From a bacterium (GTDB taxonomy: Bacteria > UBA8248), in the NCBI GenBank assembly GCA_965213685.1, contig CBDBZY010000003.1, forward strand, positions 1 to 64,000: DNA of 64,000 nt, in the 5' to 3' direction. Positions within the stretch are counted from its first letter, which is position 1, and the number at the start of each line of letters is the position of its first letter. This document shows, piece after piece, positions 1-64,000 of the stretch. The position numbers and the translations under genes were made by a program. The notes beneath the pieces were generated by a model, which was not told the DNA's origin, made no database searches, and was given only the letters and a program-made list of their open reading frames with translations.

Positions 1-171
1 GATCTCATCGATGCGGTCCGCCGCGCCCACGGCTTCGAGGACGCGCTCGAGCATCCAGCGTCCGAGCTGATCCCGGGGCTGCGCATCCAGGGATGGCGCC
101 AGTCTGGAGTTTCCGGTTCTGAAATCCCGAACGGGTATCAGGGCGACGCAATCGCTGGGAGATGTCATCAT
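1..171 (-). CDS. cofC: 2-phospho-L-lactate/PEP guanylyltransferase CofC (5' part, runs off the left edge)
   Basis: Not in the ORF track. Manual translation from ATG 171 gives MMTSPSDCVALIPVRDFRTGNSRLAPSLDAQPRDQLGRWMLERVLEAV, matching the CofC N-terminal 'IPVK...KSRL' motif. Lies directly downstream of cofD. Confidence 0.85.
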   Translation of the reverse strand, partial: MMTSPSDCVALIPVRDFRTGNSRLAPSLDAQPRDQLGRWMLERVLEAVGAADRIDEI

Positions 172-206
172 CCATCCCGGGGCGTGGCGGAATAAGAGGT
201 GCGGCG

Positions 207-212
207 ATTATA
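207..212 (-). promoter_or_regulatory. Possible -10 box (TATAAT) upstream of cofC
   Basis: Perfect TATAAT on the minus strand in the 52-bp cofD-cofC gap; no good -35 seen. Confidence 0.3.
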
Positions 213-223
213 CCTGAATTTTC

Positions 224-1180
224 CTAGGACATCCCCCGCATGGACGAGATGAACTCCAGGACGCCGCGCGCCAGTCTCCTCTTGGAATCCGCGTCGGACA
301 TCACGCTGGGAAGAGCGACGCATCGCAGGCCCGTCTCCTCCACGGACGGGACGAGGGCCGCATCCTCCGCGTCCACGATGAAGCCGTCGAGCACGTCCCG
401 GAGGATTTTGGCGACGCCCAGGGCGGAGGCCTCGTGCCCGAGGCTGCGGAGCATCTCGGCGGCGGGGCCTCGCAGGGCGGCGCCACCGATGATGGGGCTC
501 ACCCCCACGCGCGGGACGGAGGCCTGGCGGATGCGCTCCCGAACGTCCGCGAGGGCGAGAATGGGGCCGATGCTCACTATCGGGTTGGACGGACAAAACA
601 CGATCGCCCGCGCCGCATCGAGTGCGCGCATGACCTCCGGCGTGGCCTTCGCCTCCTCCGCGCCCTGGAACCGCACGCCGCATACGCTGGGCCGCGTCCC
701 CCTCGCCACGAAATAATCCTGAAACTCCAGCTCCCCCTCGGGCGTCTGCACCCGGGTGGCGATGGGCGAATCCGTCATGGGCAGGATGTTCGTCCGGACG
801 CCCAGGGAGGCGGAGAGTTCCCGGGTCGCCTCCGTGAGGCGCGCGCCCTCGGCGAGGCGCTGGGTGCGGCGAATGTGGGTCGCCAGGTCCCGATCCCCCA
901 GCTGGAACCAGGTGGGGCCCCCATAGCGCCCGAGCAGCGCGAGCGCGTTCGTTCCGTCGCCCTCGATGCCCCAGCCCGTCTCCGGGTCCGACATGCCGGC
1001 CAGGTTGTACATCACCGTGTCGAGGTCCGGGCTGATGTGCAGGCCGTGCAGCACCAGGTCGTCCGCCGTGTTCACGATGACGGTGAGCTGTCCCTCGGCG
1101 AGCGCATGGGCGAGGCCGACGGCGAGCTTCGCCCCACCCACCCCGCCTGCGAGCGCGACGACCGGGCCGGAGAAGCTCAT
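224..1180 (-). CDS. cofD: 2-phospho-L-lactate transferase CofD/FbiA
   Basis: Motifs LAGGVGGAK, VNTADD, SPDLDTVMY, WFQLGDRDLATH, FQDYFV, PSNPIVSIGPIL. ATG 1180 overlaps the upstream stop (ATGA). Confidence 0.95.
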   Translation of the reverse strand: MSFSGPVVALAGGVGGAKLAVGLAHALAEGQLTVIVNTADDLVLHGLHISPDLDTVMYNLAGMSDPETGWGIEGDGTNALALLGRYGGPTWFQLGDRDLATHIRRTQRLAEGARLTEATRELSASLGVRTNILPMTDSPIATRVQTPEGELEFQDYFVARGTRPSVCGVRFQGAEEAKATPEVMRALDAARAIVFCPSNPIVSIGPILALADVRERIRQASVPRVGVSPIIGGAALRGPAAEMLRSLGHEASALGVAKILRDVLDGFIVDAEDAALVPSVEETGLRCVALPSVMSDADSKRRLARGVLEFISSMRGMS

Positions 1181-1812
1181 CGGACGATCAGGGTCGGCTG
1201 AGGCGATTCGCGCGCCTCGGGCGGATGCGAGGGGTAGCCGGCGACGATGAGCGCCCTCGGCGTCCAGTCGGCGGGCAGGTCGAGCGCCTCGCGGGCGGTT
1301 TCCGGACAGAACAGGGGGGCGCAGCGCCACACGGAGCCTACCCCCTGGGCCGCCAGGGCGAGCATGAGGTTCTGCAGGGCGCCCCCCAGGCTGTGCTCCG
1401 CCATCATCCATTCGTTGGCTTGCTTCGCCTGCGCCTCGTATTCGTCGAGGTCGGCGTAGGAGAGCGACGCCAGGATGAGGGCGGGCGCCCGGCTCAGCAG
1501 CCGGACGCTTCCCCGATGCCTGCGCTCCCGCTCCTGCCGCGGAACGCCCTCCGCCTCCATGTCCCGCAGAAAATCCTTCCCCATCTCGACGGCGAGCCTC
1601 TCCTTCGCCTCTCGGGAATCGAGGAGGCAAAATCGCCAGGGGCAGGCGCCATGCGGGCTGGGCGCCAGGCACGCTGCGGACAGGGCCGTTTTCAGCACTT
1701 CCGCCGGAACGGGCTCGGGCGTGAAGCGCCGGACGGAGCGCCTTTTGCGCAACGCCTCGGCGAGCGGGACGTCCAGCGGGAGCCTTTCGCCTTCGGGATC
1801 GGGAGCGTCCAA
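1177..1812 (-). CDS. Nitroreductase-family protein resembling the FbiB C-terminal domain / FbiE (putative dehydro-F420-0 reductase)
   Basis: RRSVRRF, APSPHGACPWRF, GGALQNLMLALAAQGVGSVWRCAPLFCPE. Located inside the cof operon. TTG start at 1812 is inferred. Confidence 0.8.
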   Translation of the reverse strand: MDAPDPEGERLPLDVPLAEALRKRRSVRRFTPEPVPAEVLKTALSAACLAPSPHGACPWRFCLLDSREAKERLAVEMGKDFLRDMEAEGVPRQERERRHRGSVRLLSRAPALILASLSYADLDEYEAQAKQANEWMMAEHSLGGALQNLMLALAAQGVGSVWRCAPLFCPETAREALDLPADWTPRALIVAGYPSHPPEARESPQPTLIVR

Positions 1813-1816
1813 CGTA

Positions 1817-3256
1817 TCAGCCGCCAGCCTCCCAGCCCGGCGGCGCGCCGCCCTGGGCCGGGCTCGGGGGCGGGGGGAGCTTGCGCTTCTCTCCGGGGGG
1901 CGGCGCTCCCGGGTCGCCGGGAATCGGCTGGCCCGCAAGGTAGCCGCGCACGCCGGCGGGGCGGGGCTCCTCCCCGTAGGCCGTGGCGAGGCACTCCGCC
2001 ACCTCCGCCGGCGTTTTCGGGCTCGACGCCATCCTTTGCGCGGCGAGGCCGGCGCCCTCGCACCCGTCGTATTGGGGGAGGCCGGCCGGCGTGCCGCTCC
2101 TGGGCGCCTGCACCGGCACGCGGTTTCGCTGCCTTCTCGCCAGGATGTTCAAAATGTTCCAGGCCCGCCGGTTTTCCTGTATCGGCCGGGTCTCGACGAG
2201 GCCCTCCCCCGCGAATTCGCGCCAGATCGCCTCGCCCCTCTCGGTTCGCAGCACCACGATCGTCCAGCCTCTCGTGCCCACGCCCCCGCAGGCGATGTCC
2301 GCGAGCTCCGCGGAGAAATCGGCGCAATGCTGGCATTCGGGGCGTTGGTAGTTCTCCATCGCCTCCTGGAGGGAGAAGGTGACGAGCTCCCCGTCTCGCT
2401 TGTGGACGAGCACCTCGCCTTTCACGTTGAACTTCGCCACGTCCGAGAGGGGGATGCCCAGCTCTTTCTCGATCTTTTCCGTCATGAGGTCGAAGGTGAA
2501 AACCTCCGTGCAGAACAGGCCGATCTGGAGCGCGACGCGCTCGGCGAAGCCCCGCAGAAACCCGCGCTGCTTCTCGATGTGCTGGGGCCTCTTCTTGTGG
2601 GAGACCAGGAAGGAGGGGTCGATGAGCTCCATCTTGCGCAGCGGGGTGATCTGGCAGGGAACGCCCACGAACCCCACCTTCTTCAGGTCTCTTCCCTTCA
2701 CCTCCTCCAGCGCCAGGTTGTTCGCGCAGTAGGTGTACCAGCTCCCCGCGCTCGCCCGAATCTCCTCATACGTCGTGGCGACTTTCGGGCTCGGGTCGCA
2801 CGGCGGGTCGTCTTCCCCTACGGCGGAGACCACCGCCCCGTCGATGACGCCCTGCGCGAGCGCCCATGCGAGCAGCGCCGTGACGATGCCGCCGTCCTGG
2901 GCGCGGCGCATCACGTCCTCCCGCCGGGTTCTCGCCATGAAGATGCGCCGGTAGGCGCCGAAGATGCCCTCGTAGGTCTCCTCCCTCGTCTCCCGGAAGG
3001 TGGCGTCCTTGAGGTGGGTCTCCCGCGGCCAAAGCCTCGGGCACACCGCCGCGCACACGTCGCAGCCCACCCCCTCGCTGACGCCGCAATAGTCGAAACC
3101 GGCTTTCGCCTTGGCCGTCTGCTTGGGCTTGGCGTCGATGTACTCGATGACGTTATGGGGGCAGACCAGCACGCAGCTGCCGCATTCGCAGCAGCTGCCC
3201 GCGTCCACCACGTCGTTCATCATGTCCTTGAAGGAGGGATGGTGAAGTTCGCTCAA
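1817..3256 (-). CDS. Coenzyme F420 hydrogenase/dehydrogenase beta-subunit (FrhB/FpoF-like) Fe-S flavoprotein
   Basis: N-terminal CCECGSCVLVCP and CDVCAAVCP ferredoxin motifs; AQDGGIVTALL, AGSWYT, VGVPCQ, IGLFC, CQHCADFSAELADIACGGVG; Pro-rich C-terminal tail. Confidence 0.9.
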   Translation of the reverse strand: MSELHHPSFKDMMNDVVDAGSCCECGSCVLVCPHNVIEYIDAKPKQTAKAKAGFDYCGVSEGVGCDVCAAVCPRLWPRETHLKDATFRETREETYEGIFGAYRRIFMARTRREDVMRRAQDGGIVTALLAWALAQGVIDGAVVSAVGEDDPPCDPSPKVATTYEEIRASAGSWYTYCANNLALEEVKGRDLKKVGFVGVPCQITPLRKMELIDPSFLVSHKKRPQHIEKQRGFLRGFAERVALQIGLFCTEVFTFDLMTEKIEKELGIPLSDVAKFNVKGEVLVHKRDGELVTFSLQEAMENYQRPECQHCADFSAELADIACGGVGTRGWTIVVLRTERGEAIWREFAGEGLVETRPIQENRRAWNILNILARRQRNRVPVQAPRSGTPAGLPQYDGCEGAGLAAQRMASSPKTPAEVAECLATAYGEEPRPAGVRGYLAGQPIPGDPGAPPPGEKRKLPPPPSPAQGGAPPGWEAGG

Positions 3257-4533
3257 GGGTTTTCTCTCCGGCCCATGGGTGAGCGGGGGCGCTGCGGATT
3301 CAGGGCGCCCAGGCGGTTCTCCGGAATCAAGTCGCCCGCCTTCCTCCCCCCTGCGGCGCCGGCGCCGAGGCTGACCCCGTCCTCCGGGCGGGGGTGGCGG
3401 TATCTCGGATCATCGCGCCGGATGATGTCATAGGTGGTCGTGCGCTGCACGGGAACGCGCCCGGCGCCCCGTATCGCGTCGTTGAACTCCTGCGGGCTGA
3501 GGCTTTGTCCGTACTCCGAGCCCGACTCCCGGGAGATGTTCTCCTCGATCAGCGTTCCGCCCAGGTCGTTCACCCCGAGGGAGAGCGCCGTCCGGGCGGC
3601 GTCGATTCCGATCTTGGGCCACGCGACCTGAATGTTGGCGATCGTTCCCCGGAAGAAGAGCCGGGCGACGGCGTGGAGCCGGAATATGGTGTCGAGGTTC
3701 GCCATTTTCGTGATGCCGAACTCCGCGCCCATCTTGTTGTCGTAGGGGATGAAGGGCAGCGGCACGAACTCCGTGAACCGCCCCTCCCCGTTCGCTTTCA
3801 GGGAGTCTTTCTGCATCTTTCGCAAAATATCGAGGTGCTCGGCCAGGTCGGCGCTGCTCTCGATGTGCCCATACATGACGGTGGACGTGGTCGGTATGCC
3901 CACGGCGTGGGCGGTCCGGATGATCTCGCACCATCGCTCGACGGGGATTCTCCCCGGGCTGATCAGCTTTTTCACCCGCTCCACCAGGATCTCGGCCGCC
4001 GTTCCCGGGATGGAGCCGAGCCCCGCCTCCTTGAGCCGCGTGAGCACCTCCTCGAGGGGGAGCCTGGTTTTTCTCTGGATGTGGTCGATCTCCGCGGGAG
4101 AATATGCGTGCATGTGCACCCCAGGGATGACGTCTTGGGCGAGCCGGAGCACCTCCTCGTAGCGGTCGATGGATATCCTCGGGTTCAGCCCCCCCTGCAT
4201 GCAGATTTCGCGCACGCCGAAACTCCTGGCGCGCTCGAACTTCTCGCGCAGCGCGTCATCGCCATGCGTGTAGGCGTCGGCGGCGTTCGGTCGCCGCCAG
4301 AACCCGCAGTATTTGCAGTCCGTGTAGCAGATGTTCGTGAAATTCACGTTCGCGTTGATGACGTAGCTCACCTCCTCGCCGACGGTTCTCTCCCTCTCCC
4401 TGTCCGCCGCCTCAAAGAGGCGCTCGGTGAACGCGGGGGTCGTCTCGTCGAGCAGGGCGGCCGCGCCTGCGCGCGGGATTTCCTCGCCCGCGTCGAAGGC
4501 GTCGAGAACCTCGTGGGCTGCGAGCGTATTCAT
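3253..4533 (-). CDS. cofH: FO synthase subunit CofH (radical SAM)
   Basis: NVNFTNICYTDCKYCGF (CxxxCxxC), EICMQGGLNP, HAYSPAEI, SIPGTAAEIL, NDLGGTLIEENISRESG. Confidence 0.9.
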   Translation of the reverse strand: MNTLAAHEVLDAFDAGEEIPRAGAAALLDETTPAFTERLFEAADRERERTVGEEVSYVINANVNFTNICYTDCKYCGFWRRPNAADAYTHGDDALREKFERARSFGVREICMQGGLNPRISIDRYEEVLRLAQDVIPGVHMHAYSPAEIDHIQRKTRLPLEEVLTRLKEAGLGSIPGTAAEILVERVKKLISPGRIPVERWCEIIRTAHAVGIPTTSTVMYGHIESSADLAEHLDILRKMQKDSLKANGEGRFTEFVPLPFIPYDNKMGAEFGITKMANLDTIFRLHAVARLFFRGTIANIQVAWPKIGIDAARTALSLGVNDLGGTLIEENISRESGSEYGQSLSPQEFNDAIRGAGRVPVQRTTTYDIIRRDDPRYRHPRPEDGVSLGAGAAGGRKAGDLIPENRLGALNPQRPRSPMGRRENP

Positions 4534-5550
4534 GCGATCTCCAGGTGCAGGGCTTCTCGGGATTCCCGTCTCTCCAGCATCCGGCGGAGCGCCGGCAGGG
4601 TTTCGGCGGGACACCGGTTCGCCTCGATGAACTCGTCGTACACCGGCATCCGCAGGCGCAGCGCGACGCCCTCCCGGCGGAGGGATTCGCGGAGGCTCCC
4701 CAGTCTGGGCCAGTGCCGGTTGGGGTTGATGTGATCCGGCTCGGGGGCGATGCCGCCGATGTCGTCCGCCCCCGCCGCGATCATGCCCGGGAGGTCGTCC
4801 ACCAGGTTCGGCGGAATCTGTACGTGCACGCCCGGCATACGCTCGCGCACCTCGGGGATCAGCTGCGCGACCTCCTCGTCGAGAGGGCGCTTCCAGCGGG
4901 CCATGGGCGTCATGGGCTGGGGGTTCAGGGGCTGGAGGATGACCTCCTGGACGTGCCCGTAGCGGCGGTGGACTCCGGCGATGGCCTCGAGGGTATCGAC
5001 CCGCTCCTCCGGCGATTCCCCGATGCCGATCAGGATGCCCGTCGTGAAGGGGATGCCGAGTTTTCCCGCCGCTTCGAGGGAGGCGAGCCGCACCTCGGGC
5101 GCTTTCGTCGGCGCCGCCCGGTGGGCGATGCGCGTGGCCTCCGGGCTGACGGTCTCCATCATCATGCCCATCGATACGTTCCACGGCTTCAAAATCTCGT
5201 ATTCCCACTCCTCCAGGGTGCCGATGTTGGCGTGGGGGAGCAGGCCGACCTCCAGGCAGATTCTGCACACCTCGGCCGTGTAGGCGGCGTAGGAGTCATA
5301 CCCCCACGCTTTCAGCTGGTGCTTCAGTCCCTTGTGCCTGTCGATTCCCTCTCCCGTCATGACGAGCGCTTCGATGACTCCCTGCGCGTGGGCCTGCTTC
5401 GCGCGCCGCTCGCACTCCTCCAGGGAGAGGAGGATGGGCGCGCTGCTGCGGAAGCTGCAATAGCCGCAGTGGTTCACGCACCAGTTCGTGATGGGCAGGG
5501 TGAAGTTGAATGAATACGTGACCGTTCTCAGGGCGTCTCTCCGTTTTCAT
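4530..5550 (-). CDS. cofG: FO synthase subunit CofG (radical SAM); apparent 1-nt indel in the A-run just after ATG 5550
   Basis: Frame reads VTYSFNFTLPITNWCVNHCGYCSF, LLPHANIG, SMGMMMET, PFTTGILIGIGES, GHVQEVILQ, QIPPNL, DHINPNRHWP. The ORF-track start at 5477 cuts off the first Cys of CxxxCxxC, so the real start is upstream. Confidence 0.88.
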
Positions 5551-5632
5551 CACATTGAAAAATCCGCGAAGACCCCGGACATCCTATCGATGCGCGCCGC
5601 ATCTGACAAGACGGGCCGCGCCACCCCGAGGC

Positions 5633-6823
5633 CTAGACGACGCCCCGCTCCCTCAGTGCGCCGATGTCCGCCTCCGACCTGCCGAGCAGGCCGGACAGAA
5701 TCTCCTCCGTGTGTTCTCCCAGCAGGGGAGGGGGCAGGCGGATTTCGCCGGGCGTATCCGACAGCTTCATGGGGTTGCCCATCATTTTCAGGGCGCCGGT
5801 TCGCGCGTGCGCCATCTCGACGACCATCTCGCGGTGATGAATCTGCGGGTCCGCGCACAGTTCCGCAATCGTTCTCACGGGCCCGCAGGGCACGCCGGCT
5901 CCGGACACGATGCCGGCCCACTCCCCGCGGGTTTTGCCCCGCATCGTTTTGTCGATCTCCGCCTCCAGTTCATCGCGGCCCCGGACGCGGTCCGCGTTTT
6001 TGGCCCACCTGGGGTCATCCGCCAAATCCTCCCTGCCGATGGCGCGGGCGAACCTCTCCCAGAGGGAGTCGTTGGCCGCCGCCACGATGAGCTCCCCGTC
6101 CGAGCAGGGGAAATCGCGGTATGGCGCGATGCTGGGGTGCCGGTTCCCGAGCCGCCCGGGCGGGGTGCCCGTGGCGAAATAGTTTCCCGCGGCGTGGCTC
6201 ATCAGCGCCGCCTGCCCGTCCTGGATGGCCGTATCGACATATTGGCCCTTGCCCGTTTTCTCCCGGGCGATGATGGCCAGCAGAATCCCCTGGGTCGCGA
6301 ACATGGCGGTGGTGAGGTCGGCGATGGCGATTCCCGTCTTGAAGCCGCCGCCGCCCTCCGCCCCCGTGATGCTCATGAGCCCCCCCTCGCCCTGGAGGAG
6401 GATGTCGTAGGCGGGCCTTCCCCGGGACGGGCCGCTCTGTCCGTAGCCCGAGACGCTGGCGTAGATGAGTCCGGGGTGGAGCGCGCGGCAGGTCTCCCAG
6501 TCGAAGCCGAGCCGCTCGATGGCCCCCGGCCGGAAATTTTGAATGAGGATGTCCGACTTTTGGACCAACGCCCGGAGAATCGCCTTCCCCTCCTCCGCTT
6601 TCATGTTCAGCGTCAGGCTCTTCTTGTTCCGGTTCACGGACTGGAAGTAGCTGCTCTCGCCCCCCTCGTAGAAGGGCGGCCAGCCGCGGGTGTCGTCCCC
6701 CCCTTGCGGATTTTCGACCTTGACGACCTCGGCGCCCATGTCGCCGAGCATCATCGTGCAGAACGGCCCCGCCAGGATTCTGGAAAGATCGAGGACGCGA
6801 ATCCCCTCAAGCGGCATACCCAT
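5633..6823 (-). CDS. CaiB/BaiF family III CoA-transferase
   Basis: PLEGIRVLDLSRILAGPFCTMMLGDMGAEVVKVE, NRNKKS, NFRPG, PPPLLGEHT. Confidence 0.93.
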   Translation of the reverse strand: MGMPLEGIRVLDLSRILAGPFCTMMLGDMGAEVVKVENPQGGDDTRGWPPFYEGGESSYFQSVNRNKKSLTLNMKAEEGKAILRALVQKSDILIQNFRPGAIERLGFDWETCRALHPGLIYASVSGYGQSGPSRGRPAYDILLQGEGGLMSITGAEGGGGFKTGIAIADLTTAMFATQGILLAIIAREKTGKGQYVDTAIQDGQAALMSHAAGNYFATGTPPGRLGNRHPSIAPYRDFPCSDGELIVAAANDSLWERFARAIGREDLADDPRWAKNADRVRGRDELEAEIDKTMRGKTRGEWAGIVSGAGVPCGPVRTIAELCADPQIHHREMVVEMAHARTGALKMMGNPMKLSDTPGEIRLPPPLLGEHTEEILSGLLGRSEADIGALRERGVV

Positions 6824-6867
6824 GCGAATTCTCCGTTTTCCGGGACAGCCCCCCCCCCCCCCCGGCG

Positions 6868-7732
6868 CTATCGGCCCCGAAGCGCCGCGCGCATCTTCTC
6901 CCGCACGTGGGCGATGGGCATCTCGGTGCCGGTCCAGAGCCTCCAGCCCTCGGCCCCCTGGTGCAGGAGCCAGCCGAGCCCCGAGACGGCGCCCGCCCCC
7001 CTCCTCCGCGCGGCCCGGAGGAACGGGGTGTCCAGCGGGTTGTACACCGCGTCGGCGCAAACGCTCCCCGGCGGTATCCACGCCTCGGGCAGGCCGCTGG
7101 CCGCTTCCCGCTGCGGGTCGCCGGCCATCCCCAGGCTCGTCGTGTTGACGATAATATCCCGCCCCCGCGCGGCGGATTCAAGCCCCTCCAGGCCGCCGCC
7201 ATGCGTCCTCGCCTCCGGGAAATGCGCCCGGACCTCGCGGGCGAGGGAGACGGCCTTCTCCGCCGTGCGGTTGCATACCTCGATGTGCGCCGCCCCTGAT
7301 TGCGCGAGTTTGATGGCGATGGCCCCGCGCGGCACCGCCCGCGCCCAGCAGCAGGCATCTCTTCCCTCGGGGCGAAACCCCCGTCTCCTCCTCCAGGGAG
7401 CGGAGCCAGCCCGCCCCGTCGGTGTTGTGTCCCTTGAGCCTCCCGTCGTCCTCGATGGTCACCATGTTCACGGCGCCCATGAGCCGCGCGTCCTCGCTCA
7501 GCGCGTCCACGAGTCCGCAGGTGGCCACCTTGTGGGGGATGGTGACGCAGAAGCCGGCGAAACCCATCGCGCGGGCGCCGCGGACAGCCTCGGCGTACCG
7601 GTCCGGGCGCACCTCATAGGCCATGAAGCGATAGGGCAGCCCCAGGGCTTGCGCCGCCGCGTTGTGCATGACGGGCGACAGCGTATGCCCCAGCGGGTAG
7701 CCGAAAATGGCGAGGGTCTTCTCGGGCGGCAT
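6868..7732 (-). CDS. aroE: Shikimate dehydrogenase, split by a frameshift at ~7323-7326
   Basis: GYPLGHTLSPVMHN, VTIPHK, GAVN, NTDG, LGAGGAAR in one frame; NRT, VNTTSLGM, DAVYNPLDTPFL, GLGWLLHQG in the next. Confidence 0.88.
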
Positions 7733-7892
7733 CGGTCTTCCTTAGAGATGAGGCTCCGCGTTCGTTTGTCCCGTCTTCGTTGTGGCCGTTGTGGCGAGAA
7801 TTACAGATACGCTAAAGTGGCACACAGGACAACTTGCGCGGGCGCGCCGCGCCCCGTCATTCGCGCCCGGCGCGGGGAAGGAGGAGGATTCG

Positions 7893-9017
7893 ATGGCCAC
7901 CGTTCAGGCAGCCACGATGCTGCAGCCGGGCGAGATCGCCCTCCGGGAATACCCCATGCCCGACGTGGAGGAGGACGCCCTCCTGATGCGCGTCGCCGCC
8001 GTGGGCGTTTGCGGTTCCGACAAGCACATGTACGGGGGCAAGCTGCGCGTCGCCTGGCCGGTGATTCCGGGGCATGAGTTCAGCGGGGTGGTCGAGCGGC
8101 TGGGCCGCCTCGCGAATGCGGCCATGAAAATCGTGGGCGGCCCCATCCGCGAGGGCGACGCCATCACCGTCGCACCGGGCAGCCAGGCTTGCGGCAAATG
8201 CTGGTATTGCGTCCACGTGCCGCACCGGCCCCAGCTGTGCCCGAACCGCACGGTGTTCGGGTTTCGCACCTCGGCCGACGCCCCGCATCTGTATGGCGCG
8301 TTCTCCGAATATATGTACGTTCCGGGAAGCTCCTTCGTCCTCAAGCTGCCCGAGGGCCTCGCACTCGAGCGCGCCACGCTTTGCGAGCCGCTGGCGGTGG
8401 CGCAAAGGGCGGCCGCGCGCGCGCTTTCTCCGGGCGTCCCCTATGCGGGGGAGGGCTTCGGCGCGGGGGCGCGGTGCGCCGTCATGGGCGTCGGCCCCAT
8501 CGGGCTGCTGGTCGTGGCCGCCTTGCGGACGATGGGCGCGGGCGAGATCATCGCGGTGGACATGACGGAGGAGAGGCTCGCCTTCTCCAGAAAATTCGGC
8601 GCCACGCGGACGGTGCGCCTGTCGGGGCTCGCCCGGGAGGAGCGAAAGGAGGCGATCCTCTCCTGGACGGATGGCGTGGGCCCCGACGTGGTGGTGGAGG
8701 CGGCGGGGGTTCCGGCCGCCTTCGCCGAGGGGTTGGACATCGTGCGCCGGGGCGGAAAGCTGGTGGAGGTCGGCCATTACGGCGACCCGGGCGGGGTGGA
8801 CATCAGACCCCACCAGGTGTGCCATAAGGACGTGGACATTTGCGGCTCATGGGCCTATCCGCAGGTGCAGTTCGAGCCGGCGATGGACATGCTCCGGAGA
8901 ACCGCCTTGCCGATCGACGATTTGTTCACGCACCGTCTGCCCCTCTCCCAGGTGCAGGCGGGCATCGAGGTCACCGGAACGGGGGAGTGCCTCAAGGTGC
9001 TCCTGAAGCCGGACTAG
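7893..9017 (+). CDS. Zinc-binding alcohol dehydrogenase (MDR family)
   Basis: GVCGSD, GHEFSG, CGKCWYC...C structural Zn site, GVGPIG; AGGAGG RBS upstream. Confidence 0.92.
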   Translation: MATVQAATMLQPGEIALREYPMPDVEEDALLMRVAAVGVCGSDKHMYGGKLRVAWPVIPGHEFSGVVERLGRLANAAMKIVGGPIREGDAITVAPGSQACGKCWYCVHVPHRPQLCPNRTVFGFRTSADAPHLYGAFSEYMYVPGSSFVLKLPEGLALERATLCEPLAVAQRAAARALSPGVPYAGEGFGAGARCAVMGVGPIGLLVVAALRTMGAGEIIAVDMTEERLAFSRKFGATRTVRLSGLAREERKEAILSWTDGVGPDVVVEAAGVPAAFAEGLDIVRRGGKLVEVGHYGDPGGVDIRPHQVCHKDVDICGSWAYPQVQFEPAMDMLRRTALPIDDLFTHRLPLSQVQAGIEVTGTGECLKVLLKPD

Positions 9018-10689
9018 GCGCGCCCTTTCGCGGCTTGGGGATGGCGTCGACATCCATCTCGAGAAGGTGCAGCGTCTCCGCGCGCTCGCAGCCCTCCAGA
9101 GGCAGGGCGTCGAGTGCCCGGAGGGAGGAGAGGACGCTCTCCACGCCGCCCGCAAGACGGTCGAGCCGCTCCGGTGCCGCCGCGTACCCCATGGTTTTCG
9201 CCAGAAAGGAAACGCCCCGCGCGGCCTCCGGGTCCGATGGGGCGAAGGAGGGCGGTGCGGCGGGCGCCTCCTCGGGAGGGGACTGCCCGCGAATTTCGGG
9301 CGGCCTCGTTTTCCAGAGCGGGTGCTCGGCTTCCAGTGCCCTGCCTATCCGGAAGAGGCGGGCCTCATCCCCCCACCGGCCCGAAATCTGGAGGCCGACC
9401 GGCAGGCGCGTTTTCGTGAATCCGCAGGGAACCTGCAGGGAGGGGTTGCCGATGGTGCTGAACGCGGCCGTGTTGTCGCTCACGGCCGCCCACATCTTCA
9501 TGCCGTCCAGGCAATCCGCGATGGTGGGCGGGGCGACGGCGGCGGTGGGCGTCAGCACGGCGTCCACGCGCCGGAACACCTCCGCCGCCTGCCGGATGAA
9601 GAACGTCCGCGCCTTTTGGGCCTGCACATACCGCCAGCCCGGAACGAAGAGGCCGTGTTCGAAGAAATCCGCCCCGGGGGATGTGTATTCGTCCCGATGG
9701 TTTTCGAGATGCCTCCGGTGGTATTCTGCGCTCTCCGGACCCACAATCGCGGCGTAGGCGACCTGGCCGAGTCGCGCCCAGGGAATCTCGACCTCCACGA
9801 GGCGCGCGCCCATCTTTTCATACCGGGCGATGGCTTCGCGGACGATCCGTTCGACTTCCGGCTCCGCGCCCGGCCAGAAGTGGTTCGTCGGCACCCCGAG
9901 CGTCATGCCGCGCACGCCCCCGTTCACGCTCTCCAGAAAATCCGGCGCGCGCCGGCTTCCGGTCGTCGGGTCGGCGGGGTCCGGGCCGGCGATGGCCTGG
10001 AGGAGGAGGGCGGCGTCCTCCACCGTTCGCGCGAGGGGTCCCACGTTGTCGAAGCTCAGCCCCAGCGGCACGGCGCCCGCCCGGCTCACGCGGCCGTATG
10101 TGGAGCGAATGCCCACCAGGTTGCAGAAGGCGGCGGGCAGGCGCACCGAGCCGCCGGTGTCGGAGCCCAGCGCAGCGGCCGCCATCCCCGCCGCCACGGC
10201 GGCGGCCGACCCGCTGCTGCTCCCGCCCGGCGTGCGGGCGAGGTCCCAGGGGTTGCGCGCGGGCCCGAAGGCGCTGTTCGCTCCGGTGCCGCCGCGCGCG
10301 AACTCCTGCAAATTCGTTTTTCCGATGATGACGGCGTCAGCCCGGATGAGCCGACGCACGGACTCCGCCGTCTCGTCCGCCACGTTCCCTCGCAGAATCC
10401 GGCTGCCCGCCGTGGTCGCGTGGCCCTCCAGGTCGAACAGGTCCTTGACGGCGATGGGCGCCCCGCCGAGCGGGCCCAGGCGCTCGCCCCTTGCGAGTCG
10501 CTCGTCGAGCGCCTGCGCCTGCTCCCTGGCGAGCGCGAAGGTGGGCGCCGTGAAGGCGTTGACGAGGGGGTCCGCGGCCTCGATTCTGGCGATGTGGGCC
10601 TCGAGTACCTCGCTCGGCCTGGTTTCGCCGGCCCGGATGAGGGCGGCCAGCTCCGTGATGGCGCGGTGCCTCAGTGCGGCGGGGTTCAT
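8992..10689 (-). CDS. Amidase-signature family protein with a C-terminal GatC/AtzG-like extension
   Basis: AVKDLFD, GKTNLQEFA, PGGSSSGSAAAVAAG, GSDTGGSVRLPA; about 90 extra C-terminal residues after a Pro-rich linker. Confidence 0.9.
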   Translation of the reverse strand: MNPAALRHRAITELAALIRAGETRPSEVLEAHIARIEAADPLVNAFTAPTFALAREQAQALDERLARGERLGPLGGAPIAVKDLFDLEGHATTAGSRILRGNVADETAESVRRLIRADAVIIGKTNLQEFARGGTGANSAFGPARNPWDLARTPGGSSSGSAAAVAAGMAAAALGSDTGGSVRLPAAFCNLVGIRSTYGRVSRAGAVPLGLSFDNVGPLARTVEDAALLLQAIAGPDPADPTTGSRRAPDFLESVNGGVRGMTLGVPTNHFWPGAEPEVERIVREAIARYEKMGARLVEVEIPWARLGQVAYAAIVGPESAEYHRRHLENHRDEYTSPGADFFEHGLFVPGWRYVQAQKARTFFIRQAAEVFRRVDAVLTPTAAVAPPTIADCLDGMKMWAAVSDNTAAFSTIGNPSLQVPCGFTKTRLPVGLQISGRWGDEARLFRIGRALEAEHPLWKTRPPEIRGQSPPEEAPAAPPSFAPSDPEAARGVSFLAKTMGYAAAPERLDRLAGGVESVLSSLRALDALPLEGCERAETLHLLEMDVDAIPKPRKGAPSPASGAP

Positions 10690-10815
10690 GCGCGGCCTCC
10701 AGAGAGAGGGGGTCGTTGGATTCGGGCGACGGGCTTGCGCGGCTTGGCAAGCGCGCCCGTCAAGGATACAAAATACATCGCCCCGACGCGAGAGAGAAAG
10801 AAGGAGAACGCCTCC

Positions 10816-11721
10816 ATGAAAATGTACCGCACCATTCTTTTCGCCCCCGGGAACAGGGAGAGAATGCTCGCGAAGGTGGGCAAGGCGGGGGCCGACGCCG
10901 TCGTGCTGGACCTCGAGGATGCGGTGCCCGCCGGCGAGAAGGCGGCCACGCGCGCCGGGCTGGGCGCTGCGGTCCGGAGCATCTCCGGGGAAGACGGGGC
11001 GGACGTCTTCGTCCGCGTGAATCCGCTCGATGACGCGACGGGCTTCTCGGTCGCCTGCGGGGCGGAGGACATCGCGGCCGTCGTGGCGCCCGCCCTGTGC
11101 GGGATCGTCCTGCCCAAGGCGGAGAACCCCGGCCAGATACTGGCGGCCGACCGCCTGATTCGCGACGCGGAGAGAGGGGCGGGCCGCCCGGCGGGGAGCG
11201 TCCGTCTGCTCGCCATCCTGGAGAGTGCGCGGGGGGTGGAGAGCGCCTTCTCCATCGCCCGTGCCGATGCGGGGGAGCGGCGCTTTGGTCTCGCCTTCGG
11301 GGCGGGGGATTACACCAACGATCTGGACATCGGGTGGCCGCGCGATGAGTTCGCGTTCGATTATCCGCGCTCGCGGATCGCCGTGGCCTCCCGCTCCGCG
11401 GGCCTGGAGAAGCCGCTCGATACGGTGTGGATAGCCCTGGACGATCAGGAGGGTCTCGCGGCCAGTGCCGAGCGGTGCCGCGCACTCGGCATGTTCGGCA
11501 AATTCTGCATCCACCCCAAGCAGGTGGAAATCGTGAACCGCGCCTTCACGCCAACGGGAGAGGAGGTGGAGAAGGCGCGCGAGGTGGTCTCAGCGTTCGC
11601 GGAGGCGACGGCGCGCGGTGCGGCGAGCGTCTCCGTCGGCGGGCGGATGGTCGACTATCCCGTGGTCGAGGCGGCGGAGAAAACCATCGCCCTGTTTGAT
11701 AGTTTCGGCACGAGGGACTAG
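10816..11721 (+). CDS. CitE-like CoA ester lyase (HpcH/HpaI aldolase/citrate lyase family)
   Basis: RTILFAPGN, DAVVLDLEDAVP, LPKAE, FGAGDY, GKFCIHPKQV, GRMVDYPV. Confidence 0.92.
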   Translation: MKMYRTILFAPGNRERMLAKVGKAGADAVVLDLEDAVPAGEKAATRAGLGAAVRSISGEDGADVFVRVNPLDDATGFSVACGAEDIAAVVAPALCGIVLPKAENPGQILAADRLIRDAERGAGRPAGSVRLLAILESARGVESAFSIARADAGERRFGLAFGAGDYTNDLDIGWPRDEFAFDYPRSRIAVASRSAGLEKPLDTVWIALDDQEGLAASAERCRALGMFGKFCIHPKQVEIVNRAFTPTGEEVEKAREVVSAFAEATARGAASVSVGGRMVDYPVVEAAEKTIALFDSFGTRD

Positions 11722-11801
11722 CCGCCCGCGCGGGGGTGCCGGGAAAGCCCGCGCGCCCGGGCGGCGGATGAGAAACCAGGGAAAATATACGCGGGGGCGA
11801 T

Positions 11802-12806
11802 ATGAAATTCGGCATGTTCGTCATGAACCAGCACGCCCTGGGGGATGACCCCGCCGCGCGATGGGCGGAGCACCTGGAGCAGGTGCGGCTCATCCGGGAC
11901 ATGGGCTTTCACAGCGTGTGGTGCGGCCAGCACTATCTGACAGAGGGCGTGTGGATGATGCAGACCTGGCCAAGCGTCGCCCAGGTGGCGGCCCACGCGG
12001 GCGGGATGACCGTCGGCACAGGCATATTGCTCCTGGCACTCCACAACCCGGTGGACGTGGCCGAGCAGGTGGCCACGCTCGACGCCATGACGAACGGCCG
12101 GTTCGTGCTCGGCGTGGGGCTGGGCTACCGGGAGCCGGAGTATCGCGCGTTCGGCCTCCCCAAGGCCCATCGCGTCCGGGCGTTTGAGGAGAAGCTCGAC
12201 GCCCTCGCCCGGCTGCTCGAGGGCGAAACGCTGCGCTATGCGGGCGAAGTGGTGCGGCTGGACGACGTCCGGCTCACCATGCGCCCCATCCAGCGGCCCA
12301 GGCCGCCCATCTGGATAGCGGCGAATGGCGACGGCGCCGTGCGGCGCGCGGCCCGGATGGGAGAGGCGTGGTTCCTGAACCCCCACGCGCGGTTCGACAC
12401 CCTGAAGCGCCAGATGGAGATGTTCCGCGCCGAGCGCGCGGCCGCCGGCAAGGGCGCGCCCGAGGCGACGCCGGTGATCAAGGAGATGTTCATCGGCGCG
12501 GACCGCGAGAGCGCGTTTCGCGAATGCGCGGACTATCTGGCGGTGAAATACGACGCCTACGTGAAGTGGGGCCAGAGCGAGGCGCTGCCCCGGTCGGATA
12601 CGCTCCGGATGCCGCTCGACGCGCTGCGCTCCGACAGGTTTCTGATCGGCTCGGCCGAGGACGTGGCGGAGGACATCAGGCGCCACCGCGACGAGCTGGG
12701 CGTGGATCACATGGCCTTTCGCGTCCAGTGGCCGGGGATGCCGCAGAACCTCGTCCTGCGAACGCTCGAGCGTTTCGCCAGGCAGGTGATGCCCGAGTTC
12801 GTCTAG
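11802..12806 (+). CDS. LLM-class (luciferase-like) oxidoreductase, flavin- or F420-dependent
   Basis: GFHSVWCGQHY, HNPVDVAEQVATLD, GRFVLGVGLGYR, PIQRPRPPIWIA, AVRRAAR. Confidence 0.9.
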   Translation: MKFGMFVMNQHALGDDPAARWAEHLEQVRLIRDMGFHSVWCGQHYLTEGVWMMQTWPSVAQVAAHAGGMTVGTGILLLALHNPVDVAEQVATLDAMTNGRFVLGVGLGYREPEYRAFGLPKAHRVRAFEEKLDALARLLEGETLRYAGEVVRLDDVRLTMRPIQRPRPPIWIAANGDGAVRRAARMGEAWFLNPHARFDTLKRQMEMFRAERAAAGKGAPEATPVIKEMFIGADRESAFRECADYLAVKYDAYVKWGQSEALPRSDTLRMPLDALRSDRFLIGSAEDVAEDIRRHRDELGVDHMAFRVQWPGMPQNLVLRTLERFARQVMPEFV

Positions 12807-12899
12807 TTATCCCAACGTTCGGGGCGAGGCGAATCGCCTCATCGCATCGCCCGCCACAACCCGGAATCCATCTCCGGGCGGGCATCGCCCGGGTCCTGT

Positions 12900-14069
12900 T
12901 CAGGATTCCGATAATTCCTCGAGCACGTCCCGGAGGGCGGCCTTTTCCTCCAGGCCGATGCCCGGTGCGTCCGGAAAGCCGACGCGGCCCTCCTCCACCG
13001 CCACGCCATCGGCGAAGCCATTGAACGGCTCGAACACGTCGGGGTAGGATTCGTTGCCCCCGAGACCCAGCCCGGCGGCTGCGTGCAGCGCCATCTGGTG
13101 CCCCCCGTGGGGGATGCACGCCCGGGCCGACCAGCCGTGTGCCTCCAGCATGTCCAGCGTTCTCAGGTATTCCACCAGGCCGTAGCCCAGGGCGGGGTCG
13201 AACTGCAGGATGTCGGCGGAGGGCCGCATCCCCCCGTATCGAATCAGATTTCGTGCATCCTGGGTGGAGAAGAGGTTCTCTCCCGTCGCCAAGGCGTTTT
13301 CGTAGCGTTGGGCGAGTGCGGCCTGGAGGGCGTAGTCGAGCGGGTCGCCCGCTTCCTCATACCAGCGCAGGTTGTAGGGCCGGAGCGCCTCGCCGTAAGC
13401 GATGGCGGTTTCCGGGTCGAACTTCCCGTTGGCGTCCACCGCCAGGTTTCGCCCGTCGCCCACGACCTCCAGCACCGCCTCGATTCTGCGGATGTCATCG
13501 TCGAGGGATGCGCCGCCTATCTTCATCTTGACGGTGGTGTATCCGCGGTCCAGATAGCCTCGCATCTCGGCCTGAAGCGCCCGGATTCCCTTTCCCGGGT
13601 AGTAGTAGCCCCCGGCGGCATAGACGAATACCTTCTCATCATAACGCCCGTCGCGATAGGTGTCCGCCAGATGGCGATAGAGCGGCTTCCCCTCGATCTT
13701 GGCCACCATGTCCCATGCCGCCATGTCGATGACGCCCACGGCGACGGAGCGGTCGCCATGCCCGCCGGGTTTTTCGTTTCGCATGAGGCAGTCCCAGATC
13801 CGCGCGGGGGCGAAGTTCGTCCCCTCCTCGTTGCGCAGCGCGCCGGGGGCGGCCTCGCGGAGCCTGGGGATGAAGCGCTCGCGCAAAAGTCCCTGCTGGG
13901 CGTAGCGGCCGTTGGAGTTGAAGCCGAAGCCGACGACGCGCCTGCCGTCGCGCGTCACGTCCGTGATGAGGGCGACCACGCTCACCGTCATCGCGGAGAA
14001 ATCGATGAAGGCGTTCCGGATGTTCGACTGGATGGGCACCACCGTGTCGCGAATCTCGACGATCCTCAC
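12900..14069 (-). CDS. tarD: Mandelate racemase/enolase superfamily, D(-)-tartrate dehydratase-like
   Basis: IRNAFIDFSAMT, GFGFNSNGRY, NEKPGGHGDRSVAVG, VYAAGGYYYPGK, KMKIGG, PHGGHQM, GNESYP are characteristic of the TarD subgroup. GTG start inferred from a GGGAG RBS. Confidence 0.82.
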   Translation of the reverse strand: MRIVEIRDTVVPIQSNIRNAFIDFSAMTVSVVALITDVTRDGRRVVGFGFNSNGRYAQQGLLRERFIPRLREAAPGALRNEEGTNFAPARIWDCLMRNEKPGGHGDRSVAVGVIDMAAWDMVAKIEGKPLYRHLADTYRDGRYDEKVFVYAAGGYYYPGKGIRALQAEMRGYLDRGYTTVKMKIGGASLDDDIRRIEAVLEVVGDGRNLAVDANGKFDPETAIAYGEALRPYNLRWYEEAGDPLDYALQAALAQRYENALATGENLFSTQDARNLIRYGGMRPSADILQFDPALGYGLVEYLRTLDMLEAHGWSARACIPHGGHQMALHAAAGLGLGGNESYPDVFEPFNGFADGVAVEEGRVGFPDAPGIGLEEKAALRDVLEELSES

Positions 14070-14288
14070 GGAGCCCACTCCCGTTTTTAGGGGGGATGAC
14101 TTGTCAGCTGTCAGCGCGGGAATTCTACAGCGCATCGGCGGGAAAGGCGAAGCCGGGGACGGCGGATGCGCGGTGCGCGAAAAAACCCTATATTCCCGAA
14201 AAATTCCCGGCCTTCCCCCCTTCGGGGAGACGGGGGAGGGGGTGAGTGAGTCTTTTCGGGCGGTTTCGCCCATGAGAGCGGAGAGCGG

Positions 14289-16446
14289 ATGAGCCGGCCG
14301 GAAGGGCGCCTCGGCGCCGACCTATGCGAGGGGGGCGCGCGGTTTTCGCTGTTCTCGGAGAACGCGGAGGCCATCGCGCTTTGCCTGTTCGACGCGGAGG
14401 ACCCCCGCAGGGAGACGGCGCGGATTCCCCTCGCGCGGGACGCCGGCGCCATCTGGCGCGCCTGGGTGCCGGGCCTGGAGGCGGGGCAGCTCTATGGCTT
14501 CCGCGCGCATGGCGCCTATGCGCCCGGGCGGGGCCACCGCTTCAACCCCCACAAGGTGCTGCTCGATCCGTATGCGAGGGCGATAGCCGGCGGCGTTCGC
14601 TGGTGCGGGGAGATGTACGCCCACAGGGGCGATGACGTTTGCGCGGCGGATGAGCGGGACAACGCCCACGCGACGCCGAGGAGCGTGCTCGTGGACGCTT
14701 CTTTCGACTGGGGCGACGGCACCCGGTGCCCCCGCACCCCCTGGCGGGAAACCATCCTCTATGAGCTGCACGTCAAGGGCTTCACCATGCGGCATCCCGA
14801 CGTGCCGGAAAATCTCCGGGGCACGTATGCGGGACTGGCGAGCCCGGCCGTGTTGGAACACCTGAAAAGCTTGGGCGTCACGGCGGTGGAGCTTCTGCCC
14901 GTTCATCACCGGATTTCCGATCACCGCCTCCACGAGCTGGGGCTTTCCAACTATTGGGGGTACGGGTCGATAGGCTTCTTCGCACCCGACGCGCGGTTCT
15001 CCAGCCGCGGCGACCGCGGCGGGCAGGTGCGCGAGTTCTGCGAGATGGTGAGGGCGTATCACCGGGCGGGGATCGAGGTGATTCTGGACGTGGTCTACAA
15101 CCACACGGCGGAAGGCGGTTCCGATGGGCCGCACCTCTCGTTTCGCGGACTCGACAACGAGGTCTATTACCGCGCGGACCCTGAGGACAAAACGCGCTAT
15201 ATCGACGCCACCGGCTGCGGAAACTCGCTCAACGTCGCGCACCCCGCCGTCCTGTGCCTGGTGGTGGACAGCCTGCGCCATTGGGCGGAGGAGTTCCGGA
15301 TAGACGGCTTCCGGTTCGATCTCGCCCCCTCCCTCGCCAGGGACGCGGGCGGCTTCGACCCGGAATCCCCGTTTTTCCGGGCGATTGCGGACGACCCGGT
15401 TCTCTCGGGGCGCAAGCTCATCGCAGAGCCCTGGGATATGGGCGCGGACGGCTATCAGCTGGGGAATTTCCCTCGGGGCTGGGCGGAGTGGAACGGGAGG
15501 TTCCGGGATGCGGCCCGCCGGTTCTGGCGCGCGGCGCCGGGGCAGGCGGCGGAGTTCGCCACCCGTCTGGCGGGAAGCGCCGATATTTTCGAGGCCGGCG
15601 GACGTCCCCCCCAGGCCAGCGTCAACTTTCTGGCCTGCCATGACGGATTCACGCTCGAGGACCTGGTGAGTTATCAGGAGAAGCGCAACCACGCGAACCG
15701 GGAGGACAACCGCGACGGCGCCGACGCGAACGACAGCTGGAACGGCGGGGCGGAGGGGCCGACGGACGACCCCGGAATATCCCGCCTGCGCGCGCGGCGG
15801 AAGCGGAGCCTGCTCGCGAGCCTGTTTCTCTCCCAGGGGGTGCCGATGCTCCAGGCCGGAGACGAGTTCGGCCGCACGCAAGCGGGGAACAACAACGCCT
15901 ATTGCCAGGACAACGAGACCTCCTGGGTGGATTGGGGGTTGGCGGAGAAGAACGGGGAGCTGCTCCGTTTCGTGAGGCGGCTCATCGGCTGGACGAAGGC
16001 GCGGCCGGCGTTCCGGCGGACGCGGTTTTTCTCAGGCAGGGGCCCCCGACGCGGCGGCGAAACCTGATATCGTCTGGCTGCACCGCCTGGGCCACGAGAT
16101 GGAGGCGCACGAGTGGGGCGCACACGAGATGAAGTGCTTCGGCTTCCAGCTATGGGCACCGGAGAAGGGGCGCGCCTCCTCCGCGCGTCATCCGCTGTGC
16201 CGCGACTCCTGGCTCGTTCTGATGAACGCCGGCCATGAGGCGGTGCCCTTCGCCCTCCCCGAGGAGAACGGCGAGGAGGGGTGGCTCGTGGTGATGGATA
16301 CCTCCGCATGCCCCGAAGCGGGCTGGAACGGACGCGCGCGCGCGCGCGGCTCCTACCTCCTCGGGCCGCACTCCCTGTCCCTGCTGGGCGCACCCGACGC
16401 CGAGACGCGCGGGGTGCGGCGGGAGGAGGCGGCCCCATGCGCGTGA
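14289..16446 (+). CDS. glgX: Glycogen debranching enzyme, frameshift at ~16060
   Basis: [63 protein letters not shown]; the C-terminus (PDIVWL...) continues in another frame. Confidence 0.92.
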
Positions 16447-18355
16447 TCCACTACCCCGCCCTTTCCCGTCTCACCGATTACGACCTCCACCTCTTCAACC
16501 AGGGCTCCCATTTCGCCCTGTACGAAAAGATGGGCGCGCACCCCATGCGGGTGGACGGGGAGGACGGCGTCCACTTCGCCGTGTGGGCGCCCAACGCGAA
16601 GAGCGTGGGCGTCATCGGGGATTTCAACGGGTGGGAGGAGGGACGCCACCCGCTGGCGCCGGTGGAGAACTCGGGGATATGGGCGGGCTTCGTGCCGGGC
16701 GTGGGGGAGGGGGGAGATATACAAATATCGCGTCCACTCGGGGGGTGAGCGACTATCGGGCCGACAAGGCGGACCCGTTCGCCTTCTACAGCGAGGTCTC
16801 CCCCAGAACCGGCTCCATCGTCCGGGGCCTGGATTACGAATGGGGGGACGCGCGATGGATGGAATGCCGGGGCGCGTGCAATGGCCGCGAGGCGCCCGTC
16901 TCCATCTACGAGATGCACATCGGCTCGTGGCGGCGGGTGCACCATGAGGGAAACCGCTCCCTCACCTACAGGGAGCTGGCCCCCGAGCTCGCCGCGCACA
17001 TGCTCGATATGGGCTTCACCCACGTCGAGTTCCTGCCGGTGATGGAGCATCCCTTCACCGGCTCCTGGGGGTACCAGGTCACGGGCTACTTCTCCCCCAC
17101 GAGCCGCTACGGCACCCCGCAGGATTTGATGTATCTGATCGACTATCTCCACCAGCGCGGCCTCGGCGTGATACTCGACTGGGTGCCCTCGCATTTTCCC
17201 GCCGATGAACATGGGCTGGGCTATTTCGACGGGACCCACCTCTACGAGCACGCGGACCCCAGGCGCGGGCACCACCCCGACTGGCACAGCTGCATCTTCA
17301 ACTACGGGCGCAACGAGGTGGCCGCCTTCCTGATAAGCAACGCCCTCTACTGGTTCGATCGCTTCCACATCGACGGGCTGCGCGTGGACGCCGTGGCCTC
17401 CATGCTCTATCTCGACTATTCCCGAAAGGAGGGCGAGTGGCTACCGAACCGGGAGGGGGGGCGCGAGAACCTCGAGGCCATCTCCTTCCTGAGACGCCTG
17501 AACGCCGAGGTCTATCGCCGGTTTCCCGACGTGCAGACCATCGCGGAGGAGTCCACCTCCTGGCCGATGGTCTCCCGCCCCGTGGAGGCGGGCGGGCTGG
17601 GTTTCGGCATGAAGTGGGACATGGGCTGGATGCACGATTCGCTCGAATACATGAAAAAGGACCCGGTGCACCGCAAATACCACCACAACCTGCTCACCTT
17701 CCGGATGCTCTACGCCTACAACGAGAACTTCGTGCTGCCGCTCTCCCATGACGAGGTGGTGCACGGCAAGCGCTCCCTGCTCGGGAAGATGCCGGGCGAC
17801 AACTGGCGGAAATTCTCGAACCTGCGCGCCCTCTACGGGCTGATGTTCGCCCAGCCCGGAAAGAAGCTCCTGTTCATGGGCGGGGAGTTCGGCCAATGGA
17901 GGGAGTGGGACCACGACGGCGCACTGGACTGGCGTCTCGCCAGCGATCCCCTGCGGGCGGGGCTGATGCGGTGGGTGCGCGACCTCAACGCGCTGTATCG
18001 CCGGGAGCGCGCCCTGTTCCGAAGGGATTACGACGCGCGCGGCTTCACCTGGGTGGATGCGGACGCCGCACGGGAGAGCGTTCTGGGCTTCCTGCGGATC
18101 GCCACGGAGGATGAGCCCGCCCTCCTCGTGGCGGCCAACCTCACTCCCGTGCCCCGGACGCGCTACCGGATGGGCGTTCCCGCCGACGGGGAGTGGGTCG
18201 AGGCGTTGAACAGCGACGCGAAGATCTACGGCGGCAGCGGCATGGGCAACCCCGGCGGCTGCCGCGCGGAGGACGTCCCCTGTAACGGCCAGCCGCATTC
18301 GGTCGCGCTGACGCTACCGCCGCTCTCGGTGACGTATCTGCGGGAGGCGCGCTAG
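16437..18355 (+). CDS. glgB: 1,4-alpha-glucan branching enzyme, two indels in G-runs at ~16703-16745
   Basis: [20 protein letters not shown] (in an intermediate frame), [51 protein letters not shown]. Confidence 0.93.
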
Positions 18356-18465
18356 GGGTTTCCGGCGCTTCGGTCCGGCGCGGCTCCGCCCGTTCCCTGG
18401 CCTCTCTGTCTCAGTCGGCGGGATTTCCGGCGGGTTTCTGGCGCCTCGGCCCGGCGGCGAGCAGG

Positions 18466-19092
18466 CTAGTAAAGGTGCGTCTCGTATCTCTCCCGGATGC
18501 CCTCGTCGAGTTCGTCCGCGTCGTAGCCGCCAATCTGATCCGCGAGCATCCGCCCCATCGAGGGGAACGACTTTCTGTCGATGTGCCTCTCCGCGTCCCA
18601 GAGGCTCGCGCGGAGGACGGCCTTTCCGCAATGGAGGTACACCTCGTCCACGTCGAGGATCATGCCGGAGAGGGGGGGCTTGCCCTTCACCGAGAGCGGC
18701 TCGAGGAGCGCGGGGTCGGTGGTGATGCGCGCCCGCCCGTTCACGCGCAGCGTCTCGCACATGCCGGGCACCAGAAAGAGCAGGCCGACGCGGGGGTTCT
18801 CCACGACGTTGCCCATCGTGTCCACGCGGTTGTTGCCCGGCCGGTCCGGGATGAGGAGCGTGCGCTCGTCGAGCACCTTCACGAACCCGGGCGGGTCCCC
18901 CTTGGGGGAGGCGTCCGCGCCGTTCGCCGTGGCCGAGGCGATGACCATGAACGGCGAGAGGGCGATGAAGTCTCTGGCGTGTGCGTCGAGCTGCGCCATC
19001 TGCTTTTTGGCTCCGCGCTCGCTGGGCGCGCCGTAGTACGCGCGGAGTGCCTCTCGGGATTCTATCCTGGTTTCCGCCTCTGTCCGGTTCAT
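18466..19092 (-). CDS. Pyridoxamine 5'-phosphate oxidase-family FMN-binding protein (MSMEG_1061-like)
   Basis: DASPKGDPPGFV, IPDRPGNNRVD, VGLLFLVPG, ETLRVNGRA, YLHCGKAVLRASLW. Confidence 0.88.
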   Translation of the reverse strand: MNRTEAETRIESREALRAYYGAPSERGAKKQMAQLDAHARDFIALSPFMVIASATANGADASPKGDPPGFVKVLDERTLLIPDRPGNNRVDTMGNVVENPRVGLLFLVPGMCETLRVNGRARITTDPALLEPLSVKGKPPLSGMILDVDEVYLHCGKAVLRASLWDAERHIDRKSFPSMGRMLADQIGGYDADELDEGIRERYETHLY

Positions 19093-19348
19093 GCCCGCCT
19101 CCCTTCGCATGGTGGATGATGACGCCATACTACCCGTTTTCGCGCGGCTTGCAAGGCGCGCGCGTCGGCTCCATCCTCCCCTGCGCCCCGTCCGGTGCGT
19201 CCGGGGGGGAGGGCGCTTTCCCATGGGCTTTTCCCGTGGAGGGGCTCCTAAAGGCGCCGGAACCGGCGATGTGCGGCGGGAGCATACGGTTCGCGCCGGG
19301 CAACCTCGCGCGGAGGGGCCCCGAGGGACCCGGAGGGACGGCTTCGGC

Positions 19349-19423
19349 TGGAGGCGCCACCCGGATTCGAACCGGGGAATAAAGGATTTGCAGTCCTCTG
19401 CCTTACCACTTGGCTATGGCGCC
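19349..19423 (-). tRNA. tRNA-Cys (GCA)
   Basis: Reverse complement GGCGCCATAGCCAAGTGGTAAGGCAGAGGACTGCAAATCCTTTATTCCCCGGTTCGAATCCGGGTGGCGCCTCCA: acceptor stem, D-loop TGGTAA, anticodon GCA, GTTCGAATC T-loop, encoded CCA. Confidence 0.97.
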
Positions 19424-19664
19424 GGGGCGTTTCGCGCGGAAACGACGCATCCTTCTTATCCTACCTGAACGGACGCTGTCCAGCCAAGGCGCGCGCGCCT
19501 CCTCGGTTTCGTCCGCCTCGCGCGATAGGCGGGGGAGGCGCTTTTGGATTAGACTGCCCCTCCGCCGCCGCTTGGCGACGACGGCGGACGTCCGGCTGCG
19601 CGGGGCAGGGCGCCTCCCCTGCCGCAACGCCATCGCATCGTTCGCCGGGAGGGGAGCCTGGCTC

Positions 19665-20732
19665 ATGGCAGCGGATTCAGGGTCGGGGAGTGCGCCCGCG
19701 TATGCGGATTCCGCCTTCCTGCGCGCCTGCCGGGGGCTGCCCAACGAGGCGACGCCCGTCTGGCTCATGCGCCAGGCGGGCCGATACATGCGGGAGTACC
19801 GCGCCGTTCGCGAGAGGGTCTCCTTCATCGAGCTGTGCCGCAGCCCCGACCTGGCCGCCGAAGTCGCCATCACGGCCCTCGACGCCATCGGCGCCGACGC
19901 CGCCATCCTGTTCTCCGACATCCTCCTCATCCTCCAGCCGATGGGCATGGATCTGGAATACGCGGAGGGGACGGGTCCCGTTCTGCGCAATCCGCTTCGC
20001 GCGGCCGCCGACGTGGATCGGCTGCGGGAGGCCACACCCGAGGAGAGCATGGCGTTCGTGTTCGAGGCGGTGCGCCAGACGCGGGCGGCCATGAACCCCG
20101 CCCTTCCGCTCATCGGCTTTTGCGGCGCGCCCTTCACCCTCGCCTCCTACATGATCGAGGGCGGCGGCTCGCGCCATTTCGAGAACACCAAGCGGTTCAT
20201 GTACGCGGATCCGGGCGCGTGGCGCGCGCTCATGGAGAAGCTGGTGCGCGGGCTGACGGGTTATCTGAACGGGCAGATACGCGCGGGTGCCCAGGCGGTG
20301 CAGATTTTCGACAGCTGGGCGGGCTGCCTCTCGCCCGAGGATTTTCGGGATTTCGTCCTGCCGCACAGCCGCGCGCTGATTGCCGGGATAGCGGAGGGGG
20401 CGCCCGTCATCCACTTCGCGACGGGGACCGCCCCCTACCTGGAAACCTTCGCCTCCGCCGGCGGCGACGTGGTGGGGGTCGATTTTCGCATGCGCCTCTC
20501 CCACGCCCGGGAGCGTCTGGGCGAGATGGGGGTGCAGGGCAATCTGGACCCGTGCGTCCTGCTCGCCGAGCCGGAGTATCTCCTCATGCGGACTGCGCGC
20601 GTCCTGCGCCAGGCGGGCGGGCGGCCGGGCCACATCTTCAACCTGGGCCACGGCGTTTTGCCGCAGACGCCGGTGGACAACGTCCGGCGGCTGGTCGGCT
20701 TCGTGCAGGAATGGAGGGCGGAGAGGGGATGA
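19665..20732 (+). CDS. hemE: Uroporphyrinogen decarboxylase
   Basis: PVWLMRQAGRY, DAAILFSDIL, IGFCGAPFTLASY, QIFDSWAG, QGNLDP, HIFNLGHG. Confidence 0.96.
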   Translation: MAADSGSGSAPAYADSAFLRACRGLPNEATPVWLMRQAGRYMREYRAVRERVSFIELCRSPDLAAEVAITALDAIGADAAILFSDILLILQPMGMDLEYAEGTGPVLRNPLRAAADVDRLREATPEESMAFVFEAVRQTRAAMNPALPLIGFCGAPFTLASYMIEGGGSRHFENTKRFMYADPGAWRALMEKLVRGLTGYLNGQIRAGAQAVQIFDSWAGCLSPEDFRDFVLPHSRALIAGIAEGAPVIHFATGTAPYLETFASAGGDVVGVDFRMRLSHARERLGEMGVQGNLDPCVLLAEPEYLLMRTARVLRQAGGRPGHIFNLGHGVLPQTPVDNVRRLVGFVQEWRAERG

Positions 20733-21706
20733 GCGGGCGGTTCGACTCCATCATCCTGATAGGCTTCGGTGGCCCCACGAAGGGCTGCTGCCGCCGGTAT
20801 GCGGAATGTCCGGGCGAGGCGTATTGCTATGTGGAGGGCATCGTCGGGGAAAGGGCGGGAGGCTCCGAGCGGATTCGGGAGGTGGCCGCGCATTATCGGC
20901 ATTTTGGCGGCGTCTCGCCCTTCACCTACTTCTCCCAGAAGCAGGCCGGCGCCCTCGAGATGGCACTGGAGGAGGCGGGCGTCCGCATCCCCGTCTATAC
21001 CGGCTACCGGTTCTGGACGCCATACGTCCGCGAGACGCTGGCCGAGATGGGCAGGCGCGGTCTGCGGCGCGCCCTCGGGGTGATACTCGCCCCCCACCGC
21101 ACGAAGATCAGCTGGGAGGCCTACCGGGGCGCCGTCGCGTCCGCGCGGGAGGAGCTGGGGGGCGCCGCCCCCGAAACCGCGTTCCTGGAGACGCCCTGGC
21201 ATCGGCGTCCGGGCTTCATCGACGCGGTCGCCGGCAGGGTGCGCCAGGCCGCCGCCGAAGGAGAGGGAGGAGAGAGGGGGGCGATGGGCGGTGCGCGCGT
21301 CATCTTCACGGCACACTCCATCCCCGTCTCCATGGCGCGGACTTCCGCGTATGCGGAGGAGTTTCGGGAAACGGCGACCCTGGCGGCGCGGAGGCTGGGT
21401 CTGGAGGAGCACCGGGTGGGCTTTCAGAGCAGCCCCGACGCCCCTCCGGGGACCTGGCTGGGCCCGGACGTGAAGGACGTCATCCGCGAGGCGGCGGCCG
21501 AGGGTGCCGACGCCGTCCTCCTCGTTCCCGTCGGTTTTCTGTGCGATCACGTGGAGGTGTTGTTCGACCTCGACATCGAGGCGCGCGAGGCGGCGGAGGA
21601 GGCGGGGCTGGCTTTTTGTCGCGCTCCCACCGTGGGGACGCACCCCGCGTTCATCGGAATGCTGCGCGATTTGGTTCTCGACGCGACGGCGGGGGAGAGG
21701 GGTTGA
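20729..21706 (+). CDS. hemH: Ferrochelatase (copro-/protoporphyrin) with an N-terminal Cys cluster
   Basis: IGFGGP, HYRHFGGVSP, FTAHSIP, FQS...WLGPDV, PVGFLCDHVEVLFDLD. Confidence 0.92.
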   Translation: MSGRFDSIILIGFGGPTKGCCRRYAECPGEAYCYVEGIVGERAGGSERIREVAAHYRHFGGVSPFTYFSQKQAGALEMALEEAGVRIPVYTGYRFWTPYVRETLAEMGRRGLRRALGVILAPHRTKISWEAYRGAVASAREELGGAAPETAFLETPWHRRPGFIDAVAGRVRQAAAEGEGGERGAMGGARVIFTAHSIPVSMARTSAYAEEFRETATLAARRLGLEEHRVGFQSSPDAPPGTWLGPDVKDVIREAAAEGADAVLLVPVGFLCDHVEVLFDLDIEAREAAEEAGLAFCRAPTVGTHPAFIGMLRDLVLDATAGERG

Positions 21707-23151
21707 CCCCGCACGCCCGGCGGGTGGTCGTGCTCGGCGGCGGCGTTACGGGACTTGTCGTCTGCCATCGCCTGCTCCGCGACTCGCGGGCGCAGAACCT
21801 GCCCTTGGAGGTTCGGCTCATCGAATCGGCTTCGCGGTTGGGCGGGGTCATCGAGACCGCGTTCGTGGACGGGGTGCTGATGGAGAAGGGCCCCGATTGT
21901 TTTCTCGCCTCCAGGCCGGAGGGCGTCCGTCTCTGCGAGGAGCTGGGCATCGCGGGGCAGCTCATCGGCACGAACGAGCGCCACCGCCGCAGCTTCGTTC
22001 TCCGGGGGGACGCGCTGCTGCCCGTGCCCCGGGGGTTCTATCTTCTGGCGCCATGCCAGGTCGGGCCATTCCTGACGACGCCGATTTTCAGTCCGCTCGG
22101 CAAGCTGCGGATGGCGATGGACCTCCTCCTCCCGCGCCGGCGGGGGGAGGGGGACGAATCCCTGGCCGATTTCGTGCGCAGGCGCCTCGGGCGCGAGGCG
22201 CTCGAGAGAATGGCCCAGCCCATGGTGGCGGGCATCTACTCGGCGGATCCCGAACGGCTGAGCCTGCGCGCCGCCCTGCCGCAGTTCCATGAGATGGAGC
22301 GGGAGCACCGGAGCGTCATCCTGGGGCTGCGGAGGCGGATGCGGCGAACGGGCGCGGAGGCTTCGGCCAGCGGCCCGAGGTACGGCCTGTTCGTCAGCCT
22401 CTCGCGCGGCATGGGCGCGCTGGTGGACGCCCTCGCCGCGCACATTTCCGATGCCTCGGTTCGCCTCGGCTGCAGGGCGGAGGAGGTTCGCAGGCGGGAG
22501 CGGGGCTGGAGCGTGCGCCTTCAGGACGGAGAGGTGCTGGACGCCGACGCGGTGTGCCTCGCGCTGCCGCCTCGCGCGTCGGCGCGGATGCTGGAGCGGG
22601 CGGCGCCGGGCCTCTCGCGCTCGCTGCTGGGCATACCCAGCGGTTCTCTGGCGACGTTGAACCTGGCGTATCGGGTCGGGCAGGTGGCGAACCCCCTCGA
22701 TGGCATGGGGTTCGTGGTGCCCGCCACGGAGAAGAAGACGCTTCTGGCGTGTTCGTTTTCGAGCACGAAATTTCGCGGGAGGGCGCCCGAGGGAAAGGTG
22801 CTCGTTCGCGCGTTCGCCGGAGGGGGGGACGACGCCCGCCCGCGGCCGACGGATCGGACGCTGGCGCGCCAGCTGGTGGACGAACTTCGCCCTGTGCTGG
22901 GGATTTCCGGAGAGCCGGAATCGCAAATCCTCTGCCGCTACGACGCGGCGTTGCCCCGTTTCGTGCTGGGCCATCTGGAGAGGGTCGGGCGAATCGAGGC
23001 CGAGGCGGACGCGACCCCGGGGCTCGCCCTGTGCGGCAACGCCTACCATGGCGTGGGCATTCCCGATTGCGTGAAGTCGGCGGAGCGCGCGGCGGAGAAG
23101 ATTCTGCGGGACGTGGGGGCTGTCCGTTCCGGTGCGAAAAAGGAAGAATAG
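21703..23151 (+). CDS. hemY: HemY-type coproporphyrinogen/protoporphyrinogen oxidase
   Basis: VVVLGGGVTGL FAD motif, RLGGVI, EKGPDCF, DESLADFVRRRLG, GFVVP, GVGIPDCV; TTG start overlaps the hemH stop. Confidence 0.92.
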   Translation: MTPHARRVVVLGGGVTGLVVCHRLLRDSRAQNLPLEVRLIESASRLGGVIETAFVDGVLMEKGPDCFLASRPEGVRLCEELGIAGQLIGTNERHRRSFVLRGDALLPVPRGFYLLAPCQVGPFLTTPIFSPLGKLRMAMDLLLPRRRGEGDESLADFVRRRLGREALERMAQPMVAGIYSADPERLSLRAALPQFHEMEREHRSVILGLRRRMRRTGAEASASGPRYGLFVSLSRGMGALVDALAAHISDASVRLGCRAEEVRRRERGWSVRLQDGEVLDADAVCLALPPRASARMLERAAPGLSRSLLGIPSGSLATLNLAYRVGQVANPLDGMGFVVPATEKKTLLACSFSSTKFRGRAPEGKVLVRAFAGGGDDARPRPTDRTLARQLVDELRPVLGISGEPESQILCRYDAALPRFVLGHLERVGRIEAEADATPGLALCGNAYHGVGIPDCVKSAERAAEKILRDVGAVRSGAKKEE

Positions 23152-23262
23152 CGGGGCGCGCTGTTTGACCGGCCGCGGCCGCGTTTGCTATGTATCATGG
23201 GTTTTGCTTCCGGTTTGGGCTGGTGCCTGGGTGCCTGGGTGTCTGGTGGTGGAGACGTCTTG

Positions 23263-23763
23263 ATGTTTGACGACGGGATGCAGCGCGATTTTCACAGGAG
23301 AATGATCGAGGAAATCCGCATCGTCCGCAGGCCGTATGTGGGCATCGTGTCGGGCTATCATGAGCTCGGCTACCGGGTGTTGGGGCCGGAGGTGGAGGAG
23401 GAGACGGGTTCGGTTCAGATATCCGGAAAACTGCTGGTGTCCCCCAAGCTGGTGTGGACGCCGGCCCAGGCTGAGAAGACTTTCGGCGAGATTTTCAAGG
23501 ACACCGAGATGATGGACTCCGACCTCATCGGCCGCGTGTTCGCGTTTCCGGCCGTGGGTTCGGGAAATTTCAACATCGAGAACGAGCACCTGCAAATCAC
23601 CCGTCACGAGTGGAGCCCGGACGTCTTGCTGGAGAAGGTGCTGAGCGAGCTCATGCGCCTCGAGACCACCGACACGGCGGTCGTCCGCACGCCGGACATC
23701 CGGTATTACCCGCTCGCCGTGCAGCGGTTCATCCACGAAATCCTGAAGGACGAATTCTCCTGA
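23263..23763 (+). CDS. Hypothetical protein
   Basis: GGAG RBS, balanced globular composition, GC3-biased codons; no family recognised. Confidence 0.75.
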   Translation: MFDDGMQRDFHRRMIEEIRIVRRPYVGIVSGYHELGYRVLGPEVEEETGSVQISGKLLVSPKLVWTPAQAEKTFGEIFKDTEMMDSDLIGRVFAFPAVGSGNFNIENEHLQITRHEWSPDVLLEKVLSELMRLETTDTAVVRTPDIRYYPLAVQRFIHEILKDEFS

Positions 23764-23836
23764 TGCGCGCCAAGCGCTCCCCCTTGAACTTTCCTCAGCG
23801 GGGAGCGGCATTTTTCTTTTCGGGAGGAAGTGTTCC

Positions 23837-24259
23837 ATGCCGGGGCCTGAACCCCAACTTTTGGCGATGCTGTTCTGCGATGATGTGACACAAGATCCTC
23901 AAACCCGGATGCATTCCGTTCTCGGGATTTTCGATGCGATATATCATTCCCAATTTCCCGCAACACATCCGCTGTTGTGGGTTTACGTCAGAGTCATCGA
24001 CGCCGAAGGGAAGTATGACTTCCGCCTGGATTTCGTGAACCTGAACGGTGAAGATGAAGAAGTCTTGGAGCAAGATGTTGCGCGCAACGTTCAGATTTCA
24101 GATCGTCTGCGCACTCACGAAATGATTTTCCGGCTATCCTCGGTACGCCTCCCCGAGGAGGGAAGGTATGAATTTCGGCTGTATGCGAACGACAAATTCA
24201 TCGGCAACCAGTCTCTGGTCGCCTTGGTGCGCCCGGCACAGCCGAAAGAAGGAGGTTGA
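23837..24259 (+). CDS. DUF6941-like small beta-sandwich protein
   Basis: LLAMLFCDDV..D......SVLGIFDAI...FP and EGRYEFRL pattern; GGAGG RBS; lower GC than the flanks. Confidence 0.7.
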   Translation: MPGPEPQLLAMLFCDDVTQDPQTRMHSVLGIFDAIYHSQFPATHPLLWVYVRVIDAEGKYDFRLDFVNLNGEDEEVLEQDVARNVQISDRLRTHEMIFRLSSVRLPEEGRYEFRLYANDKFIGNQSLVALVRPAQPKEGG

Positions 24260-24261
24260 TC

Positions 24262-24534
24262 ATGGACGCGAAGATCGAGCTGCATTCGGCGGCGCCGTCT
24301 GGCGTGCAAACGATTGGCGAGGAGACGGCTCCATCAGATCGGGTCCGCCCGGTGGGGAACGGGGTTTTGATAATTTTCAAAAATTTTGCCCTCAAGGAAC
24401 CCATCCCTGCGGAGCCTCTTTCCGCGAAGGACGCCGACGCCGAGCAACGCCGCGACCTTGCCGACGCCCTCGACGCCTTGAACGAACCTGATGGCGCCTC
24501 ATGGGCTGAGATCAAGAAAAAACACCGTCTTTGA
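24262..24534 (+). CDS. Putative type II antitoxin
   Basis: C-terminus DLADALDALNEPDGASWAEIKKKHRL resembles antitoxin tails found upstream of RelE/ParE toxins; TGATG coupling to the RelE start. Confidence 0.65.
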   Translation: MDAKIELHSAAPSGVQTIGEETAPSDRVRPVGNGVLIIFKNFALKEPIPAEPLSAKDADAEQRRDLADALDALNEPDGASWAEIKKKHRL

Positions 24535-24645
24535 TGGCCCCACCCTACCGGATCGTTTTCAAACCGCGAGCCGAGAAGCAACTCGCGGCGCTGCCCGGGA
24601 AGGACCGGGAGCGGATAGCGGAGATGATCGACGGCCTCGGTGGAG
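24534..24645 (+). pseudogene. RelE/ParE-family toxin, N-terminal half (interrupted)
   Basis: MAPPYRIVFKPRAEKQLAALPGKDRERIAEMIDGL, after which similarity stops abruptly. Confidence 0.75.
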
Positions 24646-24816
24646 GTGGCGACCTACTCCCCCGCCGTTCTCGCCGGCGTCACGCGCCTGGAGATTGACG
24701 GCGTGCTGATGCCCCTGCCTGACGAGCCGGCGGTGCTGGAGGGGAGCGAGTACATTCAATACGATATTCCGCTTTCCTTCGCGGCGGCGGCGGAACTGGT
24801 GGGAGATCTGGCGTAG
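24640..24816 (+). pseudogene. Probable 3' fragment of a foreign gene at the left edge of the insertion
   Basis: 59-codon open frame VEVATYSPAVLAGVTRLEIDGVLMPLPDEPAVLEGSEYIQYDIPLSF...LA* begins right at the RelE break. Confidence 0.4.
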
Positions 24817-24841
24817 GGCGCGAATATCGATGGGCTATTCA

Positions 24842-25206
24842 GGAGGGCATTGAAGTGAAGATCGCAATCATCATCACGCTGCTCACTCTCGCCACGCCCG
24901 CGCTCGCGGCGGAGACCTCGCCCCTCCGAAGTCCCATCGTGATCTGCTCTGTGGGGCATTGGTGTCGCATCGTTTGCCCACCTCCGCCGGATTTTTCCGG
25001 AAAATGGTTAAAGGAATTCGAGAATATCCGACGACACCTGCCGCATTTGACGCAGAAGGGATACGAGATATTCGGCCGGACATACGGATATGCTGATGTT
25101 GGAGCGATACTCATGAATGAACTTTTCAACAACATTTTGCTCGAATTCCGTTTTCGCAGGAGACGTGGGGGAAGACCTGTGTGCGGCGGAGGGCATTAAA
25201 GTGACG
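24842..25206 (+). repeat. Direct repeat pair GGAGGGCATT(G/A)AAGTGA(A/C)G at 24842-24860 and 25188-25206
   Basis: 19-nt copies with 2 mismatches, each containing an RBS plus GTG start, bracketing the secreted-protein gene. Confidence 0.7.
24855..25199 (+). CDS. Small secreted hypothetical protein
   Basis: AGGAGG RBS, GTG start, signal peptide MKIAIIITLLTLATPALA|AE; AT-richer than the flanks. Confidence 0.6.
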   Translation: MKIAIIITLLTLATPALAAETSPLRSPIVICSVGHWCRIVCPPPPDFSGKWLKEFENIRRHLPHLTQKGYEIFGRTYGYADVGAILMNELFNNILLEFRFRRRRGGRPVCGGGH

Positions 25207-25800
25207 ACTGAAACCTTGGGCCTGCGTCTACACGACTGGCAAAAAACGGAGCGAGGCGCGTTGACCGCCCGGGTGGCATACCTGGAGACGGAAACACCTG
25301 ATGGCGTCTCCCCTGGCGAGATCGTGGAGAGGGTGCGGTTTTCCCTCTCGGGCGCCCCTGATGGGCCGGCGCACCTGTCCGTAATCTCCGAGCCACCGGA
25401 CCCCTTCGCCCGCGTCCCGAAAATCGCAATCCGTGGCGTGGAGTTCTCCCTGGGCGCGCCGGAGGAGGTGGACGGCGAACTCGTGCGCACCCTGCCGATA
25501 GACGGCAAGGTGCGTATCCGTGCGGTGATGAGGCTGGGGAATATCCTGAGAATACAGACGGGCGGCTGGAGAGCCGTTTCCGAGTCCGTGGTATGTTTTC
25601 GGCGGCAATATACGTACGCCGCCGAAAATCCGGCGCCATTCACAGAGATCACGTACACCCCTGGAAAAACGCCCACGTTCGGCATTGTGGATACGGACGG
25701 AAGCACGGACGCCCTGGGGGAGTACTCGCACCTGGAGAAGAGGACTGCCATCCCCAAACCTCAAGCAAACTCAAAGGAAGCGACGGTTTGCGCCGCCTGA
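25201..25800 (+). CDS. Hypothetical protein, probably 3'-truncated and reading into the RelE remnant
   Basis: GGAGG RBS plus GTG 25201; the last ~20 codons overlap the RelE C-half in another frame. Confidence 0.5.
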   Translation: MTTETLGLRLHDWQKTERGALTARVAYLETETPDGVSPGEIVERVRFSLSGAPDGPAHLSVISEPPDPFARVPKIAIRGVEFSLGAPEEVDGELVRTLPIDGKVRIRAVMRLGNILRIQTGGWRAVSESVVCFRRQYTYAAENPAPFTEITYTPGKTPTFGIVDTDGSTDALGEYSHLEKRTAIPKPQANSKEATVCAA

Positions 25801-25900
25801 GGAAAGGGGCTTATCGCGTAGTGTACACGAGCCTGACGATGCCGGCACCATCCGCATCCTCAAGGTAGCGCATCGGAAGGACGCATACAGGGGCTTGTGA
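25733..25900 (+). pseudogene. RelE/ParE-family toxin, C-terminal half (with a 1-nt indel at ~25829)
   Basis: EEDCHPQTSSKLKGSDGLRRLRKGAYRVVYT / EPDDAGTIRILKVAHRKDAYRGL* matches the RelE 'KLKG...RLRVGDYRVVY...V.HR...Y' pattern. Confidence 0.8.
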
Positions 25901-25975
25901 TCCTTCTCCCGACCCCCCTCCCCCCGATGCGCGTCGCAGCAGACCCGGCGCGCCGGCCGGCGGCGCTCTACCGGA

Positions 25976-26353
25976 TCAGCACTTTGCGGGCGGGAGCGGG
26001 AGGCGCCCCCAGAATCGGCGCGTCCTGGCCACGAGCCGGTATCCCCATTCCACGGGCCAGATGAGAGGCGGTCTGCCCAGGATGCGGGCCGCCGCCCCCC
26101 AGCCCAGCAGGGACAACACCTCCACGCACGCGCGCCCGGCTTCGAGGGTGCGGCCGTCGGGTGCGACGAGCTGCACCGCCTCGCGCGCACGCTCACGCAA
26201 CGCATCGCCCAGGGGAGGGGAGGGCGCCTCCTGGTAGGGGACCGCCCATATCCGCTTCTTCTTGTCCCGGGAGACGACCCACATGACGCACCGGCGGCAC
26301 AACGCGCATTCCCCGTCCCAGAGCAGGATATGCGCGTTTTCGGGAACGCGCAT
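25976..26353 (-). CDS. DCC1-like thiol-disulfide oxidoreductase (DUF393)
   Basis: LLWDGECALC (DxxCxxC) at the N-terminus; GYRLVARTR near the C-terminus. Confidence 0.88.
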   Translation of the reverse strand: MRVPENAHILLWDGECALCRRCVMWVVSRDKKKRIWAVPYQEAPSPPLGDALRERAREAVQLVAPDGRTLEAGRACVEVLSLLGWGAAARILGRPPLIWPVEWGYRLVARTRRFWGRLPLPPAKC

Positions 26354-26959
26354 TCAGGAGGATGGAACGGGAAACACGCGCACCGCACCCGGGAACTCGG
26401 GGCAGTGCTGCTCGCAGGTGCCGCAGCCCACGCACGCCTCGCCTATCGCCGGGCCTTGCCCCCCCTCCTTCTTTTCGATGCGGATCGCGCCCTCCCCGAT
26501 GGGGCAGCGCGTCACGCAGTAGTTGCACGCGGGGTCGAGTCCGTTCCAGGCGAAGCAGGTTTCGGGATTCACGCGGGCCAGGCCGACGCGAATCTCCTCG
26601 CGGGGAACGAGGGTGAGCGCCCCGGTGGGGCAAGCCTTCATGCAGGAGAGGTCGTCGCAAACGACGCAGGCCGCGTCCGCCGGGATGATGCGGGGGGCGC
26701 GGAGGCCGGAGCCGTCCTCGCGGGAGATCATCAGTATCGCATCCGCCGGGCAGGCCTGTGCGCATTCCGCGCCGCCTGTGCAGAGTCGGAGAAAATCCGC
26801 CTCGGGCGCGGCCCCCGGCGGCCGCAGGACGGGGCCGTCGAGCGTCGATGGCACAACCTTCGTCCGGTGCTGGTGGGCACCCTCCATGAAGGCGCGCAAA
26901 AAAGACAGCGGCCCCTCCTTGAAAAACGTCTTGCGATCGATGTTTTTGTCCCTGTCCAT
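26354..26959 (-). CDS. NapF/NapG/MauM-like polyferredoxin
   Basis: LRPPGA, CAQACP, CVVCDDLSCMKACPTGAL, C..WNG...CNYCVTRCP, CVGCGTCEQHCP. Confidence 0.88.
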   Translation of the reverse strand: MDRDKNIDRKTFFKEGPLSFLRAFMEGAHQHRTKVVPSTLDGPVLRPPGAAPEADFLRLCTGGAECAQACPADAILMISREDGSGLRAPRIIPADAACVVCDDLSCMKACPTGALTLVPREEIRVGLARVNPETCFAWNGLDPACNYCVTRCPIGEGAIRIEKKEGGQGPAIGEACVGCGTCEQHCPEFPGAVRVFPVPSS

Positions 26960-27076
26960 TCCGCTTCCGTGTCCTTCCCGCCTTGCTTCTCGCTCGAGGT
27001 TGTGCGACAAGTGCATTATCAGTATAGGGAATCGCCAGGATTTTGCATCCCCTCCCGTCTTCCGAGGAGAACGCCC

Positions 27077-28342
27077 TTGCCAGCGGACACCGCCACCCAG
27101 AAAATCCTGGCGCGCGCAAGCGGGCGCGCGCGCGTGGACGTGGGCGAGATCGTCTGGGCGCGGGTCGACGCCCATCTCATGCACGACAACCAGGGGCCGT
27201 TCCGCATGGGGAAGGATTTCGCGGAACTCGGCCTCCCCATATGGGACAAGGAGCGCTTCCTGCTGACGGCAGACCACCACAACCCGCCGACGCAGGACTC
27301 CCAGGCCAGGGTTCTCAACGTCACCAGAGCCTGGGCGGCCGAGCAGGAGCTCTCCCATTTCTACGACGGCGAGGGCATCTGCCACATCTTGCTGGCGGAG
27401 AAGGGCTTCGTGCGTCCGGGCGGCCTCGTCACCGGCACCGACAGCCACACCACGAACGCGGGCGCCCTGGGCGCCCTGGGCGTGGCGATAGGCCCCACGG
27501 AGAGCATCGGCGTGCTCGCTAAGGGGGAGGTCTGGCTCCGCGTGCCCGAGACGATACGGATTCGCTTCAGCGGCGCGGCGCCCGAAGGCGTCTGCGGCAA
27601 GGACATGGCCCTGCGCGCGCTTCGGGACCTCAAGGTGGACGGGGCGGAATACAAGGTGCTCCAGTTCGAGGGCGAGGCGCTCATGGCGCTGCCCGTGGAG
27701 GACCGCATGACGCTCTCCAACATGGCGGCGGAATTCAGCGCCAAGAGCGCCATCATGGAGGTGGACGAGGCGACGGAGGAATACCTGAAAAACGCGGGCG
27801 CCGGGGAGGGCTGGGAGGCGGTGCGCTCCGACCCGGACGCGGGCTACGCCGCATCCTGGGAATATGACGTCTCCCGCCTGTCCCCCCAGGTGGCGTGTCC
27901 GCACCGCATGGACAACGTCCGGCCGGTGGAGGAGGTGGAGTCGCCTCCGCTCCACCGGGCGCACATCGGCTCCTGCACGGGGGCGAAACTCTTCGACCTG
28001 CGGGCGGCGGCGGCCGTCCTCAAGGGCAGGCGCGTCGCCGCAGGCCTTCAGCTGCTCATCGCGCCCGCGAGCAAGGCCATCTTGAGGGAGGCGATGGCGG
28101 AGGGGACGCTGGGGGCGATCCTCGACGCGGGCGGCGTCCTCCTGCCCACCACGTGCGGCATCTGCGCGGGCCGGGGGCCGGGACAGCTGGGCGACGGGGA
28201 GGTCTGCGTCTCCTCGGCCAACCGCAACTACAAGGGCCGGATGGGGAGCCTGGGGGCGTCGATATATCTCGCCTCGGCCGCCACGGTGGCGGCGAGCGCC
28301 GTCCGGGGCCGCGTGGCCGACCCGAGGGAGTTCCTCTCATGA
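27077..28342 (+). CDS. 3-isopropylmalate dehydratase/homoaconitase-family large subunit
   Basis: QKILARASG, MHD, DHH, GICH, GTDSHTT, RMTLSNMAAE, IGSCT, CGICAG, SSANRNYKGRMG; AGGAG RBS plus TTG. Confidence 0.92.
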   Translation: MPADTATQKILARASGRARVDVGEIVWARVDAHLMHDNQGPFRMGKDFAELGLPIWDKERFLLTADHHNPPTQDSQARVLNVTRAWAAEQELSHFYDGEGICHILLAEKGFVRPGGLVTGTDSHTTNAGALGALGVAIGPTESIGVLAKGEVWLRVPETIRIRFSGAAPEGVCGKDMALRALRDLKVDGAEYKVLQFEGEALMALPVEDRMTLSNMAAEFSAKSAIMEVDEATEEYLKNAGAGEGWEAVRSDPDAGYAASWEYDVSRLSPQVACPHRMDNVRPVEEVESPPLHRAHIGSCTGAKLFDLRAAAAVLKGRRVAAGLQLLIAPASKAILREAMAEGTLGAILDAGGVLLPTTCGICAGRGPGQLGDGEVCVSSANRNYKGRMGSLGASIYLASAATVAASAVRGRVADPREFLS

Positions 28343-28863
28343 GCACAGTCGGGATCATCGAGGGTGGTGCCTGGGTGTTCGGGGACAACGTGGACACGGG
28401 CTACATCATGCCGGCGGCGTATGCGAGCCTGCCGGACGAGGAGCTCGGGGAGCATGCGATGGAGGGGATCGACCCCGATTTCGCCCGGAAGGCGCAGGCG
28501 GGCGACGTGATCGTCGGCGGCAGGAATTTCGGTTGCGGCTCCAGCCGGGAGACGGCTCCGCGCGGCATCAAGCGCGCGGGCGTCGGCGCCGTCATCGCCC
28601 GGACGTTCGCCAGAAACTTCTTCAGAAACGCGCTGTGCATCGGGCTACCCGTGCTCATCTGCGCCGAGGCGCGCTCCATCGCGCAGGGGGACAGGCTGCG
28701 CGTCGATCCGATTGCGGGGCGCGTGGAGAACCTCACGAAGGGCGAAACCCTGCAGGCCGAGCCGCTGCCCGACCACATCATGGACATGGTGAAGGCGGGC
28801 GGCCTCGTGCCGTATCTGAAACAGACGCTGGCGCAGGCCGCACCCTCCGCTATCAAGCGGTAA
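28339..28863 (+). CDS. 3-isopropylmalate dehydratase-family small subunit
   Basis: WVFGDNVDT, GRNFGCGSSRE, FARNFFRNA, GGLV. Confidence 0.92.
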   Translation: MSTVGIIEGGAWVFGDNVDTGYIMPAAYASLPDEELGEHAMEGIDPDFARKAQAGDVIVGGRNFGCGSSRETAPRGIKRAGVGAVIARTFARNFFRNALCIGLPVLICAEARSIAQGDRLRVDPIAGRVENLTKGETLQAEPLPDHIMDMVKAGGLVPYLKQTLAQAAPSAIKR

Positions 28864-28942
28864 CAGGTGACCGGCATGATCGCTCATGCATCAACGGAAT
28901 GAAGGCGGGTTGAAAAGTCGCGAGAACCGCTCCGCCCCGGTC

Positions 28943-28958
28943 GGGGGGGGGGGGGGGG
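28943..28958 (+). repeat. Poly-G tract (16 nt) merging into the RBS of the UbiA-family gene
   Basis: Direct count. Confidence 0.8.
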
Positions 28959-28967
28959 AGGCAACCT

Positions 28968-30440
28968 GTGTCCCGAGCGCCGTTGAGGCGTTCCGTCCCG
29001 GGCGCGGAGGGTGATCCGGTCCATCCGACGCCCCTGGTCGTCAACGTCGACGGCGCGCTGGTCGGAGGCGACCTGCTGATCGAAGGCGCCGCCCGTCTGC
29101 TCGCCGCCTCTCCCCTGCAGCTCCTCCGTCTTCTCTTCTCGCTCGTCGGAGGCGGGGGAGGACGCGCGGCGCTCAAGCGCAGGGTCGCGCAGAAGGTTTC
29201 GCTGGCGCCGTCCACGCTGGCGCTGAACCCGGCGGTGCTCGACGAAATCGCCGCCGCCAAGGCCGCCGGCCGCGAGGTCTGGCTGGCGTCGGCCGCCGAC
29301 GAGCTGGCGGTCGCGCCACTTGCCGAGGCCGTGGGCGCGGCCGGCTGTCTCGCCTCCGACGGGCGCGCCAATCTGGCCGGTGCGGCCAAGGCCGCCGCCC
29401 TGGTCGAGCGCTTCGGCGAGGGCGGGTTCGATTACGTCGGAAACGGACGGCGCGACCTGGCGGCGTGGAAGCGCGCGCGGTGCGCCGTCGGCGTCGGCCT
29501 CCCGGCGCGCTTCGCCCGGAAGGTGCGCGCCCTGAACGAAAACGCCCGGTTTCTTCCGGGGATCGGGAGTGGTCCGCGCGACTATCTGCAGGCGCTGCGC
29601 CCGCACCAGTGGGTCAAGAACCTGCTGGTGTTCGCCCCCCTCTCCGCCGCGCACCAGACGGAGGTCGGGCTGTATCTGACGGCGGCCGGGATGTTCGCGG
29701 CGCTGTCGGCTTGCGCGTCGGGCGCGTACCTGCTCAACGACCTGCTCGATCTGCCCCACGACCGCGGACACGCGAGCAAGCGCCGCCGTCCCATCGCGGC
29801 GGGGAAGGTGGCGCTGCCGCCGGCGATGTGCCTCGGCGCGATCCTGGCGGCGGGCGGGCTCGCCCTCGCCTTCGGGCTTTCCCGGCCGGGAGGGCTCTGC
29901 GTGCTGCTCTACCTGCTCCTGACCCTGGCCTACTCCCTGTCGCTGAAGCGAAAGCTGTTCGTCGACGTGGTGACGCTCGGCCTGCTCTACATGGGGCGCG
30001 TCTTCGCCGGGGGGATGGCGGTCTCGGTCCCCCTGTCCCCCTGGTTCCTCGCTTTCTTCATGTTCGCGTTTTTCTCCCTGGCCATCGTCAAGCGACAGGG
30101 CGAGTTGCAGAGGCTGCGCGAATCCGGCGGCACAGTCGTCGAGGGACGCGGCTGGTGCGTCGAGGACATTCCCGTGCTGACGGCGTTCGGCGCGGCGGCC
30201 GGCCTTGCCTCGGTGATCGTCCTCACCCTGTACATCCAGAGCGCGGAAGTGAGCGTGCTGTATGGCCGACCGGAGTTTCTGTGGCTGATCTGCCCGCTGC
30301 TGGTCTACTGGATGGGGCGGATGATGCTGCTCGCCCATCGCAGGACCGTGGACGACGACCCGGTGGCGTTCACCCTGCGGGACCGCGCGAGCTGGCTGAC
30401 CGGCCTGGCGATGGCGGCCGCGTTCGCCGCCGCGCTGTGA
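28968..30440 (+). CDS. HAD-like domain fused to a UbiA-family polyprenyl-phosphate phosphoribosyltransferase (DPPR synthase-like)
   Basis: PLVVNVDGAL (degenerate DxD), NL.GAAKA, FDYVGN; then RPHQWVKNLLVF, YLLNDLLD..DR.H..KRRRPIAAG, YSLSLKRK, DDDPVAF. Confidence 0.9.
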   Translation: MSRAPLRRSVPGAEGDPVHPTPLVVNVDGALVGGDLLIEGAARLLAASPLQLLRLLFSLVGGGGGRAALKRRVAQKVSLAPSTLALNPAVLDEIAAAKAAGREVWLASAADELAVAPLAEAVGAAGCLASDGRANLAGAAKAAALVERFGEGGFDYVGNGRRDLAAWKRARCAVGVGLPARFARKVRALNENARFLPGIGSGPRDYLQALRPHQWVKNLLVFAPLSAAHQTEVGLYLTAAGMFAALSACASGAYLLNDLLDLPHDRGHASKRRRPIAAGKVALPPAMCLGAILAAGGLALAFGLSRPGGLCVLLYLLLTLAYSLSLKRKLFVDVVTLGLLYMGRVFAGGMAVSVPLSPWFLAFFMFAFFSLAIVKRQGELQRLRESGGTVVEGRGWCVEDIPVLTAFGAAAGLASVIVLTLYIQSAEVSVLYGRPEFLWLICPLLVYWMGRMMLLAHRRTVDDDPVAFTLRDRASWLTGLAMAAAFAAAL

Positions 30441-32084
30441 TGGAACGCCGGCGCGCGACCGAAGCCATGTCGCTCAGCGCAGGCCTGTTGCCGGCGCGCT
30501 TGCGGCCCGACCGCTTCACCCTGTTGACGGCCGCCATCGCCGCCCTCGGCGCCGCCCTGGTGCTGGTGCGCGTGCTCCCCTTCGGAGTGATACTGAGCCC
30601 GGATTCGGTGGGTTACATTGCCGCCGCCCGGAGTCTGCTGGCCGGGGAGGGCCTTCTCCACTTCGCCGGAGAGCCTTATGGTTTCTGGCCTCCTCTCTAC
30701 CCCTTGCTACTGGCTGCGGCCAGCCTGGGGATATTCGATCCCATCGCCGTTGCCGGCCCCCTCAACGCCATCCTCTTCGGATTGACCGTGTTCGTCGTGG
30801 GGCGGTACCTGCGGCAACGCCTGGAGTCCCGGTTCCTGGCGGCGTGGGGCTGTCTCGCGACCGCCCTGGCGGTCCCGCTGACGCACGAGTCGTCGTGGGC
30901 GCTCTCCGATCCCCTGTTCATCCTGCTGGCGACCCTCGCCCTGATCCGGACCGACAGGTTCCTGACCGATGGCCGGCTCCGGACGCTGGTCTGGGCGGCG
31001 GCGTTCAGCGCGCTTGCCTGGCAGACCCGGTACATCGGGGTTGCCGTGCCGGTTTTCGTGGGATTGCTGCTTCTTTTCATCCCCCCCCCCCCCCCCCCCC
31101 CCCCGCGCGCCCAAGGGGCTAGGCTCCTTGTCCCGGAGGGTGAGATGCGTCACGGCCTACTCGCTGATCGTGGCGACGCCGATGGCGCTGTGGCTGCTGC
31201 GCAATTACCTGGCCTTCGGAAAGTTCACCAGGCACCAGCCGCCCGGGGACTATCCCGTGTCGATGATGCTGTGGGATGTTGTCGACATCCTGTGGAGCTG
31301 GGCGCGGACCAATCCCGCCGCGGTCCTGGCGCCGTTCGTCTGGGTTCTTGTTATAGCGCGATGGAGGCAATGGACTGTGGCCCGCTGGCGCCCCCTGTGG
31401 CTGTTCGGAGGCTTTGCGCTGACCTACATCGTCCTGCTCATCGCGATCATATCGTTTCTGGTCCGTATATATATGGGGGGAGGTCTTCAGATGAGGTTGC
31501 TCACCCCGCTGTATATTCCGCTCCTGATAGCCGGCGCGTTCGCACTGGACCGGATTCTCGGCCATGAACGGGAGAGGAACCTGTTGGGAAACGTCGGCAG
31601 CCTGCCGTTCTTTCGAACGATGATGCCGGGAAAGAAGGGAAGCGTGCTGGCCGCCATCGTGATGATCGTTCTCTCCCTGGGGGTGGCGAGACAGATGGAT
31701 TTGAACGTCTACCACGTTGCCAAAGCCAACCGCGGCGACTCGCATCTCCTTTTCAACGGGCGGCGCTGGAGCGGTTCGGAAACGGTGCGTTACGTCCGGG
31801 AAAACCTCGTGGGGGCGAAAATATACAGCAACGCACCGAGGCCTTTATTCCTTCACGCTGGCAAAAACCGGAAGTATGCGCCTTGCCATCACCTCCCGAC
31901 GTTGTCGACGTTGCGCGCCAGGCAGGATCGGTTCTGGCGCCAGGATGACGCTTACGTGGTCTGGTTCTACAGACCGTGGAAGCTGCGCCATCGCTATGAC
32001 GAGGCCGCTTTGCGGTCATTGCCGGGACTGAAGCCGGTGGCGGAACTGGCGGACGGCATCGTGTTCAAGGTGGCGGCATGGTGA
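30440..32084 (+). CDS. GT-C-like polytopic membrane glycosyltransferase 1, frameshifted at a C24 tract
   Basis: SPDSVGYIAAARSLLAG, WPPLYPLL, SDPLF, QTRYIG (ArnT/PMT-like); the frame changes at 31081-31104. Confidence 0.75.
31081..31104 (+). repeat. Poly-C tract (24 nt) inside GT-C gene 1
   Basis: Direct count. Confidence 0.8.
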
Positions 32085-32093
32085 GAGGAGGAT

Positions 32094-32109
32094 CCCCCCC
32101 CCCCCCCCC
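32094..32109 (+). repeat. Poly-C tract (16 nt) between GT-C gene 1 and the dprE1-like gene
   Basis: Direct count. Confidence 0.8.
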
Positions 32110-32265
32110 GAACCCGCATCGGCCGGCGTATGAATCCGCCCGCCGACACGCCATGACGGGTTTCGTGGGATCGGGCTCGGGGACGGCCTTGTGTCATGGC
32201 GCGTTCGCCGGCTGTGCGCTCAGGCGCCGGCCGTGCCGACGCTTCGCCTTCTGCGGAGCGGGAGC

Positions 32266-33597
32266 GTGAAGCTCTCCGGCTGGGGCCGGTATCCGGTGCT
32301 CGACTGCCGGGTCGAACGCCTGCGCGAGGGCGGGGCACTACCCGGCCTGCTTCGCCGCGGCGACGCCCTCATCGCCCGCGGCAACGGCCGTTCCTACGGC
32401 GACGCCGCACTCAACCCGGACCTGACGCTCTCCATGCTGGCGATGGACCGGATGCGGGCGTTCGACGCCGGGACCGGCCTCCTGGACTGCGAGGCCGGCG
32501 TGCTGCTCGCCGACATCCTGGAGGCGTTCGCACCGCGCGGCTGGTTCCCGCCGGTGGTTCCGGGAACCAGGTTCGTCACCGTCGGCGGCATGATCGCCGC
32601 GGACGTGCACGGGAAGAACCATCACCGCGAGGGCGCCTTCGGGGCACACGTCGAGTCGCTGGTTCTGGCCGCCGCGGACGGCGAGATGCGGGAGTGCAGC
32701 CGAACGGAGCGCGCCGACCTGTTTCGCGCCACCATCGGCGGGATGGGGCTGACCGGGGTGATCCTCTCCGCGCGCTTCCGGCTGCGGCGGATCGAGACCG
32801 CCTTCGTGATGGAGGAGACCCTGGCCGCGCGCGACCTCGACGAAACCATGGCCTTGTTCGAGGCGTCCCGCGAGTGGCCGTACAGCGTGGCCTGGATCGA
32901 CTGCCTGGCACAAGGCGCACAGCTGGGCCGTGCGGTGATGACGCGCGGCGCATTCATGGACCGCAGCGCGCTGCCGGCGCGACTGGCGTCGGCTCCCCTG
33001 CGTCCGGCGCGGGCGGGCAGGCTCGCGGTTCCGGTCGATGCGCCGTCCGTTCTGCTCAACCGCTTTTCGATCCGTCTGTTCAACGCGCTGTACCACCGGC
33101 GCGGGCGCATGCGCACCGGGGCGCGGCCGCTCCATTTCGCTCCGTTCTTCTTTCCCCTGGACGGGGTCGAGGCGTGGAACCGCCTCTACGGGCGGCGTGG
33201 ATTCGTCCAGTACCAGTGCGTGCTGCCCAAAAGCGAAAGCGCGGCCGGCGTCGCCGCCCTCCTGGAGCGCGCAGCCGCGTCCGGGCGGGGTTCGTTCCTC
33301 GCAGTGCTCAAACTCTTCGGCCCCGCCGGAGACGGGCTGATGTCGTTCCCCATGGAAGGCTATACGCTCGCGCTCGATTTTCCGATGCGCAACGGAGCGC
33401 TGGGGCTGCTCGACGAACTCGACGCGATCACCCATCGCCACGGCGGGCGGGTCTATCTCGCCAAGGACGTTCGCTGCACCCCCGAGCGGGTGCGCGAGGG
33501 CTATCCGCGCCTCGACGCCTTCGCGGCGGTCCGCGCCGAGGCGGCCGGGGCGCGGCCCAGGTTCGCCTCCGCCCTCTCGCGCAGGCTCGCGCTGTGA
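32266..33597 (+). CDS. DprE1-like FAD-dependent decaprenylphosphoryl-ribose 2'-oxidase
   Basis: LSGWGRYP, ARGNGRSYGDAA, VVPGTRFVTVGGMIAADVHGKNHH, YSVAWID, FFPLD, YGRRGFVQYQ, SFLAVLKLFG, GYTLALDF, GGRVYLAKD. Confidence 0.92.
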   Translation: MKLSGWGRYPVLDCRVERLREGGALPGLLRRGDALIARGNGRSYGDAALNPDLTLSMLAMDRMRAFDAGTGLLDCEAGVLLADILEAFAPRGWFPPVVPGTRFVTVGGMIAADVHGKNHHREGAFGAHVESLVLAAADGEMRECSRTERADLFRATIGGMGLTGVILSARFRLRRIETAFVMEETLAARDLDETMALFEASREWPYSVAWIDCLAQGAQLGRAVMTRGAFMDRSALPARLASAPLRPARAGRLAVPVDAPSVLLNRFSIRLFNALYHRRGRMRTGARPLHFAPFFFPLDGVEAWNRLYGRRGFVQYQCVLPKSESAAGVAALLERAAASGRGSFLAVLKLFGPAGDGLMSFPMEGYTLALDFPMRNGALGLLDELDAITHRHGGRVYLAKDVRCTPERVREGYPRLDAFAAVRAEAAGARPRFASALSRRLAL

Positions 33598-33617
33598 AGG
33601 AAGGAGACCATCTGACC

Positions 33618-35515
33618 ATGCCGCGCAACGCCGCCCCGAACGCTCTCCGGCGGGGCACCGGACGGATACCGCGGGCGCTGCTGGCCTCGTTGCTGGGCGG
33701 GCTGTTGTTCGTCCTGGTCTTCGGATGGGCCTATTCGGGCATCGAGGGCGAGCTCTACAAGGCGCGCGACGATGGCGTGATCACGATGAGCCATGCCCGG
33801 AACCTGGTGGAGTACGGGTTCATCGGGGTCAACCCTTCCGGCGGCCGGGTCGAGGCATACTCGGCGCCGGTGCAACTCTTCCTCTACGTCGCCGCGTATG
33901 CGGTCGCCGGCGTCGGCTACGCCGCATATGCGGAAGCGCAAACGATTGTTGCGACTTTTCTGCTGGGCGCGCTGCTGGTGCTGTTTTTCCCGGAACGGAA
34001 AGTCCTGGCCGTCGCCCTGGCCGGGTTGGCCGCAGTGTTCCTGGTCTGGATGCGGCCCTTCCTGCTGTGGCACGGATCGGGGATGGAGAACGCCGTCACC
34101 CACGTCCTCTTTCTGGCGGCCGTGCTGAGCATGGTCAGGCTGGCTCGGAACCTCGGGGGGGGGGGGGGGGGGGGGACTGGTTGGCCATCCCGATCTTCCT
34201 GGCGTCCGTCTCCCGCATTGACGGCATCTGGCACATCGGTCCCCTGCTGGTTGTTTTCGGGATGTTCTGGCGGGTGGCGTTTCGAGACTGGCGAGGGGCG
34301 CGTGTTTCCCTGCTGGTCCTGGGGCTGTGGGTCCTGTTCCAGGGATGGCGGTATTCGTATTTCGGCGACCTGCTGCCCAACGTAGCCTACGCCCGGGGCA
34401 TTTCCGTATACGACAATCTCCGTCCCTGGCTGGCGCTGAATTGGGGGCATATGGCCCGGGCGGTCGTTCGCGCCGGCTCCATCCTGGATTCTCACGGCGG
34501 TGTGCTGCTGCTGTCGTTGCCCGCGCTCCTGGTCGTATCCCCACGCCGGGAGTACACGCTGTTGGCGCTGCTTCTCGGCAGCCTGGCCCTGACCTCGGCA
34601 TTCAACGAGGCGGTTTTCGGCCGCGCGCTACTGGATGGTGCGAGAACGACCACGCACCTCGCCGTGGTCTCGGCTCTCGGGGCCGTCGCGCTTCTGTATT
34701 GCCTGCTGCGCAGCCGGCGAACCCGGTGGGCCGCTCCGGTGCTGGTCATGACGGGATTGCTGGCGTTGGGCATGAAGTCGGTCGAACCATATCCCATATG
34801 TTGCAAGTCCCTGCGCATCGAAGCCAATCGGCAGTATTTCGCCCGGATTTCGCACGCGGAGGACCTGCCCCGCGCCACAGTCGCCACCCCCGCTCTGGGC
34901 GTGACGAGCTGGCACAAGCAGTTCAACGTCGTGGACTTGCTCTTTCATGGTTCGCCCTTGATGGCCAAGCTGCGACCGCCACTCCGGGCGGACTACTTCT
35001 TCCACTACGCCGCTCCGGACCTCATTTACGCGCTCAGCGCTCCTGCCTGCCGCCGGGATGCCGAGATATTCTCCGACCCCCGGTTTGGCCGGCTATACCA
35101 ACCACTGAAGGTGTGGATAACGGATTGGACCAGAGAACACTGTCATGCCAACCCCCAGTCCCGGACGGGATTCTGGATACGCAGGGACATCCTCAAATCA
35201 TCGGGATCCGCTGAAAGGCGGCTCATTGAACATATGAAGACCGACTTGTCCTCCGCGCGGTTGCAGGACGAGCTCGGACGCTGCCAGGACATCGCCACAG
35301 GCCTTCACGACTGCGCCTACGTGGCGCGGACCGCCTACCGGTTCCTGCCGGAATTTGCAAGCCGGGGCCAGATGAATCGACTCGAGGAAATCTTCGCGGC
35401 CAGCCGTACCGCGCCCTTCGACCTCTACCTGATCACCGGATACCGGGACGCCCGGGCGCACCGCGCCTTCATCCGCTTCCTGAGGGAGCTTCAACCGGAG
35501 AAGGGACGGCGCTGA
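33618..35515 (+). CDS. GT-C-like membrane glycosyltransferase 2 (AftB-like N-terminal DD motif), frameshifted at a G21 tract
   Basis: RDDGVITMSHARNL..YG...NPSGGRVEAYSAP, SGMEN, SRIDG, RYSYFGDLLPNVAYA; the frame changes at 34155-34175. Confidence 0.75.
34155..34175 (+). repeat. Poly-G tract (21 nt) inside GT-C gene 2
   Basis: Direct count. Confidence 0.8.
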
Positions 35516-35680
35516 TCGCTGCGCGGCCTTCGGACATCGGGTGTGCCAGTGAAACGATGGGTCGAATGCCGGGCCGGCCTGCTGTCGATCCGGCATGGAA
35601 TTTCGACCGGGCCATCGGTAAGATGTCCGCCCGTCTCCCGGGGCGGCTTCGACCTCGTGGATCATCAAGAAGGCGACGCA

Positions 35681-35722
35681 CATGGAAGGCTATATACGCT
35701 CGCGCTCGATTTTCCGACGCGC
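35681..35722 (+). repeat. ~42-bp near-identical copy of dprE1-internal segment 33351-33390
   Basis: CATGGAAGGCTATA(TA)CGCTCGCGCTCGATTTTCCGA(C/T)GCGC occurs at both sites. Confidence 0.85.
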
Positions 35723-37734
35723 CCTGCCCGCCCCGCTGCGCAACGCGCTGTTCGCCATGTTCATCGGCGGCGTCCTGGCCTACGGAGCCAGTTTCGCCTG
35801 GTATCTTCTCGCCCGCTTCGACCTGGTCAACCTGCTCCGCGACGTCAACGGCGACGACTCCTTCTACTACTTTCAGATCGCCAGGAATCTGGCGGAAGGA
35901 AAGTTCTCGACCTTTGACGGCGGCATTACCCGGACCAACGGGTATCACCCCATCTGGATGCTACTCATCACGCCATTCTACTGGGTATTTGACGCCGAGC
36001 CCGCGTTGTTCGCCATCAAGGCTTTCGAGATCATGCTCATTGCCGGCGGCGTGACGCTCATCGTTCTGGCTGCCCGCGTAGCGCGGTTGCCCTGGATTCT
36101 GTTGTTCGCTGCGCTGCCATTTCTCTATGGTTACAGAGCCTTCTTTCGAGGGATGGAAAGCGCCGCCGCGTTGTTCATGCTTGGCCTGCTCTTCCTGACC
36201 ATGACTCTCTTTGCGCGGAATCCGGCCCGGTGGACGTGGCCGCTGGCCGCGGTGGCCTTCGCCCTCCCATGGGTCCGTCTGGAGTTCGCCGCCGTTTCGG
36301 TGGCGGCAACGGCGATGCTGTATGTTGTCGAGCGGCCGGCCCGGGACCGCTCGCCCTGCGCATCACCCGCTCTCCGGGCGTGTGTTCCGCTGTTCGGTGC
36401 GTGTTCGGGTATCCTCGCCTACTTCGCCTACAACTGGCTTGTCTTCGGTGGTGCTGTGCCAGTGAGCGGGGCGATCAGGCAAATGTGGTCGCAGAACCAC
36501 TGGAAGCGGGAAGGCGGGTACAGTCTCACGCAAAACTTCCATGATGTCCTGCAAGTTCCCGCCTTCGGCACCGGGCTGGCGGTGGCTCTGGGAACCTGCG
36601 TTTGCGTTCTCCTGGTTCTGTGGTCCACCCGCCGCGTCCGCCGGCGGGACGACAGGTTGCTCCTGCACTTTCTGGCGGCCGCATTCGGCCTGGCGGTGGG
36701 CCACATGGCGAAGTTTGCGCAGACGGTCCTCATGGTGGACCCCACCTGGGGAAGCTACGCGCACTACTTCGTTCCGGTGTATCTGATGGCGGCATTGATT
36801 GTGCCGATTGCATGCTATGTCGCGTTGCACCTCATTCGTCGCTTCGTCGAACCAAGGCTCGGCCGCGCGGCCACTGTCCCGCGTTTGGGTATCGTCGCTG
36901 CTGGCGCGCTCGCGTTGTTGATCCAGACGGACTTTACCGGCCCATTCCGATATGTTGACGGGGCAAGCGAGTCCTCTCAACGCGAGTGGGAGATCACCAG
37001 CTACCTGGGCGCGCAAGTGATGAACCGTGTGCTTCCCGGGGACAGCGTGATCGGGTCATGGGACTCTGGCGTCCTGGGATATTTCTCGCGCTTCCCGGTA
37101 GTGAATATGGACGGCGTGGTGAATTCCTACGACTACATGCAAGCGAGCAATGCAGCAAAGTGGGGGCGAGGTGAGCAGTTCGGGATTACCCATTTCGCCA
37201 ACGGCCGGCCTCGAATCATCCCTCCGAGGCGCTGGATCACCCACTTCGGGATTACCCATTTCGCCAACGTCGTCCCGGTCAGCCGACGCAAAAATACCGC
37301 ACTGTTCGAAGGGTTTCCATTTTTTCAGGGGTACGAACGGAAATTCCAACTCCGCCCAGCGTTGCCGCTGGAGGCGTCGTTGGGCGATTTCGACAAAGAC
37401 GCCTGGTTTTGGGAGCAAATGGCGCCTCACTGGGACTACGAGTCGGAGTCCGTCTCGGTCGTCGTCGACGGCAACATGGCGCAGGCGTTCTTCAAGGATC
37501 ATACGTTGGCGAAAACCCGTGACGAACCGTTGGTTTTTTCCTGGTTCACCGAGAAAGGAAAGCAATTCCGCGTTTGGCGCCCGTGGGAAAGCATAGGTGA
37601 GAACGACGGGGGGGGGGGGGGGGGGGGGGATTCTATCAAGCTTTTTCGATTTACCTAACGATGTCGCGCATCCCGTTCGGATCACGACAGCGCCAGCCGG
37701 CAGCGTCCGCCACGGCGCGGATGCTCCCCAATGA
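35682..37734 (+). CDS. GT-C-like membrane glycosyltransferase 3; as assembled it stops at 37658, with the likely true end at 37734 after a G22 tract
   Basis: GDDSFYYFQIARNLAEG..STFDGGITRTNGYHPIW, GMES, SWDSGVLGYFS, VNMDGVVNS. The +1 frame after the tract (ILSSFFDLPNDVAHPVRIT...) ends in an ATGA overlap with the next gene. Confidence 0.75.
37179..37269 (+). repeat. 25-bp perfect direct repeat TTCGGGATTACCCATTTCGCCAACG (37179-37203, 37245-37269)
   Basis: Encodes FGITHFAN twice, 66 bp apart and in frame. Confidence 0.9.
37608..37629 (+). repeat. Poly-G tract (22 nt) near the 3' end of GT-C gene 3
   Basis: Direct count. Confidence 0.8.
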
Positions 37735-40115
37735 AGAAAGGTATCTTGCCTACACTCCGAAGGGCGCTCTATCCTCTGTCGTTCCTGCCCTGGCTGGGGC
37801 TGCTCGGCTGGTTCTCCGCCGTCGCCTGGTTCCTCTGCGACGACGCCTTCATCAGCTTCCGCTACGCCCGCAACCTGCTGGAGGGCCACGGGCTGGTCTT
37901 CAACCCCGGCGAATACGTCGAGGGCTATAGCAACTTCCTGTGGGTGCTGGAGCTGGCCGCGATCTGGGGGCTGCTGGGGATTCCCCCGGAGCGGGCGGCG
38001 CCCTGGCTGTCCGTCGCCTGCACCGTCGGCACTCTCGTCGCACTGGGCGTGTGGTGCGCCCGGCTGCCTCGGCTGCGCCACCGGCGGCTGGTCGCCTGGA
38101 TGGCCTTCGGCCTGCTGTGCTCCAGCGCCACCTTCGCGGTGTGGACCTCGGGCGGCGGGCTGGAGACGCGGCAGTTCACTCTGTTCACCGTCTTGGCCGT
38201 GCTCTGCCTGAGCCTCCGGCGTTCGGAGCGCCGGGGTCTGGTGGCGGCCTCGCTGAGCCTGGCGCTGGCCGCCGGCACCCGGCCCGAGGGATTGATGACG
38301 GGGCTCCTATGCGTCGGCTGGTTCGCTCTTCAGTCGATGGCGGACGCCGGGCGTCCTCGCCCGGACTGGCGGCGGCTGGCGTGGTTGGCGGCGCCCTTCC
38401 TCGCGCTGGTGGCCGCCCACTACCTGTTCCGCTACGCCTACTACGGCGAGTGGCTGCCCAACACCTACTACGCCAAGCACGTGCGGCCCTGGTATGAGTC
38501 GGGCTTCCGCTACCTGTGGGCGGCGGCGCTGGAGACGGGGCTGTATCTCCTCCTGCCCCTGGTCGCCCTCGCCGCGCGCGAGCGTTGGCGTGCGCACCGG
38601 GACGGGGCGTTCGCGCTCCCGCTCCTCCTGGTCGGCGTCCACATGGCTTACGTGATGCGGGTCGGCGGCGACCATTTCGAATACCGGCCGCTGGATTTTT
38701 ACTGGCCGCTGCTGGCGCTTCCGGCGGCGGCGGGGATCGCGCATCTCGGCTCCCGCCTGGCCGCCGGCCGCTGGCGTCCCCGTCTTCCCGCGCTTGGCGC
38801 GATGGGCACACGGGCCTGCGCGGCGGCCGTCTTCGCGCCGGTTCTGTTCTACGCCGGCGCGATCCAGGGCGCGCTGCTGTTTGATGGGGCTGCGATACGC
38901 GAACGTATCTTTAAACTGCATATAGAATTGGATGATGAAAACGCCGGGTGGCTGCTCCACGCGCCCGGGATGCCGATGCTCGTCGCCATCTCCAACGACC
39001 TGCGACGCCTGGCTGCCAAACAGCTGGTCGCTTCGCCCTTCACGGAGCACCGCGAATTCGCCAGAGTGCGTTTGCGACGATGGAAGCCCTACGAGAAGAT
39101 GGAACGGGGAATCATTCCCGATGACGCTCTAGCGGTCTTTGGCGCGCTTGGCGTTCGGTCCTATTATCTTCCGGACCTCAGAGTCATCGACAGAAATGGC
39201 CTGACTGATGCAACCGTGGCCCGCAACCCGGCCACCCGCGCGAATCACAAACGGGTTATCGGCCATGATCGGCGACCGCCGCCGGGATACCTCGAAGAGC
39301 GGGGCGTCAACATCACCGTGCGTTTCGCGGCGCGCAATCCGACGAAGGCGCTCATGCGGGGGCGCTATGCCGTGCGGGTCGGCCCGAATCTCTGGATGCC
39401 GTTCAGCTCCCCGGACGAGGAGTGGGTTCTCGACCGCTTCGCCGGACGCAATCTGCAGGTGCGAGACAAGCGATACGCCCGCCTGTCCTGGGAGAAGGCG
39501 GCGCCGGACTTCGACTACCGGTCGGGGGACCTGGGGTTCGTGGTGGAGGTGAACCTATTCTCAAGCAACGCCAGGATACAGGCGTTCGCCAGGAGCTGCG
39601 CGCCGGACGAGCTGTTGGTATGGCCCTGGTTGAACAGGAGGAGGTACGCACCGGCAAGCCGCTGGACGATCAACGAGACGGGGCTGTGCCGGGCCACCGC
39701 CGTAACGTCTCGGAAGTGGATCAGGTCGGGCGTCGACGATCTGTCCCGGCTGGAGGAAGTCAAGCGGGTGAAGGCAGTCGCCATTCGCTCGGTGTTCAAC
39801 GTCTATCTGCTGGGCAGGCGCCTGATCTACTCCAGGCAGCCATGCCGTCCGGGCGACAACGCCGGGCGGTTCTTCCTGCACGTGTTTCCGGTCGATGCGC
39901 GCGACCTTCCCCGTGCGCGCCGGAAATACGGTTTCGACAATCTGGACTTCCGGATGGAGGCGCCCAAGAAGGCTGGAGGGCATTGCACGGCGGTGCGCAA
40001 GCTGCCGGACTATCCCATCGCCAAGATTCGTGCCGGCCAATACCTCAAAAGCGTGGGCCGGCTCTGGGAGGGAACTATCGCCGGTCCGGGCAGTAGCGGG
40101 AGGCCGCCGCCATGA
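37731..40115 (+). CDS. GT-C-like membrane glycosyltransferase 4 (AftB-like) with a soluble C-terminal domain
   Basis: CDDAFISFRYARNLLEGHGLVFNPGEYVEGYSNFLW, GGGLET, TRPEG, YYGEWLPNTYYAK, VGGDHFEYR, IDRNGLTD. Confidence 0.82.
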   Translation: MKKGILPTLRRALYPLSFLPWLGLLGWFSAVAWFLCDDAFISFRYARNLLEGHGLVFNPGEYVEGYSNFLWVLELAAIWGLLGIPPERAAPWLSVACTVGTLVALGVWCARLPRLRHRRLVAWMAFGLLCSSATFAVWTSGGGLETRQFTLFTVLAVLCLSLRRSERRGLVAASLSLALAAGTRPEGLMTGLLCVGWFALQSMADAGRPRPDWRRLAWLAAPFLALVAAHYLFRYAYYGEWLPNTYYAKHVRPWYESGFRYLWAAALETGLYLLLPLVALAARERWRAHRDGAFALPLLLVGVHMAYVMRVGGDHFEYRPLDFYWPLLALPAAAGIAHLGSRLAAGRWRPRLPALGAMGTRACAAAVFAPVLFYAGAIQGALLFDGAAIRERIFKLHIELDDENAGWLLHAPGMPMLVAISNDLRRLAAKQLVASPFTEHREFARVRLRRWKPYEKMERGIIPDDALAVFGALGVRSYYLPDLRVIDRNGLTDATVARNPATRANHKRVIGHDRRPPPGYLEERGVNITVRFAARNPTKALMRGRYAVRVGPNLWMPFSSPDEEWVLDRFAGRNLQVRDKRYARLSWEKAAPDFDYRSGDLGFVVEVNLFSSNARIQAFARSCAPDELLVWPWLNRRRYAPASRWTINETGLCRATAVTSRKWIRSGVDDLSRLEEVKRVKAVAIRSVFNVYLLGRRLIYSRQPCRPGDNAGRFFLHVFPVDARDLPRARRKYGFDNLDFRMEAPKKAGGHCTAVRKLPDYPIAKIRAGQYLKSVGRLWEGTIAGPGSSGRPPP

Positions 40116-40855
40116 ACGACGGGCGGGCGGCGGCGCTGGTGCTCGGCGCCACGTCGGACATCGGCCGCGCCATCGCGCGCGCGCTGGCGCGCGGCGGCTA
40201 CGCGATGCAGCTCGCGGGGCGCGACCTGGCGCGGCTCGAGCGGGAAGCGCGGGACATCCGGGTGCGCACCGGCGCCGTCGTGACCTCCCATTGCGCCGAC
40301 GCGCTCCGGGACGATGGCGGCGTCTCGATGCTCGATGCGCTCGACCCCCTGCCCGAGGTGGCGGTCTGCGTCGTCGGGCTGCTTGGCGACCAGGCGGAGA
40401 GCCAGGAGAACGGCGCCGCCGCCGAGCGGGTGATGCGAACCAACTACGTCGGCCCCGCGCTGCTGGTGGGCGCCCTTGCCGAGCGGTTCGAGCGGCGCGG
40501 CAGCGGCGTCCTGGTCGGCGTCAGTTCGGTGGCGGGCGAGCGCGGGCGCGCCGCGAACTACGTGTATGGCTCCGCCAAGGCGGGGTTCACGGCGTTCCTG
40601 TCCGGGCTGCGCAACCGGCTGTCCGCATCCGGCGTTCACGTGGTGACGGTCAAGCCGGGCTTCGTGCGCACCCGCATGACGGACGGGATGGCGCTGCCGG
40701 CGCGGCTGACCGCCACGCCCGAAGAAGTGGCCGCGGCAGTCGTTCGGGCGATCCGCCGCCGCCGCGACGTGGTGTACGTGCGCCGCGTCTGGGGGCCGAT
40801 CATGCGCATCATGCGCGCCATCCCCGAGCCGGTCTTCAAGCGGCTGAGGCTGTAG
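40112..40855 (+). CDS. DprE2-like short-chain dehydrogenase (2-keto-pentose reductase)
   Basis: LGATSDIG, SSVAGERGRAANYVYGSAKAG, SGLRNRL, VKPGFVRTRMT; clustered with dprE1 and ubiA. Confidence 0.9.
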   Translation: MNDGRAAALVLGATSDIGRAIARALARGGYAMQLAGRDLARLEREARDIRVRTGAVVTSHCADALRDDGGVSMLDALDPLPEVAVCVVGLLGDQAESQENGAAAERVMRTNYVGPALLVGALAERFERRGSGVLVGVSSVAGERGRAANYVYGSAKAGFTAFLSGLRNRLSASGVHVVTVKPGFVRTRMTDGMALPARLTATPEEVAAAVVRAIRRRRDVVYVRRVWGPIMRIMRAIPEPVFKRLRL

Positions 40856-41035
40856 CGCGGAGCCCCCCCCTCTCGCCGTCTCAGAAGGCGCCGAGCCGGT
40901 CCGGAACGTTTGTTGTTCTGGTTTTTCCGCGCCGGAAGGTGGCGTCGGTACCGGCTGGTGCTCGCCTCGTCCGGAAGGAGCCGACGCAACGCTGCGGCGG
41001 CAATGGCGGACTGCTCGATTAAGCGTACGTTCCTC

Positions 41036-41881
41036 TCACGGGGCGGCGACGGCGTTTCGGAGCACCCCGACGTTCTCGATCTCGCATTCGACCACGTCGC
41101 CCGGCCCGAGGAGCCCCGGCGGCTCCATGGCGAAGCCCACGCCCTCCGGAGTGCCGGTGGCGATCAGGTCGCCGGGCAGGAGGGTGAAGCCCTCGGAGAG
41201 CGTCGAGACGATGGTGGCGACGTCAAAGATCATGTCGTTCGTGTTCGAGTGCTGGCGCGTCTCGCCGTTCACCCGGCTCATCACGGCCAGGTTGTTCCCG
41301 TCGCCCGTCTCGTCCTTCGTGACGATCCACGGGCCCAGGGGGCCAAAGGTGTCGAGCGCCTTGCCCTTGAACCACTGGCCGTGGGCGCGCTGCACGTCCC
41401 GCGCCGAAACCTCGTTCATGATGGTGTAGCCATAGACGTAATCCATCGCCCTGTCCTCGGGAATGTGGATCCCCTCCTTGCCGATGACGATGACGAGTTC
41501 GCATTCATAGTCGAGCTCCGTCACGCCCTGGTGTTGGACGATCTCCCCGTCCGGCCCGTTGTGCGAACCCGGCCACTTGCAGAAGAACACCGGAATCTTG
41601 GGATAGACGCCCACCTTTCTTCCGCCGTGCTTGCGCGCCCCCTCGTCGGCGTGTTTCTTGTAGTTGAGGCCCACGGCGATGACGGGCCGCGCGAGCTCCG
41701 CTATCGGCGCGAGCAGCCGCACGGATTCGAGCGGTATCGGCCGGCCGTTCGTCTCGGGCGTCCCGCCCCGGGCGATGACGCTCGCCGCGTCGCCGGTTTC
41801 GGGCGTCACGTCCTCCACGCCGCCCGCCGTCAGAATGGCGACGCGGGGGCCTGTGTCCGATGCATACGTCAGCAGTTTCAT
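41036..41881 (-). CDS. Fumarylacetoacetate hydrolase-family protein
   Basis: AVGLNYKKH, LDYECEL, NEVSARDVQ, WFKGK.LDTFGPLGP, PGDLIATGTPEGVG. Confidence 0.93.
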   Translation of the reverse strand: MKLLTYASDTGPRVAILTAGGVEDVTPETGDAASVIARGGTPETNGRPIPLESVRLLAPIAELARPVIAVGLNYKKHADEGARKHGGRKVGVYPKIPVFFCKWPGSHNGPDGEIVQHQGVTELDYECELVIVIGKEGIHIPEDRAMDYVYGYTIMNEVSARDVQRAHGQWFKGKALDTFGPLGPWIVTKDETGDGNNLAVMSRVNGETRQHSNTNDMIFDVATIVSTLSEGFTLLPGDLIATGTPEGVGFAMEPPGLLGPGDVVECEIENVGVLRNAVAAP

Positions 41882-41955
41882 GTTCTCTCCCCGGTTTGTG
41901 CGAGACGCTGAGAAGATATAGGGCTTTTGACGCTTCGCGGTCTGGATGGCGGCGC

Positions 41956-42741
41956 TCAGCCCGCGCACTCCCGAATCATCCGCGCCCGCGCCCGGGCGCC
42001 GTCGTTCATGAAGGTGAGGTCGCTGCCCGCGAGGATGAAGCGCATTCCCTCCCGGATTCTGCGCGCTATCATCTCCGGCTGGTAGGACCCGCCCATGCCG
42101 GCGATTTTGCCGTGCTTCCCGCAGGCGGCGATCACCTGCGCATACACCTTGTTGACCCGGGGATGATCGTGCTGGCCGACGACCCCCATCCCCGTGCTCA
42201 GGTCGTTCGTGCCGATCAGCAAAACGTCAATCCCCTCCACGGCGGCGATGGCGTCCGCCGCATCCCCCGCCTCGGGCGTCTCGATCATGGCGACCAGGAG
42301 GGTTTCCGCGTTGATGCCGGCGAGCAACTCGGCGGCGCCCATCGCCTCGAAGCCCCCGTGGGCCAGCCCGCCGCCCGCGCTGCGCCCGCCCTCGGGCGGA
42401 AATTTGCAGATGTGCGCGAACTCCCTCGCTTCCTCCGCGCTGTTCACGTGCGGGAGGACGACCCCCTGCGCGCCGCTGTCCAGGACGCGCGTGCTCAGGT
42501 CGGCGTCGAGCGACGCCACGCGCACCAGCGGCGTGATCCCCTGGCTGAGGGCGGCGATGGATATCTGCTGCGCCGTCTCGAGGCCGAAGGGCCCGTGTTC
42601 GAGGTCGATGAAGAGCCAGTCGAATCCGGCCGCCCGCATCGCGAGGCCGACCTCCACCGTGCGCGCCATGCGCACGCCCACGCCCAGGGTGACCTCTCCC
42701 GCGCGGGATTTTCGCTTCGTCTCGTTCGTGATGATGCCCAA
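41956..42741 (-). CDS. HpcH/HpaI aldolase-family protein
   Basis: GFDWLFIDLEHG, VLDSGAQG, FPPEGGRS, MIET, GIDVLLIGTNDL; TTG start inferred from GGAGG. Confidence 0.9.
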   Translation of the reverse strand: MGIITNETKRKSRAGEVTLGVGVRMARTVEVGLAMRAAGFDWLFIDLEHGPFGLETAQQISIAALSQGITPLVRVASLDADLSTRVLDSGAQGVVLPHVNSAEEAREFAHICKFPPEGGRSAGGGLAHGGFEAMGAAELLAGINAETLLVAMIETPEAGDAADAIAAVEGIDVLLIGTNDLSTGMGVVGQHDHPRVNKVYAQVIAACGKHGKIAGMGGSYQPEMIARRIREGMRFILAGSDLTFMNDGARARARMIRECAG

Positions 42742-42946
42742 GGGGGTGCCCTCCATCATGCGGCGGGAAACGGCCCGCGCGGTGAAGCGGGCGACGCGGT
42801 CTCTCTCGTGCCCCATTGAGATACTCCACTTGGGCCGCCCCCGCAAGGGCCGCGCGCCTCGCTCCGCGCCGGCGGGGGTGGCGAAACCGGCGACTCCCGG
42901 TGTATGTTGTCCCGTCCATCAGTGTGCTCGGGAGGGGTTTCCGCCA

Positions 42947-43489
42947 ATGATTCGCTCCATCCGCCTGCAGCACATGGGCATCAAGGTGCGCGACCTGGAT
43001 CGCGCCATCCGCTTCTATTCCGAGGTGCTGGGCTTCCGCCTCCGCTCGCGCCACGAGGCGGGCAGCCACCCGGCGGCCCCGTTCGGCTCCGCGTTCATGT
43101 ATCTGGACGACTATCACCACCAGCTGGCGATATTCAGCGTGCCCGCCGACTGGGTGGAAGCGGAGGGGGAGGACACCGTCCCCCGGCACGACGTGGGCCT
43201 GCACCACCTGGCGTTCGAGGTCGCCGACCAGCGGGCGTTCGACGACGCGGTGGCCTTTCTGCGCGCGCGGGCGGACGCCAGAATCGTCTGGGGGCCGTTG
43301 CGCCTCGATGAGAGCAACGGCCTGTGGGGCGGGCACGAGGGGGTGTACTTTCTCGACCCGGACGGCAACCGCATCGAGGTGTTTCATGGCTCGGACATGT
43401 ATCCGGGCAGCCGTCCCGCGTGGAGGGAGGCGCAGGGGGGGCGCTGCGCGCGGACGGCTGAAGCCGACGCCGCTGAACATTCCACGTGA
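42947..43489 (+). CDS. VOC (glyoxalase/extradiol dioxygenase) family protein
   Basis: QHMGIKVRDLDRAIRFY, HHQLA, GLHHLAFEV, YFLDPDGNRIE. Confidence 0.9.
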   Translation: MIRSIRLQHMGIKVRDLDRAIRFYSEVLGFRLRSRHEAGSHPAAPFGSAFMYLDDYHHQLAIFSVPADWVEAEGEDTVPRHDVGLHHLAFEVADQRAFDDAVAFLRARADARIVWGPLRLDESNGLWGGHEGVYFLDPDGNRIEVFHGSDMYPGSRPAWREAQGGRCARTAEADAAEHST

Positions 43490-43620
43490 CGCAGGGGGAG
43501 GAACGCCCCGCAGGCGGTCGGATGGGGAGCCTTCGCCTTCCGCCGCCCCCTCATCTGTATTAGAATCGCCGGAATTTCATACGGCGTACCGCCGGACCTG
43601 TTGGGAGGGGAGGTCTCCGC

Positions 43621-44739
43621 ATGGCAATGAATCCTGAGCGTCCGGCGCCTCGCTTCGACTGGTTCATCCCGATCGATGGCGACGGCGCGCACATCGGCAC
43701 GGCCCGGGCCGAGCGCCCGCCCACGTATGCATATCTCGCCCGCGTCGTGGAGGCGGCGGAGGAGAACGGTTTCTACTCCATGCTGATTCCCACGCGCTTT
43801 GCGAACGGGCTTTTCGACCAGGGGGCGCCCCTGGCCGAGACTTGGACGATGGTGAGCGCACTGGCCGCGCGCAGCCGGCGCGTCCGTTTTCTGGTCGCCG
43901 TGCGCCCGGGATTCGTGAACGCGGGCCTTTTCGCCCAGATGGCGGCGACGCTCAGCCAGATAACGGGCGGGCGCGTGGACCTGAACATCGTGCCCGGCGG
44001 CATCAAGGGCGAGTTCGAGAAGATGGGCGAGCGCATCGACCATGACACGCGCTATGAGCGGGCGGAGGAGTTCATCGCCGCGATCCGCAAGCTCTGGGAG
44101 AAGCCCGAGCCGATCCGCTTCGAGGGCAGGTTCGTGAAGCTCGACGGCGTGCACTGCTCCCCCGGCCCGGCGGGAGAGACGCCCAGGTTCTATCTCGGGG
44201 GAGCCTCCCCCGCCGCCCTGCGGCTCGCGGGCGCGCAGTCCGACGTCTACCTGGGCTGGATAGGCCCGGTCGAGGAGACCCGAAAGCACCTGGAGCGGGC
44301 GCGGGCCTCTTTTGCGGCGGCGCGCCGCGCGCCGGCCTTCGGGGTGCGCTCGCATTTGGTGATGAGGGACACGGAGGCCGAGGCCTGGGAGGAGACGGAG
44401 GAGTTGCTCAGCCGGGCGGCGGATTCCGTGAAGGCCCAGCGCGGCGCCCTCCTCGCCGGCACGCACATGGTGGGCGCCGCCGCCCAGGCGCGCGCGTTTG
44501 AGGACTTCCGGGTCGCCCCCCGCCTGTGGAACGGCATCTCCCAGGTGCGGGTGAACTGCGGCTCCGCCCTGGTCGGAACGCCCGAGCAAATCGCCGAGGA
44601 ACTCCTGGCCTACTGGCGCCTGGGGATCGACGAGTTCATTCTCTCCGGCTATCCCCACGTGGAGGAATGCCACCGCGCCGCGCGCGACCTCATCCCCCGC
44701 GTCCGGGAGCTGATAGCCGGCGAGCGGGGGACGGCGTAG
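43621..44739 (+). CDS. LLM-class flavin-dependent monooxygenase (SsuD-like)
   Basis: FDWFIPIDGDG, AEENGF..LIPT, FLVAVRPG, YLGGASPAA, ALVGTPEQIA, FILSGYPHVEE. Confidence 0.88.
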   Translation: MAMNPERPAPRFDWFIPIDGDGAHIGTARAERPPTYAYLARVVEAAEENGFYSMLIPTRFANGLFDQGAPLAETWTMVSALAARSRRVRFLVAVRPGFVNAGLFAQMAATLSQITGGRVDLNIVPGGIKGEFEKMGERIDHDTRYERAEEFIAAIRKLWEKPEPIRFEGRFVKLDGVHCSPGPAGETPRFYLGGASPAALRLAGAQSDVYLGWIGPVEETRKHLERARASFAAARRAPAFGVRSHLVMRDTEAEAWEETEELLSRAADSVKAQRGALLAGTHMVGAAAQARAFEDFRVAPRLWNGISQVRVNCGSALVGTPEQIAEELLAYWRLGIDEFILSGYPHVEECHRAARDLIPRVRELIAGERGTA

Positions 44740-44854
44740 GGCCGCGCGATTCGGGTTGCGGAGAGAGCGCGGGGCGGGAGTTTGTTGGGGGTGATGTTGC
44801 GGGAATCGGCGTTTCATTTTCTGGCGTTCCGTCTGGTGTCCCAAAGGAGAGGAT

Positions 44855-45838
44855 ATGCGCGCTGTCTGGTATGAGGAGTATGGTCCGGCGAAAGAGGTGC
44901 TGAGGCTGGGCGAGCTCGAGGCCCCGGAACCCGCCGCCGGCGAGGTGCGGGTGCGCGTGCGCGCCTCGGGCGCCAACCCCTCGGACTACAAGGCGCGCCT
45001 GGGGTCTCGCGGCGAGATGCGCTGGCCGAGAATCATCCCCCACTCCGATGGCGCGGGCGTCATCGAGAGCGTGGGGGCGGGGGTGGACGCCGCGCGCCTG
45101 GGCGAGCGCGTCTGGGTGTTCAACGGCCAATGGGAGAGGCCGTACGGCACGGCGGCCGAGTTCATCGTCTTGCCGGAGCGCCAGGCGGTTCCCCTGGCGG
45201 ATTCGGTGGATTTCGCCCAGGGGGCGTGCCTGGCGATTCCGGCGATGACCGCCCACCGGGCGCTGTTCCTGGATGGGCCGATCGCGGGCCAGACCGCCCT
45301 CGTCACCGGCGGGGCCGGCGCCGTGGGCCGCTATGGCGTTCAGCTCGCCAAGTGGGGGGGCGCTGCGGTCATCGCCACGGTGAGCGGCGAGGAGAAAGCG
45401 CGAATCGCGCGCGAGGCGGGCGCGGATCACGTCGTGAACTACAGGGAGGAGGATGCGGCGGAGCGCATCATGGCGCTCACCGGCGGGGAGGGGGTGGACC
45501 GCATCTGCGAGGTGGACTTCGGAGAAAATCTGGAGGTGACCCGCCGGGTGTTGAAAGAAAACGGAACCGTCGCGGCCTACGGCTCCACGCGCGCCCCCGA
45601 GCCGGTGTTGCCCTGGTACCGGATGATGGGTAACAACACGGCCATCCGCATGGTGTTCGTCTACGCGATGCCGGATTCCGCCATCTCCCAGGCCTGCCGC
45701 GACATCAACGCCGCGTGCGAGGCGGGCGCGCTCACCCACCACATCGGCGCGCGTTTCCCCCTGGAGGATGCCGCCGCCGCCCATGAGGTCATGGAGAATT
45801 TTGCGAACGTCGGGAACGTGGTGGTGGAAATCGGATGA
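44855..45838 (+). CDS. NADPH:quinone reductase (zeta-crystallin-like MDR)
   Basis: SGANPSDYK, IPHSDGAG, GTAAE, TGGAGAVG. Confidence 0.92.
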   Translation: MRAVWYEEYGPAKEVLRLGELEAPEPAAGEVRVRVRASGANPSDYKARLGSRGEMRWPRIIPHSDGAGVIESVGAGVDAARLGERVWVFNGQWERPYGTAAEFIVLPERQAVPLADSVDFAQGACLAIPAMTAHRALFLDGPIAGQTALVTGGAGAVGRYGVQLAKWGGAAVIATVSGEEKARIAREAGADHVVNYREEDAAERIMALTGGEGVDRICEVDFGENLEVTRRVLKENGTVAAYGSTRAPEPVLPWYRMMGNNTAIRMVFVYAMPDSAISQACRDINAACEAGALTHHIGARFPLEDAAAAHEVMENFANVGNVVVEIG

Positions 45839-45873
45839 GGGCGGCGCACTCCCCGTTTCGGGGCGGGATTTTC

Positions 45874-45902
45874 TTGAAAGACGGCGCGCGGGAGTTTATA
45901 TT
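45874..45902 (+). promoter_or_regulatory. Sigma70-type promoter TTGAAA-N17-TATATT
   Basis: Near-consensus hexamers with a 17-nt spacer in an AT-rich intergenic patch. Confidence 0.55.
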
Positions 45903-46079
45903 CATATTAGATAGCGCAAGGGAATCGGGGGGAGTGGATGGAATGCGGGGGGAGACGAGTCTCCCTCCCTGGAGCGATGCGCCGGCCCCGCAGGGGACGG
46001 CAAGGAATGGTCGGCGCGAGGCAGTTGGGGCGGGCCCCGCCCGGCGAGTGGCGCGCGAGCGGGAAACGGGGAATCACCC

Positions 46080-46114
46080 CGGAAGGCGGGGCGGCCCCGT
46101 CGCCTCCGTTTTTT
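46080..46114 (+). terminator. Possible intrinsic terminator/attenuator upstream of the USP gene
   Basis: Imperfect GC hairpin CGGAAGGCG...CGCCTCCG followed by T6. Confidence 0.4.
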
Positions 46115-46168
46115 ATCGGGGATGCAGGTCGGACATCCCACATTTCTGAATACCTGGAGGAAGGTGTC

Positions 46169-46690
46169 ATGCGAATATACGATCCGAAAAGGATATTGGC
46201 TCCCGTCGATTTCTCGGACGTCAGCAAGGGGGTCTTGAAAGTCGCGTCGGAGATCGGCGAGAACCGGAATGCGGAGGTGACGACCATCCACGTGGCCAGA
46301 AACCCCGACTACGCGGCCAAGTACGGAGGCTTCGGCGCCGAGCTCGTGGGCACGATCTCCCCGAGCCGCCTGCTCGAGGATACGCGCGTCGAGCTGCAAA
46401 GCAATCTGGAAATCCTGGCGAAGGAGATCGGCTCCGCCGTGCCCATAGAATCCGTGGTCGTTTTCGGCGATCCGGTCCGGGAGATTCTGAGCTTCACCGA
46501 GGCGGGCGATTTCGACCTCCTCGTCATGGGAACGCACGGCCACAACATGATAAGCCGCTTCCTGATCGGGAGCGTCTCCGAGCAGGTCATCCGCCGCGCC
46601 CCCTGCCCGGTGTTCCTGCTGCGGGACAAGGTGGCCTCCCAGAAGATGGCGGAGATGGAGCGGAGCGAGAGCGAGGAGGAGGGGGGCTGA
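46169..46690 (+). CDS. Universal stress protein
   Basis: RILAPVDFS, GDPVREI, DLLVMGTHG, IGSVSEQVIRRAPCPVF. Confidence 0.93.
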   Translation: MRIYDPKRILAPVDFSDVSKGVLKVASEIGENRNAEVTTIHVARNPDYAAKYGGFGAELVGTISPSRLLEDTRVELQSNLEILAKEIGSAVPIESVVVFGDPVREILSFTEAGDFDLLVMGTHGHNMISRFLIGSVSEQVIRRAPCPVFLLRDKVASQKMAEMERSESEEEGG

Positions 46691-46843
46691 GGCGGGCGCC
46701 GGGCTGTGCCGGGTCGTTCCCGCGCGCGCGAGTATAAGCGCGAGATAAGATAGAGGCGGACAGATAGAGGCGGAGGCTGAAATAGCCCCGCCACTCCATC
46801 CGACGCCCGGCAGCAAATACTCCAAACCACGTGGGAGAGGAGG

Positions 46844-46873
46844 AACGCCTGGCCTGCCGGTCAGGCGTTTTTT
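46844..46873 (+). terminator. Rho-independent terminator
   Basis: AACGCCTGGCC-tgcc-GGTCAGGCGTT stem-loop ending in a T-run. Confidence 0.7.
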
Positions 46874-46920
46874 CGGGATGAGCGGACGGTGCGGCGCTCG
46901 GGGACTTCAGCTCGTCCTGG

Positions 46921-46948
46921 TTGACAAAAATTTTCGCTTGGCTACAAT
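46921..46948 (+). promoter_or_regulatory. Sigma70-type promoter TTGACA-N16-TACAAT for the ABC operon
   Basis: Consensus -35 and near-consensus -10, about 170 bp upstream of the SBP start. Confidence 0.65.
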
Positions 46949-47117
46949 GCGTTTCACTCTATATGTATCATGAAGATCAGACGCGCGAGTTGAACGGGGC
47001 GAGGCCTCGAAATTCTGCGTTATCGGGATGGACGATGAATCGTCGATTGAATCGATGGCGCGGCTTTTCTTCTCGTCCCACCATGGAATCCACAGGAACG
47101 GAGGGAGGAACACCCTG

Positions 47118-48569
47118 ATGAGCGAGAAAAAGATGCACCGAAGAAGCCTGCTGAAGGCCGGTCTGGCCACCGCGGTGGCCGGCCCCGCTTTCATGCGAAG
47201 CGCCGGCGAAGCCCAGGCCGGACCGGAGGAGGACCGCGTCGTCCAGGCGGCCAAGAAGATGGGCAAGGCCTCGCTGAACGGGATGATGTGGGGTCTCTAC
47301 TGGCGGAACTACCCCGACCTCAACCGCGAGTTCCAGAAGGCCACCGGCATCTCGATGGACAAGGTCAGCGACGTTCCCAACCTGCAGATTCCCCAGCGGG
47401 CGATGGCGGAGGCCATCACGCGCTCGGGCAAGTTCGACATCTTTCACGTGGAATCCATGATGATCCCCTCCCTCGCGGCCGCGGGAATGCTCGAGCCCCT
47501 CGACGGCTACATGAAGGAGGCGGGCTTCGATCTCCAGATGGTGGGCAACTTCGAGACCTTCATGACCTACCAGGGCAAGACCTACGCCATGCCGACGGAC
47601 GGCAACGTCTGCCCGCAGTTCATCCGCAAGGATTTGTTCGACAATCCCGACGAGCGGAAGGCCTTCGCCGACAAGCACGGCAAGCCCCTCAAGTGGCCGG
47701 TCACCTGGGAGGACGAGCTGGAGGTGATGAAGCACTTCCACCGGCCCGACAAGGAGTTGTACGGCTTTGGCGGCCTGCGGGACAAGGCGAACAGCAGCTT
47801 CTGGTACTGGATGTATCTCTACAGCGCGGGCGGATTCCCCTTTGACGACGACGCCAACCCCACGCTGACCACGCCCGCCGCCGAATACGCCTTCGACACC
47901 TGGCTGGCGCGCAAGCAGGTCTCCCACCCCGAGGCGAGCGCCTGGGGCTCCCCCCAGATGATCCCCCGGATTCGCAACGGCAAGATATTCTCCTGCCAGT
48001 ACTGGGACGGGATTATCGCGCTCATCGAGAGCCCGACGGCGAAGACGAAAACGAGGGGCATGTGGCGCTACGGCCTGGTGCCGGGCTCGAAGTTCTCCGG
48101 CAAGCTCGTCCACCGCGCGTTCTCCGCTCCGGTGATGGGCATGGTCGTGAACCGCCACAGCCCGCGCAAGAAGCAGGCCGTCGCGTGGGCCATGTACATG
48201 AGCACCTACAAGAACAGCGCCGAGGTGGTCGGCCATCCGAAGTTCACCTTCCACGACCCCTGGCATCCCAAGCACATGACCGACCCCCAGGTGACGAAGG
48301 TCTATACGCCGGAGGGCATCAGGTCCGTGGAGCAGAACCTCCTCGTCACCGCGCCGCCGCCGTATGTGACCGGCTACCAGGAGTTCAAGGAAGTCGTGGA
48401 CCGGAACCTCTCGGAGGCCTACGCGGGCCGGAAGAAGGGCGCCAAGAAGGTCATGGGCGACATCCAGAGCGAATGGGCGAAGATCATACGCAAGGTCGGC
48501 AAGCGCAAGCTCAGGCGGGAGATTCCCTTCTACAAGGCCATGATGCCGACAATGAACACTCCCTCGTAG
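47118..48569 (+). CDS. Carbohydrate-type ABC transporter substrate-binding protein (Tat signal)
   Basis: MSEKKMHRRSLLKAG twin-arginine signal, IRKDLFD, P.TWE; heads a permease-permease-ATPase operon. Confidence 0.88.
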   Translation: MSEKKMHRRSLLKAGLATAVAGPAFMRSAGEAQAGPEEDRVVQAAKKMGKASLNGMMWGLYWRNYPDLNREFQKATGISMDKVSDVPNLQIPQRAMAEAITRSGKFDIFHVESMMIPSLAAAGMLEPLDGYMKEAGFDLQMVGNFETFMTYQGKTYAMPTDGNVCPQFIRKDLFDNPDERKAFADKHGKPLKWPVTWEDELEVMKHFHRPDKELYGFGGLRDKANSSFWYWMYLYSAGGFPFDDDANPTLTTPAAEYAFDTWLARKQVSHPEASAWGSPQMIPRIRNGKIFSCQYWDGIIALIESPTAKTKTRGMWRYGLVPGSKFSGKLVHRAFSAPVMGMVVNRHSPRKKQAVAWAMYMSTYKNSAEVVGHPKFTFHDPWHPKHMTDPQVTKVYTPEGIRSVEQNLLVTAPPPYVTGYQEFKEVVDRNLSEAYAGRKKGAKKVMGDIQSEWAKIIRKVGKRKLRREIPFYKAMMPTMNTPS

Positions 48570-48734
48570 GAAAAACCTCTCTCCTCCCCCGGGCCGCGCG
48601 CGCGGCCCTGGGGGGGGGAGGCGTGTGCGCTTTGATGGCCGGGGCGGGCTGATGAGAGCGGCCCGCTCCGGTCGCCGGGGCCGCGTCCCTTTCCGGGCGC
48701 CGCCTCGCTTCTCCCGAGCTCAGGAGTCTCACGC

Positions 48735-49703
48735 ATGGCGACAGCGACAGTTGCGCAGCCCAAGGGCAGGCGCTCCACCCGCGCCCGCGGCGTCCGGGTG
48801 TTCAAGTGGAGCGCGCTCTCCCCGCTGATTCTGCTGTTCGCGTTCCTGATGCCCGTCTTTCTCTTGCAGATATATTTTTCGCTTCACTCCTGGACGGTCT
48901 ATCTGTCCACCTGGTTCGACGCGGAGTTCGTGGGGCTGGAGCTGTTCCAGGAGGTGCTGACCGAGGGGCGCTTCTGGCGGGCGATGGGGCGCTCGCTGCT
49001 GTTCGCGGGCCTCTCGACGATCGGCTGCTTCGTCTGCGGCTTCGGCCTCGCGCTGCTCATGTATCGGCCCTTCCGGGGCCAGGCCTTCTTCTACATCCTC
49101 TTCATCATCCCCATGCTGACGGTGCCCGTCGTCATCGCCTACACCGCCGACATGCTTCTGTATGAGAAGGGGCCCATCAACGGGTTCCTCAGCTATTTCC
49201 TGCCGGGGGACCTGTCGAAATTCACGTGGCTGGCCAACCCGAATTTCGCCATCTTCACGATCATCCTCCTCGAGGTATGGAACTGGACCCCGTTCGTCTT
49301 CATCATCATGCTGGCGGGTCTCGCCTCGCTGCCCAGCGAGCCGGTGGAGGCCGCGCGCATTCTCGGGGCGAACCGGCTGCAGATATTCCGCGAGATTCAG
49401 CTGCCGCTCCTGCGCCCCGTCATCTTCCTGGCGCTCATCCTCCGTTTTCTGGAGGCCATGGCGGAGTTTCCCAAGACGTGGGGCCTTATCCAGGGAGGAC
49501 CGGGCACCGCCACCGAGACCATACCCATCTATCTTTTCTACACGACGTGGGTGTCCTTCGACATATCCAAGGGCGCGGCGATGTCCTATGTCGTCATGCT
49601 GATCATGATCTGCATCGTTCTGACGGCCATCTACGTCCTGCGTCGGGAGAAGCGCGCGCTCGACACCCTCTACAATGCGCCGGATACGGAGGCCCAGACA
49701 TGA
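48735..49703 (+). CDS. Carbohydrate ABC transporter permease
   Basis: WNWTPFVFIIMLAGL, EAARILGA (EAA loop), GGPGTATET. Confidence 0.92.
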   Translation: MATATVAQPKGRRSTRARGVRVFKWSALSPLILLFAFLMPVFLLQIYFSLHSWTVYLSTWFDAEFVGLELFQEVLTEGRFWRAMGRSLLFAGLSTIGCFVCGFGLALLMYRPFRGQAFFYILFIIPMLTVPVVIAYTADMLLYEKGPINGFLSYFLPGDLSKFTWLANPNFAIFTIILLEVWNWTPFVFIIMLAGLASLPSEPVEAARILGANRLQIFREIQLPLLRPVIFLALILRFLEAMAEFPKTWGLIQGGPGTATETIPIYLFYTTWVSFDISKGAAMSYVVMLIMICIVLTAIYVLRREKRALDTLYNAPDTEAQT

Positions 49704-50602
49704 ACCGGATTTGGAAGGGGAGGCTTTTCAACGTCTTTCGCTACGCAGCCCTCCTGGTCTGGACGCTGATCGTGGTGTTTCCTGTGTTCTGGATCATCTC
49801 CACCTCGTTCAAGCCCGACTGGGAGTGGCATGCCTGGCCGCCCGTCTACTGGTCCCAGGAGGCCTCATGGGCCAACTACCGGGCGGTATGGGGCAGGGAG
49901 GAGAGCCCCCGCTCCTCCTCCGAGGCGGAGACGCAGACCGCCCGCTATGAGTCGGCCTCCGCGAACAAGCCGTGGCAGGCGCTGTGGAACAGCCTCTACA
50001 TCGCCGTCACCGCCACCGCGCTTTCGGTCGCCTTCGGCTCGATTCTCGCCTACGGGGTATCCCGCTACCGGATATTGTCCGAGGTGCGCATGTTCCAGCT
50101 CCTCGTGCTGCGGATGATACCGCCCATCGTGGTGGCGGCGCCGCTGACCCTCTACTACTCGGCGATTCATCTGATGGATACGGCGACGGGGCTGGTGATC
50201 GTCTATTTCATCACGACGCTACCCTACTCCGTCTGGATGACGAAGAGCTTTGTCGATGAGGTGCCGGTCGAGATCGAACAGGCCGCGGAGATTCTGGGCG
50301 CGAGCAAATGGCAGGCGATCCGCGAGGTGATATTCCCGCTGATTCGCTCGGGCGTCGTGGCGACGTTCCTGTTCATTCTCATCCTGACGTGGAGCGAGTA
50401 TCTGCTCTCGCTCATGCTCTCCAAGGTGGACGTGGTCACCCTGCCCGTCCAGCTGGCGAAATACGAAGGCTCCGACGAGGGCCGCGTCTACGGCCATCAG
50501 GCCGCGCTGTCGGTGGGGATTACCCTGCCGCTCATGCTTATCGGCATTTTCATTCGGAAACACCTGGTGCGCGGCTTCACTTTCGGAATGGTGAAGAGGT
50601 AA
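49700..50602 (+). CDS. Carbohydrate ABC transporter permease
   Basis: FPVFWIISTSFK, RMIPPI, EQAAEILGA, WSEY. Confidence 0.92.
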   Translation: MNRIWKGRLFNVFRYAALLVWTLIVVFPVFWIISTSFKPDWEWHAWPPVYWSQEASWANYRAVWGREESPRSSSEAETQTARYESASANKPWQALWNSLYIAVTATALSVAFGSILAYGVSRYRILSEVRMFQLLVLRMIPPIVVAAPLTLYYSAIHLMDTATGLVIVYFITTLPYSVWMTKSFVDEVPVEIEQAAEILGASKWQAIREVIFPLIRSGVVATFLFILILTWSEYLLSLMLSKVDVVTLPVQLAKYEGSDEGRVYGHQAALSVGITLPLMLIGIFIRKHLVRGFTFGMVKR

Positions 50603-50609
50603 AAAAACA

Positions 50610-51692
50610 ATGGCGAGAATCGAACTCAAGGGTTTGCGCAAGGTATTCGGCAGGAACATCGAGGCCGTCAAGAACCTCGATTTCACCATCGAGGAAGGCG
50701 AGTTCGTCGTCATCGTCGGCCCCTCGGGCTGCGGGAAGACGACCACGCTGCGCATGATCGCGGGTTTCGAGGAGCCCACCTCGGGCGAGATCGTCATCGA
50801 CGGGAGGGTCGTCAACGACATCGACCCGGGCGACCGGGGAGTCGGCATGGTCTTCCAGACGCACGCGCTGTTTCCGCACAAGACGGTGGCCGAGAACATC
50901 GAGTTTGGCCCGCGCATGAAGAAGGTGCCCCCGGAGACGCGCAAGAAGCGCGTGCGCGAAGTGGCCGGCGTCGTCCGCATCGGCCACCTCCTCGACAAGC
51001 TGCCCGCCCAGTGCTCGGGCGGCGAGGCCCAGCGCGCAGCATTGGCCCGCACCCTCATCACCGACCCCTCCGCCTTCCTGCTCGACGAGCCGCTCTCCAG
51101 CCTCGACGCCAAGCTGCGCCGCGAGATGCGCGCGGAGATCGACCGCCTCCACGAGGAGTTGCGCAAAACGTTCGTCTACGTCACGCACGACCAGGAGGAG
51201 GCGATGACCCTCGCCGACCGCATCGTGGTGATGCGCCAGGGCGTCATTGAACAGGTGGGCACGCCGCTCGACATCTACAACGACCCGGTGAGCTACTTCG
51301 TGGCTGATTTCTTCGGCAGCCCTTCCATGAACCTCATTGCGGGGCGGGTGGAGAACGCCAACGGCGGCGGCCCCGTGTTCACCGGAGAGGACGCGCGCGT
51401 CGATTTTGCGCTGCCGGACGCCTACGCGGGCGTATCTTCCGGGGCCTACACCCTGGGCGTGCGGCCTGAGCATGTCCTCGTGGGAATCGAGAGCGCGGCC
51501 TTCTCCTGCGACGTTCAGCTCGTCGAGCCGCTCGGCAAGGACACCCTGCTCTACTTCGACCACGGCGCCGATCGCCCGACCATCGCCGTCGTCGAGGCCT
51601 CCGAACGCTTCAAGGCCGGCGAGCGGATCAACGTCGGGTTCGACCCCTCCCGCGTCTATCTCTTCGATTCCGACGGAAAGCGCGTCTCATAG
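50610..51692 (+). CDS. ABC transporter ATP-binding protein (MalK-like)
   Basis: GPSGCGKTT, SGGEAQR, LLDEPLSSLD, YVTHDQEEAM, C-terminal TOBE region. Confidence 0.95.
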   Translation: MARIELKGLRKVFGRNIEAVKNLDFTIEEGEFVVIVGPSGCGKTTTLRMIAGFEEPTSGEIVIDGRVVNDIDPGDRGVGMVFQTHALFPHKTVAENIEFGPRMKKVPPETRKKRVREVAGVVRIGHLLDKLPAQCSGGEAQRAALARTLITDPSAFLLDEPLSSLDAKLRREMRAEIDRLHEELRKTFVYVTHDQEEAMTLADRIVVMRQGVIEQVGTPLDIYNDPVSYFVADFFGSPSMNLIAGRVENANGGGPVFTGEDARVDFALPDAYAGVSSGAYTLGVRPEHVLVGIESAAFSCDVQLVEPLGKDTLLYFDHGADRPTIAVVEASERFKAGERINVGFDPSRVYLFDSDGKRVS

Positions 51693-52155
51693 CGCATCCG
51701 GGGTAGCGGATCGCCGCGCGCGCGATGCGGCGGCGAGAGAGAGGCGCGCGCTTTTGAGCAGCCGCATCCCCGTTCCGCCGAAATCCGGCAACCGCCGGAA
51801 AAAGAACTTCCCCTCCCTCCTCCCTCCGCCGGGGCCAGCCTCCCGGAAGCGTGCGCGTAATGGGGGCGCGATGCGTCTCCTCCTGGGAATGACGATACGC
51901 AGAGCGCGGCGATTCCACGGGGATCACGCGAATCGGGCGGCTGAGGATTTCAGGGGCGGCGGCGCGCGCAGCCTCGCCGTCGGGACGGCCGCCGAATCAT
52001 GCCTGCGGGGAGGATGGTCCTTCCAGGATGCGGAATCGGGCGTTCATCTTCGCCCTGGAATCGAGGGGAGGGGGAGGCGTGCGGGAATGGCCGGCGGGGC
52101 CGCGGCAGGACGTCCGACCGGGATGGTTCTCCTGCCTCCGACGCCTGGAGTCACC

Positions 52156-52189
52156 CATATGGCGAGCGGGTAGCCCCGCTCGCCATATG
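52156..52189 (-). terminator. Perfect 15-bp inverted repeat just downstream of the RiPP precursor genes (terminator or mRNA-stabilising hairpin)
   Basis: CATATGGCGAGCGGG-tagc-CCCGCTCGCCATATG, 17 nt after the precursor stop; no clear U-tract. Confidence 0.6.
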
Positions 52190-52206
52190 TTCAGCAACCG
52201 CTATCA

Positions 52207-52557
52207 CTAGGCGTAGGGATCGTTCCACCTGTCGTTGGCGGTTGACGTCCCGGTGCCCCAGAAGCGCTCCCAGGAGACGCCTCCGGCGACGCTGTCCAGT
52301 TCCGCCTCGCTCAGTTCTCCATCTTTGGGGGCGTTCGCCGCCGCAGCGGGAATGACCACGTGTTTGACGTTCTCGCTGTCCAGCAGGATGGCGACCTTCG
52401 CGCCCGGCGGCACGTCCAGCCCGAGTTCGGCGGCCAGCTCCGGGGCGTCGCCCGCAGCCGCGCGCGCGCTCAGCGCCTCGTCTTCGGCGAGCCTTGTGCC
52501 GATGCTGCGAAGTTGCTCCCAGCGCTCGGTTTTGCTTGTCGGGGTTTTCCTGGTCAT
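52207..52557 (-). CDS. NHLP (nitrile hydratase-like leader) RiPP precursor; predicted core VSWERFWGTGTSTANDRWNDPYA
   Basis: ELGLDVPPGAKVAILLDSENVKHVVIP and ELSEAELDSVAGG double-Gly cleavage motif; AGGAG RBS; adjacent to an NHLM-type exporter. Confidence 0.88.
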   Translation of the reverse strand: MTRKTPTSKTERWEQLRSIGTRLAEDEALSARAAAGDAPELAAELGLDVPPGAKVAILLDSENVKHVVIPAAAANAPKDGELSEAELDSVAGGVSWERFWGTGTSTANDRWNDPYA

Positions 52558-52681
52558 CTCGTCTCTCCTTGCAGGTCGAGGGGGGGATGGGAGTTGCCGG
52601 ATATTTTTTGACGTGGCTTTGGCCTCTAAGGATGAACGTGCGCGTCCGCCGGGCCTGTCCCTGCGCCGCGCGTTCCGTCCG

Positions 52682-52870
52682 TTATTCCCCGAATCCGCTG
52701 CCGCTTCCGTCCGGCAGGTTGTGCCAGCGGTCGAATGACCCGCTAGATGAACGGGGCCTCCGGGGCGCCGAGTGATGGCCGCCCGACACCTCTCCGAGCT
52801 CCTCGTCGCTGACGCTGCCTTCCTCCTCCCGGGTCTTTCCGCTTTCTGTTTCAGAATCGGGTTTCGTCAT
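52682..52870 (-). CDS. Short-leader double-glycine precursor peptide; predicted core HHSAPRRPRSSSGSFDRWHNLPDGSGSGFGE
   Basis: Acidic leader ending VSDEELGEVSGG; AAGGAGG RBS; co-oriented with the NHLP precursor. Confidence 0.8.
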   Translation of the reverse strand: MTKPDSETESGKTREEEGSVSDEELGEVSGGHHSAPRRPRSSSGSFDRWHNLPDGSGSGFGE

Positions 52871-53022
52871 GGTCGCTCCCTCCTTTTGGTTTCCGCGCGC
52901 CCTCTCGCGTTGCCGGGTGCGGGGTTGGAAACAGGAACAATCCGGGAGCCTCCCCTCCGGCGAGGCGCGCGATGCCCGGGTCGCCCCCAGTCGAACTGAA
53001 AAACTCCTCTGAACTCTCTTCT

Positions 53023-53051
53023 AACGTAGTGCTTTGCTCTGCGCGTGTCAA
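53023..53051 (-). promoter_or_regulatory. Sigma70-type promoter TTGACA-N17-TACGTT for the precursor genes
   Basis: Consensus -35, 17-nt spacer and TAnnnT -10, about 150 bp upstream of the first precursor. Confidence 0.55.
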
Positions 53052-53888
53052 TGAAAGAATGGACGAGAATCGTTGCGTCGCCGGGCGATTTTCCGCACCT
53101 GCGCAGTTTCGGGCTGACCGAGAAGCGAGAAGCCCGCGGCGGGCGGCTCCCCTCCCGCGAAAGCGAACTCCCCGCCCCGACAAAACCGCCGGGATGCGCG
53201 CGTCGGAGGCCGGGCGGGAAGGGTCCGCCGCGCGTGCTACGCGCCATTTTCGAGGCCACGCCCCCGGGGTTGGCTCCGCGCGCGGGTCGGTGCGCGCATA
53301 TGGACGCAGACCCGTTTCTCCTTGATCATCCGCTGGCGGGAGTGTAACCTTCTGCGCTGTTCCAGAATGCAGGAGTCGCGGCATGCCGCCCCGCGTGGCG
53401 CGCGCATATGCTGCCTGGGTGGCCGGGCGTTCCGTAAGGCGTCGCGCGGGCCGGGCGGGCCTTCGGCGGAATGGTTTTATGTGCCCCGGTGCGCGTGCGG
53501 TGCGCGTGCGGAGTGGATGGGATTTTTCGAGGAGGGGAATTTCACGCGCGGGGGAGATGGGAGTTTTCGTCTCGCGGCGAGTCGGGCGGCGCGCGCCGCT
53601 AACGCTAAGAGACGGCGTCTCCCCCTGGCTCCAGCCCGGACGCCGTTGCGGGGCCAGGAGCAGGAGGCCCGTCGTCCGGATGATGGGACACGGAATGACG
53701 ACCGCGATGGCACGGAGCGACTGGCGGCCCGTGCGCCGTCGTTCGGAATCCGCAAGAAATCCAGCCCCGATCATGTTTCCCGCCCCCTCGCCGGCTTCGC
53801 CTGGCGCAGCGCGCCGGCGCTTCCTGCGGAGTGTTGCGCGCGCAACCCCGCGCGCAACCCATGCTCTTGACGACGGAGAGACGCGAAG

Positions 53889-55166
53889 ATGGCGCGGAAG
53901 CAGATATTTCGGCAAGCCTCGCTGGATCGCCTCGCGACGCCGGAGCGGCTTGACCGCGCGCTTTTTACGACGACGCCCAAGGGATGGCTGGCGATTCTCG
54001 CCCTGCTGCTCATCGCGGCGGCGACGGTAGCCTGGTCGATCGGGGGCGAGGTTTCGACCTACGTGCAGGCCGAGGGCATTCTCCTGAACCGCGGCGGCAA
54101 GGTGGTCGACGCCGTATCCTCGGGCGTCGGGACGCTCACGCGCATCATCGCCGCCGTCGGACAGACGGTGGAGAAAGGCGACGTCGTGGCGGAGGTCGCC
54201 AACGCGGAGGCGCTGGAGCGCTATCGCAGCGCGCTCGCCCTCGTGGAGGAGCGCGCCGCGGAACTGGAGGATTTTCGGTCGGCGTCGGCGGAGGAAGACG
54301 CGATCATCGAACGCAACGTCGTCCGGCGGCGCGCGCATCTGGAGCGGCTGGAAGGCAGCGACCGCCAGGCGCTCGAGGTGGGCCGCAAGCGCCTCGAAAG
54401 CTATTTGCGGCTTTTCGAGAGGGGCGTCATCGACCAGGTGACCGTGGAGAATAGCCAGCAGGATTACGACGAGCTGCAGCGGGCGCTGTTCGCCACCTTG
54501 CGCGAACGCGACGACCTGGAGGCGAGCGAGGTGAAGCGCAAGAACGATCGCAAGACCCGGCTCAACGAGATGAAGGCCCGCCTCGAGGCGGCCCAGCGCG
54601 GGGCCAGGGAGCTCGAGGCTCTGCTGGGCACCCAGCGGATTCTGGCGCCGGTCTCCGGCCGCGTGACCGAGATCAAGGCGTCGATTGGCGGCTGGCTCGA
54701 GGAGGGGTTCTCCGTCCTCAGCATCAACACGGGCGCGAAACCTCCCGGCGGCGCGGGCGCGACCCCTCTCGAGGCGCTGGTCTACATACCCCCGGACGAC
54801 GGCAAGCAGGTCGAGCGGGGGATGGAGGCGCTGGTCTCCCCGTCCACGGTGCGGCGCGAGGAGTACGGCTCCATCAAGGGGCGGGTGGAGAGCGTCTCCA
54901 CGCTTCCGGTGAGCATGGGGGGCATGGTGGCCGTCCTGCAGAACCGGAGCCTCGCCGAGCGCCTCTCCAGGGGAGGGCCGCCCTATGCGGGCCGGATCGC
55001 GCTGCTGTCCGACCCGGAGACGGCGAGCGGCTTCGCCTGGACTTCGCCCAAGGCCTCGGATCAGTCCCTGTCCTCGGGCACGCTCGCCAGCGTCGAGATA
55101 AAGGTCGGCAGCCAGGCGCCGATCACCCTCGTCGTCCCCCTGCTCAAGGAACTGTTCGGACTGTGA
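53889..55166 (+). CDS. NHLM bacteriocin-system secretion protein (HlyD-like membrane fusion protein)
   Basis: IFRQASLDRLATPERLD, single TM helix, coiled coil, SPSTVRREEYGSIKG, SGFAWTS, PITLVVPLLK. Confidence 0.92.
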   Translation: MARKQIFRQASLDRLATPERLDRALFTTTPKGWLAILALLLIAAATVAWSIGGEVSTYVQAEGILLNRGGKVVDAVSSGVGTLTRIIAAVGQTVEKGDVVAEVANAEALERYRSALALVEERAAELEDFRSASAEEDAIIERNVVRRRAHLERLEGSDRQALEVGRKRLESYLRLFERGVIDQVTVENSQQDYDELQRALFATLRERDDLEASEVKRKNDRKTRLNEMKARLEAAQRGARELEALLGTQRILAPVSGRVTEIKASIGGWLEEGFSVLSINTGAKPPGGAGATPLEALVYIPPDDGKQVERGMEALVSPSTVRREEYGSIKGRVESVSTLPVSMGGMVAVLQNRSLAERLSRGGPPYAGRIALLSDPETASGFAWTSPKASDQSLSSGTLASVEIKVGSQAPITLVVPLLKELFGL

Positions 55167-57358
55167 GCGACGCATCCGACCTGAAGGGCAACCTCCACCG
55201 CCGCCGGGGCGGGCGGCGCGCGACGCCCGCCATCCTGCAGATGGAGGCGACGGAATGCGGCGCCGCCTGCCTCGCCATGATCCTCGCCCACTACGGGCGA
55301 TGGGTGCCGCTCGAGGAGTTGCGGGTGCGCTGCGGCGTGTCGCGCGACGGCAGCAAGGCGGTCAACATGCTGCGCGCGGCGCGCGAATACGACCTCACGG
55401 CGCGGGGCTTCCGACGCCAGGACGCGCGGAGCCTGCTCGACCTCCCCTTCCCGATGATCGTGTTCTGGAATTTCAACCACTTCATCGTGCTCGAGGGAAT
55501 CAAGGGAAACAAGGTCTACATCGTCGACCCGGCCTTTGGTCCGCAGAAGATCACCCTGGAGGAGTTCGACGAGGGGTTCACGGGCATCTGCCTCGGGTTC
55601 GCGCCCGGGCCGGAGTTTCGTCCCAGCGGCGCCCGGCCGAGCGTCTGGCGCGGCCTGTTCTCCCGCCTCGGCAATACGCGCTCCCCGCTGCTCTTCATGC
55701 TGTTGGCGACCCTGGCGCTCGTCGTGCCGGGCCTCGCCATCCCCACCATATCCAAGGTGTTCGTGGACGACGTGCTGATTCCGCGCAGCGAGAGCTTCGT
55801 CGCCCCGCTGCTGATCGGCTTGGGGGCGGCGGCCGTTCTGCAGGGCGCGCTCACCTGGCTGCAGCAGAACTGCCTCGCGCGCACGGAGGCCAAGCTCTCC
55901 CTGGTCAGCACGTCGAAGTTCTTCTGGCACGTGGTCACCCTGCCGATGACGTTCTTCGGCCAGCGCTTCGCCGGCGACCTCGCGAGCCGGGTCGCCTCCA
56001 ACGACAGGATGGCGCGGCTCATCTCGGGCGAGTTCGCCACCAACGCGATCAACATGCTCACGATGGCGATCTACGCCGCCGTGATGCTCTCCTACGACCT
56101 GACGCTCACCCTGGTCACGTTCGCCATGGTCGCCGTCAACCTCCTGGCGCTCCGGTGGGTCTCGCGCGCCCGCGAGCACGGGAACCGCCGCCTGCTCAAG
56201 GAGCAGGGCAAGGTGGCGGGCACCTCGGTGAACGGCCTTTACATGATCGAGACGATCAAGGCCAGCGGAACGGAGGGCGAGTTCTTCGCGCGCTGGGCCG
56301 GCATATACGCCAACGCCCTCTCGGCCCAGCAGGAGCTCGGCCTCTACACGAACCTTCTGAACGTCGTTCCGCCGCTGCTCGCCTCGCTGACCACGGTCGC
56401 CATTCTCGGCGTCGGCGGCCTGCGCATCGTCGATGGCGCGCTCACGATCGGCGGGCTGGTCGCCTACCAGTCCCTGGTGCAGAGCTTCTTCCTGCCGATC
56501 GACGGGCTGGTCCGGTTCGCGGCCAACATCCAGACCGTCAAGGGAGACATCGCCCGCCTCGACGACGTGCTGAACTACGCGCCGGACGAGCGCGTCGTCC
56601 AGAGGATGAGCGAGCGTCATGCGGAGGCGCCGCCGTCCGCGCGCGGCTTCCTCTCCATCGAGGACGTCACGTTCGGCTACAACGCCCAGGAGCCGCCGCT
56701 GATCGAGAACTTCAGCCTGTCGGTCAAACCCGGCCAGCGCGTGGCGCTCGTCGGCGGCTCCGGGAGCGGAAAGTCGACCGTCGGCAAGCTCATCTGCGGC
56801 CTGCTGAAGCCGTGGTCCGGCGTCGTGCGCGTCGACAAGCGCATCATCGACAACATTCCGCCCGGCCACCTGACCGAGGTGATCTCCTATGTGGACCAGG
56901 AGTGCGTGCTGCTCGAGGCCAGCGTGCGCGACAACGTCACCCTCTGGAACACGGCCATCGGCGAGCATCAGCTCACGCAGGCGCTTCGAGACGCCGTGAT
57001 CCATGACGAGATCATGTCCCGCCCCGGCAAATACGAGACGAAGGTCGAGGAGAACGGACGCAACTTCAGCGGCGGCCAGCGCCAGCGCCTGGAGATCGCC
57101 CGCGCGCTCGCCACCGACCCCACCATCCTGGTGCTGGACGAGGCCACCGCCGCCCTGGACCCGCTGACCGAGCTGGCGATCGACGACCGCCTGCGCCAGC
57201 GCGGCTGCACCTGCCTGATCGTGGCCCACCGGCTCAGCACAATCCGGGACGCCGACGAGATCGTGGTCATGGACCGCGGCACCGTCGTGCAGCGCGGGAC
57301 GCACGACGAGCTGATCGCCGAAGACGGCGTCTACCGCACCCTCATCATGTCCAACTGA
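55163..57358 (+). CDS. NHLM-type ABC transporter with a C39 peptidase domain (PCAT)
   Basis: TPAILQMEATECGAACL (catalytic Cys), CGVSRDGSKA, WNFNHF (His), DPA; GGSGSGKST, FSGGQRQRLEIARAL, LDEAT. Confidence 0.95.
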   Translation: MSDASDLKGNLHRRRGGRRATPAILQMEATECGAACLAMILAHYGRWVPLEELRVRCGVSRDGSKAVNMLRAAREYDLTARGFRRQDARSLLDLPFPMIVFWNFNHFIVLEGIKGNKVYIVDPAFGPQKITLEEFDEGFTGICLGFAPGPEFRPSGARPSVWRGLFSRLGNTRSPLLFMLLATLALVVPGLAIPTISKVFVDDVLIPRSESFVAPLLIGLGAAAVLQGALTWLQQNCLARTEAKLSLVSTSKFFWHVVTLPMTFFGQRFAGDLASRVASNDRMARLISGEFATNAINMLTMAIYAAVMLSYDLTLTLVTFAMVAVNLLALRWVSRAREHGNRRLLKEQGKVAGTSVNGLYMIETIKASGTEGEFFARWAGIYANALSAQQELGLYTNLLNVVPPLLASLTTVAILGVGGLRIVDGALTIGGLVAYQSLVQSFFLPIDGLVRFAANIQTVKGDIARLDDVLNYAPDERVVQRMSERHAEAPPSARGFLSIEDVTFGYNAQEPPLIENFSLSVKPGQRVALVGGSGSGKSTVGKLICGLLKPWSGVVRVDKRIIDNIPPGHLTEVISYVDQECVLLEASVRDNVTLWNTAIGEHQLTQALRDAVIHDEIMSRPGKYETKVEENGRNFSGGQRQRLEIARALATDPTILVLDEATAALDPLTELAIDDRLRQRGCTCLIVAHRLSTIRDADEIVVMDRGTVVQRGTHDELIAEDGVYRTLIMSN

Positions 57359-57364
57359 GACGAT

Positions 57365-60306
57365 ATGGCCGCCGACGATATCATCCAGCGCATCCACGGC
57401 TCCCTGTTCTCGGCGGGGGCGCACCGCCCGTTCTTCCTGGACGATCCGGAGCGCGTCGTTTTTGTGCGGCAGGGCTACCTGGACATCTTCGTGGTCGAGG
57501 TGGCGGGCGGGGAGGTCGCCAGCCGCCAGCCGCACGTCACCCGCATCCCTGCGGGCGAGATGGCCTTCGGCGCGGAGAAGCTGGCGGGTGCCGCGTTCGT
57601 CAAGCCCAACGATCTCGCCTTTCTGGCCGTGCCCTCCCAGGACGCGGTTCTCATCGGGGGCAGGCGCGCCGGGCTCACCGGCAAGGAGAATTTCGACCTC
57701 GAAGCCCTGATATGGATCGACAACTGGCTCTTCCGCCTCTCGGAATTTCTGGTGCGCGGCGGCCAGCCGCTTCCGCGCGACGCGGTGCTGCTCGAGGCCG
57801 ACCCGGACGTTCCCTACCCGGCGGGCTCGGTCGTGAGCGCCCACCACTCGGACGTCATCTGGGTTTCGGCCAACCGGCCCATGCGCTTCGCCGGACGCGA
57901 CATGCTGCCCGTGGAGGCGGGCGACATCCAGCCGCTCTCCGAACGGACGTGGTTCGCTCTCGACGAGGACACCGAGGTCACCGCGATGCACACCCCGTCC
58001 GTCTTCGTCTCGGGGCGCCTGTGGGACGCTTTCGACCGCCACAGCCGGCTGGTGCTGGACTACGTGAACGTTTCGTGGACCGAGAAGACCGCCGCGGCAA
58101 AGGAGCGCTACCGGGTTTCCCTTTCCGGCCACGAGGCGGCCAGGAGCAGGATGTTTCAGCACCTAGGCGGCGTGCTGGGGGCGGCGGAGGACGACCGCGC
58201 CCCGGAGGCGGCCGCCCGTGCGTCGCTGCCGGCGGCGGTGAAGATCGTCGCCGAGTCCGTGGGCGCCTCCCTCCACCTCTCGGGCGCCGCGCCGGAGGGA
58301 AGCGATGCGGAGGAGACGATCATGCACCTGGCCGGCCCCTCCGGCATACGCGCGCGGCGGATATCCCTCGCCCCCGGCTGGTGGCGGCGGGACGGGCCGT
58401 CCTTCGTCGGGTTCGCGGCGGAGGGGGAGCGCCCATTCGCCCTGCTCGCGGACGGGCGCGGCCGCTACCGCTCTGTCGACCCGGAGACCGGCGCGTCGGC
58501 CGCCGTGAACCGCGAGGGCGCCGCCCGGCTCGCAAGCCACGGGGTGGTTCTCTATCCTCCGCTTCCGGACCGGATAGAAAGCGGCATGGCGGCGTTGCTC
58601 CACGTTCTGCGCCGGCACAAGCGGGACATCCGCACCGTGCTCTCCATGGCCGTTATGGGCGCCCTGTTCTCCCTGCTGATCCCGATCCTGACGGGTCAAC
58701 TTCTCGCCGAAATCATCCCGCGCGTCGACGTCCCGATGTGGGTCGCTAGCCTCGGCGCGCTTTTTCTCGGCACGATCGGCGCGACGATATTCCAGATCAT
58801 CCAGGCGCTGGCGCTTTTGCGCATCGAGGGCCGGGTGGGCGAAGACCTCCAGTCCGCCGTCTGGAGCCGGCTCCTCTCGCTGCCGGTGCCGTTTTTCCGA
58901 AACTTCGCCGCCGGCGAGCTGGCCGACCGCGCGAACGGCATCTTCGAGATACGCCAGTTGCTGACCAACGCCACCGTCGGCGCGGTGAGCAGCGGCATTT
59001 TCTCGATATCCAGCTACGCGCTCATGTTCTACTACAGCTGGCCGCTCGCGTTGTGCGTCCTCGCGCTGCTTTTCGCTTTTTTTTGGCATGAGCTGGATTT
59101 TCGCGCGCGGCCAGATGGAGCACTACCGCACCGCGTTCCGCACCCAGGGGGTCATCGACGGGCTCGTTTTCCAGATGATCACCGGAATTGCGAAGCTCCG
59201 CGTGGCGAACGCCGAAAACTACGCGCTCGCGCGCTGGGCGGAGCGGTTCGCCGAGCAGAAATACGCGACGCTGGCCGCGCGGCGCTGGGCCGCGGCGCAG
59301 TTTTCCTTCAACAGCATGTTCGTGCCGCTATCCTCGCTCGGCCTCGTCGCCTTCATCTGGTATGCGCTCATCGCCGGCGGCCAGCAGCCCGATTTCGACC
59401 TCGCCGCCTTCCTGTCCTTCAACGCCGCCTTCGGGCAGCTCGCCGCCGGGGTGACGGGGCTGACGGCCGCCTGGACGATAGCGGTGGTGACCGTCCCGCT
59501 TTTCGAGCGCGTCCAGCCCATCTTCGAGTCCCTGCCCGAGAGCGCCGACGGCGGCGAGATCGCCCCGAAAGACCTGACGGGAGACATCGAGTTCGTCAAC
59601 GTAACCTTCCGGTATCTGCCGGAGGGGGCCGAACGCGCTCGACGGGGTGTCCTTCCACATCCGCCCGGGCGATTATGTGGCCTTCGTCGGCGCGTCCGGT
59701 TCGGGCAAATCGACCATCTACCGCCTCATACTCGGCTTCGAGCGGCCCGCCTCGGGCACCGTGTTTCTCGACGGCTACGATCTGCTCAGCCTCGACCTGC
59801 CCAGGGTGCGCAGTCGCATGGGCGTGGTGCTGCAAAACGGCCAGCTCATTCCCGAGAGCATTTTCAAGAACATATCGAGTTCCGCCACGTTGACGGTGGA
59901 GGAGGCCTGGGCGGCCGCCCGGGCCGCCGGCATTGACGAGGACATCCGGGCCATGCCGATGGGCATGCACACCGTCCTTTCCGAGGGGGGCGGGCGGCGG
60001 CAGCCTGTCGGGCGGCCAGCGAAGCAGCGCCTGCTGATCGCCCGGGCGCTCGCCCGCAAGCCGCGCATCGTGCTGTTTGACGAGGCCACCAGCGCGCTGG
60101 ACAACCGCACCCAGGCGATCGTCCAGGCGTCGCTGAACAATCTCAGCATTACCCGCGTGGTGATCGCCCATCGTCTCACCACCGTCCAGGACGCCGACCG
60201 CATCTTCGTGCTGGAGGCGGGGCGGGTGGTCGAGAGCGGGCGATACCGCGAGCTCATGGAGCGCGACGGCGCCTTTGCGAGTCTGGCGAAACGCCAGATG
60301 AGCTAG
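57365..60306 (+). CDS. NHLM-type ABC transporter permease/ATP-binding protein without peptidase; several apparent indels (~59080, ~59626, ~59985-60022)
   Basis: WWRRDGP, SAVWSRLLSLPVPFFR, GIAKLRVA, GASGSGKST, GVVLQNG, FDEATSALDNRTQ. The LSGGQ signature is present but out of frame at ~60005-60019. Confidence 0.88.
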
Positions 60307-60459
60307 GGCGTTTCCGGGCGATTTCCGAGTCCCGTCCGCTTGCGCGGGGTTTCGCCGGAGAGGCGTCTTGCGCTTCGGTTCGTTTCTCCATAATATTTGA
60401 CTGCGCCATACCAACAGAACAAGAGAAAACGACCTTGCCAAAGAGGAGAGGCCAGGGAC

Positions 60460-62625
60460 ATGAAGCCAGCCGATTCAAGCCGCTTTGCCTTGCCCGCCGC
60501 GCGCGCGGCGACGAACCCCCCTGGACGGAGGGACGCCTCCCGGCCCAGCCGCCGCCCGTTCCGCTTTCTCGTCTGCGCGCTTGCTCTGGGATGCGCCTTG
60601 TGCGCACCGCCGGCGGCACAGGCGGGCGATTTCCGGCACGGCGAGCTCGAAGGCAGTCTGGACATCACGCTCTCCCATGGAATCACGTCCCGCGTCGAGG
60701 GCCGCGACAAGCGCCTCATCGGCGAGGGCAACGGCGGTTCCGCACGCTCCGTCAACTCCGATGACGGCAACCTCAACTATGACAGCGGACTGGTGAGCCA
60801 CACGTCGAAGTTCACCGGCGAGCTCGACCTCAATTACCGGAACTTCGGCGCGTTCGCCCGCGTCCACGGCTTTTTCGACTTCGAGAACGACAGGGGGAAG
60901 AGGGCGCGCAACCCCCTGACGGACGAGGCGAAGGACATGGTGGGAAAAGACCTCGACGTGCTGGACCTCTACCTCACCGGCGCGTTCGACCTCGGCGATG
61001 CGCGCATGGACCTGCGGCTCGGCAACCACGTGATCAGCTGGGGCGAGAGCACGTTCATCCAGAACAGCATCAACGTCATCAATCCGTTTGACGTGAACAA
61101 GCTGCGAACGCCGGGTGCGGAGTTGCGCGACGGGCTGGTGCCGGTTCCGATGGTCTCGGCGTCCGCCGCGCTGACGGACGCCCTCTCGGTGGAGGGGTTC
61201 TACCAGACGAAGTGGGAGAAGACGGAGATCGACCCTCCCGGCACCTATTTCTCGACGGGCGACTTCGCCGGCGCGGGCGCGCGAAAGGCCGTGCTCGGTT
61301 GGGGCGCCATTCCCGACACCGGTTTCGGGTTCGGGCCCATCACCCAGGCGATCAACGCCGACCTGCGGCGCTTCTCCGTCACCCACCCCACCCGGGGGGT
61401 TGTGCCGCTGCCCCAAACGCCGCAGGCGAACTTCGACGGCGACTTCCTGAGCGTGCTACGCGGGCGCAGCGACAAACCGGATGACTCCGGCCAGTGGGGG
61501 ATCGCGCTGCGCTACCTCGCGGAGGGCCTCAACAACACCGAGTTCGGCTTCTACTTCATCAATTACCACAGCCGTCTGCCGGTCTTCAGCGCGCGCACCG
61601 GCACGCAGCAGGGGGTATCGAGCGGCCTCTATGCGGCGGCGGCGGTGGGCGCGCCCGGCTCCGCCACCGTCGGCGCCATCACCCAGGCAGTCTCGGCGGA
61701 GGTCTCGTCCGCCGTCAAGGCCGGGTCGATCAGCGCCGCCGAGGCCCCCGGGATCATCCAGGCGCAGGTGAGCGCGCAGGCACAGCGCATCGCGGGCCTC
61801 CTCGCCATCGATCGCTACACGAAGACGGCGGGTTATTTCTTCGAATACCCCGAGGACATCCAGCTTCTGGGCGTCAGCTTCAACACCCAGCTGGGGGCGT
61901 CGGGCTGGGCGTTGCAAGGCGAATACTCCTACCGCCGCGACGCCCCCCTGCAGATTGACGATGTCGAGCTGCTGTTCGCGGCGCTCACGCCGCTGACCGA
62001 GGACCTCGCGAGCGGAACGGCCTGCGCGAAACCCTTTCAGTTCTACTGCCGGAACCAGGTGGGCGCCTTTGGCACCGAGGACTATATTCGCGGCTTCATC
62101 GAGCGCGACGTGAGCCAGGTGCAGGCCACCGCCACGAAGGTTTTCGGCCCCGTCATCGGGGCGAGCGGGCTGGTGTTCGTCGCGGAGGCGGCGCTGATGC
62201 GCGTGCACGACATGCCGGACAAGAGCAAGCTGCGCCTGGAGGGCCCCGGCACGCACACCAGCGGCAGTCCCTTTCACTCCACGGCACAGGGCGCGCACGC
62301 CGGCCTCGAGGCGGAGCCGTCGGATCGGTTCCCGACCGCCACCTCCTACGGCTACCGGGTCGCGGCGCGTCTGGACTACCTCAACGCCATCGGCGCGGTG
62401 AACGTCTCGCCGCGCGTGCAGTTTCAGCACGACGTTCAAGGCACCAGCCCGGGCCCCGGCGGGCCGTTCGTGGAGGGCCGGACCGCGGTGACCCTCGGGC
62501 TGGCGGCGAGCTATCTCAACCGCTGGCATTTCGACCTCAGCTACACCACGTTCGCCGGCGCCCGGCGATATAACCGGCTGAGCGACCGCGACTTCGTCTC
62601 CGCCACCGTCAAATACCTGTTCTAA
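60460..62625 (+). CDS. DUF1302-family outer-membrane protein
   Basis: Signal peptide, NSDDGNLNY, G.HVISWGESTFI, INPFDV..LR.PGAEL, GTYFST.D, NYHSRLP, EYPEDI, DRDFVS, C-terminal Phe. Confidence 0.88.
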   Translation: MKPADSSRFALPAARAATNPPGRRDASRPSRRPFRFLVCALALGCALCAPPAAQAGDFRHGELEGSLDITLSHGITSRVEGRDKRLIGEGNGGSARSVNSDDGNLNYDSGLVSHTSKFTGELDLNYRNFGAFARVHGFFDFENDRGKRARNPLTDEAKDMVGKDLDVLDLYLTGAFDLGDARMDLRLGNHVISWGESTFIQNSINVINPFDVNKLRTPGAELRDGLVPVPMVSASAALTDALSVEGFYQTKWEKTEIDPPGTYFSTGDFAGAGARKAVLGWGAIPDTGFGFGPITQAINADLRRFSVTHPTRGVVPLPQTPQANFDGDFLSVLRGRSDKPDDSGQWGIALRYLAEGLNNTEFGFYFINYHSRLPVFSARTGTQQGVSSGLYAAAAVGAPGSATVGAITQAVSAEVSSAVKAGSISAAEAPGIIQAQVSAQAQRIAGLLAIDRYTKTAGYFFEYPEDIQLLGVSFNTQLGASGWALQGEYSYRRDAPLQIDDVELLFAALTPLTEDLASGTACAKPFQFYCRNQVGAFGTEDYIRGFIERDVSQVQATATKVFGPVIGASGLVFVAEAALMRVHDMPDKSKLRLEGPGTHTSGSPFHSTAQGAHAGLEAEPSDRFPTATSYGYRVAARLDYLNAIGAVNVSPRVQFQHDVQGTSPGPGGPFVEGRTAVTLGLAASYLNRWHFDLSYTTFAGARRYNRLSDRDFVSATVKYLF

Positions 62626-62655
62626 CAGCCCAACAGCCAGGAAAGCGGAGTAGCC

Positions 62656-64000
62656 ATGAAAACCACCATCGTGAGACTCACCATCGCAATCGTCTTGGCG
62701 TGCGTCGCCACCAGTGCCTCCGCCGCGATTTCCGCCGATGCGGTTGCCCGCCTTGGCGGGGACCTCACCCCGCTGGGCGCGGAGCGCGCGGGCAACGCCG
62801 CCGGCACCATCCCGGAGTGGACGGGCGGCCTCACGGAGCCGCCGGCCGGCTATCGGCCCGGCGAGCACCACCGCGACCCCTACGCCGGCGACCGACCGCT
62901 TTTCGTCATCGACGCCAAGAATCTCGACAAACACCGCGACAAGGTGTCGACGGGGCACCAGAGGATGCTCGAGATATATCCGACGTTCCGGCTCCCGGTG
63001 TATCCCACCCGCCGCAGCGCCGCCTCCGCCCCGCAGCGCATCTACGACGCCACCCGGCGCGTCGCCGCGACCGCGAAGCTCGCGGCGGGCGGCAACGGCG
63101 TCGCGGGCGCGACGATAGGGACTCCGTTCCCGATTCCCCGGGACGGCGCGGAGGTGATCTGGAATCACCTGCTGCGCTATCGGGGGGAGGTCGCGAGGCG
63201 CATCATCGGCCAGGCCGCCGTCACGCGCGGCGGGGACTACACGCTCGTCAAGTTCGAGGACGCCTACATCATGCGCTACGCGCAGCCGGGCATGACGGAG
63301 GAGCGGCTCAACAACAAGATGCTGCTCTTCCGCCAGAACGTGCTCGCGCCGGCGCGGCTCGCGGGCAGCATCCTGCTGGTCTACGAGACGATGAACCAGG
63401 TCGCCGAGCCGCGCCACGCCTGGGTGTACAATCCCGGCCAGCGCAGGGTGCGGCGCGCCCCGAACGTCGCCTATGACAACCCGGGCACCGCGGCGGACGG
63501 GCTGCGGACGAGCGATCAGTTCGACATGTTCAACGGCGCTCTCGACCGCTACGACTGGCGGCTGCTCGGCAAGCGGGAGATGTATGTGCCCTACAACAGC
63601 TACAAGCTGCACAGCGACAAGCTGGCCTTCGCCGACATCCTCACCCCGCTGCACATCAATCCGGCGCATGCGCGCTACGAGCTGCACCGGGTCTGGGTGG
63701 TCGAGGCGACGCTCAAGGAGGGGGCGCGCCACATCTACAAGAGGCGCAGGTTCTACGTGGACGAGGACTCCTGGCACGTCCTGCTCGCGGACATCTATGA
63801 CAACAGGGATCAGCTCTGGCGCGTGTCGGAGGCCCACGTCGTCAACTATTACGAAAAATCCGTCGTGTCCTCGACCCTCGAGACGCACATCGATATCCAG
63901 GCGGGCCGCTACCTCGCCCTGGGGCTCAAGAACGAGTTCCCGATGATCGACTTCGACGCGAACCTCACGCCCAATGATTTCACGCCGGCGGCGTTGCGCC
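62656..64000 (+). CDS. DUF1329-family periplasmic protein (runs off the right edge)
   Basis: Not in the ORF track because it has no stop in the window. MKTTIVRLTIAIVLACVATSASA signal peptide, LTPLGAERAGNAAGTIPEWTGG, YPTRR, PFPIP, WNH, YNPGQRRVRRAP, RYELHRVWVVEATLK. Confidence 0.9.
   Translation, partial: MKTTIVRLTIAIVLACVATSASAAISADAVARLGGDLTPLGAERAGNAAGTIPEWTGGLTEPPAGYRPGEHHRDPYAGDRPLFVIDAKNLDKHRDKVSTGHQRMLEIYPTFRLPVYPTRRSAASAPQRIYDATRRVAATAKLAAGGNGVAGATIGTPFPIPRDGAEVIWNHLLRYRGEVARRIIGQAAVTRGGDYTLVKFEDAYIMRYAQPGMTEERLNNKMLLFRQNVLAPARLAGSILLVYETMNQVAEPRHAWVYNPGQRRVRRAPNVAYDNPGTAADGLRTSDQFDMFNGALDRYDWRLLGKREMYVPYNSYKLHSDKLAFADILTPLHINPAHARYELHRVWVVEATLKEGARHIYKRRRFYVDEDSWHVLLADIYDNRDQLWRVSEAHVVNYYEKSVVSSTLETHIDIQAGRYLALGLKNEFPMIDFDANLTPNDFTPAALR

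Follow-up and report, generated by a model that had tools for sequence, protein, structure and literature searches.

Gene content of the operon and placement of the tracts

The sequence examined here is a 64,000-nt window from contig CBDBZY010000003.1 (assembly GCA_965213685.1, forward strand), and coordinates given without a contig name refer to it. It holds an operon comprised of HAD-UbiA, DprE1-like and DprE2-like genes together with four GT-C genes (Table 1), which probably serves the addition of arabinose-type sugars to the envelope. The first gene joins a HAD phosphatase-like domain to a UbiA-family prenyltransferase of the decaprenyl-phosphate phosphoribosyltransferase-like kind, scoring 534 bits against NCBIfam NF006088 (cut-off 351) and 146.9 bits against DPPR synthase NF008978 (cut-off 207). 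The DprE1-like protein matches NF053785 with an E value of 2.9e-133 and 445 bits (cut-off 500). The DprE2-like protein scores 195 bits against DprE2 NF053786 (cut-off 250) and shares 92% identity with its counterpart in a gammaproteobacterial MAG (L048). Judged by these NCBIfam and Pfam profiles, the gene labels given in the original prediction are broadly correct.

The GT-C label is supported at the level of fold for GT-C1 and ORF3 by structural models, and by AftB-like sequence for ORF4 and GT-C2. The model of a GT-C1 homolog (P0085, pLDDT 85) matches ArnT (5f15) with an E value of 3.1e-8 and a TM score of 0.57, and has matches to other GT-C enzymes too. ORF3 has at least 1175 homologs, and for the model of one of these (P0159, pLDDT 77) the best 32 listed matches are all GT-C enzymes (E 1.4e-5 to 7.6e-3). 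ORF4 matches AftB (PDB 9dlf) over residues 18–262 with an E value of 8.5e-6, and its match to NCBIfam NF041481 reaches an E value of 1.5e-6, yet yields 26.6 bits against a cut-off of 1050. GT-C2 belongs to an unannotated family of 610–750 aa proteins (83 homologs) with the N-terminal motif RDDGVITMSHARNLVDYGFIGVNPSGGRVEGYSAP, the profile of which matches ORF4 (hhalign probability 95%, E 2.4e-8) and AftB 9dlf (E 0.022).

A homopolymer scan of the whole window returned exactly six runs of at least 15 nt, after which the longest homopolymers measure 8–9 nt. As originally claimed, five of the six lie within 8.7 kb, and G16, C24, C16, G21 and G22 are each found at the predicted position. The sixth, C15, separates a shikimate-dehydrogenase-like gene from a family III CoA-transferase gene and lies ~25 nt before the likely ATG. 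On a single strand of the operon the tracts follow the order G-C-C-G-G. The ubiA, dprE1 and dprE2 coding regions had been described as tract-free, and the scan found no run of 8 nt or more within them; ORF4 is likewise without a tract. G16 ends 9 nt upstream of the HAD-UbiA GTG start, and its final Gs together with AGG form a GGAGG Shine-Dalgarno-like site. C16 starts 9 nt past the GT-C1 stop and ends 81 nt ahead of the DprE1-like start. The GT-C1 start overlaps the ubiA stop (TGATG), and the DprE2-like start overlaps the ORF4 stop (ATGA).

Table 1. Genes and homopolymer tracts in the 64,000-nt window.
Feature	Position	Strand	Remarks
C15 tract (G15 on the coding strand)	6849..6863	-	homopolymer scan; outside the operon
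G16 tract	28943..28958	+	105-nt spacer between LeuD-like gene and HAD-UbiA
HAD-UbiA	28968..30440	+	Pfam UbiA 2.2e-21 plus HAD
GT-C1	30437..32084	+	~547 codons in two frames, 30437-31080 and 31105-32084
C24 tract, poly-Pro codons	31081..31104	+	between the GT-C1 halves; 3n+2 keeps frame
C16 tract	32094..32109	+	106-nt spacer between GT-C1 and DprE1-like gene
DprE1-like FAD oxidase	32191..33597	+	Pfam FAD_binding_4
GT-C2	33618..35515	+	~630 codons, split at G21
G21 tract, poly-Gly codons	34155..34175	+	short variable stretch of GT-C2; 3n+1 keeps frame
ORF3 (GT-C3 in the original prediction)	35682..37734	+	35682-37607 in one frame, then tail if tract is 3n
G22 tract	37608..37629	+	near ORF3 3' end; 3n keeps frame and ATGA overlap with ORF4
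ORF4, fourth GT-C gene with AftB-like N-terminal module	37731..40115	+	PDB AftB 9dlf match
DprE2-like short-chain reductase	40112..40855	+	NF005489 331 bits (cut-off 267)

Intragenic tracts and reading frames

The three intragenic tracts were predicted to coincide each with a frame change and to be restored by lengths of 3n+2 (C24), 3n+1 (G21) and 3n (G22). Both statements are borne out by a GC3 frame plot, three-frame translations and alignments to intact homologs. The original interpretation is supported in part: its mechanistic core, real tracts in three transferase genes for which one length class in three keeps frame, stands. Both halves of GT-C1 are collinear with intact homologs of 520–556 aa, as are those of GT-C2 with theirs, and where aligned to homologs the split GT-C1, GT-C2 and ORF3 genes show no break except at the tract. 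The C24 site corresponds to a short stretch of variable length among GT-C1 homologs, which read LLLF-[H/Q/Y]-P at this site or, in P0099, YPPPH. As assembled with G22, ORF3 ends prematurely at 37658. With a tract of 3n it acquires a conserved 34-residue tail (ILSSFFDLPNDVAHPVRITTAPAGSV, matching P0159/P0160) and a TGA at 37732–37734 that overlaps the ORF4 ATG; a shift at G22 alters only these final 34 residues. The nearest GT-C2 homolog (P0002, 82% identity) has no run at the G21 site, and the nearest ORF3 homologs (P0159/P0160, 71%) have none at the G22 site.

Tract lengths in public contigs

We compared tract lengths with public contigs of runs X3 (a 41-kb contig) and X4 by means of exact-match flanks, a comparison of contigs rather than reads in which the homopolymer lengths can themselves err. 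G16 is G15 in X3 and G16 in X4, C16 is C15 in X3 and C16 in X4, and G21 is G13 in X3 (8 letters shorter) and G19 in X4 (2 shorter, at 34155). Length thus varies between public runs at all three bridged tracts, with identical flanks of 326–690 nt. The differences of 15 versus 16 are weak, and those among 13, 19 and 21 stronger. The G13 and G19 versions are both 3n+1, and thus in frame, with no other differences, which fits selection for the ON state as well as switching. C24 and G22 are bridged by no public contig.

The original prediction also warned that tract lengths in this assembly are unreliable. Genes without a long tract also carry indel errors, rplM being spread over three frames, and the rpsI, lpxC, UDP-glucose dehydrogenase and TPP enzyme genes are split as well. 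Because of such errors the three OFF states may be length miscalls, and the ON/OFF states of the three genes as assembled are unreliable.

Distribution of tracts in the genome

The assembly totals 7.97 Mb in 71 contigs with a bimodal GC content, and we took as its bacterial part the 49 contigs at 60% GC or above (3.07 Mb); the remaining 22 contigs below 60% GC amount to 4.90 Mb. The bacterial contigs contain 35 G/C runs of at least 15 nt versus 0.22 expected by composition. Their run-length histogram decays geometrically to ~10 nt and then levels off into a flat tail that spans 11–44 nt, and no A/T run in these 3.07 Mb exceeds 11 nt. An even spread of long tracts had been named as the finding that would speak against the original prediction; long runs do occur across the bacterial contigs, but their spread is uneven. 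When 35 tracts were placed uniformly on these contigs, 2 of 20,000 permutations reached a cluster such as the five in 8.7 kb, and this clustering is non-random. The tracts are not assembly joins, as the GC difference across them (median 0.0255) matches that at random positions (0.0235) and homologous cassettes elsewhere have their genes in the same, collinear order.

We placed 44 tracts relative to genes in the bacterial contigs. Twenty-nine are intergenic or at gene ends, some of them in housekeeping operons, with nusG–rplK and rpsA–hup among the intergenic sites. Since most are intergenic, tracts are no marker of surface genes as such. The 15 intragenic ones fall in two gene classes only. 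Outside the operon there are 12 of these in the bacterial contigs, 10 in nine restriction-modification or defence genes (N6_N4 and N6 methylases, two Type ISP enzymes and a DUF1156 anti-phage protein are represented) and 2 in one further GT-C-like membrane gene. None of the 15 sits in the body of a housekeeping gene. A G44 tract lies in frame inside a 1610-aa open methylase-helicase gene, and at C5:47018-47066 a C17 and a G26 are only 6 nt apart. On the G strand, a C stands immediately before 44 of 49 long runs, compared with 1581 of 3056 (52%) G6–7 runs and 37 of 145 (26%) G8–9 runs. MutS and MutL are present. So are LpxC and BamA, which indicates an outer membrane and not a mycolate wall.

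The operon and its tracts in other bacteria

Among 22 genomes of the same genus, none was found to contain the operon. Twelve of these lack any G15 run; the tracts are not a generic product of the assembly method. Syntenic operons occur in MAGs of other phyla at 76–92% identity. We surveyed 60 homologous loci, which hold 108 copies of GT-C1 and come from MAGs whose titles name Gamma- and Alphaproteobacteria, Dehalococcoidia, Caldilineaceae, Spirochaetia, Nitrospirales, Binatia, Bryobacterales, Latescibacterota and others. Ten of the 27 runs of at least 10 nt at these loci lie in the query-matched GT-C1 gene, which makes up 9.1% of the sequence (binomial P 7.6e-5). Runs of at least 9 nt near a GT-C1 copy (n = 24) gather at three hotspots: 6 lie between +8 and +15 nt relative to the N/C junction, at the C24 site, where runs of G as well as of C occur; 10 lie between +499 and +591; and 5 directly precede the start. 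GT-C1 homologs in other phyla have tracts at the C24 site, with G/C runs of 9–14 nt in six copies and G26 in L101. Two paralogs of one complete genome (L084 and L088) contain G19 and G20 at a position common to the pair. Of seven translated homologs with a tract, six are out of frame. Redundancy among GT-C1 genes is high, reaching ~10 tandem copies per 20 kb, and four of five other complete MAGs with GT-C1 genes contain 24–63 runs of at least 12 nt genome-wide.

Proposed slipped-strand switching and its alternatives

We favor, as somewhat better than an even bet, the explanation that the five tracts are slippage-prone contingency loci, and that the operon which holds them is accessory, horizontally mobile and couples a DPA-type donor pathway to GT-C transferases. 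HAD-UbiA and the DprE1-like and DprE2-like enzymes would make a polyprenyl-phosphate pentose donor of the mycobacterial DPA type, which the four GT-C transferases would use at the periplasmic face of the diderm envelope. Slippage by a non-multiple of three at C24, G21 or G22 would disrupt the reading frame, which another slip would restore, so that each tract-bearing transferase could flip independently and heritably. In-frame ORF3 restores the ATGA overlap with ORF4, which itself overlaps the DprE2-like gene, so G22 may influence translation downstream as well. The G16 tract, at the HAD-UbiA ribosome-binding site, and the C16 tract, between GT-C1 and the DprE1-like gene, would adjust how strongly the donor pathway is expressed and not act as switches. 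We infer high-frequency switching within a population; the sugar may be D-arabinofuranose, attached to LPS, pilin or some other envelope glycoconjugate, with escape from phages or host recognition as the possible benefit. A mutation-driven on/off switch type known from pathogens would then operate in a gene kit common to bacteria of many phyla.

Counted against switching are the unbridged C24 and G22, the in-frame state of both bridged G21 lengths, the lack of a run in the nearest GT-C2 and ORF3 homologs, the intergenic position of most tracts, the small part of ORF3 that G22 affects, and the presence of MutS/MutL, unlike in Campylobacter and Helicobacter, which are not known to have MutS/MutL-type repair. 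We regard as unlikely a neutral explanation: a tract-seeding mutational bias, acting here and in several co-occurring lineages, would expand C-Gn runs wherever they are tolerated, namely in intergenic DNA and in accessory genes that are multi-copy and dispensable, R-M genes and GT-C paralogs for example, and the frame breaks would be incipient pseudogenisation or harmless noise, not an evolved switchboard. The preceding C points to such a biased origin, and the many intergenic tracts, the run-rich MAGs and the out-of-frame homologs agree with it; given the redundancy of GT-C1, loss of one copy may cost little. However, the GT-C1 tracts keep to three narrow hotspots, the split genes bear no other visible lesion, both public G21 lengths are in frame, and intragenic tracts avoid housekeeping gene bodies in favor of two classes typical of adaptive phase variation. 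Even with a neutral origin, tracts this long would give ON/OFF heterogeneity.

Stable in-frame lengths, with poly-Gly or poly-Pro linkers in variable loops and G/C-rich spacers that do not switch, are still less probable. Frame changes would then be miscalls and between-run differences would reflect strains or contig errors, as the indel errors elsewhere, the in-frame G13 and G19, long in-frame tracts such as G44 and the Pro or Gly-rich stretch of homologs at the same sites would allow. Runs of 16–24 identical bases are, however, among the least stable sequences owing to slipped-strand mispairing, which makes a fixed length physically unlikely, and both the variation at all bridged tracts between identical flanks and the G19/G20 paralogs speak against it. 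Regulation by structure, regardless of length changes, we hold to be very improbable. Here G-quadruplexes or pairing between G and C runs of one transcript (G16 with C24 or C16; C16 with G21 or G22) would attenuate transcription or translation, in keeping with the G-C-C-G-G order, the adjacent C17 and G26, and the many tracts in spacers just before or after genes; but it leaves unexplained the frame breaks and the recurrence of runs, whether of G or of C, where the protein has loops, and a fixed structural element has no need of the length variation between runs.

Comparison with known systems

Close precedents for slipped-strand switching exist in known phasomes, in which, as outlined in PMC6321876 and PMC5953494, contingency loci typically show the gene spectrum of our intragenic tracts. 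In both cases homopolymer tracts lie within restriction-modification or methyltransferase and surface-glycan genes, some in and some out of frame. Our tracts differ in being much longer (up to 44 nt) and far more often intergenic, in their strong C-Gn flank bias and in coexisting with MutS/MutL. In the Neisseria gonorrhoeae lgt locus, as summarized in PMC2192423, lipooligosaccharide variation arises from poly-G tracts within glycosyltransferase genes. Shared with that system, as described there, is a single locus in which several glycosyltransferase genes with frame-setting intragenic poly-G/C can give combinatorial surface-glycan variation. Here, unlike in lgt, two further tracts occupy spacers of donor-pathway genes, and the organism is an uncultured sponge-associated diderm in which switching is so far a prediction. 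The Neisseria lgt enzymes are soluble nucleotide-sugar transferases with tract lengths of ~8–17 nt, whereas our genes encode membrane enzymes of the GT-C fold, share their operon with a lipid-linked donor pathway and have tracts of 16–24 nt.

The mycobacterial DPA pathway (UbiA/Rv3806c, DprE1, DprE2) employs the same three donor enzyme families, which here adjoin GT-C transferases. The arabinofuranosyltransferases AftA, AftB, AftD and EmbA/B/C (PDB 9dlf, 8if8, 6w98, 7bvf) are among our matches, and models of GT-C1 and ORF3 homologs match AftA, AftB, AftD and Emb among other GT-C structures. In contrast to the mycobacterial system, none of the three pathway proteins here reaches its NCBIfam equivalog cut-off, UbiA occurs as a fusion with a HAD domain, GT-C1 finds its best structural match in ArnT rather than in an arabinosyltransferase, and the cell has an outer membrane in place of a mycolate wall. 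Outside Actinobacteria, TfpW of Pseudomonas aeruginosa glycosylates pilin with D-arabinofuranose (bioRxiv 10.1101/2020.04.19.049825, 10.1101/150227). The abstracts of these two reports make no mention of phase variation, and our operon differs from the TfpW system in containing four GT-C genes instead of one and no evident pilin gene. Common to both, as far as those abstracts describe it, is a Gram-negative bacterium with a GT-C-type enzyme, which in P. aeruginosa adds D-Araf oligomers to a surface structure, and there the pilin modification is reported to protect from pilus-specific phages (bioRxiv 10.1101/150227).

Long G/C tracts are concentrated in a single operon

According to the original prediction, the window carries six homopolymers of 15 nt or more, five of them crowded into a glycosylation locus. 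A homopolymer scan of the 64 kb returned exactly these six tracts at the same coordinates, with every other run being 9 nt or shorter. The five clustered tracts belong to a single plus-strand operon flanked by ordinary metabolic genes, as delimited by a GC3 frame plot, family scans and junction sequences. Three of them are intragenic, one is located at a ribosome-binding site and one lies in a spacer within the operon (Table). We had also considered a split aconitase upstream of the operon as a mark of poor local assembly, but the frame plot resolved it into two adjacent subunit genes.

Table. Genes of the operon and long homopolymers of the window, with tract lengths in two public sequencing runs (X3 and X4)
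Feature	Position	Strand	Context or basis	Length in X3	Length in X4
C15	6849-6863		Homopolymer scan of the window
G16	28943-28958		Abuts the HAD-UbiA ribosome-binding site	G15 (41-kb contig)	G16
HAD-UbiA	28968-30440	+	Preceded by G16
GT-C1	30437-32084	+	Start overlaps the ubiA stop
C24	31081-31104		Interrupts GT-C1
C16	32094-32109		In the 106-nt spacer, 9 nt past the GT-C1 stop and 81 nt ahead of the DprE1-like start	C15	C16
DprE1-like gene	32191-33597	+	Family scans
GT-C2	33618-35515	+	Followed by a 166-nt gap before ORF3
G21	34155-34175		Interrupts GT-C2	G13	G19 (2 letters left out at 34155)
ORF3	35682 onward	+	GC3 frame plot and homologs
G22	37608-37629		Interrupts ORF3
ORF4	37731-40115	+	Fourth membrane protein
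DprE2-like gene	40112-40855	+	ATGA overlap with ORF4

The whole assembly (GCA_965213685.1, here G000; 7.97 Mb in 71 contigs, with the window at the beginning of contig C3) contains 228 G/C runs of at least 15 nt, and its GC content is bimodal, with 49 contigs (3.07 Mb) at or above 60% GC and 22 contigs (4.90 Mb) below. The low-GC contigs (e.g. C64, C18 and C41) have a mode of about 0.44 GC, make up over half of the assembly and contain long A/T runs alongside long G/C runs, whereas the high-GC part has no A/T run longer than 11 nt. The bacterial markers that we sought (MutS, MutL, LpxC and BamA) are all on high-GC contigs. Because of this bimodality and the differing run content and flank context of the low-GC part, we used the 3.07 Mb of high-GC contigs as the background for tract statistics, and genome-wide statistics for this assembly need such a GC split. 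A whole-assembly background was dropped, as the low-GC contigs have A/T and G/C runs of their own in another flank context and would mask clustering.

Against the high-GC background, 35 G/C runs of at least 15 nt were observed versus 0.22 expected from base composition. The histogram of run lengths shows a geometric fall to ∼10 nt that is followed by a separate flat tail extending from 11 to 44 nt. The occurrence of five tracts within 8.7 kb was matched in only 2 of 20,000 uniform placements on these contigs. Chimeric assembly joins made via poly-G were ruled out by the lack of a GC jump across the tracts beyond that at random positions, and also by the gene order of the operon, which is collinear with homologous cassettes in other genomes. 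Loss of mismatch repair was likewise ruled out as a cause, given that high-GC contigs encode MutS (C19 and C38) and MutL (C3).

The long runs exhibit a characteristic flank. When read on the G strand, the base 5′ of a long run is C in 44 of 49 cases on high-GC contigs, compared with 52% for runs of G6-7, 26% for runs of G8-9, and only 17 of 323 long runs on low-GC contigs. All six window tracts are preceded by C, and the matches listed in other MAGs mostly begin with C too. The base 3′ of the long runs on high-GC contigs is C (28) or A (19). This C-Gn flank bias suggests a biased origin of the runs.

The intragenic tracts coincide with frame breaks

The two halves of GT-C1 are collinear with intact homologs of 520-556 aa. 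The homologs have LLLF-[H/Q/Y]-P at the junction, or YPPPH in one case, versus LLLF-I-(Pro)8 in this genome; the frame differs before and after C24 and is restored when the tract length is 3n+2. The halves of GT-C2 align to intact homologs of 610-750 aa, and at the G21 site the homolog P0002 (82% identical) reads NPERGGAYW versus NL-(Gly)n-DW in this genome, with the gene being in frame at a length of 3n+1. In the case of ORF3, which the original prediction termed GT-C3, we withdrew an assignment of G22 as intergenic and located after the gene, since the tail of the ORF3 homologs continues beyond the tract. Specifically, in P0159 and P0160, its closest homologs (71% identity), the sequence goes on as ILSSVFELPNDAGRPVRITTAPAGSI, and the same tail (ILSSFFDLPNDVAHPVRITTAPAGSV...) is encoded past G22 in the next frame. 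ORF3 is in frame when G22 has a length of 3n, and the stop codon of the restored gene (TGA) then overlaps the ORF4 start (ATG), while the gene as assembled stops 73 nt earlier. Frames and homolog alignments thus agree with the restoring lengths that had been proposed for all three tracts (C 3n+2, G 3n+1 and G 3n).

Within the operon, we found breaks only at C24, G21 and G22, each split gene being otherwise collinear with its intact homologs. Elsewhere the assembly contains indel errors. In one 5-kb stretch (L016, G000:C3:290179-295199) rplM extends across three frames and both rpsI and a UDP-glucose dehydrogenase gene are split, and lpxC and a TPP enzyme also seem split, at loci that comprise G000:C19:33661-34399 and L025; no long run is present at any of these breaks. 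Such split genes suggest that parts of the assembly contain ordinary indel errors or represent a consensus of mixed strains, and homopolymers are the likeliest places for length errors. For these reasons the three OFF states carry no evidential weight, and the evidence is instead the tracts, their positions and their variation.

Tract length differs between sequencing runs

In an index of public sequencing runs, four runs of one study share 34-58% of sampled words and two runs share little. We compared the window with three of the former and one of the latter (X1, X3, X4 and X5), all stored as Logan contigs from which minority variants have been dropped, and we left out contig joints with sides of 20-21 nt as homopolymer cross-matches. 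Length differs between runs at all three of the tracts that were bridged, with identical flanks in each case (Table). The X3 contig covering G21 aligns 326 letters over 334 nt with no other difference, and therefore its 8 missing letters lie within the run, leaving G13. Both public lengths of this tract, G13 and G19, are 3n+1 and hence in frame. There was no bridging contig for C24 or G22, with 31065-31118 and 37598-37637 falling outside the comparison. The X5 contigs end at tracts, and X1 is exact over 28500-28921 but ends 22 nt short of G16. As these runs may include the assembly's own sample, they do not constitute independent proof of the tracts, although the lengths do differ from those in the assembly. 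An exact-flank pattern of the G21 site gave 0 matches in metagenome contigs, and a protein scan of metagenome contigs detected 3 loci with only 34-35% identity.

The operon combines donor-pathway genes with GT-C-type membrane proteins

HAD-UbiA passes family NF006088 with 534 bits (cut-off 351) and is below the cut-off of the DPPR synthase equivalog (146.9 bits, cut-off 207). The DprE1-like protein passed no family and scored 445.4 bits with the DprE1 equivalog (cut-off 500), while the DprE2-like protein passes the SDR family PRK07102 (331 bits, cut-off 267) and is below the DprE2 equivalog (195.2 bits, cut-off 250). None of the three thus reaches the equivalog cut-off for its step of the DPA pathway (DPPR synthase UbiA, DprE1 or DprE2), yet in each case the equivalog is the best or near-best specific match. 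Judged by these scores, the donor-pathway genes are recognisable yet divergent. They are co-located with the GT-C transferases in one operon with overlapping stops and starts, and the same order is present at loci L048, L049, L062 and L063. The pathway would be predicted to yield a polyprenyl-phospho-D-arabinofuranose.

The four membrane proteins gave no Pfam match at E 1e-3 (best match PMT, E 0.19), and their best NCBIfam score was 26.6 bits to AftB (NF041481), which has a cut-off of 1050. A PDB sequence search with the GT-C1 family and ORF3 found nothing. ORF4 aligned to the solved arabinosyltransferase AftB (9dlf, E 8.5e-6), and hhalign identified homology between the GT-C2 family profile and the N-terminal module of ORF4 (probability 95%, E 2.4e-8). 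For GT-C1 and ORF3 we modelled the structures of intact homologs, using alignments of 39 and 40 sequences, and not the split proteins of the window. The model of P0085 from the GT-C1 family (pLDDT 85.3) matched ArnT best (E 3.1e-8, TM 0.57), followed by STT3, PglB, ALG9/12, AftA, Emb, AftD and AftB. With the model of P0159 from the ORF3 family (pLDDT 77.2), the first 32 matches listed were all GT-C enzymes (E 1.4e-5 to 7.6e-3, TM 0.34-0.47). By these matches both homolog models are superposable on solved GT-C enzymes, a class that combines a multi-helix membrane part with a periplasmic domain. Near their N-termini, all four families share a DD (or D-S) motif with ARNL or ARSL after it, a candidate for the acidic motif expected in the first periplasmic loop of such enzymes. 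The GT-C labels assigned in the original prediction therefore hold at the level of the fold, on the basis of homolog models for GT-C1 and ORF3 and of sequence matches only for GT-C2 and ORF4.

These membrane proteins constitute unannotated families that lie outside every curated family. We detected at least 75 homologs of GT-C1, at least 83 of GT-C2 and at least 1175 of ORF3, and all but one of those listed have no recorded Pfam domain. Separately, we observed a domain of ∼110 residues (DVYL..LIYVKEPC....FFLHL.P.D..DLP..R...GFDNLDF...G.C.A...LPDY.IA.I.TGQ) that proteins from different GT-C families share as an appendage. It is found at the C-termini of P0002, P0008 and P0010 (GT-C2 family), of P0162 and P0165 (ORF3 family) and at L015:2453-4654, and is missing from the window's own copies.

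The operon is accessory and has relatives in many phyla

In 22 genomes from the same genus, many being single-contig, we found no GT-C2 and no DprE1 ortholog, indicating that the operon is accessory. As 12 of these 22 genomes are entirely devoid of G15 runs, the assembly method does not produce such tracts as a matter of course.

When a single genome from each species was scanned, relatives of GT-C1 with 49-80% identity to its N-half were detected at 60 loci. The titles of the corresponding MAGs include Gamma- and Alphaproteobacteria, Pseudomonadales, Anaerolineales, Dehalococcoidia, Caldilineaceae, Aggregatilineales, Spirochaetia, Nitrospirales, Binatia, Bryobacterales and Latescibacterota, among others. 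These organisms are presumably sponge symbionts, to judge from the window's own assembly and from the other of the two small-share runs, which is labelled sponge metagenome; the titles themselves name no habitat. Locus L048 in the gammaproteobacterial MAG OZ244045.1, a genome titled as another phylum than most of the remaining cassette holders, has the same gene order with HAD-UbiA at 82% identity, two GT-C1 copies, DprE1 at 81%, ORF4 at 76% and DprE2 at 92%. Similar cassettes are present in Nitrospirales, Binatia and Pseudomonadales MAGs. Cross-phylum identities this high imply that the operon has been transferred horizontally and, in the case of L048, provide evidence that it moved recently and as a whole.

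GT-C1-like proteins are a large, rapidly duplicating family, and Caldilineaceae loci contain about ten tandem copies in 20 kb. Tandem arrays with up to about ten genes in 20 kb were seen at L074, L078 and L079 (Caldilineaceae MAG OZ241379.1), L092 and L093 (Bryobacterales) and L101 (Ca. Marinacidobacterium), where each array gene is followed by a segment of ∼100 residues resembling the ORF4 C-terminus (residues ∼685-784).

Long runs also occur in these relatives. Over the 60 loci, 10 of 27 runs of at least 10 nt are located in the matched GT-C1 gene, which represents 9.1% of the sequence (binomial P 7.6e-5). We positioned 24 runs of at least 9 nt, located between -900 and +1200 nt of the N/C junction, in 108 GT-C1 copies. 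Five are just upstream of the start codon, ten are at +499 to +591 nt, six are at the site equivalent to C24 (+8 to +15 nt) and consist of 9-14 nt of G or C, and three are elsewhere; L101 also has a G26 at the C24-equivalent site. When seven tract-bearing GT-C1 homologs were translated, six were out of frame and one was in frame, and a G19 and a G20 occupy equivalent positions in two paralogs of a single genome. No run was present at the tract site in the nearest homologs of GT-C2 (P0002) and ORF3 (P0159 and P0160). Genome-wide, runs of at least 12 nt number 24-63 in four of the five complete MAGs checked and 2 in the fifth.

Origin and function of the tracts

We believe that the five tracts probably function as classical slipped-strand contingency loci. 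Features of such loci seen here are mononucleotide runs in or before reading frames, a non-3n frame break in otherwise intact genes, and length that differs between runs. The tracts, their positions, their frame effects and their length differences between runs partly support the prediction of a phase-variable arabinosylation switchboard; which sugar is added, to what acceptor and under which selective agent is what we infer. Transcriptional slippage at such long tracts could make the OFF states leaky.

The tracts could also be a neutral by-product of mutation, a reading in favour of which the C-Gn flank bias counts and which we regard as unlikely. A second alternative is that the intragenic tracts encode stable in-frame linkers whose lengths were miscalled in assembly. 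Both public lengths of G21 are in frame and the assembly does contain indel errors, and length also differs between runs at every bridged tract; we consider this explanation improbable. Regulation based on the structure of the tracts is a third alternative, to which we give very little credence. The slipped-strand interpretation is testable on existing long reads, as one HiFi read is long enough to span the five tracts together.

The arrangement resembles that described for the lgt locus of gonococci, in which lipooligosaccharide varies through poly-G tracts located in several glycosyltransferase genes (PMC2192423), and the genome-wide repertoire is similar to the Campylobacter and Neisseria phasomes as these are described (PMC6321876, PMC5953494). 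Unlike those systems, the tracts reported here involve GT-C transferases that share their operon with a DPA-type lipid donor pathway, have lengths of 16-24 nt (reaching 44 nt at other loci of the genome), coexist with mismatch repair, and occur in an uncultured diderm whose gene kit is common to several phyla. Functionally, the closest parallel outside Actinobacteria is the arabinosylation of pilin by TfpW in Pseudomonas aeruginosa, described as protecting against pilus phages (bioRxiv 10.1101/2020.04.19.049825, 10.1101/150227). We found no published account of the present system in the literature on sponge symbionts, phase variation, arabinosyltransferase or DprE1.

For a few human pathogens, slipped-strand phase variation of surface glycans is textbook knowledge; to our knowledge, it has scarcely been considered for uncultured invertebrate mutualists. 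If the tracts do switch, then a sponge-associated bacterium would display many envelope glycoforms from a single operon, which would bear on how symbionts escape the feeding of a filter-feeding host as well as phages. The operon also offers a first clue to the function of three large, unannotated families of membrane proteins by tying them to a DPA-type donor pathway outside Actinobacteria. With regard to annotation, such genes will routinely appear as split genes or pseudogenes. What makes the system chiefly interesting is that its gene kit crosses phyla and that it can be tested immediately on single long reads.

Tracts elsewhere in the same bacterium

Using flanking ORFs and family scans, we placed 44 of the 49 runs of at least 12 nt in the high-GC contigs, the other five being G12 or C12. 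Fifteen of the placed tracts are intragenic, and these are confined to two kinds of genes (defence and GT-C-type). Ten tracts, with runs of 13-44 nt, lie in nine restriction-modification or defence genes on contigs C31, C33, C36, C40, C44, C48 and C63. These genes code for N6_N4 methylases with or without an Mrr domain (L023, L024 and L037), a methylase-helicase of 1610 aa in which G44 is in frame (L029), two N6 (HsdM-like) methylases (L041 and L043), two Type ISP enzymes (L027 and L039) and a DUF1156 anti-phage protein that is split at C30 (L033). Translation of six defence genes showed three to be in frame and three out of frame, with conserved motifs resuming past the tract. The tract-bearing methylases are thus a candidate phase-variable set.

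The five remaining intragenic tracts lie in four GT-C-type genes, three in the window and two (G13 and G17) near the 5′ end of one 734-aa gene at C3:239 kb, both of which are out of frame. At its C-terminus, the product of this gene has the domain that is common to the families of ORF3 and GT-C2 (hhalign probability 97%); the gene adjoins a GT2 transferase. The other 29 of the 44 tracts are intergenic or at gene ends, several of them beside sugar-nucleotide or flippase genes (L036, L038 and L042). Housekeeping spacers with tracts include nusG|rplK with G29 (L040, G000:C58:85861-85889) and rpsA|hup with C31 (L022, G000:C29:89994-90024), and none of the 44 placed runs is in the body of a housekeeping gene.

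A much broader scenario, which we put forward as speculation, is that symbionts of many phyla in the same animal hosts hold, via horizontal transfer, one glycan-diversification kit made up of a DPA-type donor pathway and expanding arrays of unannotated GT-C proteins. Hypermutable C-Gn tracts would then have been installed independently in each lineage at the same few positions and in defence methylases, with the flank bias reflecting a dedicated or shared tract-generating process, and the community would play mutation-driven lotteries of envelope and epigenome against sponge phagocytes and phages.

The 734-aa gene is part of a second cluster with four tracts in ∼6 kb (L015, G000:C3:236500-248000), where it adjoins a 686-aa unknown membrane ORF that is itself preceded by C14. 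At another locus (L017, G000:C5:47018-47066) a C17 and a G26 are located 6 nt apart and constitute a potential long perfect hairpin; no annotatable gene is present at these tracts, the nearest family match being a SCO1/SenC-like ORF ∼0.8 kb away.

Follow-up and report, generated by a model that had tools for sequence, protein, structure and literature searches.

Why do two neighbouring genes, whose products begin with unrelated leaders, carry the same short motif in their core peptides, and what becomes of those cores? The question is raised by a locus in the window, a 64,000-nucleotide stretch of a bacterial contig, in which an NHLP-type precursor and a short double-glycine (GG) precursor lie next to an export cassette. 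NHLP precursors beside transport-only cassettes were noted in 2010 and are still chemically uncharacterised. The core described here is unusually informative in this respect: its six-residue motif does not vary within a rare family, is met again in another phylum, and stands a second time in a putatively co-transcribed peptide with another leader. The locus lets one ask whether orphan NHLP peptides are modified, whether one Peptidase-C39/permease/ATPase exporter (PCAT) can serve two leader types, and whether oxygenases found in Acidobacteriota might act on the motif.

The precursor genes

An earlier note on this DNA had read two precursor genes here, and both are present on the minus strand, in exact agreement as to coordinates and cores (Table 1). 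They lie in tandem, the short ORF first, then a spacer of 124 nt, and then the NHLP-type ORF. A Shine-Dalgarno sequence, AGGAGG, stands 8 nt before the ATG of the short ORF, and AAGGAG stands 7 nt before that of the NHLP-type ORF. GC3 is 0.83 in the NHLP-type ORF; in the short ORF it is 0.71, against 0.88-0.95 in neighbouring genes.

Table 1. Features of the precursor and export operons, in positions of the window
Feature	Position	Strand	Details
Perfect 15-bp stem-loop	52156..52189	-	17 nt after the NHLP stop codon; without U-tract
NHLP-type precursor	52207..52557	-	116 aa; 93-aa leader ending VAGG and 23-aa core (52210-52278)
Motif D-R-W-N-D-P in NHLP core	52216..52233	-	Invariant in alignment A3
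Short-leader double-glycine precursor	52682..52870	-	62 aa; 31-aa leader ending VSGG and 31-aa core (52685-52777)
Motif D-R-W-H-N-L-P in short core	52712..52732	-	Matches DRWNNAP of P0112, score 35
Non-coding gap of 1 kb between divergent precursor and export operons	52871..53888	.	ORFs there have GC3 0.62-0.77 and no coding signature
HlyD-type membrane-fusion protein, NHLP export system	53889..55166	+	TIGR03794, 244.1 bits (cut-off 156.2)
Peptidase-C39/permease/ATPase ABC exporter (PCAT)	55163..57358	+	TIGR03796, 1021.1 bits (cut-off 853.3)
Second ABC permease/ATPase, no peptidase domain	57365..60306	+	TIGR03797; three frames in this assembly

The two products share more than a motif, much as the note had described: each core follows an (L/V)SxxELxxV(A/S)GG site, and each contains a run of Ser, Thr and Gly residues, then DRW-(N/H)-(D/N), and a Pro. 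In the NHLP-type protein the site reads L-S-E-A-E-L-D-S-V-A-G-G (residues 82-93), which includes an L-x-x-x-x-L before the Gly-Gly, and the V-S-D-E-E-L-G-E-V-S-G-G of the short precursor is of the same double-glycine type. When a regular expression for the GG-leader signature, with a tail of at most 80 aa, was run over the six-frame translation of the 7.97-Mb bin, these two peptides were the only ones found. A metagenome scan with both core motifs gave 293 pattern matches and no relative.

The cores are free of Cys, as had been stated; indeed neither protein contains any, so that the NHLP-type protein has no Cys cluster of the kind that binds metal in nitrile hydratase (NHase). As read from their residues, both cores are hydrophilic and close to neutral in net charge, and neither has a stretch that is hydrophobic or amphipathic. 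The short core is rich in Arg, Ser and Gly and has no Tyr. The C-terminal residues of the two cores are Ala and Glu, and neither ends in Trp.

How well does the NHLP label fit the longer precursor? The leader model TIGR03793 matches the 116-aa protein with E 3.1e-7, over profile positions 29-77 of 77, and with 30.1 bits (30.5 bits in a genome-wide scan), below the curated cut-off of 50.9. With this reservation as to the bit score, the leader assignment made in advance is supported. A second TIGR03793 match, on contig C44, was considered as another precursor and rejected, as it is a true nitrile hydratase alpha subunit with its Cys cluster.

Haft et al. 2010 (PMC2887384) reported that NHLP precursors co-occur and cluster with a cassette of TIGR03794, TIGR03796 and TIGR03797 genes, which they interpreted as a cleave-and-export device, and that some NHLP members are found in species without known modifying enzymes. 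The present locus has the same NHase-alpha-like leader without the metal-binding Cys residues, the same L-x-x-x-x-L followed by Gly-Gly, a short variable core, and the same three-gene cassette. It differs in that the leader scores under the cut-off and aligns to the model over its C-terminal two thirds only, in that no maturase is nearby, and in that a second precursor with an unrelated short leader appears to be co-transcribed. The leader pattern (Gly-Gly after L-x-x-x-x-L, without the metal-binding Cys residues) and the clustering with the cassette genes were found, HlyD and the PCAT exceed their cut-offs, and the leader's bit score fell short. By three of the four features the system belongs with the NHLP export loci of Haft et al. 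and would work as they do.

The short precursor is more isolated. Family models gave no match to the peptide, apart from a weak Lactococcin-family match over its leader (E 0.019), and a word-based search with it returned nothing. Neither 5.8 billion proteins nor 61 related genomes yielded a homologue, and the top score of 0.87 in an ESM Atlas search is a lead only. Its candidacy as a real gene rests mainly on the canonical leader, the ribosome-binding site and the position, the GC3 value not being convincing.

The export cassette and its surroundings

The cassette is transcribed divergently from the precursor operon, starting 1.0 kb away, and its PCAT has the Pfam domains Peptidase_C39, ABC_membrane and ABC_tran. 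The second ABC gene is interrupted in this assembly. Its three pieces match TIGR03797 at profile positions 4-286, 299-466 and 472-686, with 238.3, 128.7 and 371.5 bits against a cut-off of 709.4, and the frame breaks lie in two homopolymers, T8 near 59077 and G5 near 59624. Contigs from other sequencing runs have one base fewer, at both break sites in run X5 and at the second site in run X6. If the base in question is removed at each site, the second ABC subunit has an open frame of 979 aa; a counterpart in an Acidobacteriota locus has 977 aa. In run X1, possibly the source sample, a contig of depth 2 shares the break at 59077 with the window. Either errors in homopolymers or a defect peculiar to the strain would account for the breaks.

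The stem-loop behind the NHLP-type gene has a minimum free energy of -39.3 kcal/mol (z -4.87), and none of 200 shuffled sequences folds as well; it is probably the end of a two-gene transcript. A consensus scan called no terminator on the minus strand, the stem-loop included, and found no promoter or sigma-70 consensus, and Rfam had zero matches in 51600-54000. The gap between the divergent operons presumably holds promoters and regulatory sites. Upstream neighbours of the locus encode a short-chain dehydrogenase, a fumarylacetoacetate hydrolase, an HpcH aldolase, a glyoxalase, a luciferase-like monooxygenase, an alcohol dehydrogenase and a sugar ABC importer; downstream neighbours encode DUF1302 and DUF1329 proteins, a BNR protein, an MMPL transporter, another luciferase-like monooxygenase and ThiC. 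Among the genes examined, none was identified as a receptor, immunity or regulator gene for the peptides.

Homologues of the NHLP-type core

An exhaustive HMMER search with the NHLP-type peptide returned 145 proteins at E <= 1e-3 and 3 at E <= 1e-10, while a word-based search returned P0002 and two weak matches only. In P0002 (91% identical) and P0007 (51% identical), the blocks W-E-x-I-W-G and D-R-W-N-D-P are kept and the residues between them vary. A three-sequence alignment of the closest NHLP proteins (A3) shows D109, R110, W111, N112, D113 and P114 to be invariant. Conservation of DRW among homologous precursors, which had been named beforehand as one of the points on which the idea of a motif-centred family would stand or fall, is therefore what the closest NHLP proteins display. 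P0006, with a doubled leader, keeps the first block and reads G-D-W-F-Q-N where the second would stand; P0150 and P0015, which share a cluster, read W-W-N-D-P and W-W-N-D-S respectively; and the core of P0112, a cluster of 7 sequences of which one is named an Acidobacteriota NHLP precursor by NCBI, starts with S-W and carries N-D-R-W-N-N-A-P.

From these relationships we infer that D-R-W-N-D-P is the invariant part of a rare NHLP core family of the form W-E-x-[IF]-W-G ... D-R-W-N-D-P. In the literature searched, neither such a core family nor a DRW motif was described, in keeping with the earlier suggestion that the family may be undescribed. We would class it as a new core family within the NHLP export loci, a kind of system already known. 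The unusual feature, as read from the two genes, is that one motif is carried by two unrelated leader types.

Is the shared motif more than chance?

If the two cores are compared only with each other, the case for a common motif is marginal. When the cores are shuffled 100,000 times, 15.5% of the trials leave some tripeptide common to both, and 3.4% leave one that contains Trp. The highest-scoring ungapped segment between them (BLOSUM62) has a score of 25, as high as that of 6.0% of 20,000 shuffles (p 0.06). This score is also reached against the short core by 15 of 144 other parsed NHLP cores, and 6 unrelated NHLP cores score at least 25. One might then argue that the short ORF is not a gene, or encodes an unrelated GG peptide, and that DRW is shared by coincidence. 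The pairwise statistics, the lack of any homologue and the GC3 of the short ORF all lean that way. However, the ORF has a canonical GG leader and a strong ribosome-binding site and lies 1 kb from the PCAT operon, and what it reproduces is a motif defined by the family of NHLP cores. Of 1,000,000 shuffled versions of the short core, 0.87% contained DRW (probability 0.0087) and 0.0027% an extended form, DRW.N.P or DRWNDP (2.7e-5), and the top match of the short core among the 144 parsed cores is the DRWNNAP of P0112. Over the 15.9 million residues of the six-frame translated bin, DRW[NH][DN], a pattern chosen post hoc, occurs four times, and two of these occurrences are the cores themselves. Because the motif was defined independently by the NHLP homologues, and in view of the shuffle tests of the short core, we consider it fairly probable that the two cores share it for a reason; coincidence seems quite improbable.

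Variation between strains bears on the same point. A contig from run X4, which belongs to another study, spans 52145-52979 and differs from the window by 11 substitutions and 7 inserted letters. Among the 10 of the 11 substitutions that are listed, seven fall in the NHLP leader (six synonymous third-position changes and D37N) and three in the 124-nt spacer, where both insertions also lie. None of these ten falls in the NHLP core or in the short ORF, each region having at most one change, although the spacer adjacent to the short ORF varies. The differences show purifying selection on the NHLP gene and are weakly suggestive of it for the short ORF.

Is there a modifying enzyme?

Long NHLP leaders normally serve maturases (PMC10858898), and the earlier note had raised triceptide-type radical SAM enzymes, brominases, P450s and YcaO proteins as possible partners of the motif. 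That link found no footing in the locus. Within about 12 kb on either side (neighbours at 40-72 kb) there is no gene for a radical SAM enzyme, YcaO, LanM, P450, halogenase, ATP-grasp protein or RiPP-type oxygenase, and the whole bin has zero matches to YcaO and zero to Trp_halogenase. A single P450 gene and a single radical SAM/SPASM gene occur in the bin, within an island of lower GC on a different contig (C31); the island also encodes an arylsulfotransferase, a luciferase-like monooxygenase, PhyH, a fatty-acid hydroxylase and an MFS transporter. The GG-leader pattern found no precursor gene in the island, and nothing links it to the window; it looks like small-molecule tailoring, and could equally serve lipid or sulfate-ester metabolism.

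By the residues and enzymes looked for, the locus is not of the TOMM, lanthipeptide, srp-type or triceptide kind. TOMM and lanthipeptide NHLP substrates differ from the present NHLP core, which has no Cys and few Ser or Thr residues, in a bin without YcaO. Proteusins, including the brominated peptides of the srp system, have the same L-x-x-x-x-L at -12 to -7 before Gly-Gly, and SrpE is described as having an LCCCW core with azoline formation and bromination of the C-terminal Trp (PMC10858898). The cores described here have neither Cys nor a C-terminal Trp, and the bin has neither YcaO nor halogenase. Unlike polytheonamide-type clusters, the locus has no radical SAM epimerase or methyltransferase, and unlike triceptide loci it has no radical SAM/SPASM maturase with the precursor.

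The one lead towards a modification comes from a relative in Acidobacteriota. Genome G176 encodes an NHLP protein 70% identical to P0112, with the core motifs D-R-V-N-D and D-R-V-Y-D, and the gene order is PhyH dioxygenase, precursor, short HlyD-like ORF, C39 ABC exporter, 977-aa ABC subunit and JmjC_2 oxygenase. The two Fe(II)/2-oxoglutarate oxygenases around a core rich in Asp, Asn and Arg suggest hydroxylation.

Could the peptides then belong to a new RiPP family centred on Trp, Asp or Asn, in which the motif is tailored by enzymes encoded elsewhere (Fe(II)/2-oxoglutarate hydroxylases, P450 or radical SAM) before cleavage and export? The invariance of the motif among the closest homologues, whose flanking core residues vary, would be explained, as would the length of the leader; the G176 precursor sits between PhyH and the export cassette, with JmjC_2 after it, and the C31 island offers candidate tailoring genes in the same bin. 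However, the island fits other kinds of metabolism as well, and the G176 enzymes have no good counterpart in the bin, where PhyH finds only a weak, interrupted match in an unrelated context on contig C50 and the JmjC protein finds zero matches. The G176 core has Val at the position of Trp, so that Trp itself is not required there. Together with the lack of any maturase in the vicinity, these points make such a family a possibility that we rate well below even. A broader form of the idea is more tentative still. Peptides with D-R-W-N-[DN]-(x)-P might form a secreted family in more than one phylum (this genus and Acidobacteriota), whose motif is the substrate of PhyH/JmjC-type Fe(II)/2-oxoglutarate oxygenases that hydroxylate Asp/Asn, Arg or Trp, or of another tailoring enzyme. 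They would constitute a new RiPP class, and here two unrelated leaders, NHLP and short GG, would deliver the same motif to one pathway and exporter.

Since no tailoring enzyme is encoded locally, our leading reading is that the peptides leave the cell unmodified, or are modified only by genes elsewhere. We thus regard it as slightly better than an even bet that this is a minimal locus of the NHLP kind, consisting of precursors and export genes, whose peptides are exported unmodified or after distal modification, with the motif as a functional epitope. The high-GC part of the bin comprises no more than about 3 Mb, spread over many contigs, so that maturases encoded at a distance may have escaped notice. 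The likelihoods given here to unmodified or distally modified export, to a motif-directed RiPP and to coincidence belong to overlapping readings.

Export and possible function

How would two leaders feed one exporter? Sequence and family models show a single minus-strand unit for the short-leader GG peptide and then the NHLP-leader peptide, and a divergent operon for the three-gene export cassette. By analogy with work on double-glycine proteases (PMC6363468) and with the interpretation of Haft et al. (PMC2887384), the C39 domain would recognise L/V-x-x-x-x-L-x-x-V-x-G-G (-12 to -1) in both leaders and cut after the Gly-Gly. The cores would then pass through a channel bridged by HlyD, to be released as a 31-mer and a 23-mer. 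D-R-W-[NH]-[DN]-(x)-P, as the part apparently under selection, would be the functional epitope of both products, through a common receptor or target or through a common tailoring enzyme. The exported peptides would act outside the cell, as a signal or as a narrow-spectrum pair resembling microcins.

Several observations do not sit easily with a transport-only locus. The length of the 93-aa leader is unexplained, since characterised NHLP leaders dock maturases; one break in the second ABC gene is also present in the depth-2 X1 contig; and the weak pairwise p value of the cores and the GC3 and lack of homologues of the short ORF count here as well.

Are the peptides a bacteriocin? An E-L-x-x-V-x-G-G leader beside a PCAT and a membrane-fusion protein is an arrangement shared with class II microcins and with the double-glycine bacteriocins and pheromones of Gram-positive bacteria. 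Class II microcins are reported to be widespread and diverse in sequence (PMC12219008, PMC9746304), and the cassette is patchy in the genus, a HlyD match being found in only 2 of 22 genus genomes besides the present bin (G008 and G022, 51% identical), with no GG peptide found near either of these cassettes. The locus could accordingly be imagined to encode a two-peptide bacteriocin of the class II microcin kind, exported unmodified by PCAT and HlyD to kill close relatives. Its products differ from class II microcins in the 31-aa leader, in a hydrophilic, Arg/Ser/Gly-rich core and in having no immunity gene or family match. The 31-aa GG leader is longer than in typical class II microcin examples, and a 93-aa NHLP leader is atypical for microcins. 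No gene for a small membrane protein that might confer immunity is evident, and the gap between the operons has no coding signal. The absence of any hydrophobic or amphipathic stretch in the cores likewise speaks against this interpretation, which we consider unlikely. We infer that products of this hydrophilic, near-neutral kind would suit action through a receptor, whether as a signal or as a narrow-spectrum microcin, better than pore formation.

RaxX of Xanthomonas is a known peptide of a comparable kind. It is a sulfated GG-leader peptide whose precursor has about 60 aa and whose hydrophilic core abounds in Pro, Gly and His; it is exported by a PCAT and membrane-fusion protein from a Gram-negative host, and it acts as a signal rather than a toxin. 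The short precursor resembles it, by description only, in size, GG leader, hydrophilic core and PCAT export. It differs in that the locus has no sulfotransferase and the short core lacks Tyr.

Host and distribution

The bin (G000) is mixed, with about 5 Mb of contigs at 42-54% GC, about 3 Mb at 61-69% GC, and one 2.5-kb contig at 33% GC. The contig of the window, C3, has 65.9% GC, and its ThiC is 87-91% identical to that of all 18 members of the host genus that were searched. By this measure C3 belongs to the host genus named for the source.

Other members of the genus have a different NHLP, found at 11 loci in 11 genomes, whose core follows the pattern [STA]-Q-x-[WM]-Q-[DEQ]-F-A-N-A-W-N-[SN]-L-N-Q-N-S. 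This core aligns loosely with S-W-E-R-F ... A-N-D-R-W-N-D, which is a resemblance and not a demonstrated homology of cores. At one of these same-genus NHLP loci (L034), two large ORFs of 746 and 409 aa lie beside the precursor; they have no family match and no match in the present bin, and may be spurious.

Among 51 genomes of the phylum, no DRW-type NHLP was found outside the present bin, the next best match having 58 bits against 168.7. A scan of genome contigs with HlyD gave four distant loci, at most 37% identical, of which only one (L040) has a GG peptide, without DRW, and the corresponding scan of metagenomes gave three distant loci and nothing close. The locus is rare. The stretch occurs in eight runs, with no RNA run listed among them, and the locus recurs, with small differences, in runs of three studies.

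Surroundings of the export cassette

The intergenic stretch that separates the precursor operon from the divergent export operon is of unusual length, and regulatory elements may lie there; no coding signal, Rfam match or sigma-70 consensus was detected within it. The second ABC exporter gene carries two single-base frameshifts, one in a run of eight T and the other in a run of five G. Each of these sites is one base shorter in contigs from other runs, and removal of both extra bases yields an open frame of 979 aa. The frameshifts are either sequencing errors at homopolymers or a defect peculiar to this strain. The four genes that follow the cassette probably form an outer-membrane and transport module that is unrelated to it.

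Coordinates and contents of the features discussed
Feature	Position	Content
Intergenic stretch, precursor operon to divergent export operon	window 52871-53888	1 kb
Frameshift, second ABC exporter gene	window 59070-59085	T8 run
Frameshift, second ABC exporter gene	window 59617-59632	G5 run
Four-gene group directly after export cassette	window 60397-64000 and L084 14-3374	DUF1302, DUF1329, BNR/YCF48-like, MMPL/RND
Nitrile hydratase alpha subunit gene	L001 997-1764 (G000:C44)	255 aa
Lower-GC island (L090)	G000:C31:348700-357000	arylsulfotransferase, P450, luciferase-like monooxygenase, PhyH, fatty-acid hydroxylase, radical SAM/SPASM enzyme, MFS_2 transporter
NHLP locus of an Acidobacteriota genome (L082)	G176:C1:1183500-1203400	in order: PhyH dioxygenase, NHLP, short HlyD-like ORF, C39 ABC exporter, 977-aa ABC subunit, JmjC_2 oxygenase

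Composition of the bin

The bin that contains the window (G000, with the window at C3:1-64000) is mixed. One group of its contigs, at 42-54% GC, amounts to about 5 Mb and includes a 1.6-Mb contig, a second group at 61-69% GC comes to about 3 Mb in all, and a single 2.5-kb contig at 33% GC lies outside both. Because ThiC on the window's contig is 87-91% identical to that of genus members, we assign the high-GC part to the named organism; statements about the bin's "own genome" therefore cover two organisms mixed. The remaining matches to the NHLP leader model (TIGR03793) in this bin are explained by a true nitrile hydratase alpha subunit of the cobalt type, with a His-rich N-terminus and a C-T-L-C-S-C site. 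GC content falls to 56-60% in the island on contig C31, from 66-67% on either side, and the island yielded no precursor peptide.

NHLP peptides and export cassettes in related genomes

A conserved NHLP precursor occurs in 11 genomes of the same genus (L007-L013, L015-L017), with a leader ending in V-V-A-G and an 18-aa core that contains two Trp, [STA]-Q-x-[WM]-Q-[DEQ]-F-A-N-A-W-N-[SN]-L-N-Q-N-S. At its single annotated locus (L034), neither an export cassette nor a recognisable maturase was found within 10 kb. One genus member (G010) has 34 NHLP-profile matches at E <= 1e-6 spread over many contigs, a large paralogous expansion, and in several members an NHLP-like segment lies inside open frames of 435-465 aa (533 aa in one case). 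The export cassette itself is present at 51% identity in two further members (L088 in G008 and L089 in G022), where two FrsA-like/S9 hydrolase genes, a VapBC-like pair and a nucleotidyltransferase lie upstream; a search for a nearby double-glycine-leader peptide at these two loci found none.

An Acidobacteriota genome (G176) holds a candidate cluster for a hydroxylated NHLP peptide (L082), the core of which is very acidic and rich in Asp and Asn. The same genome encodes more NHLP precursors (L078-L081), with Trp-containing cores of just 6-8 residues after Gly-Gly, one of them ending in three Trp.
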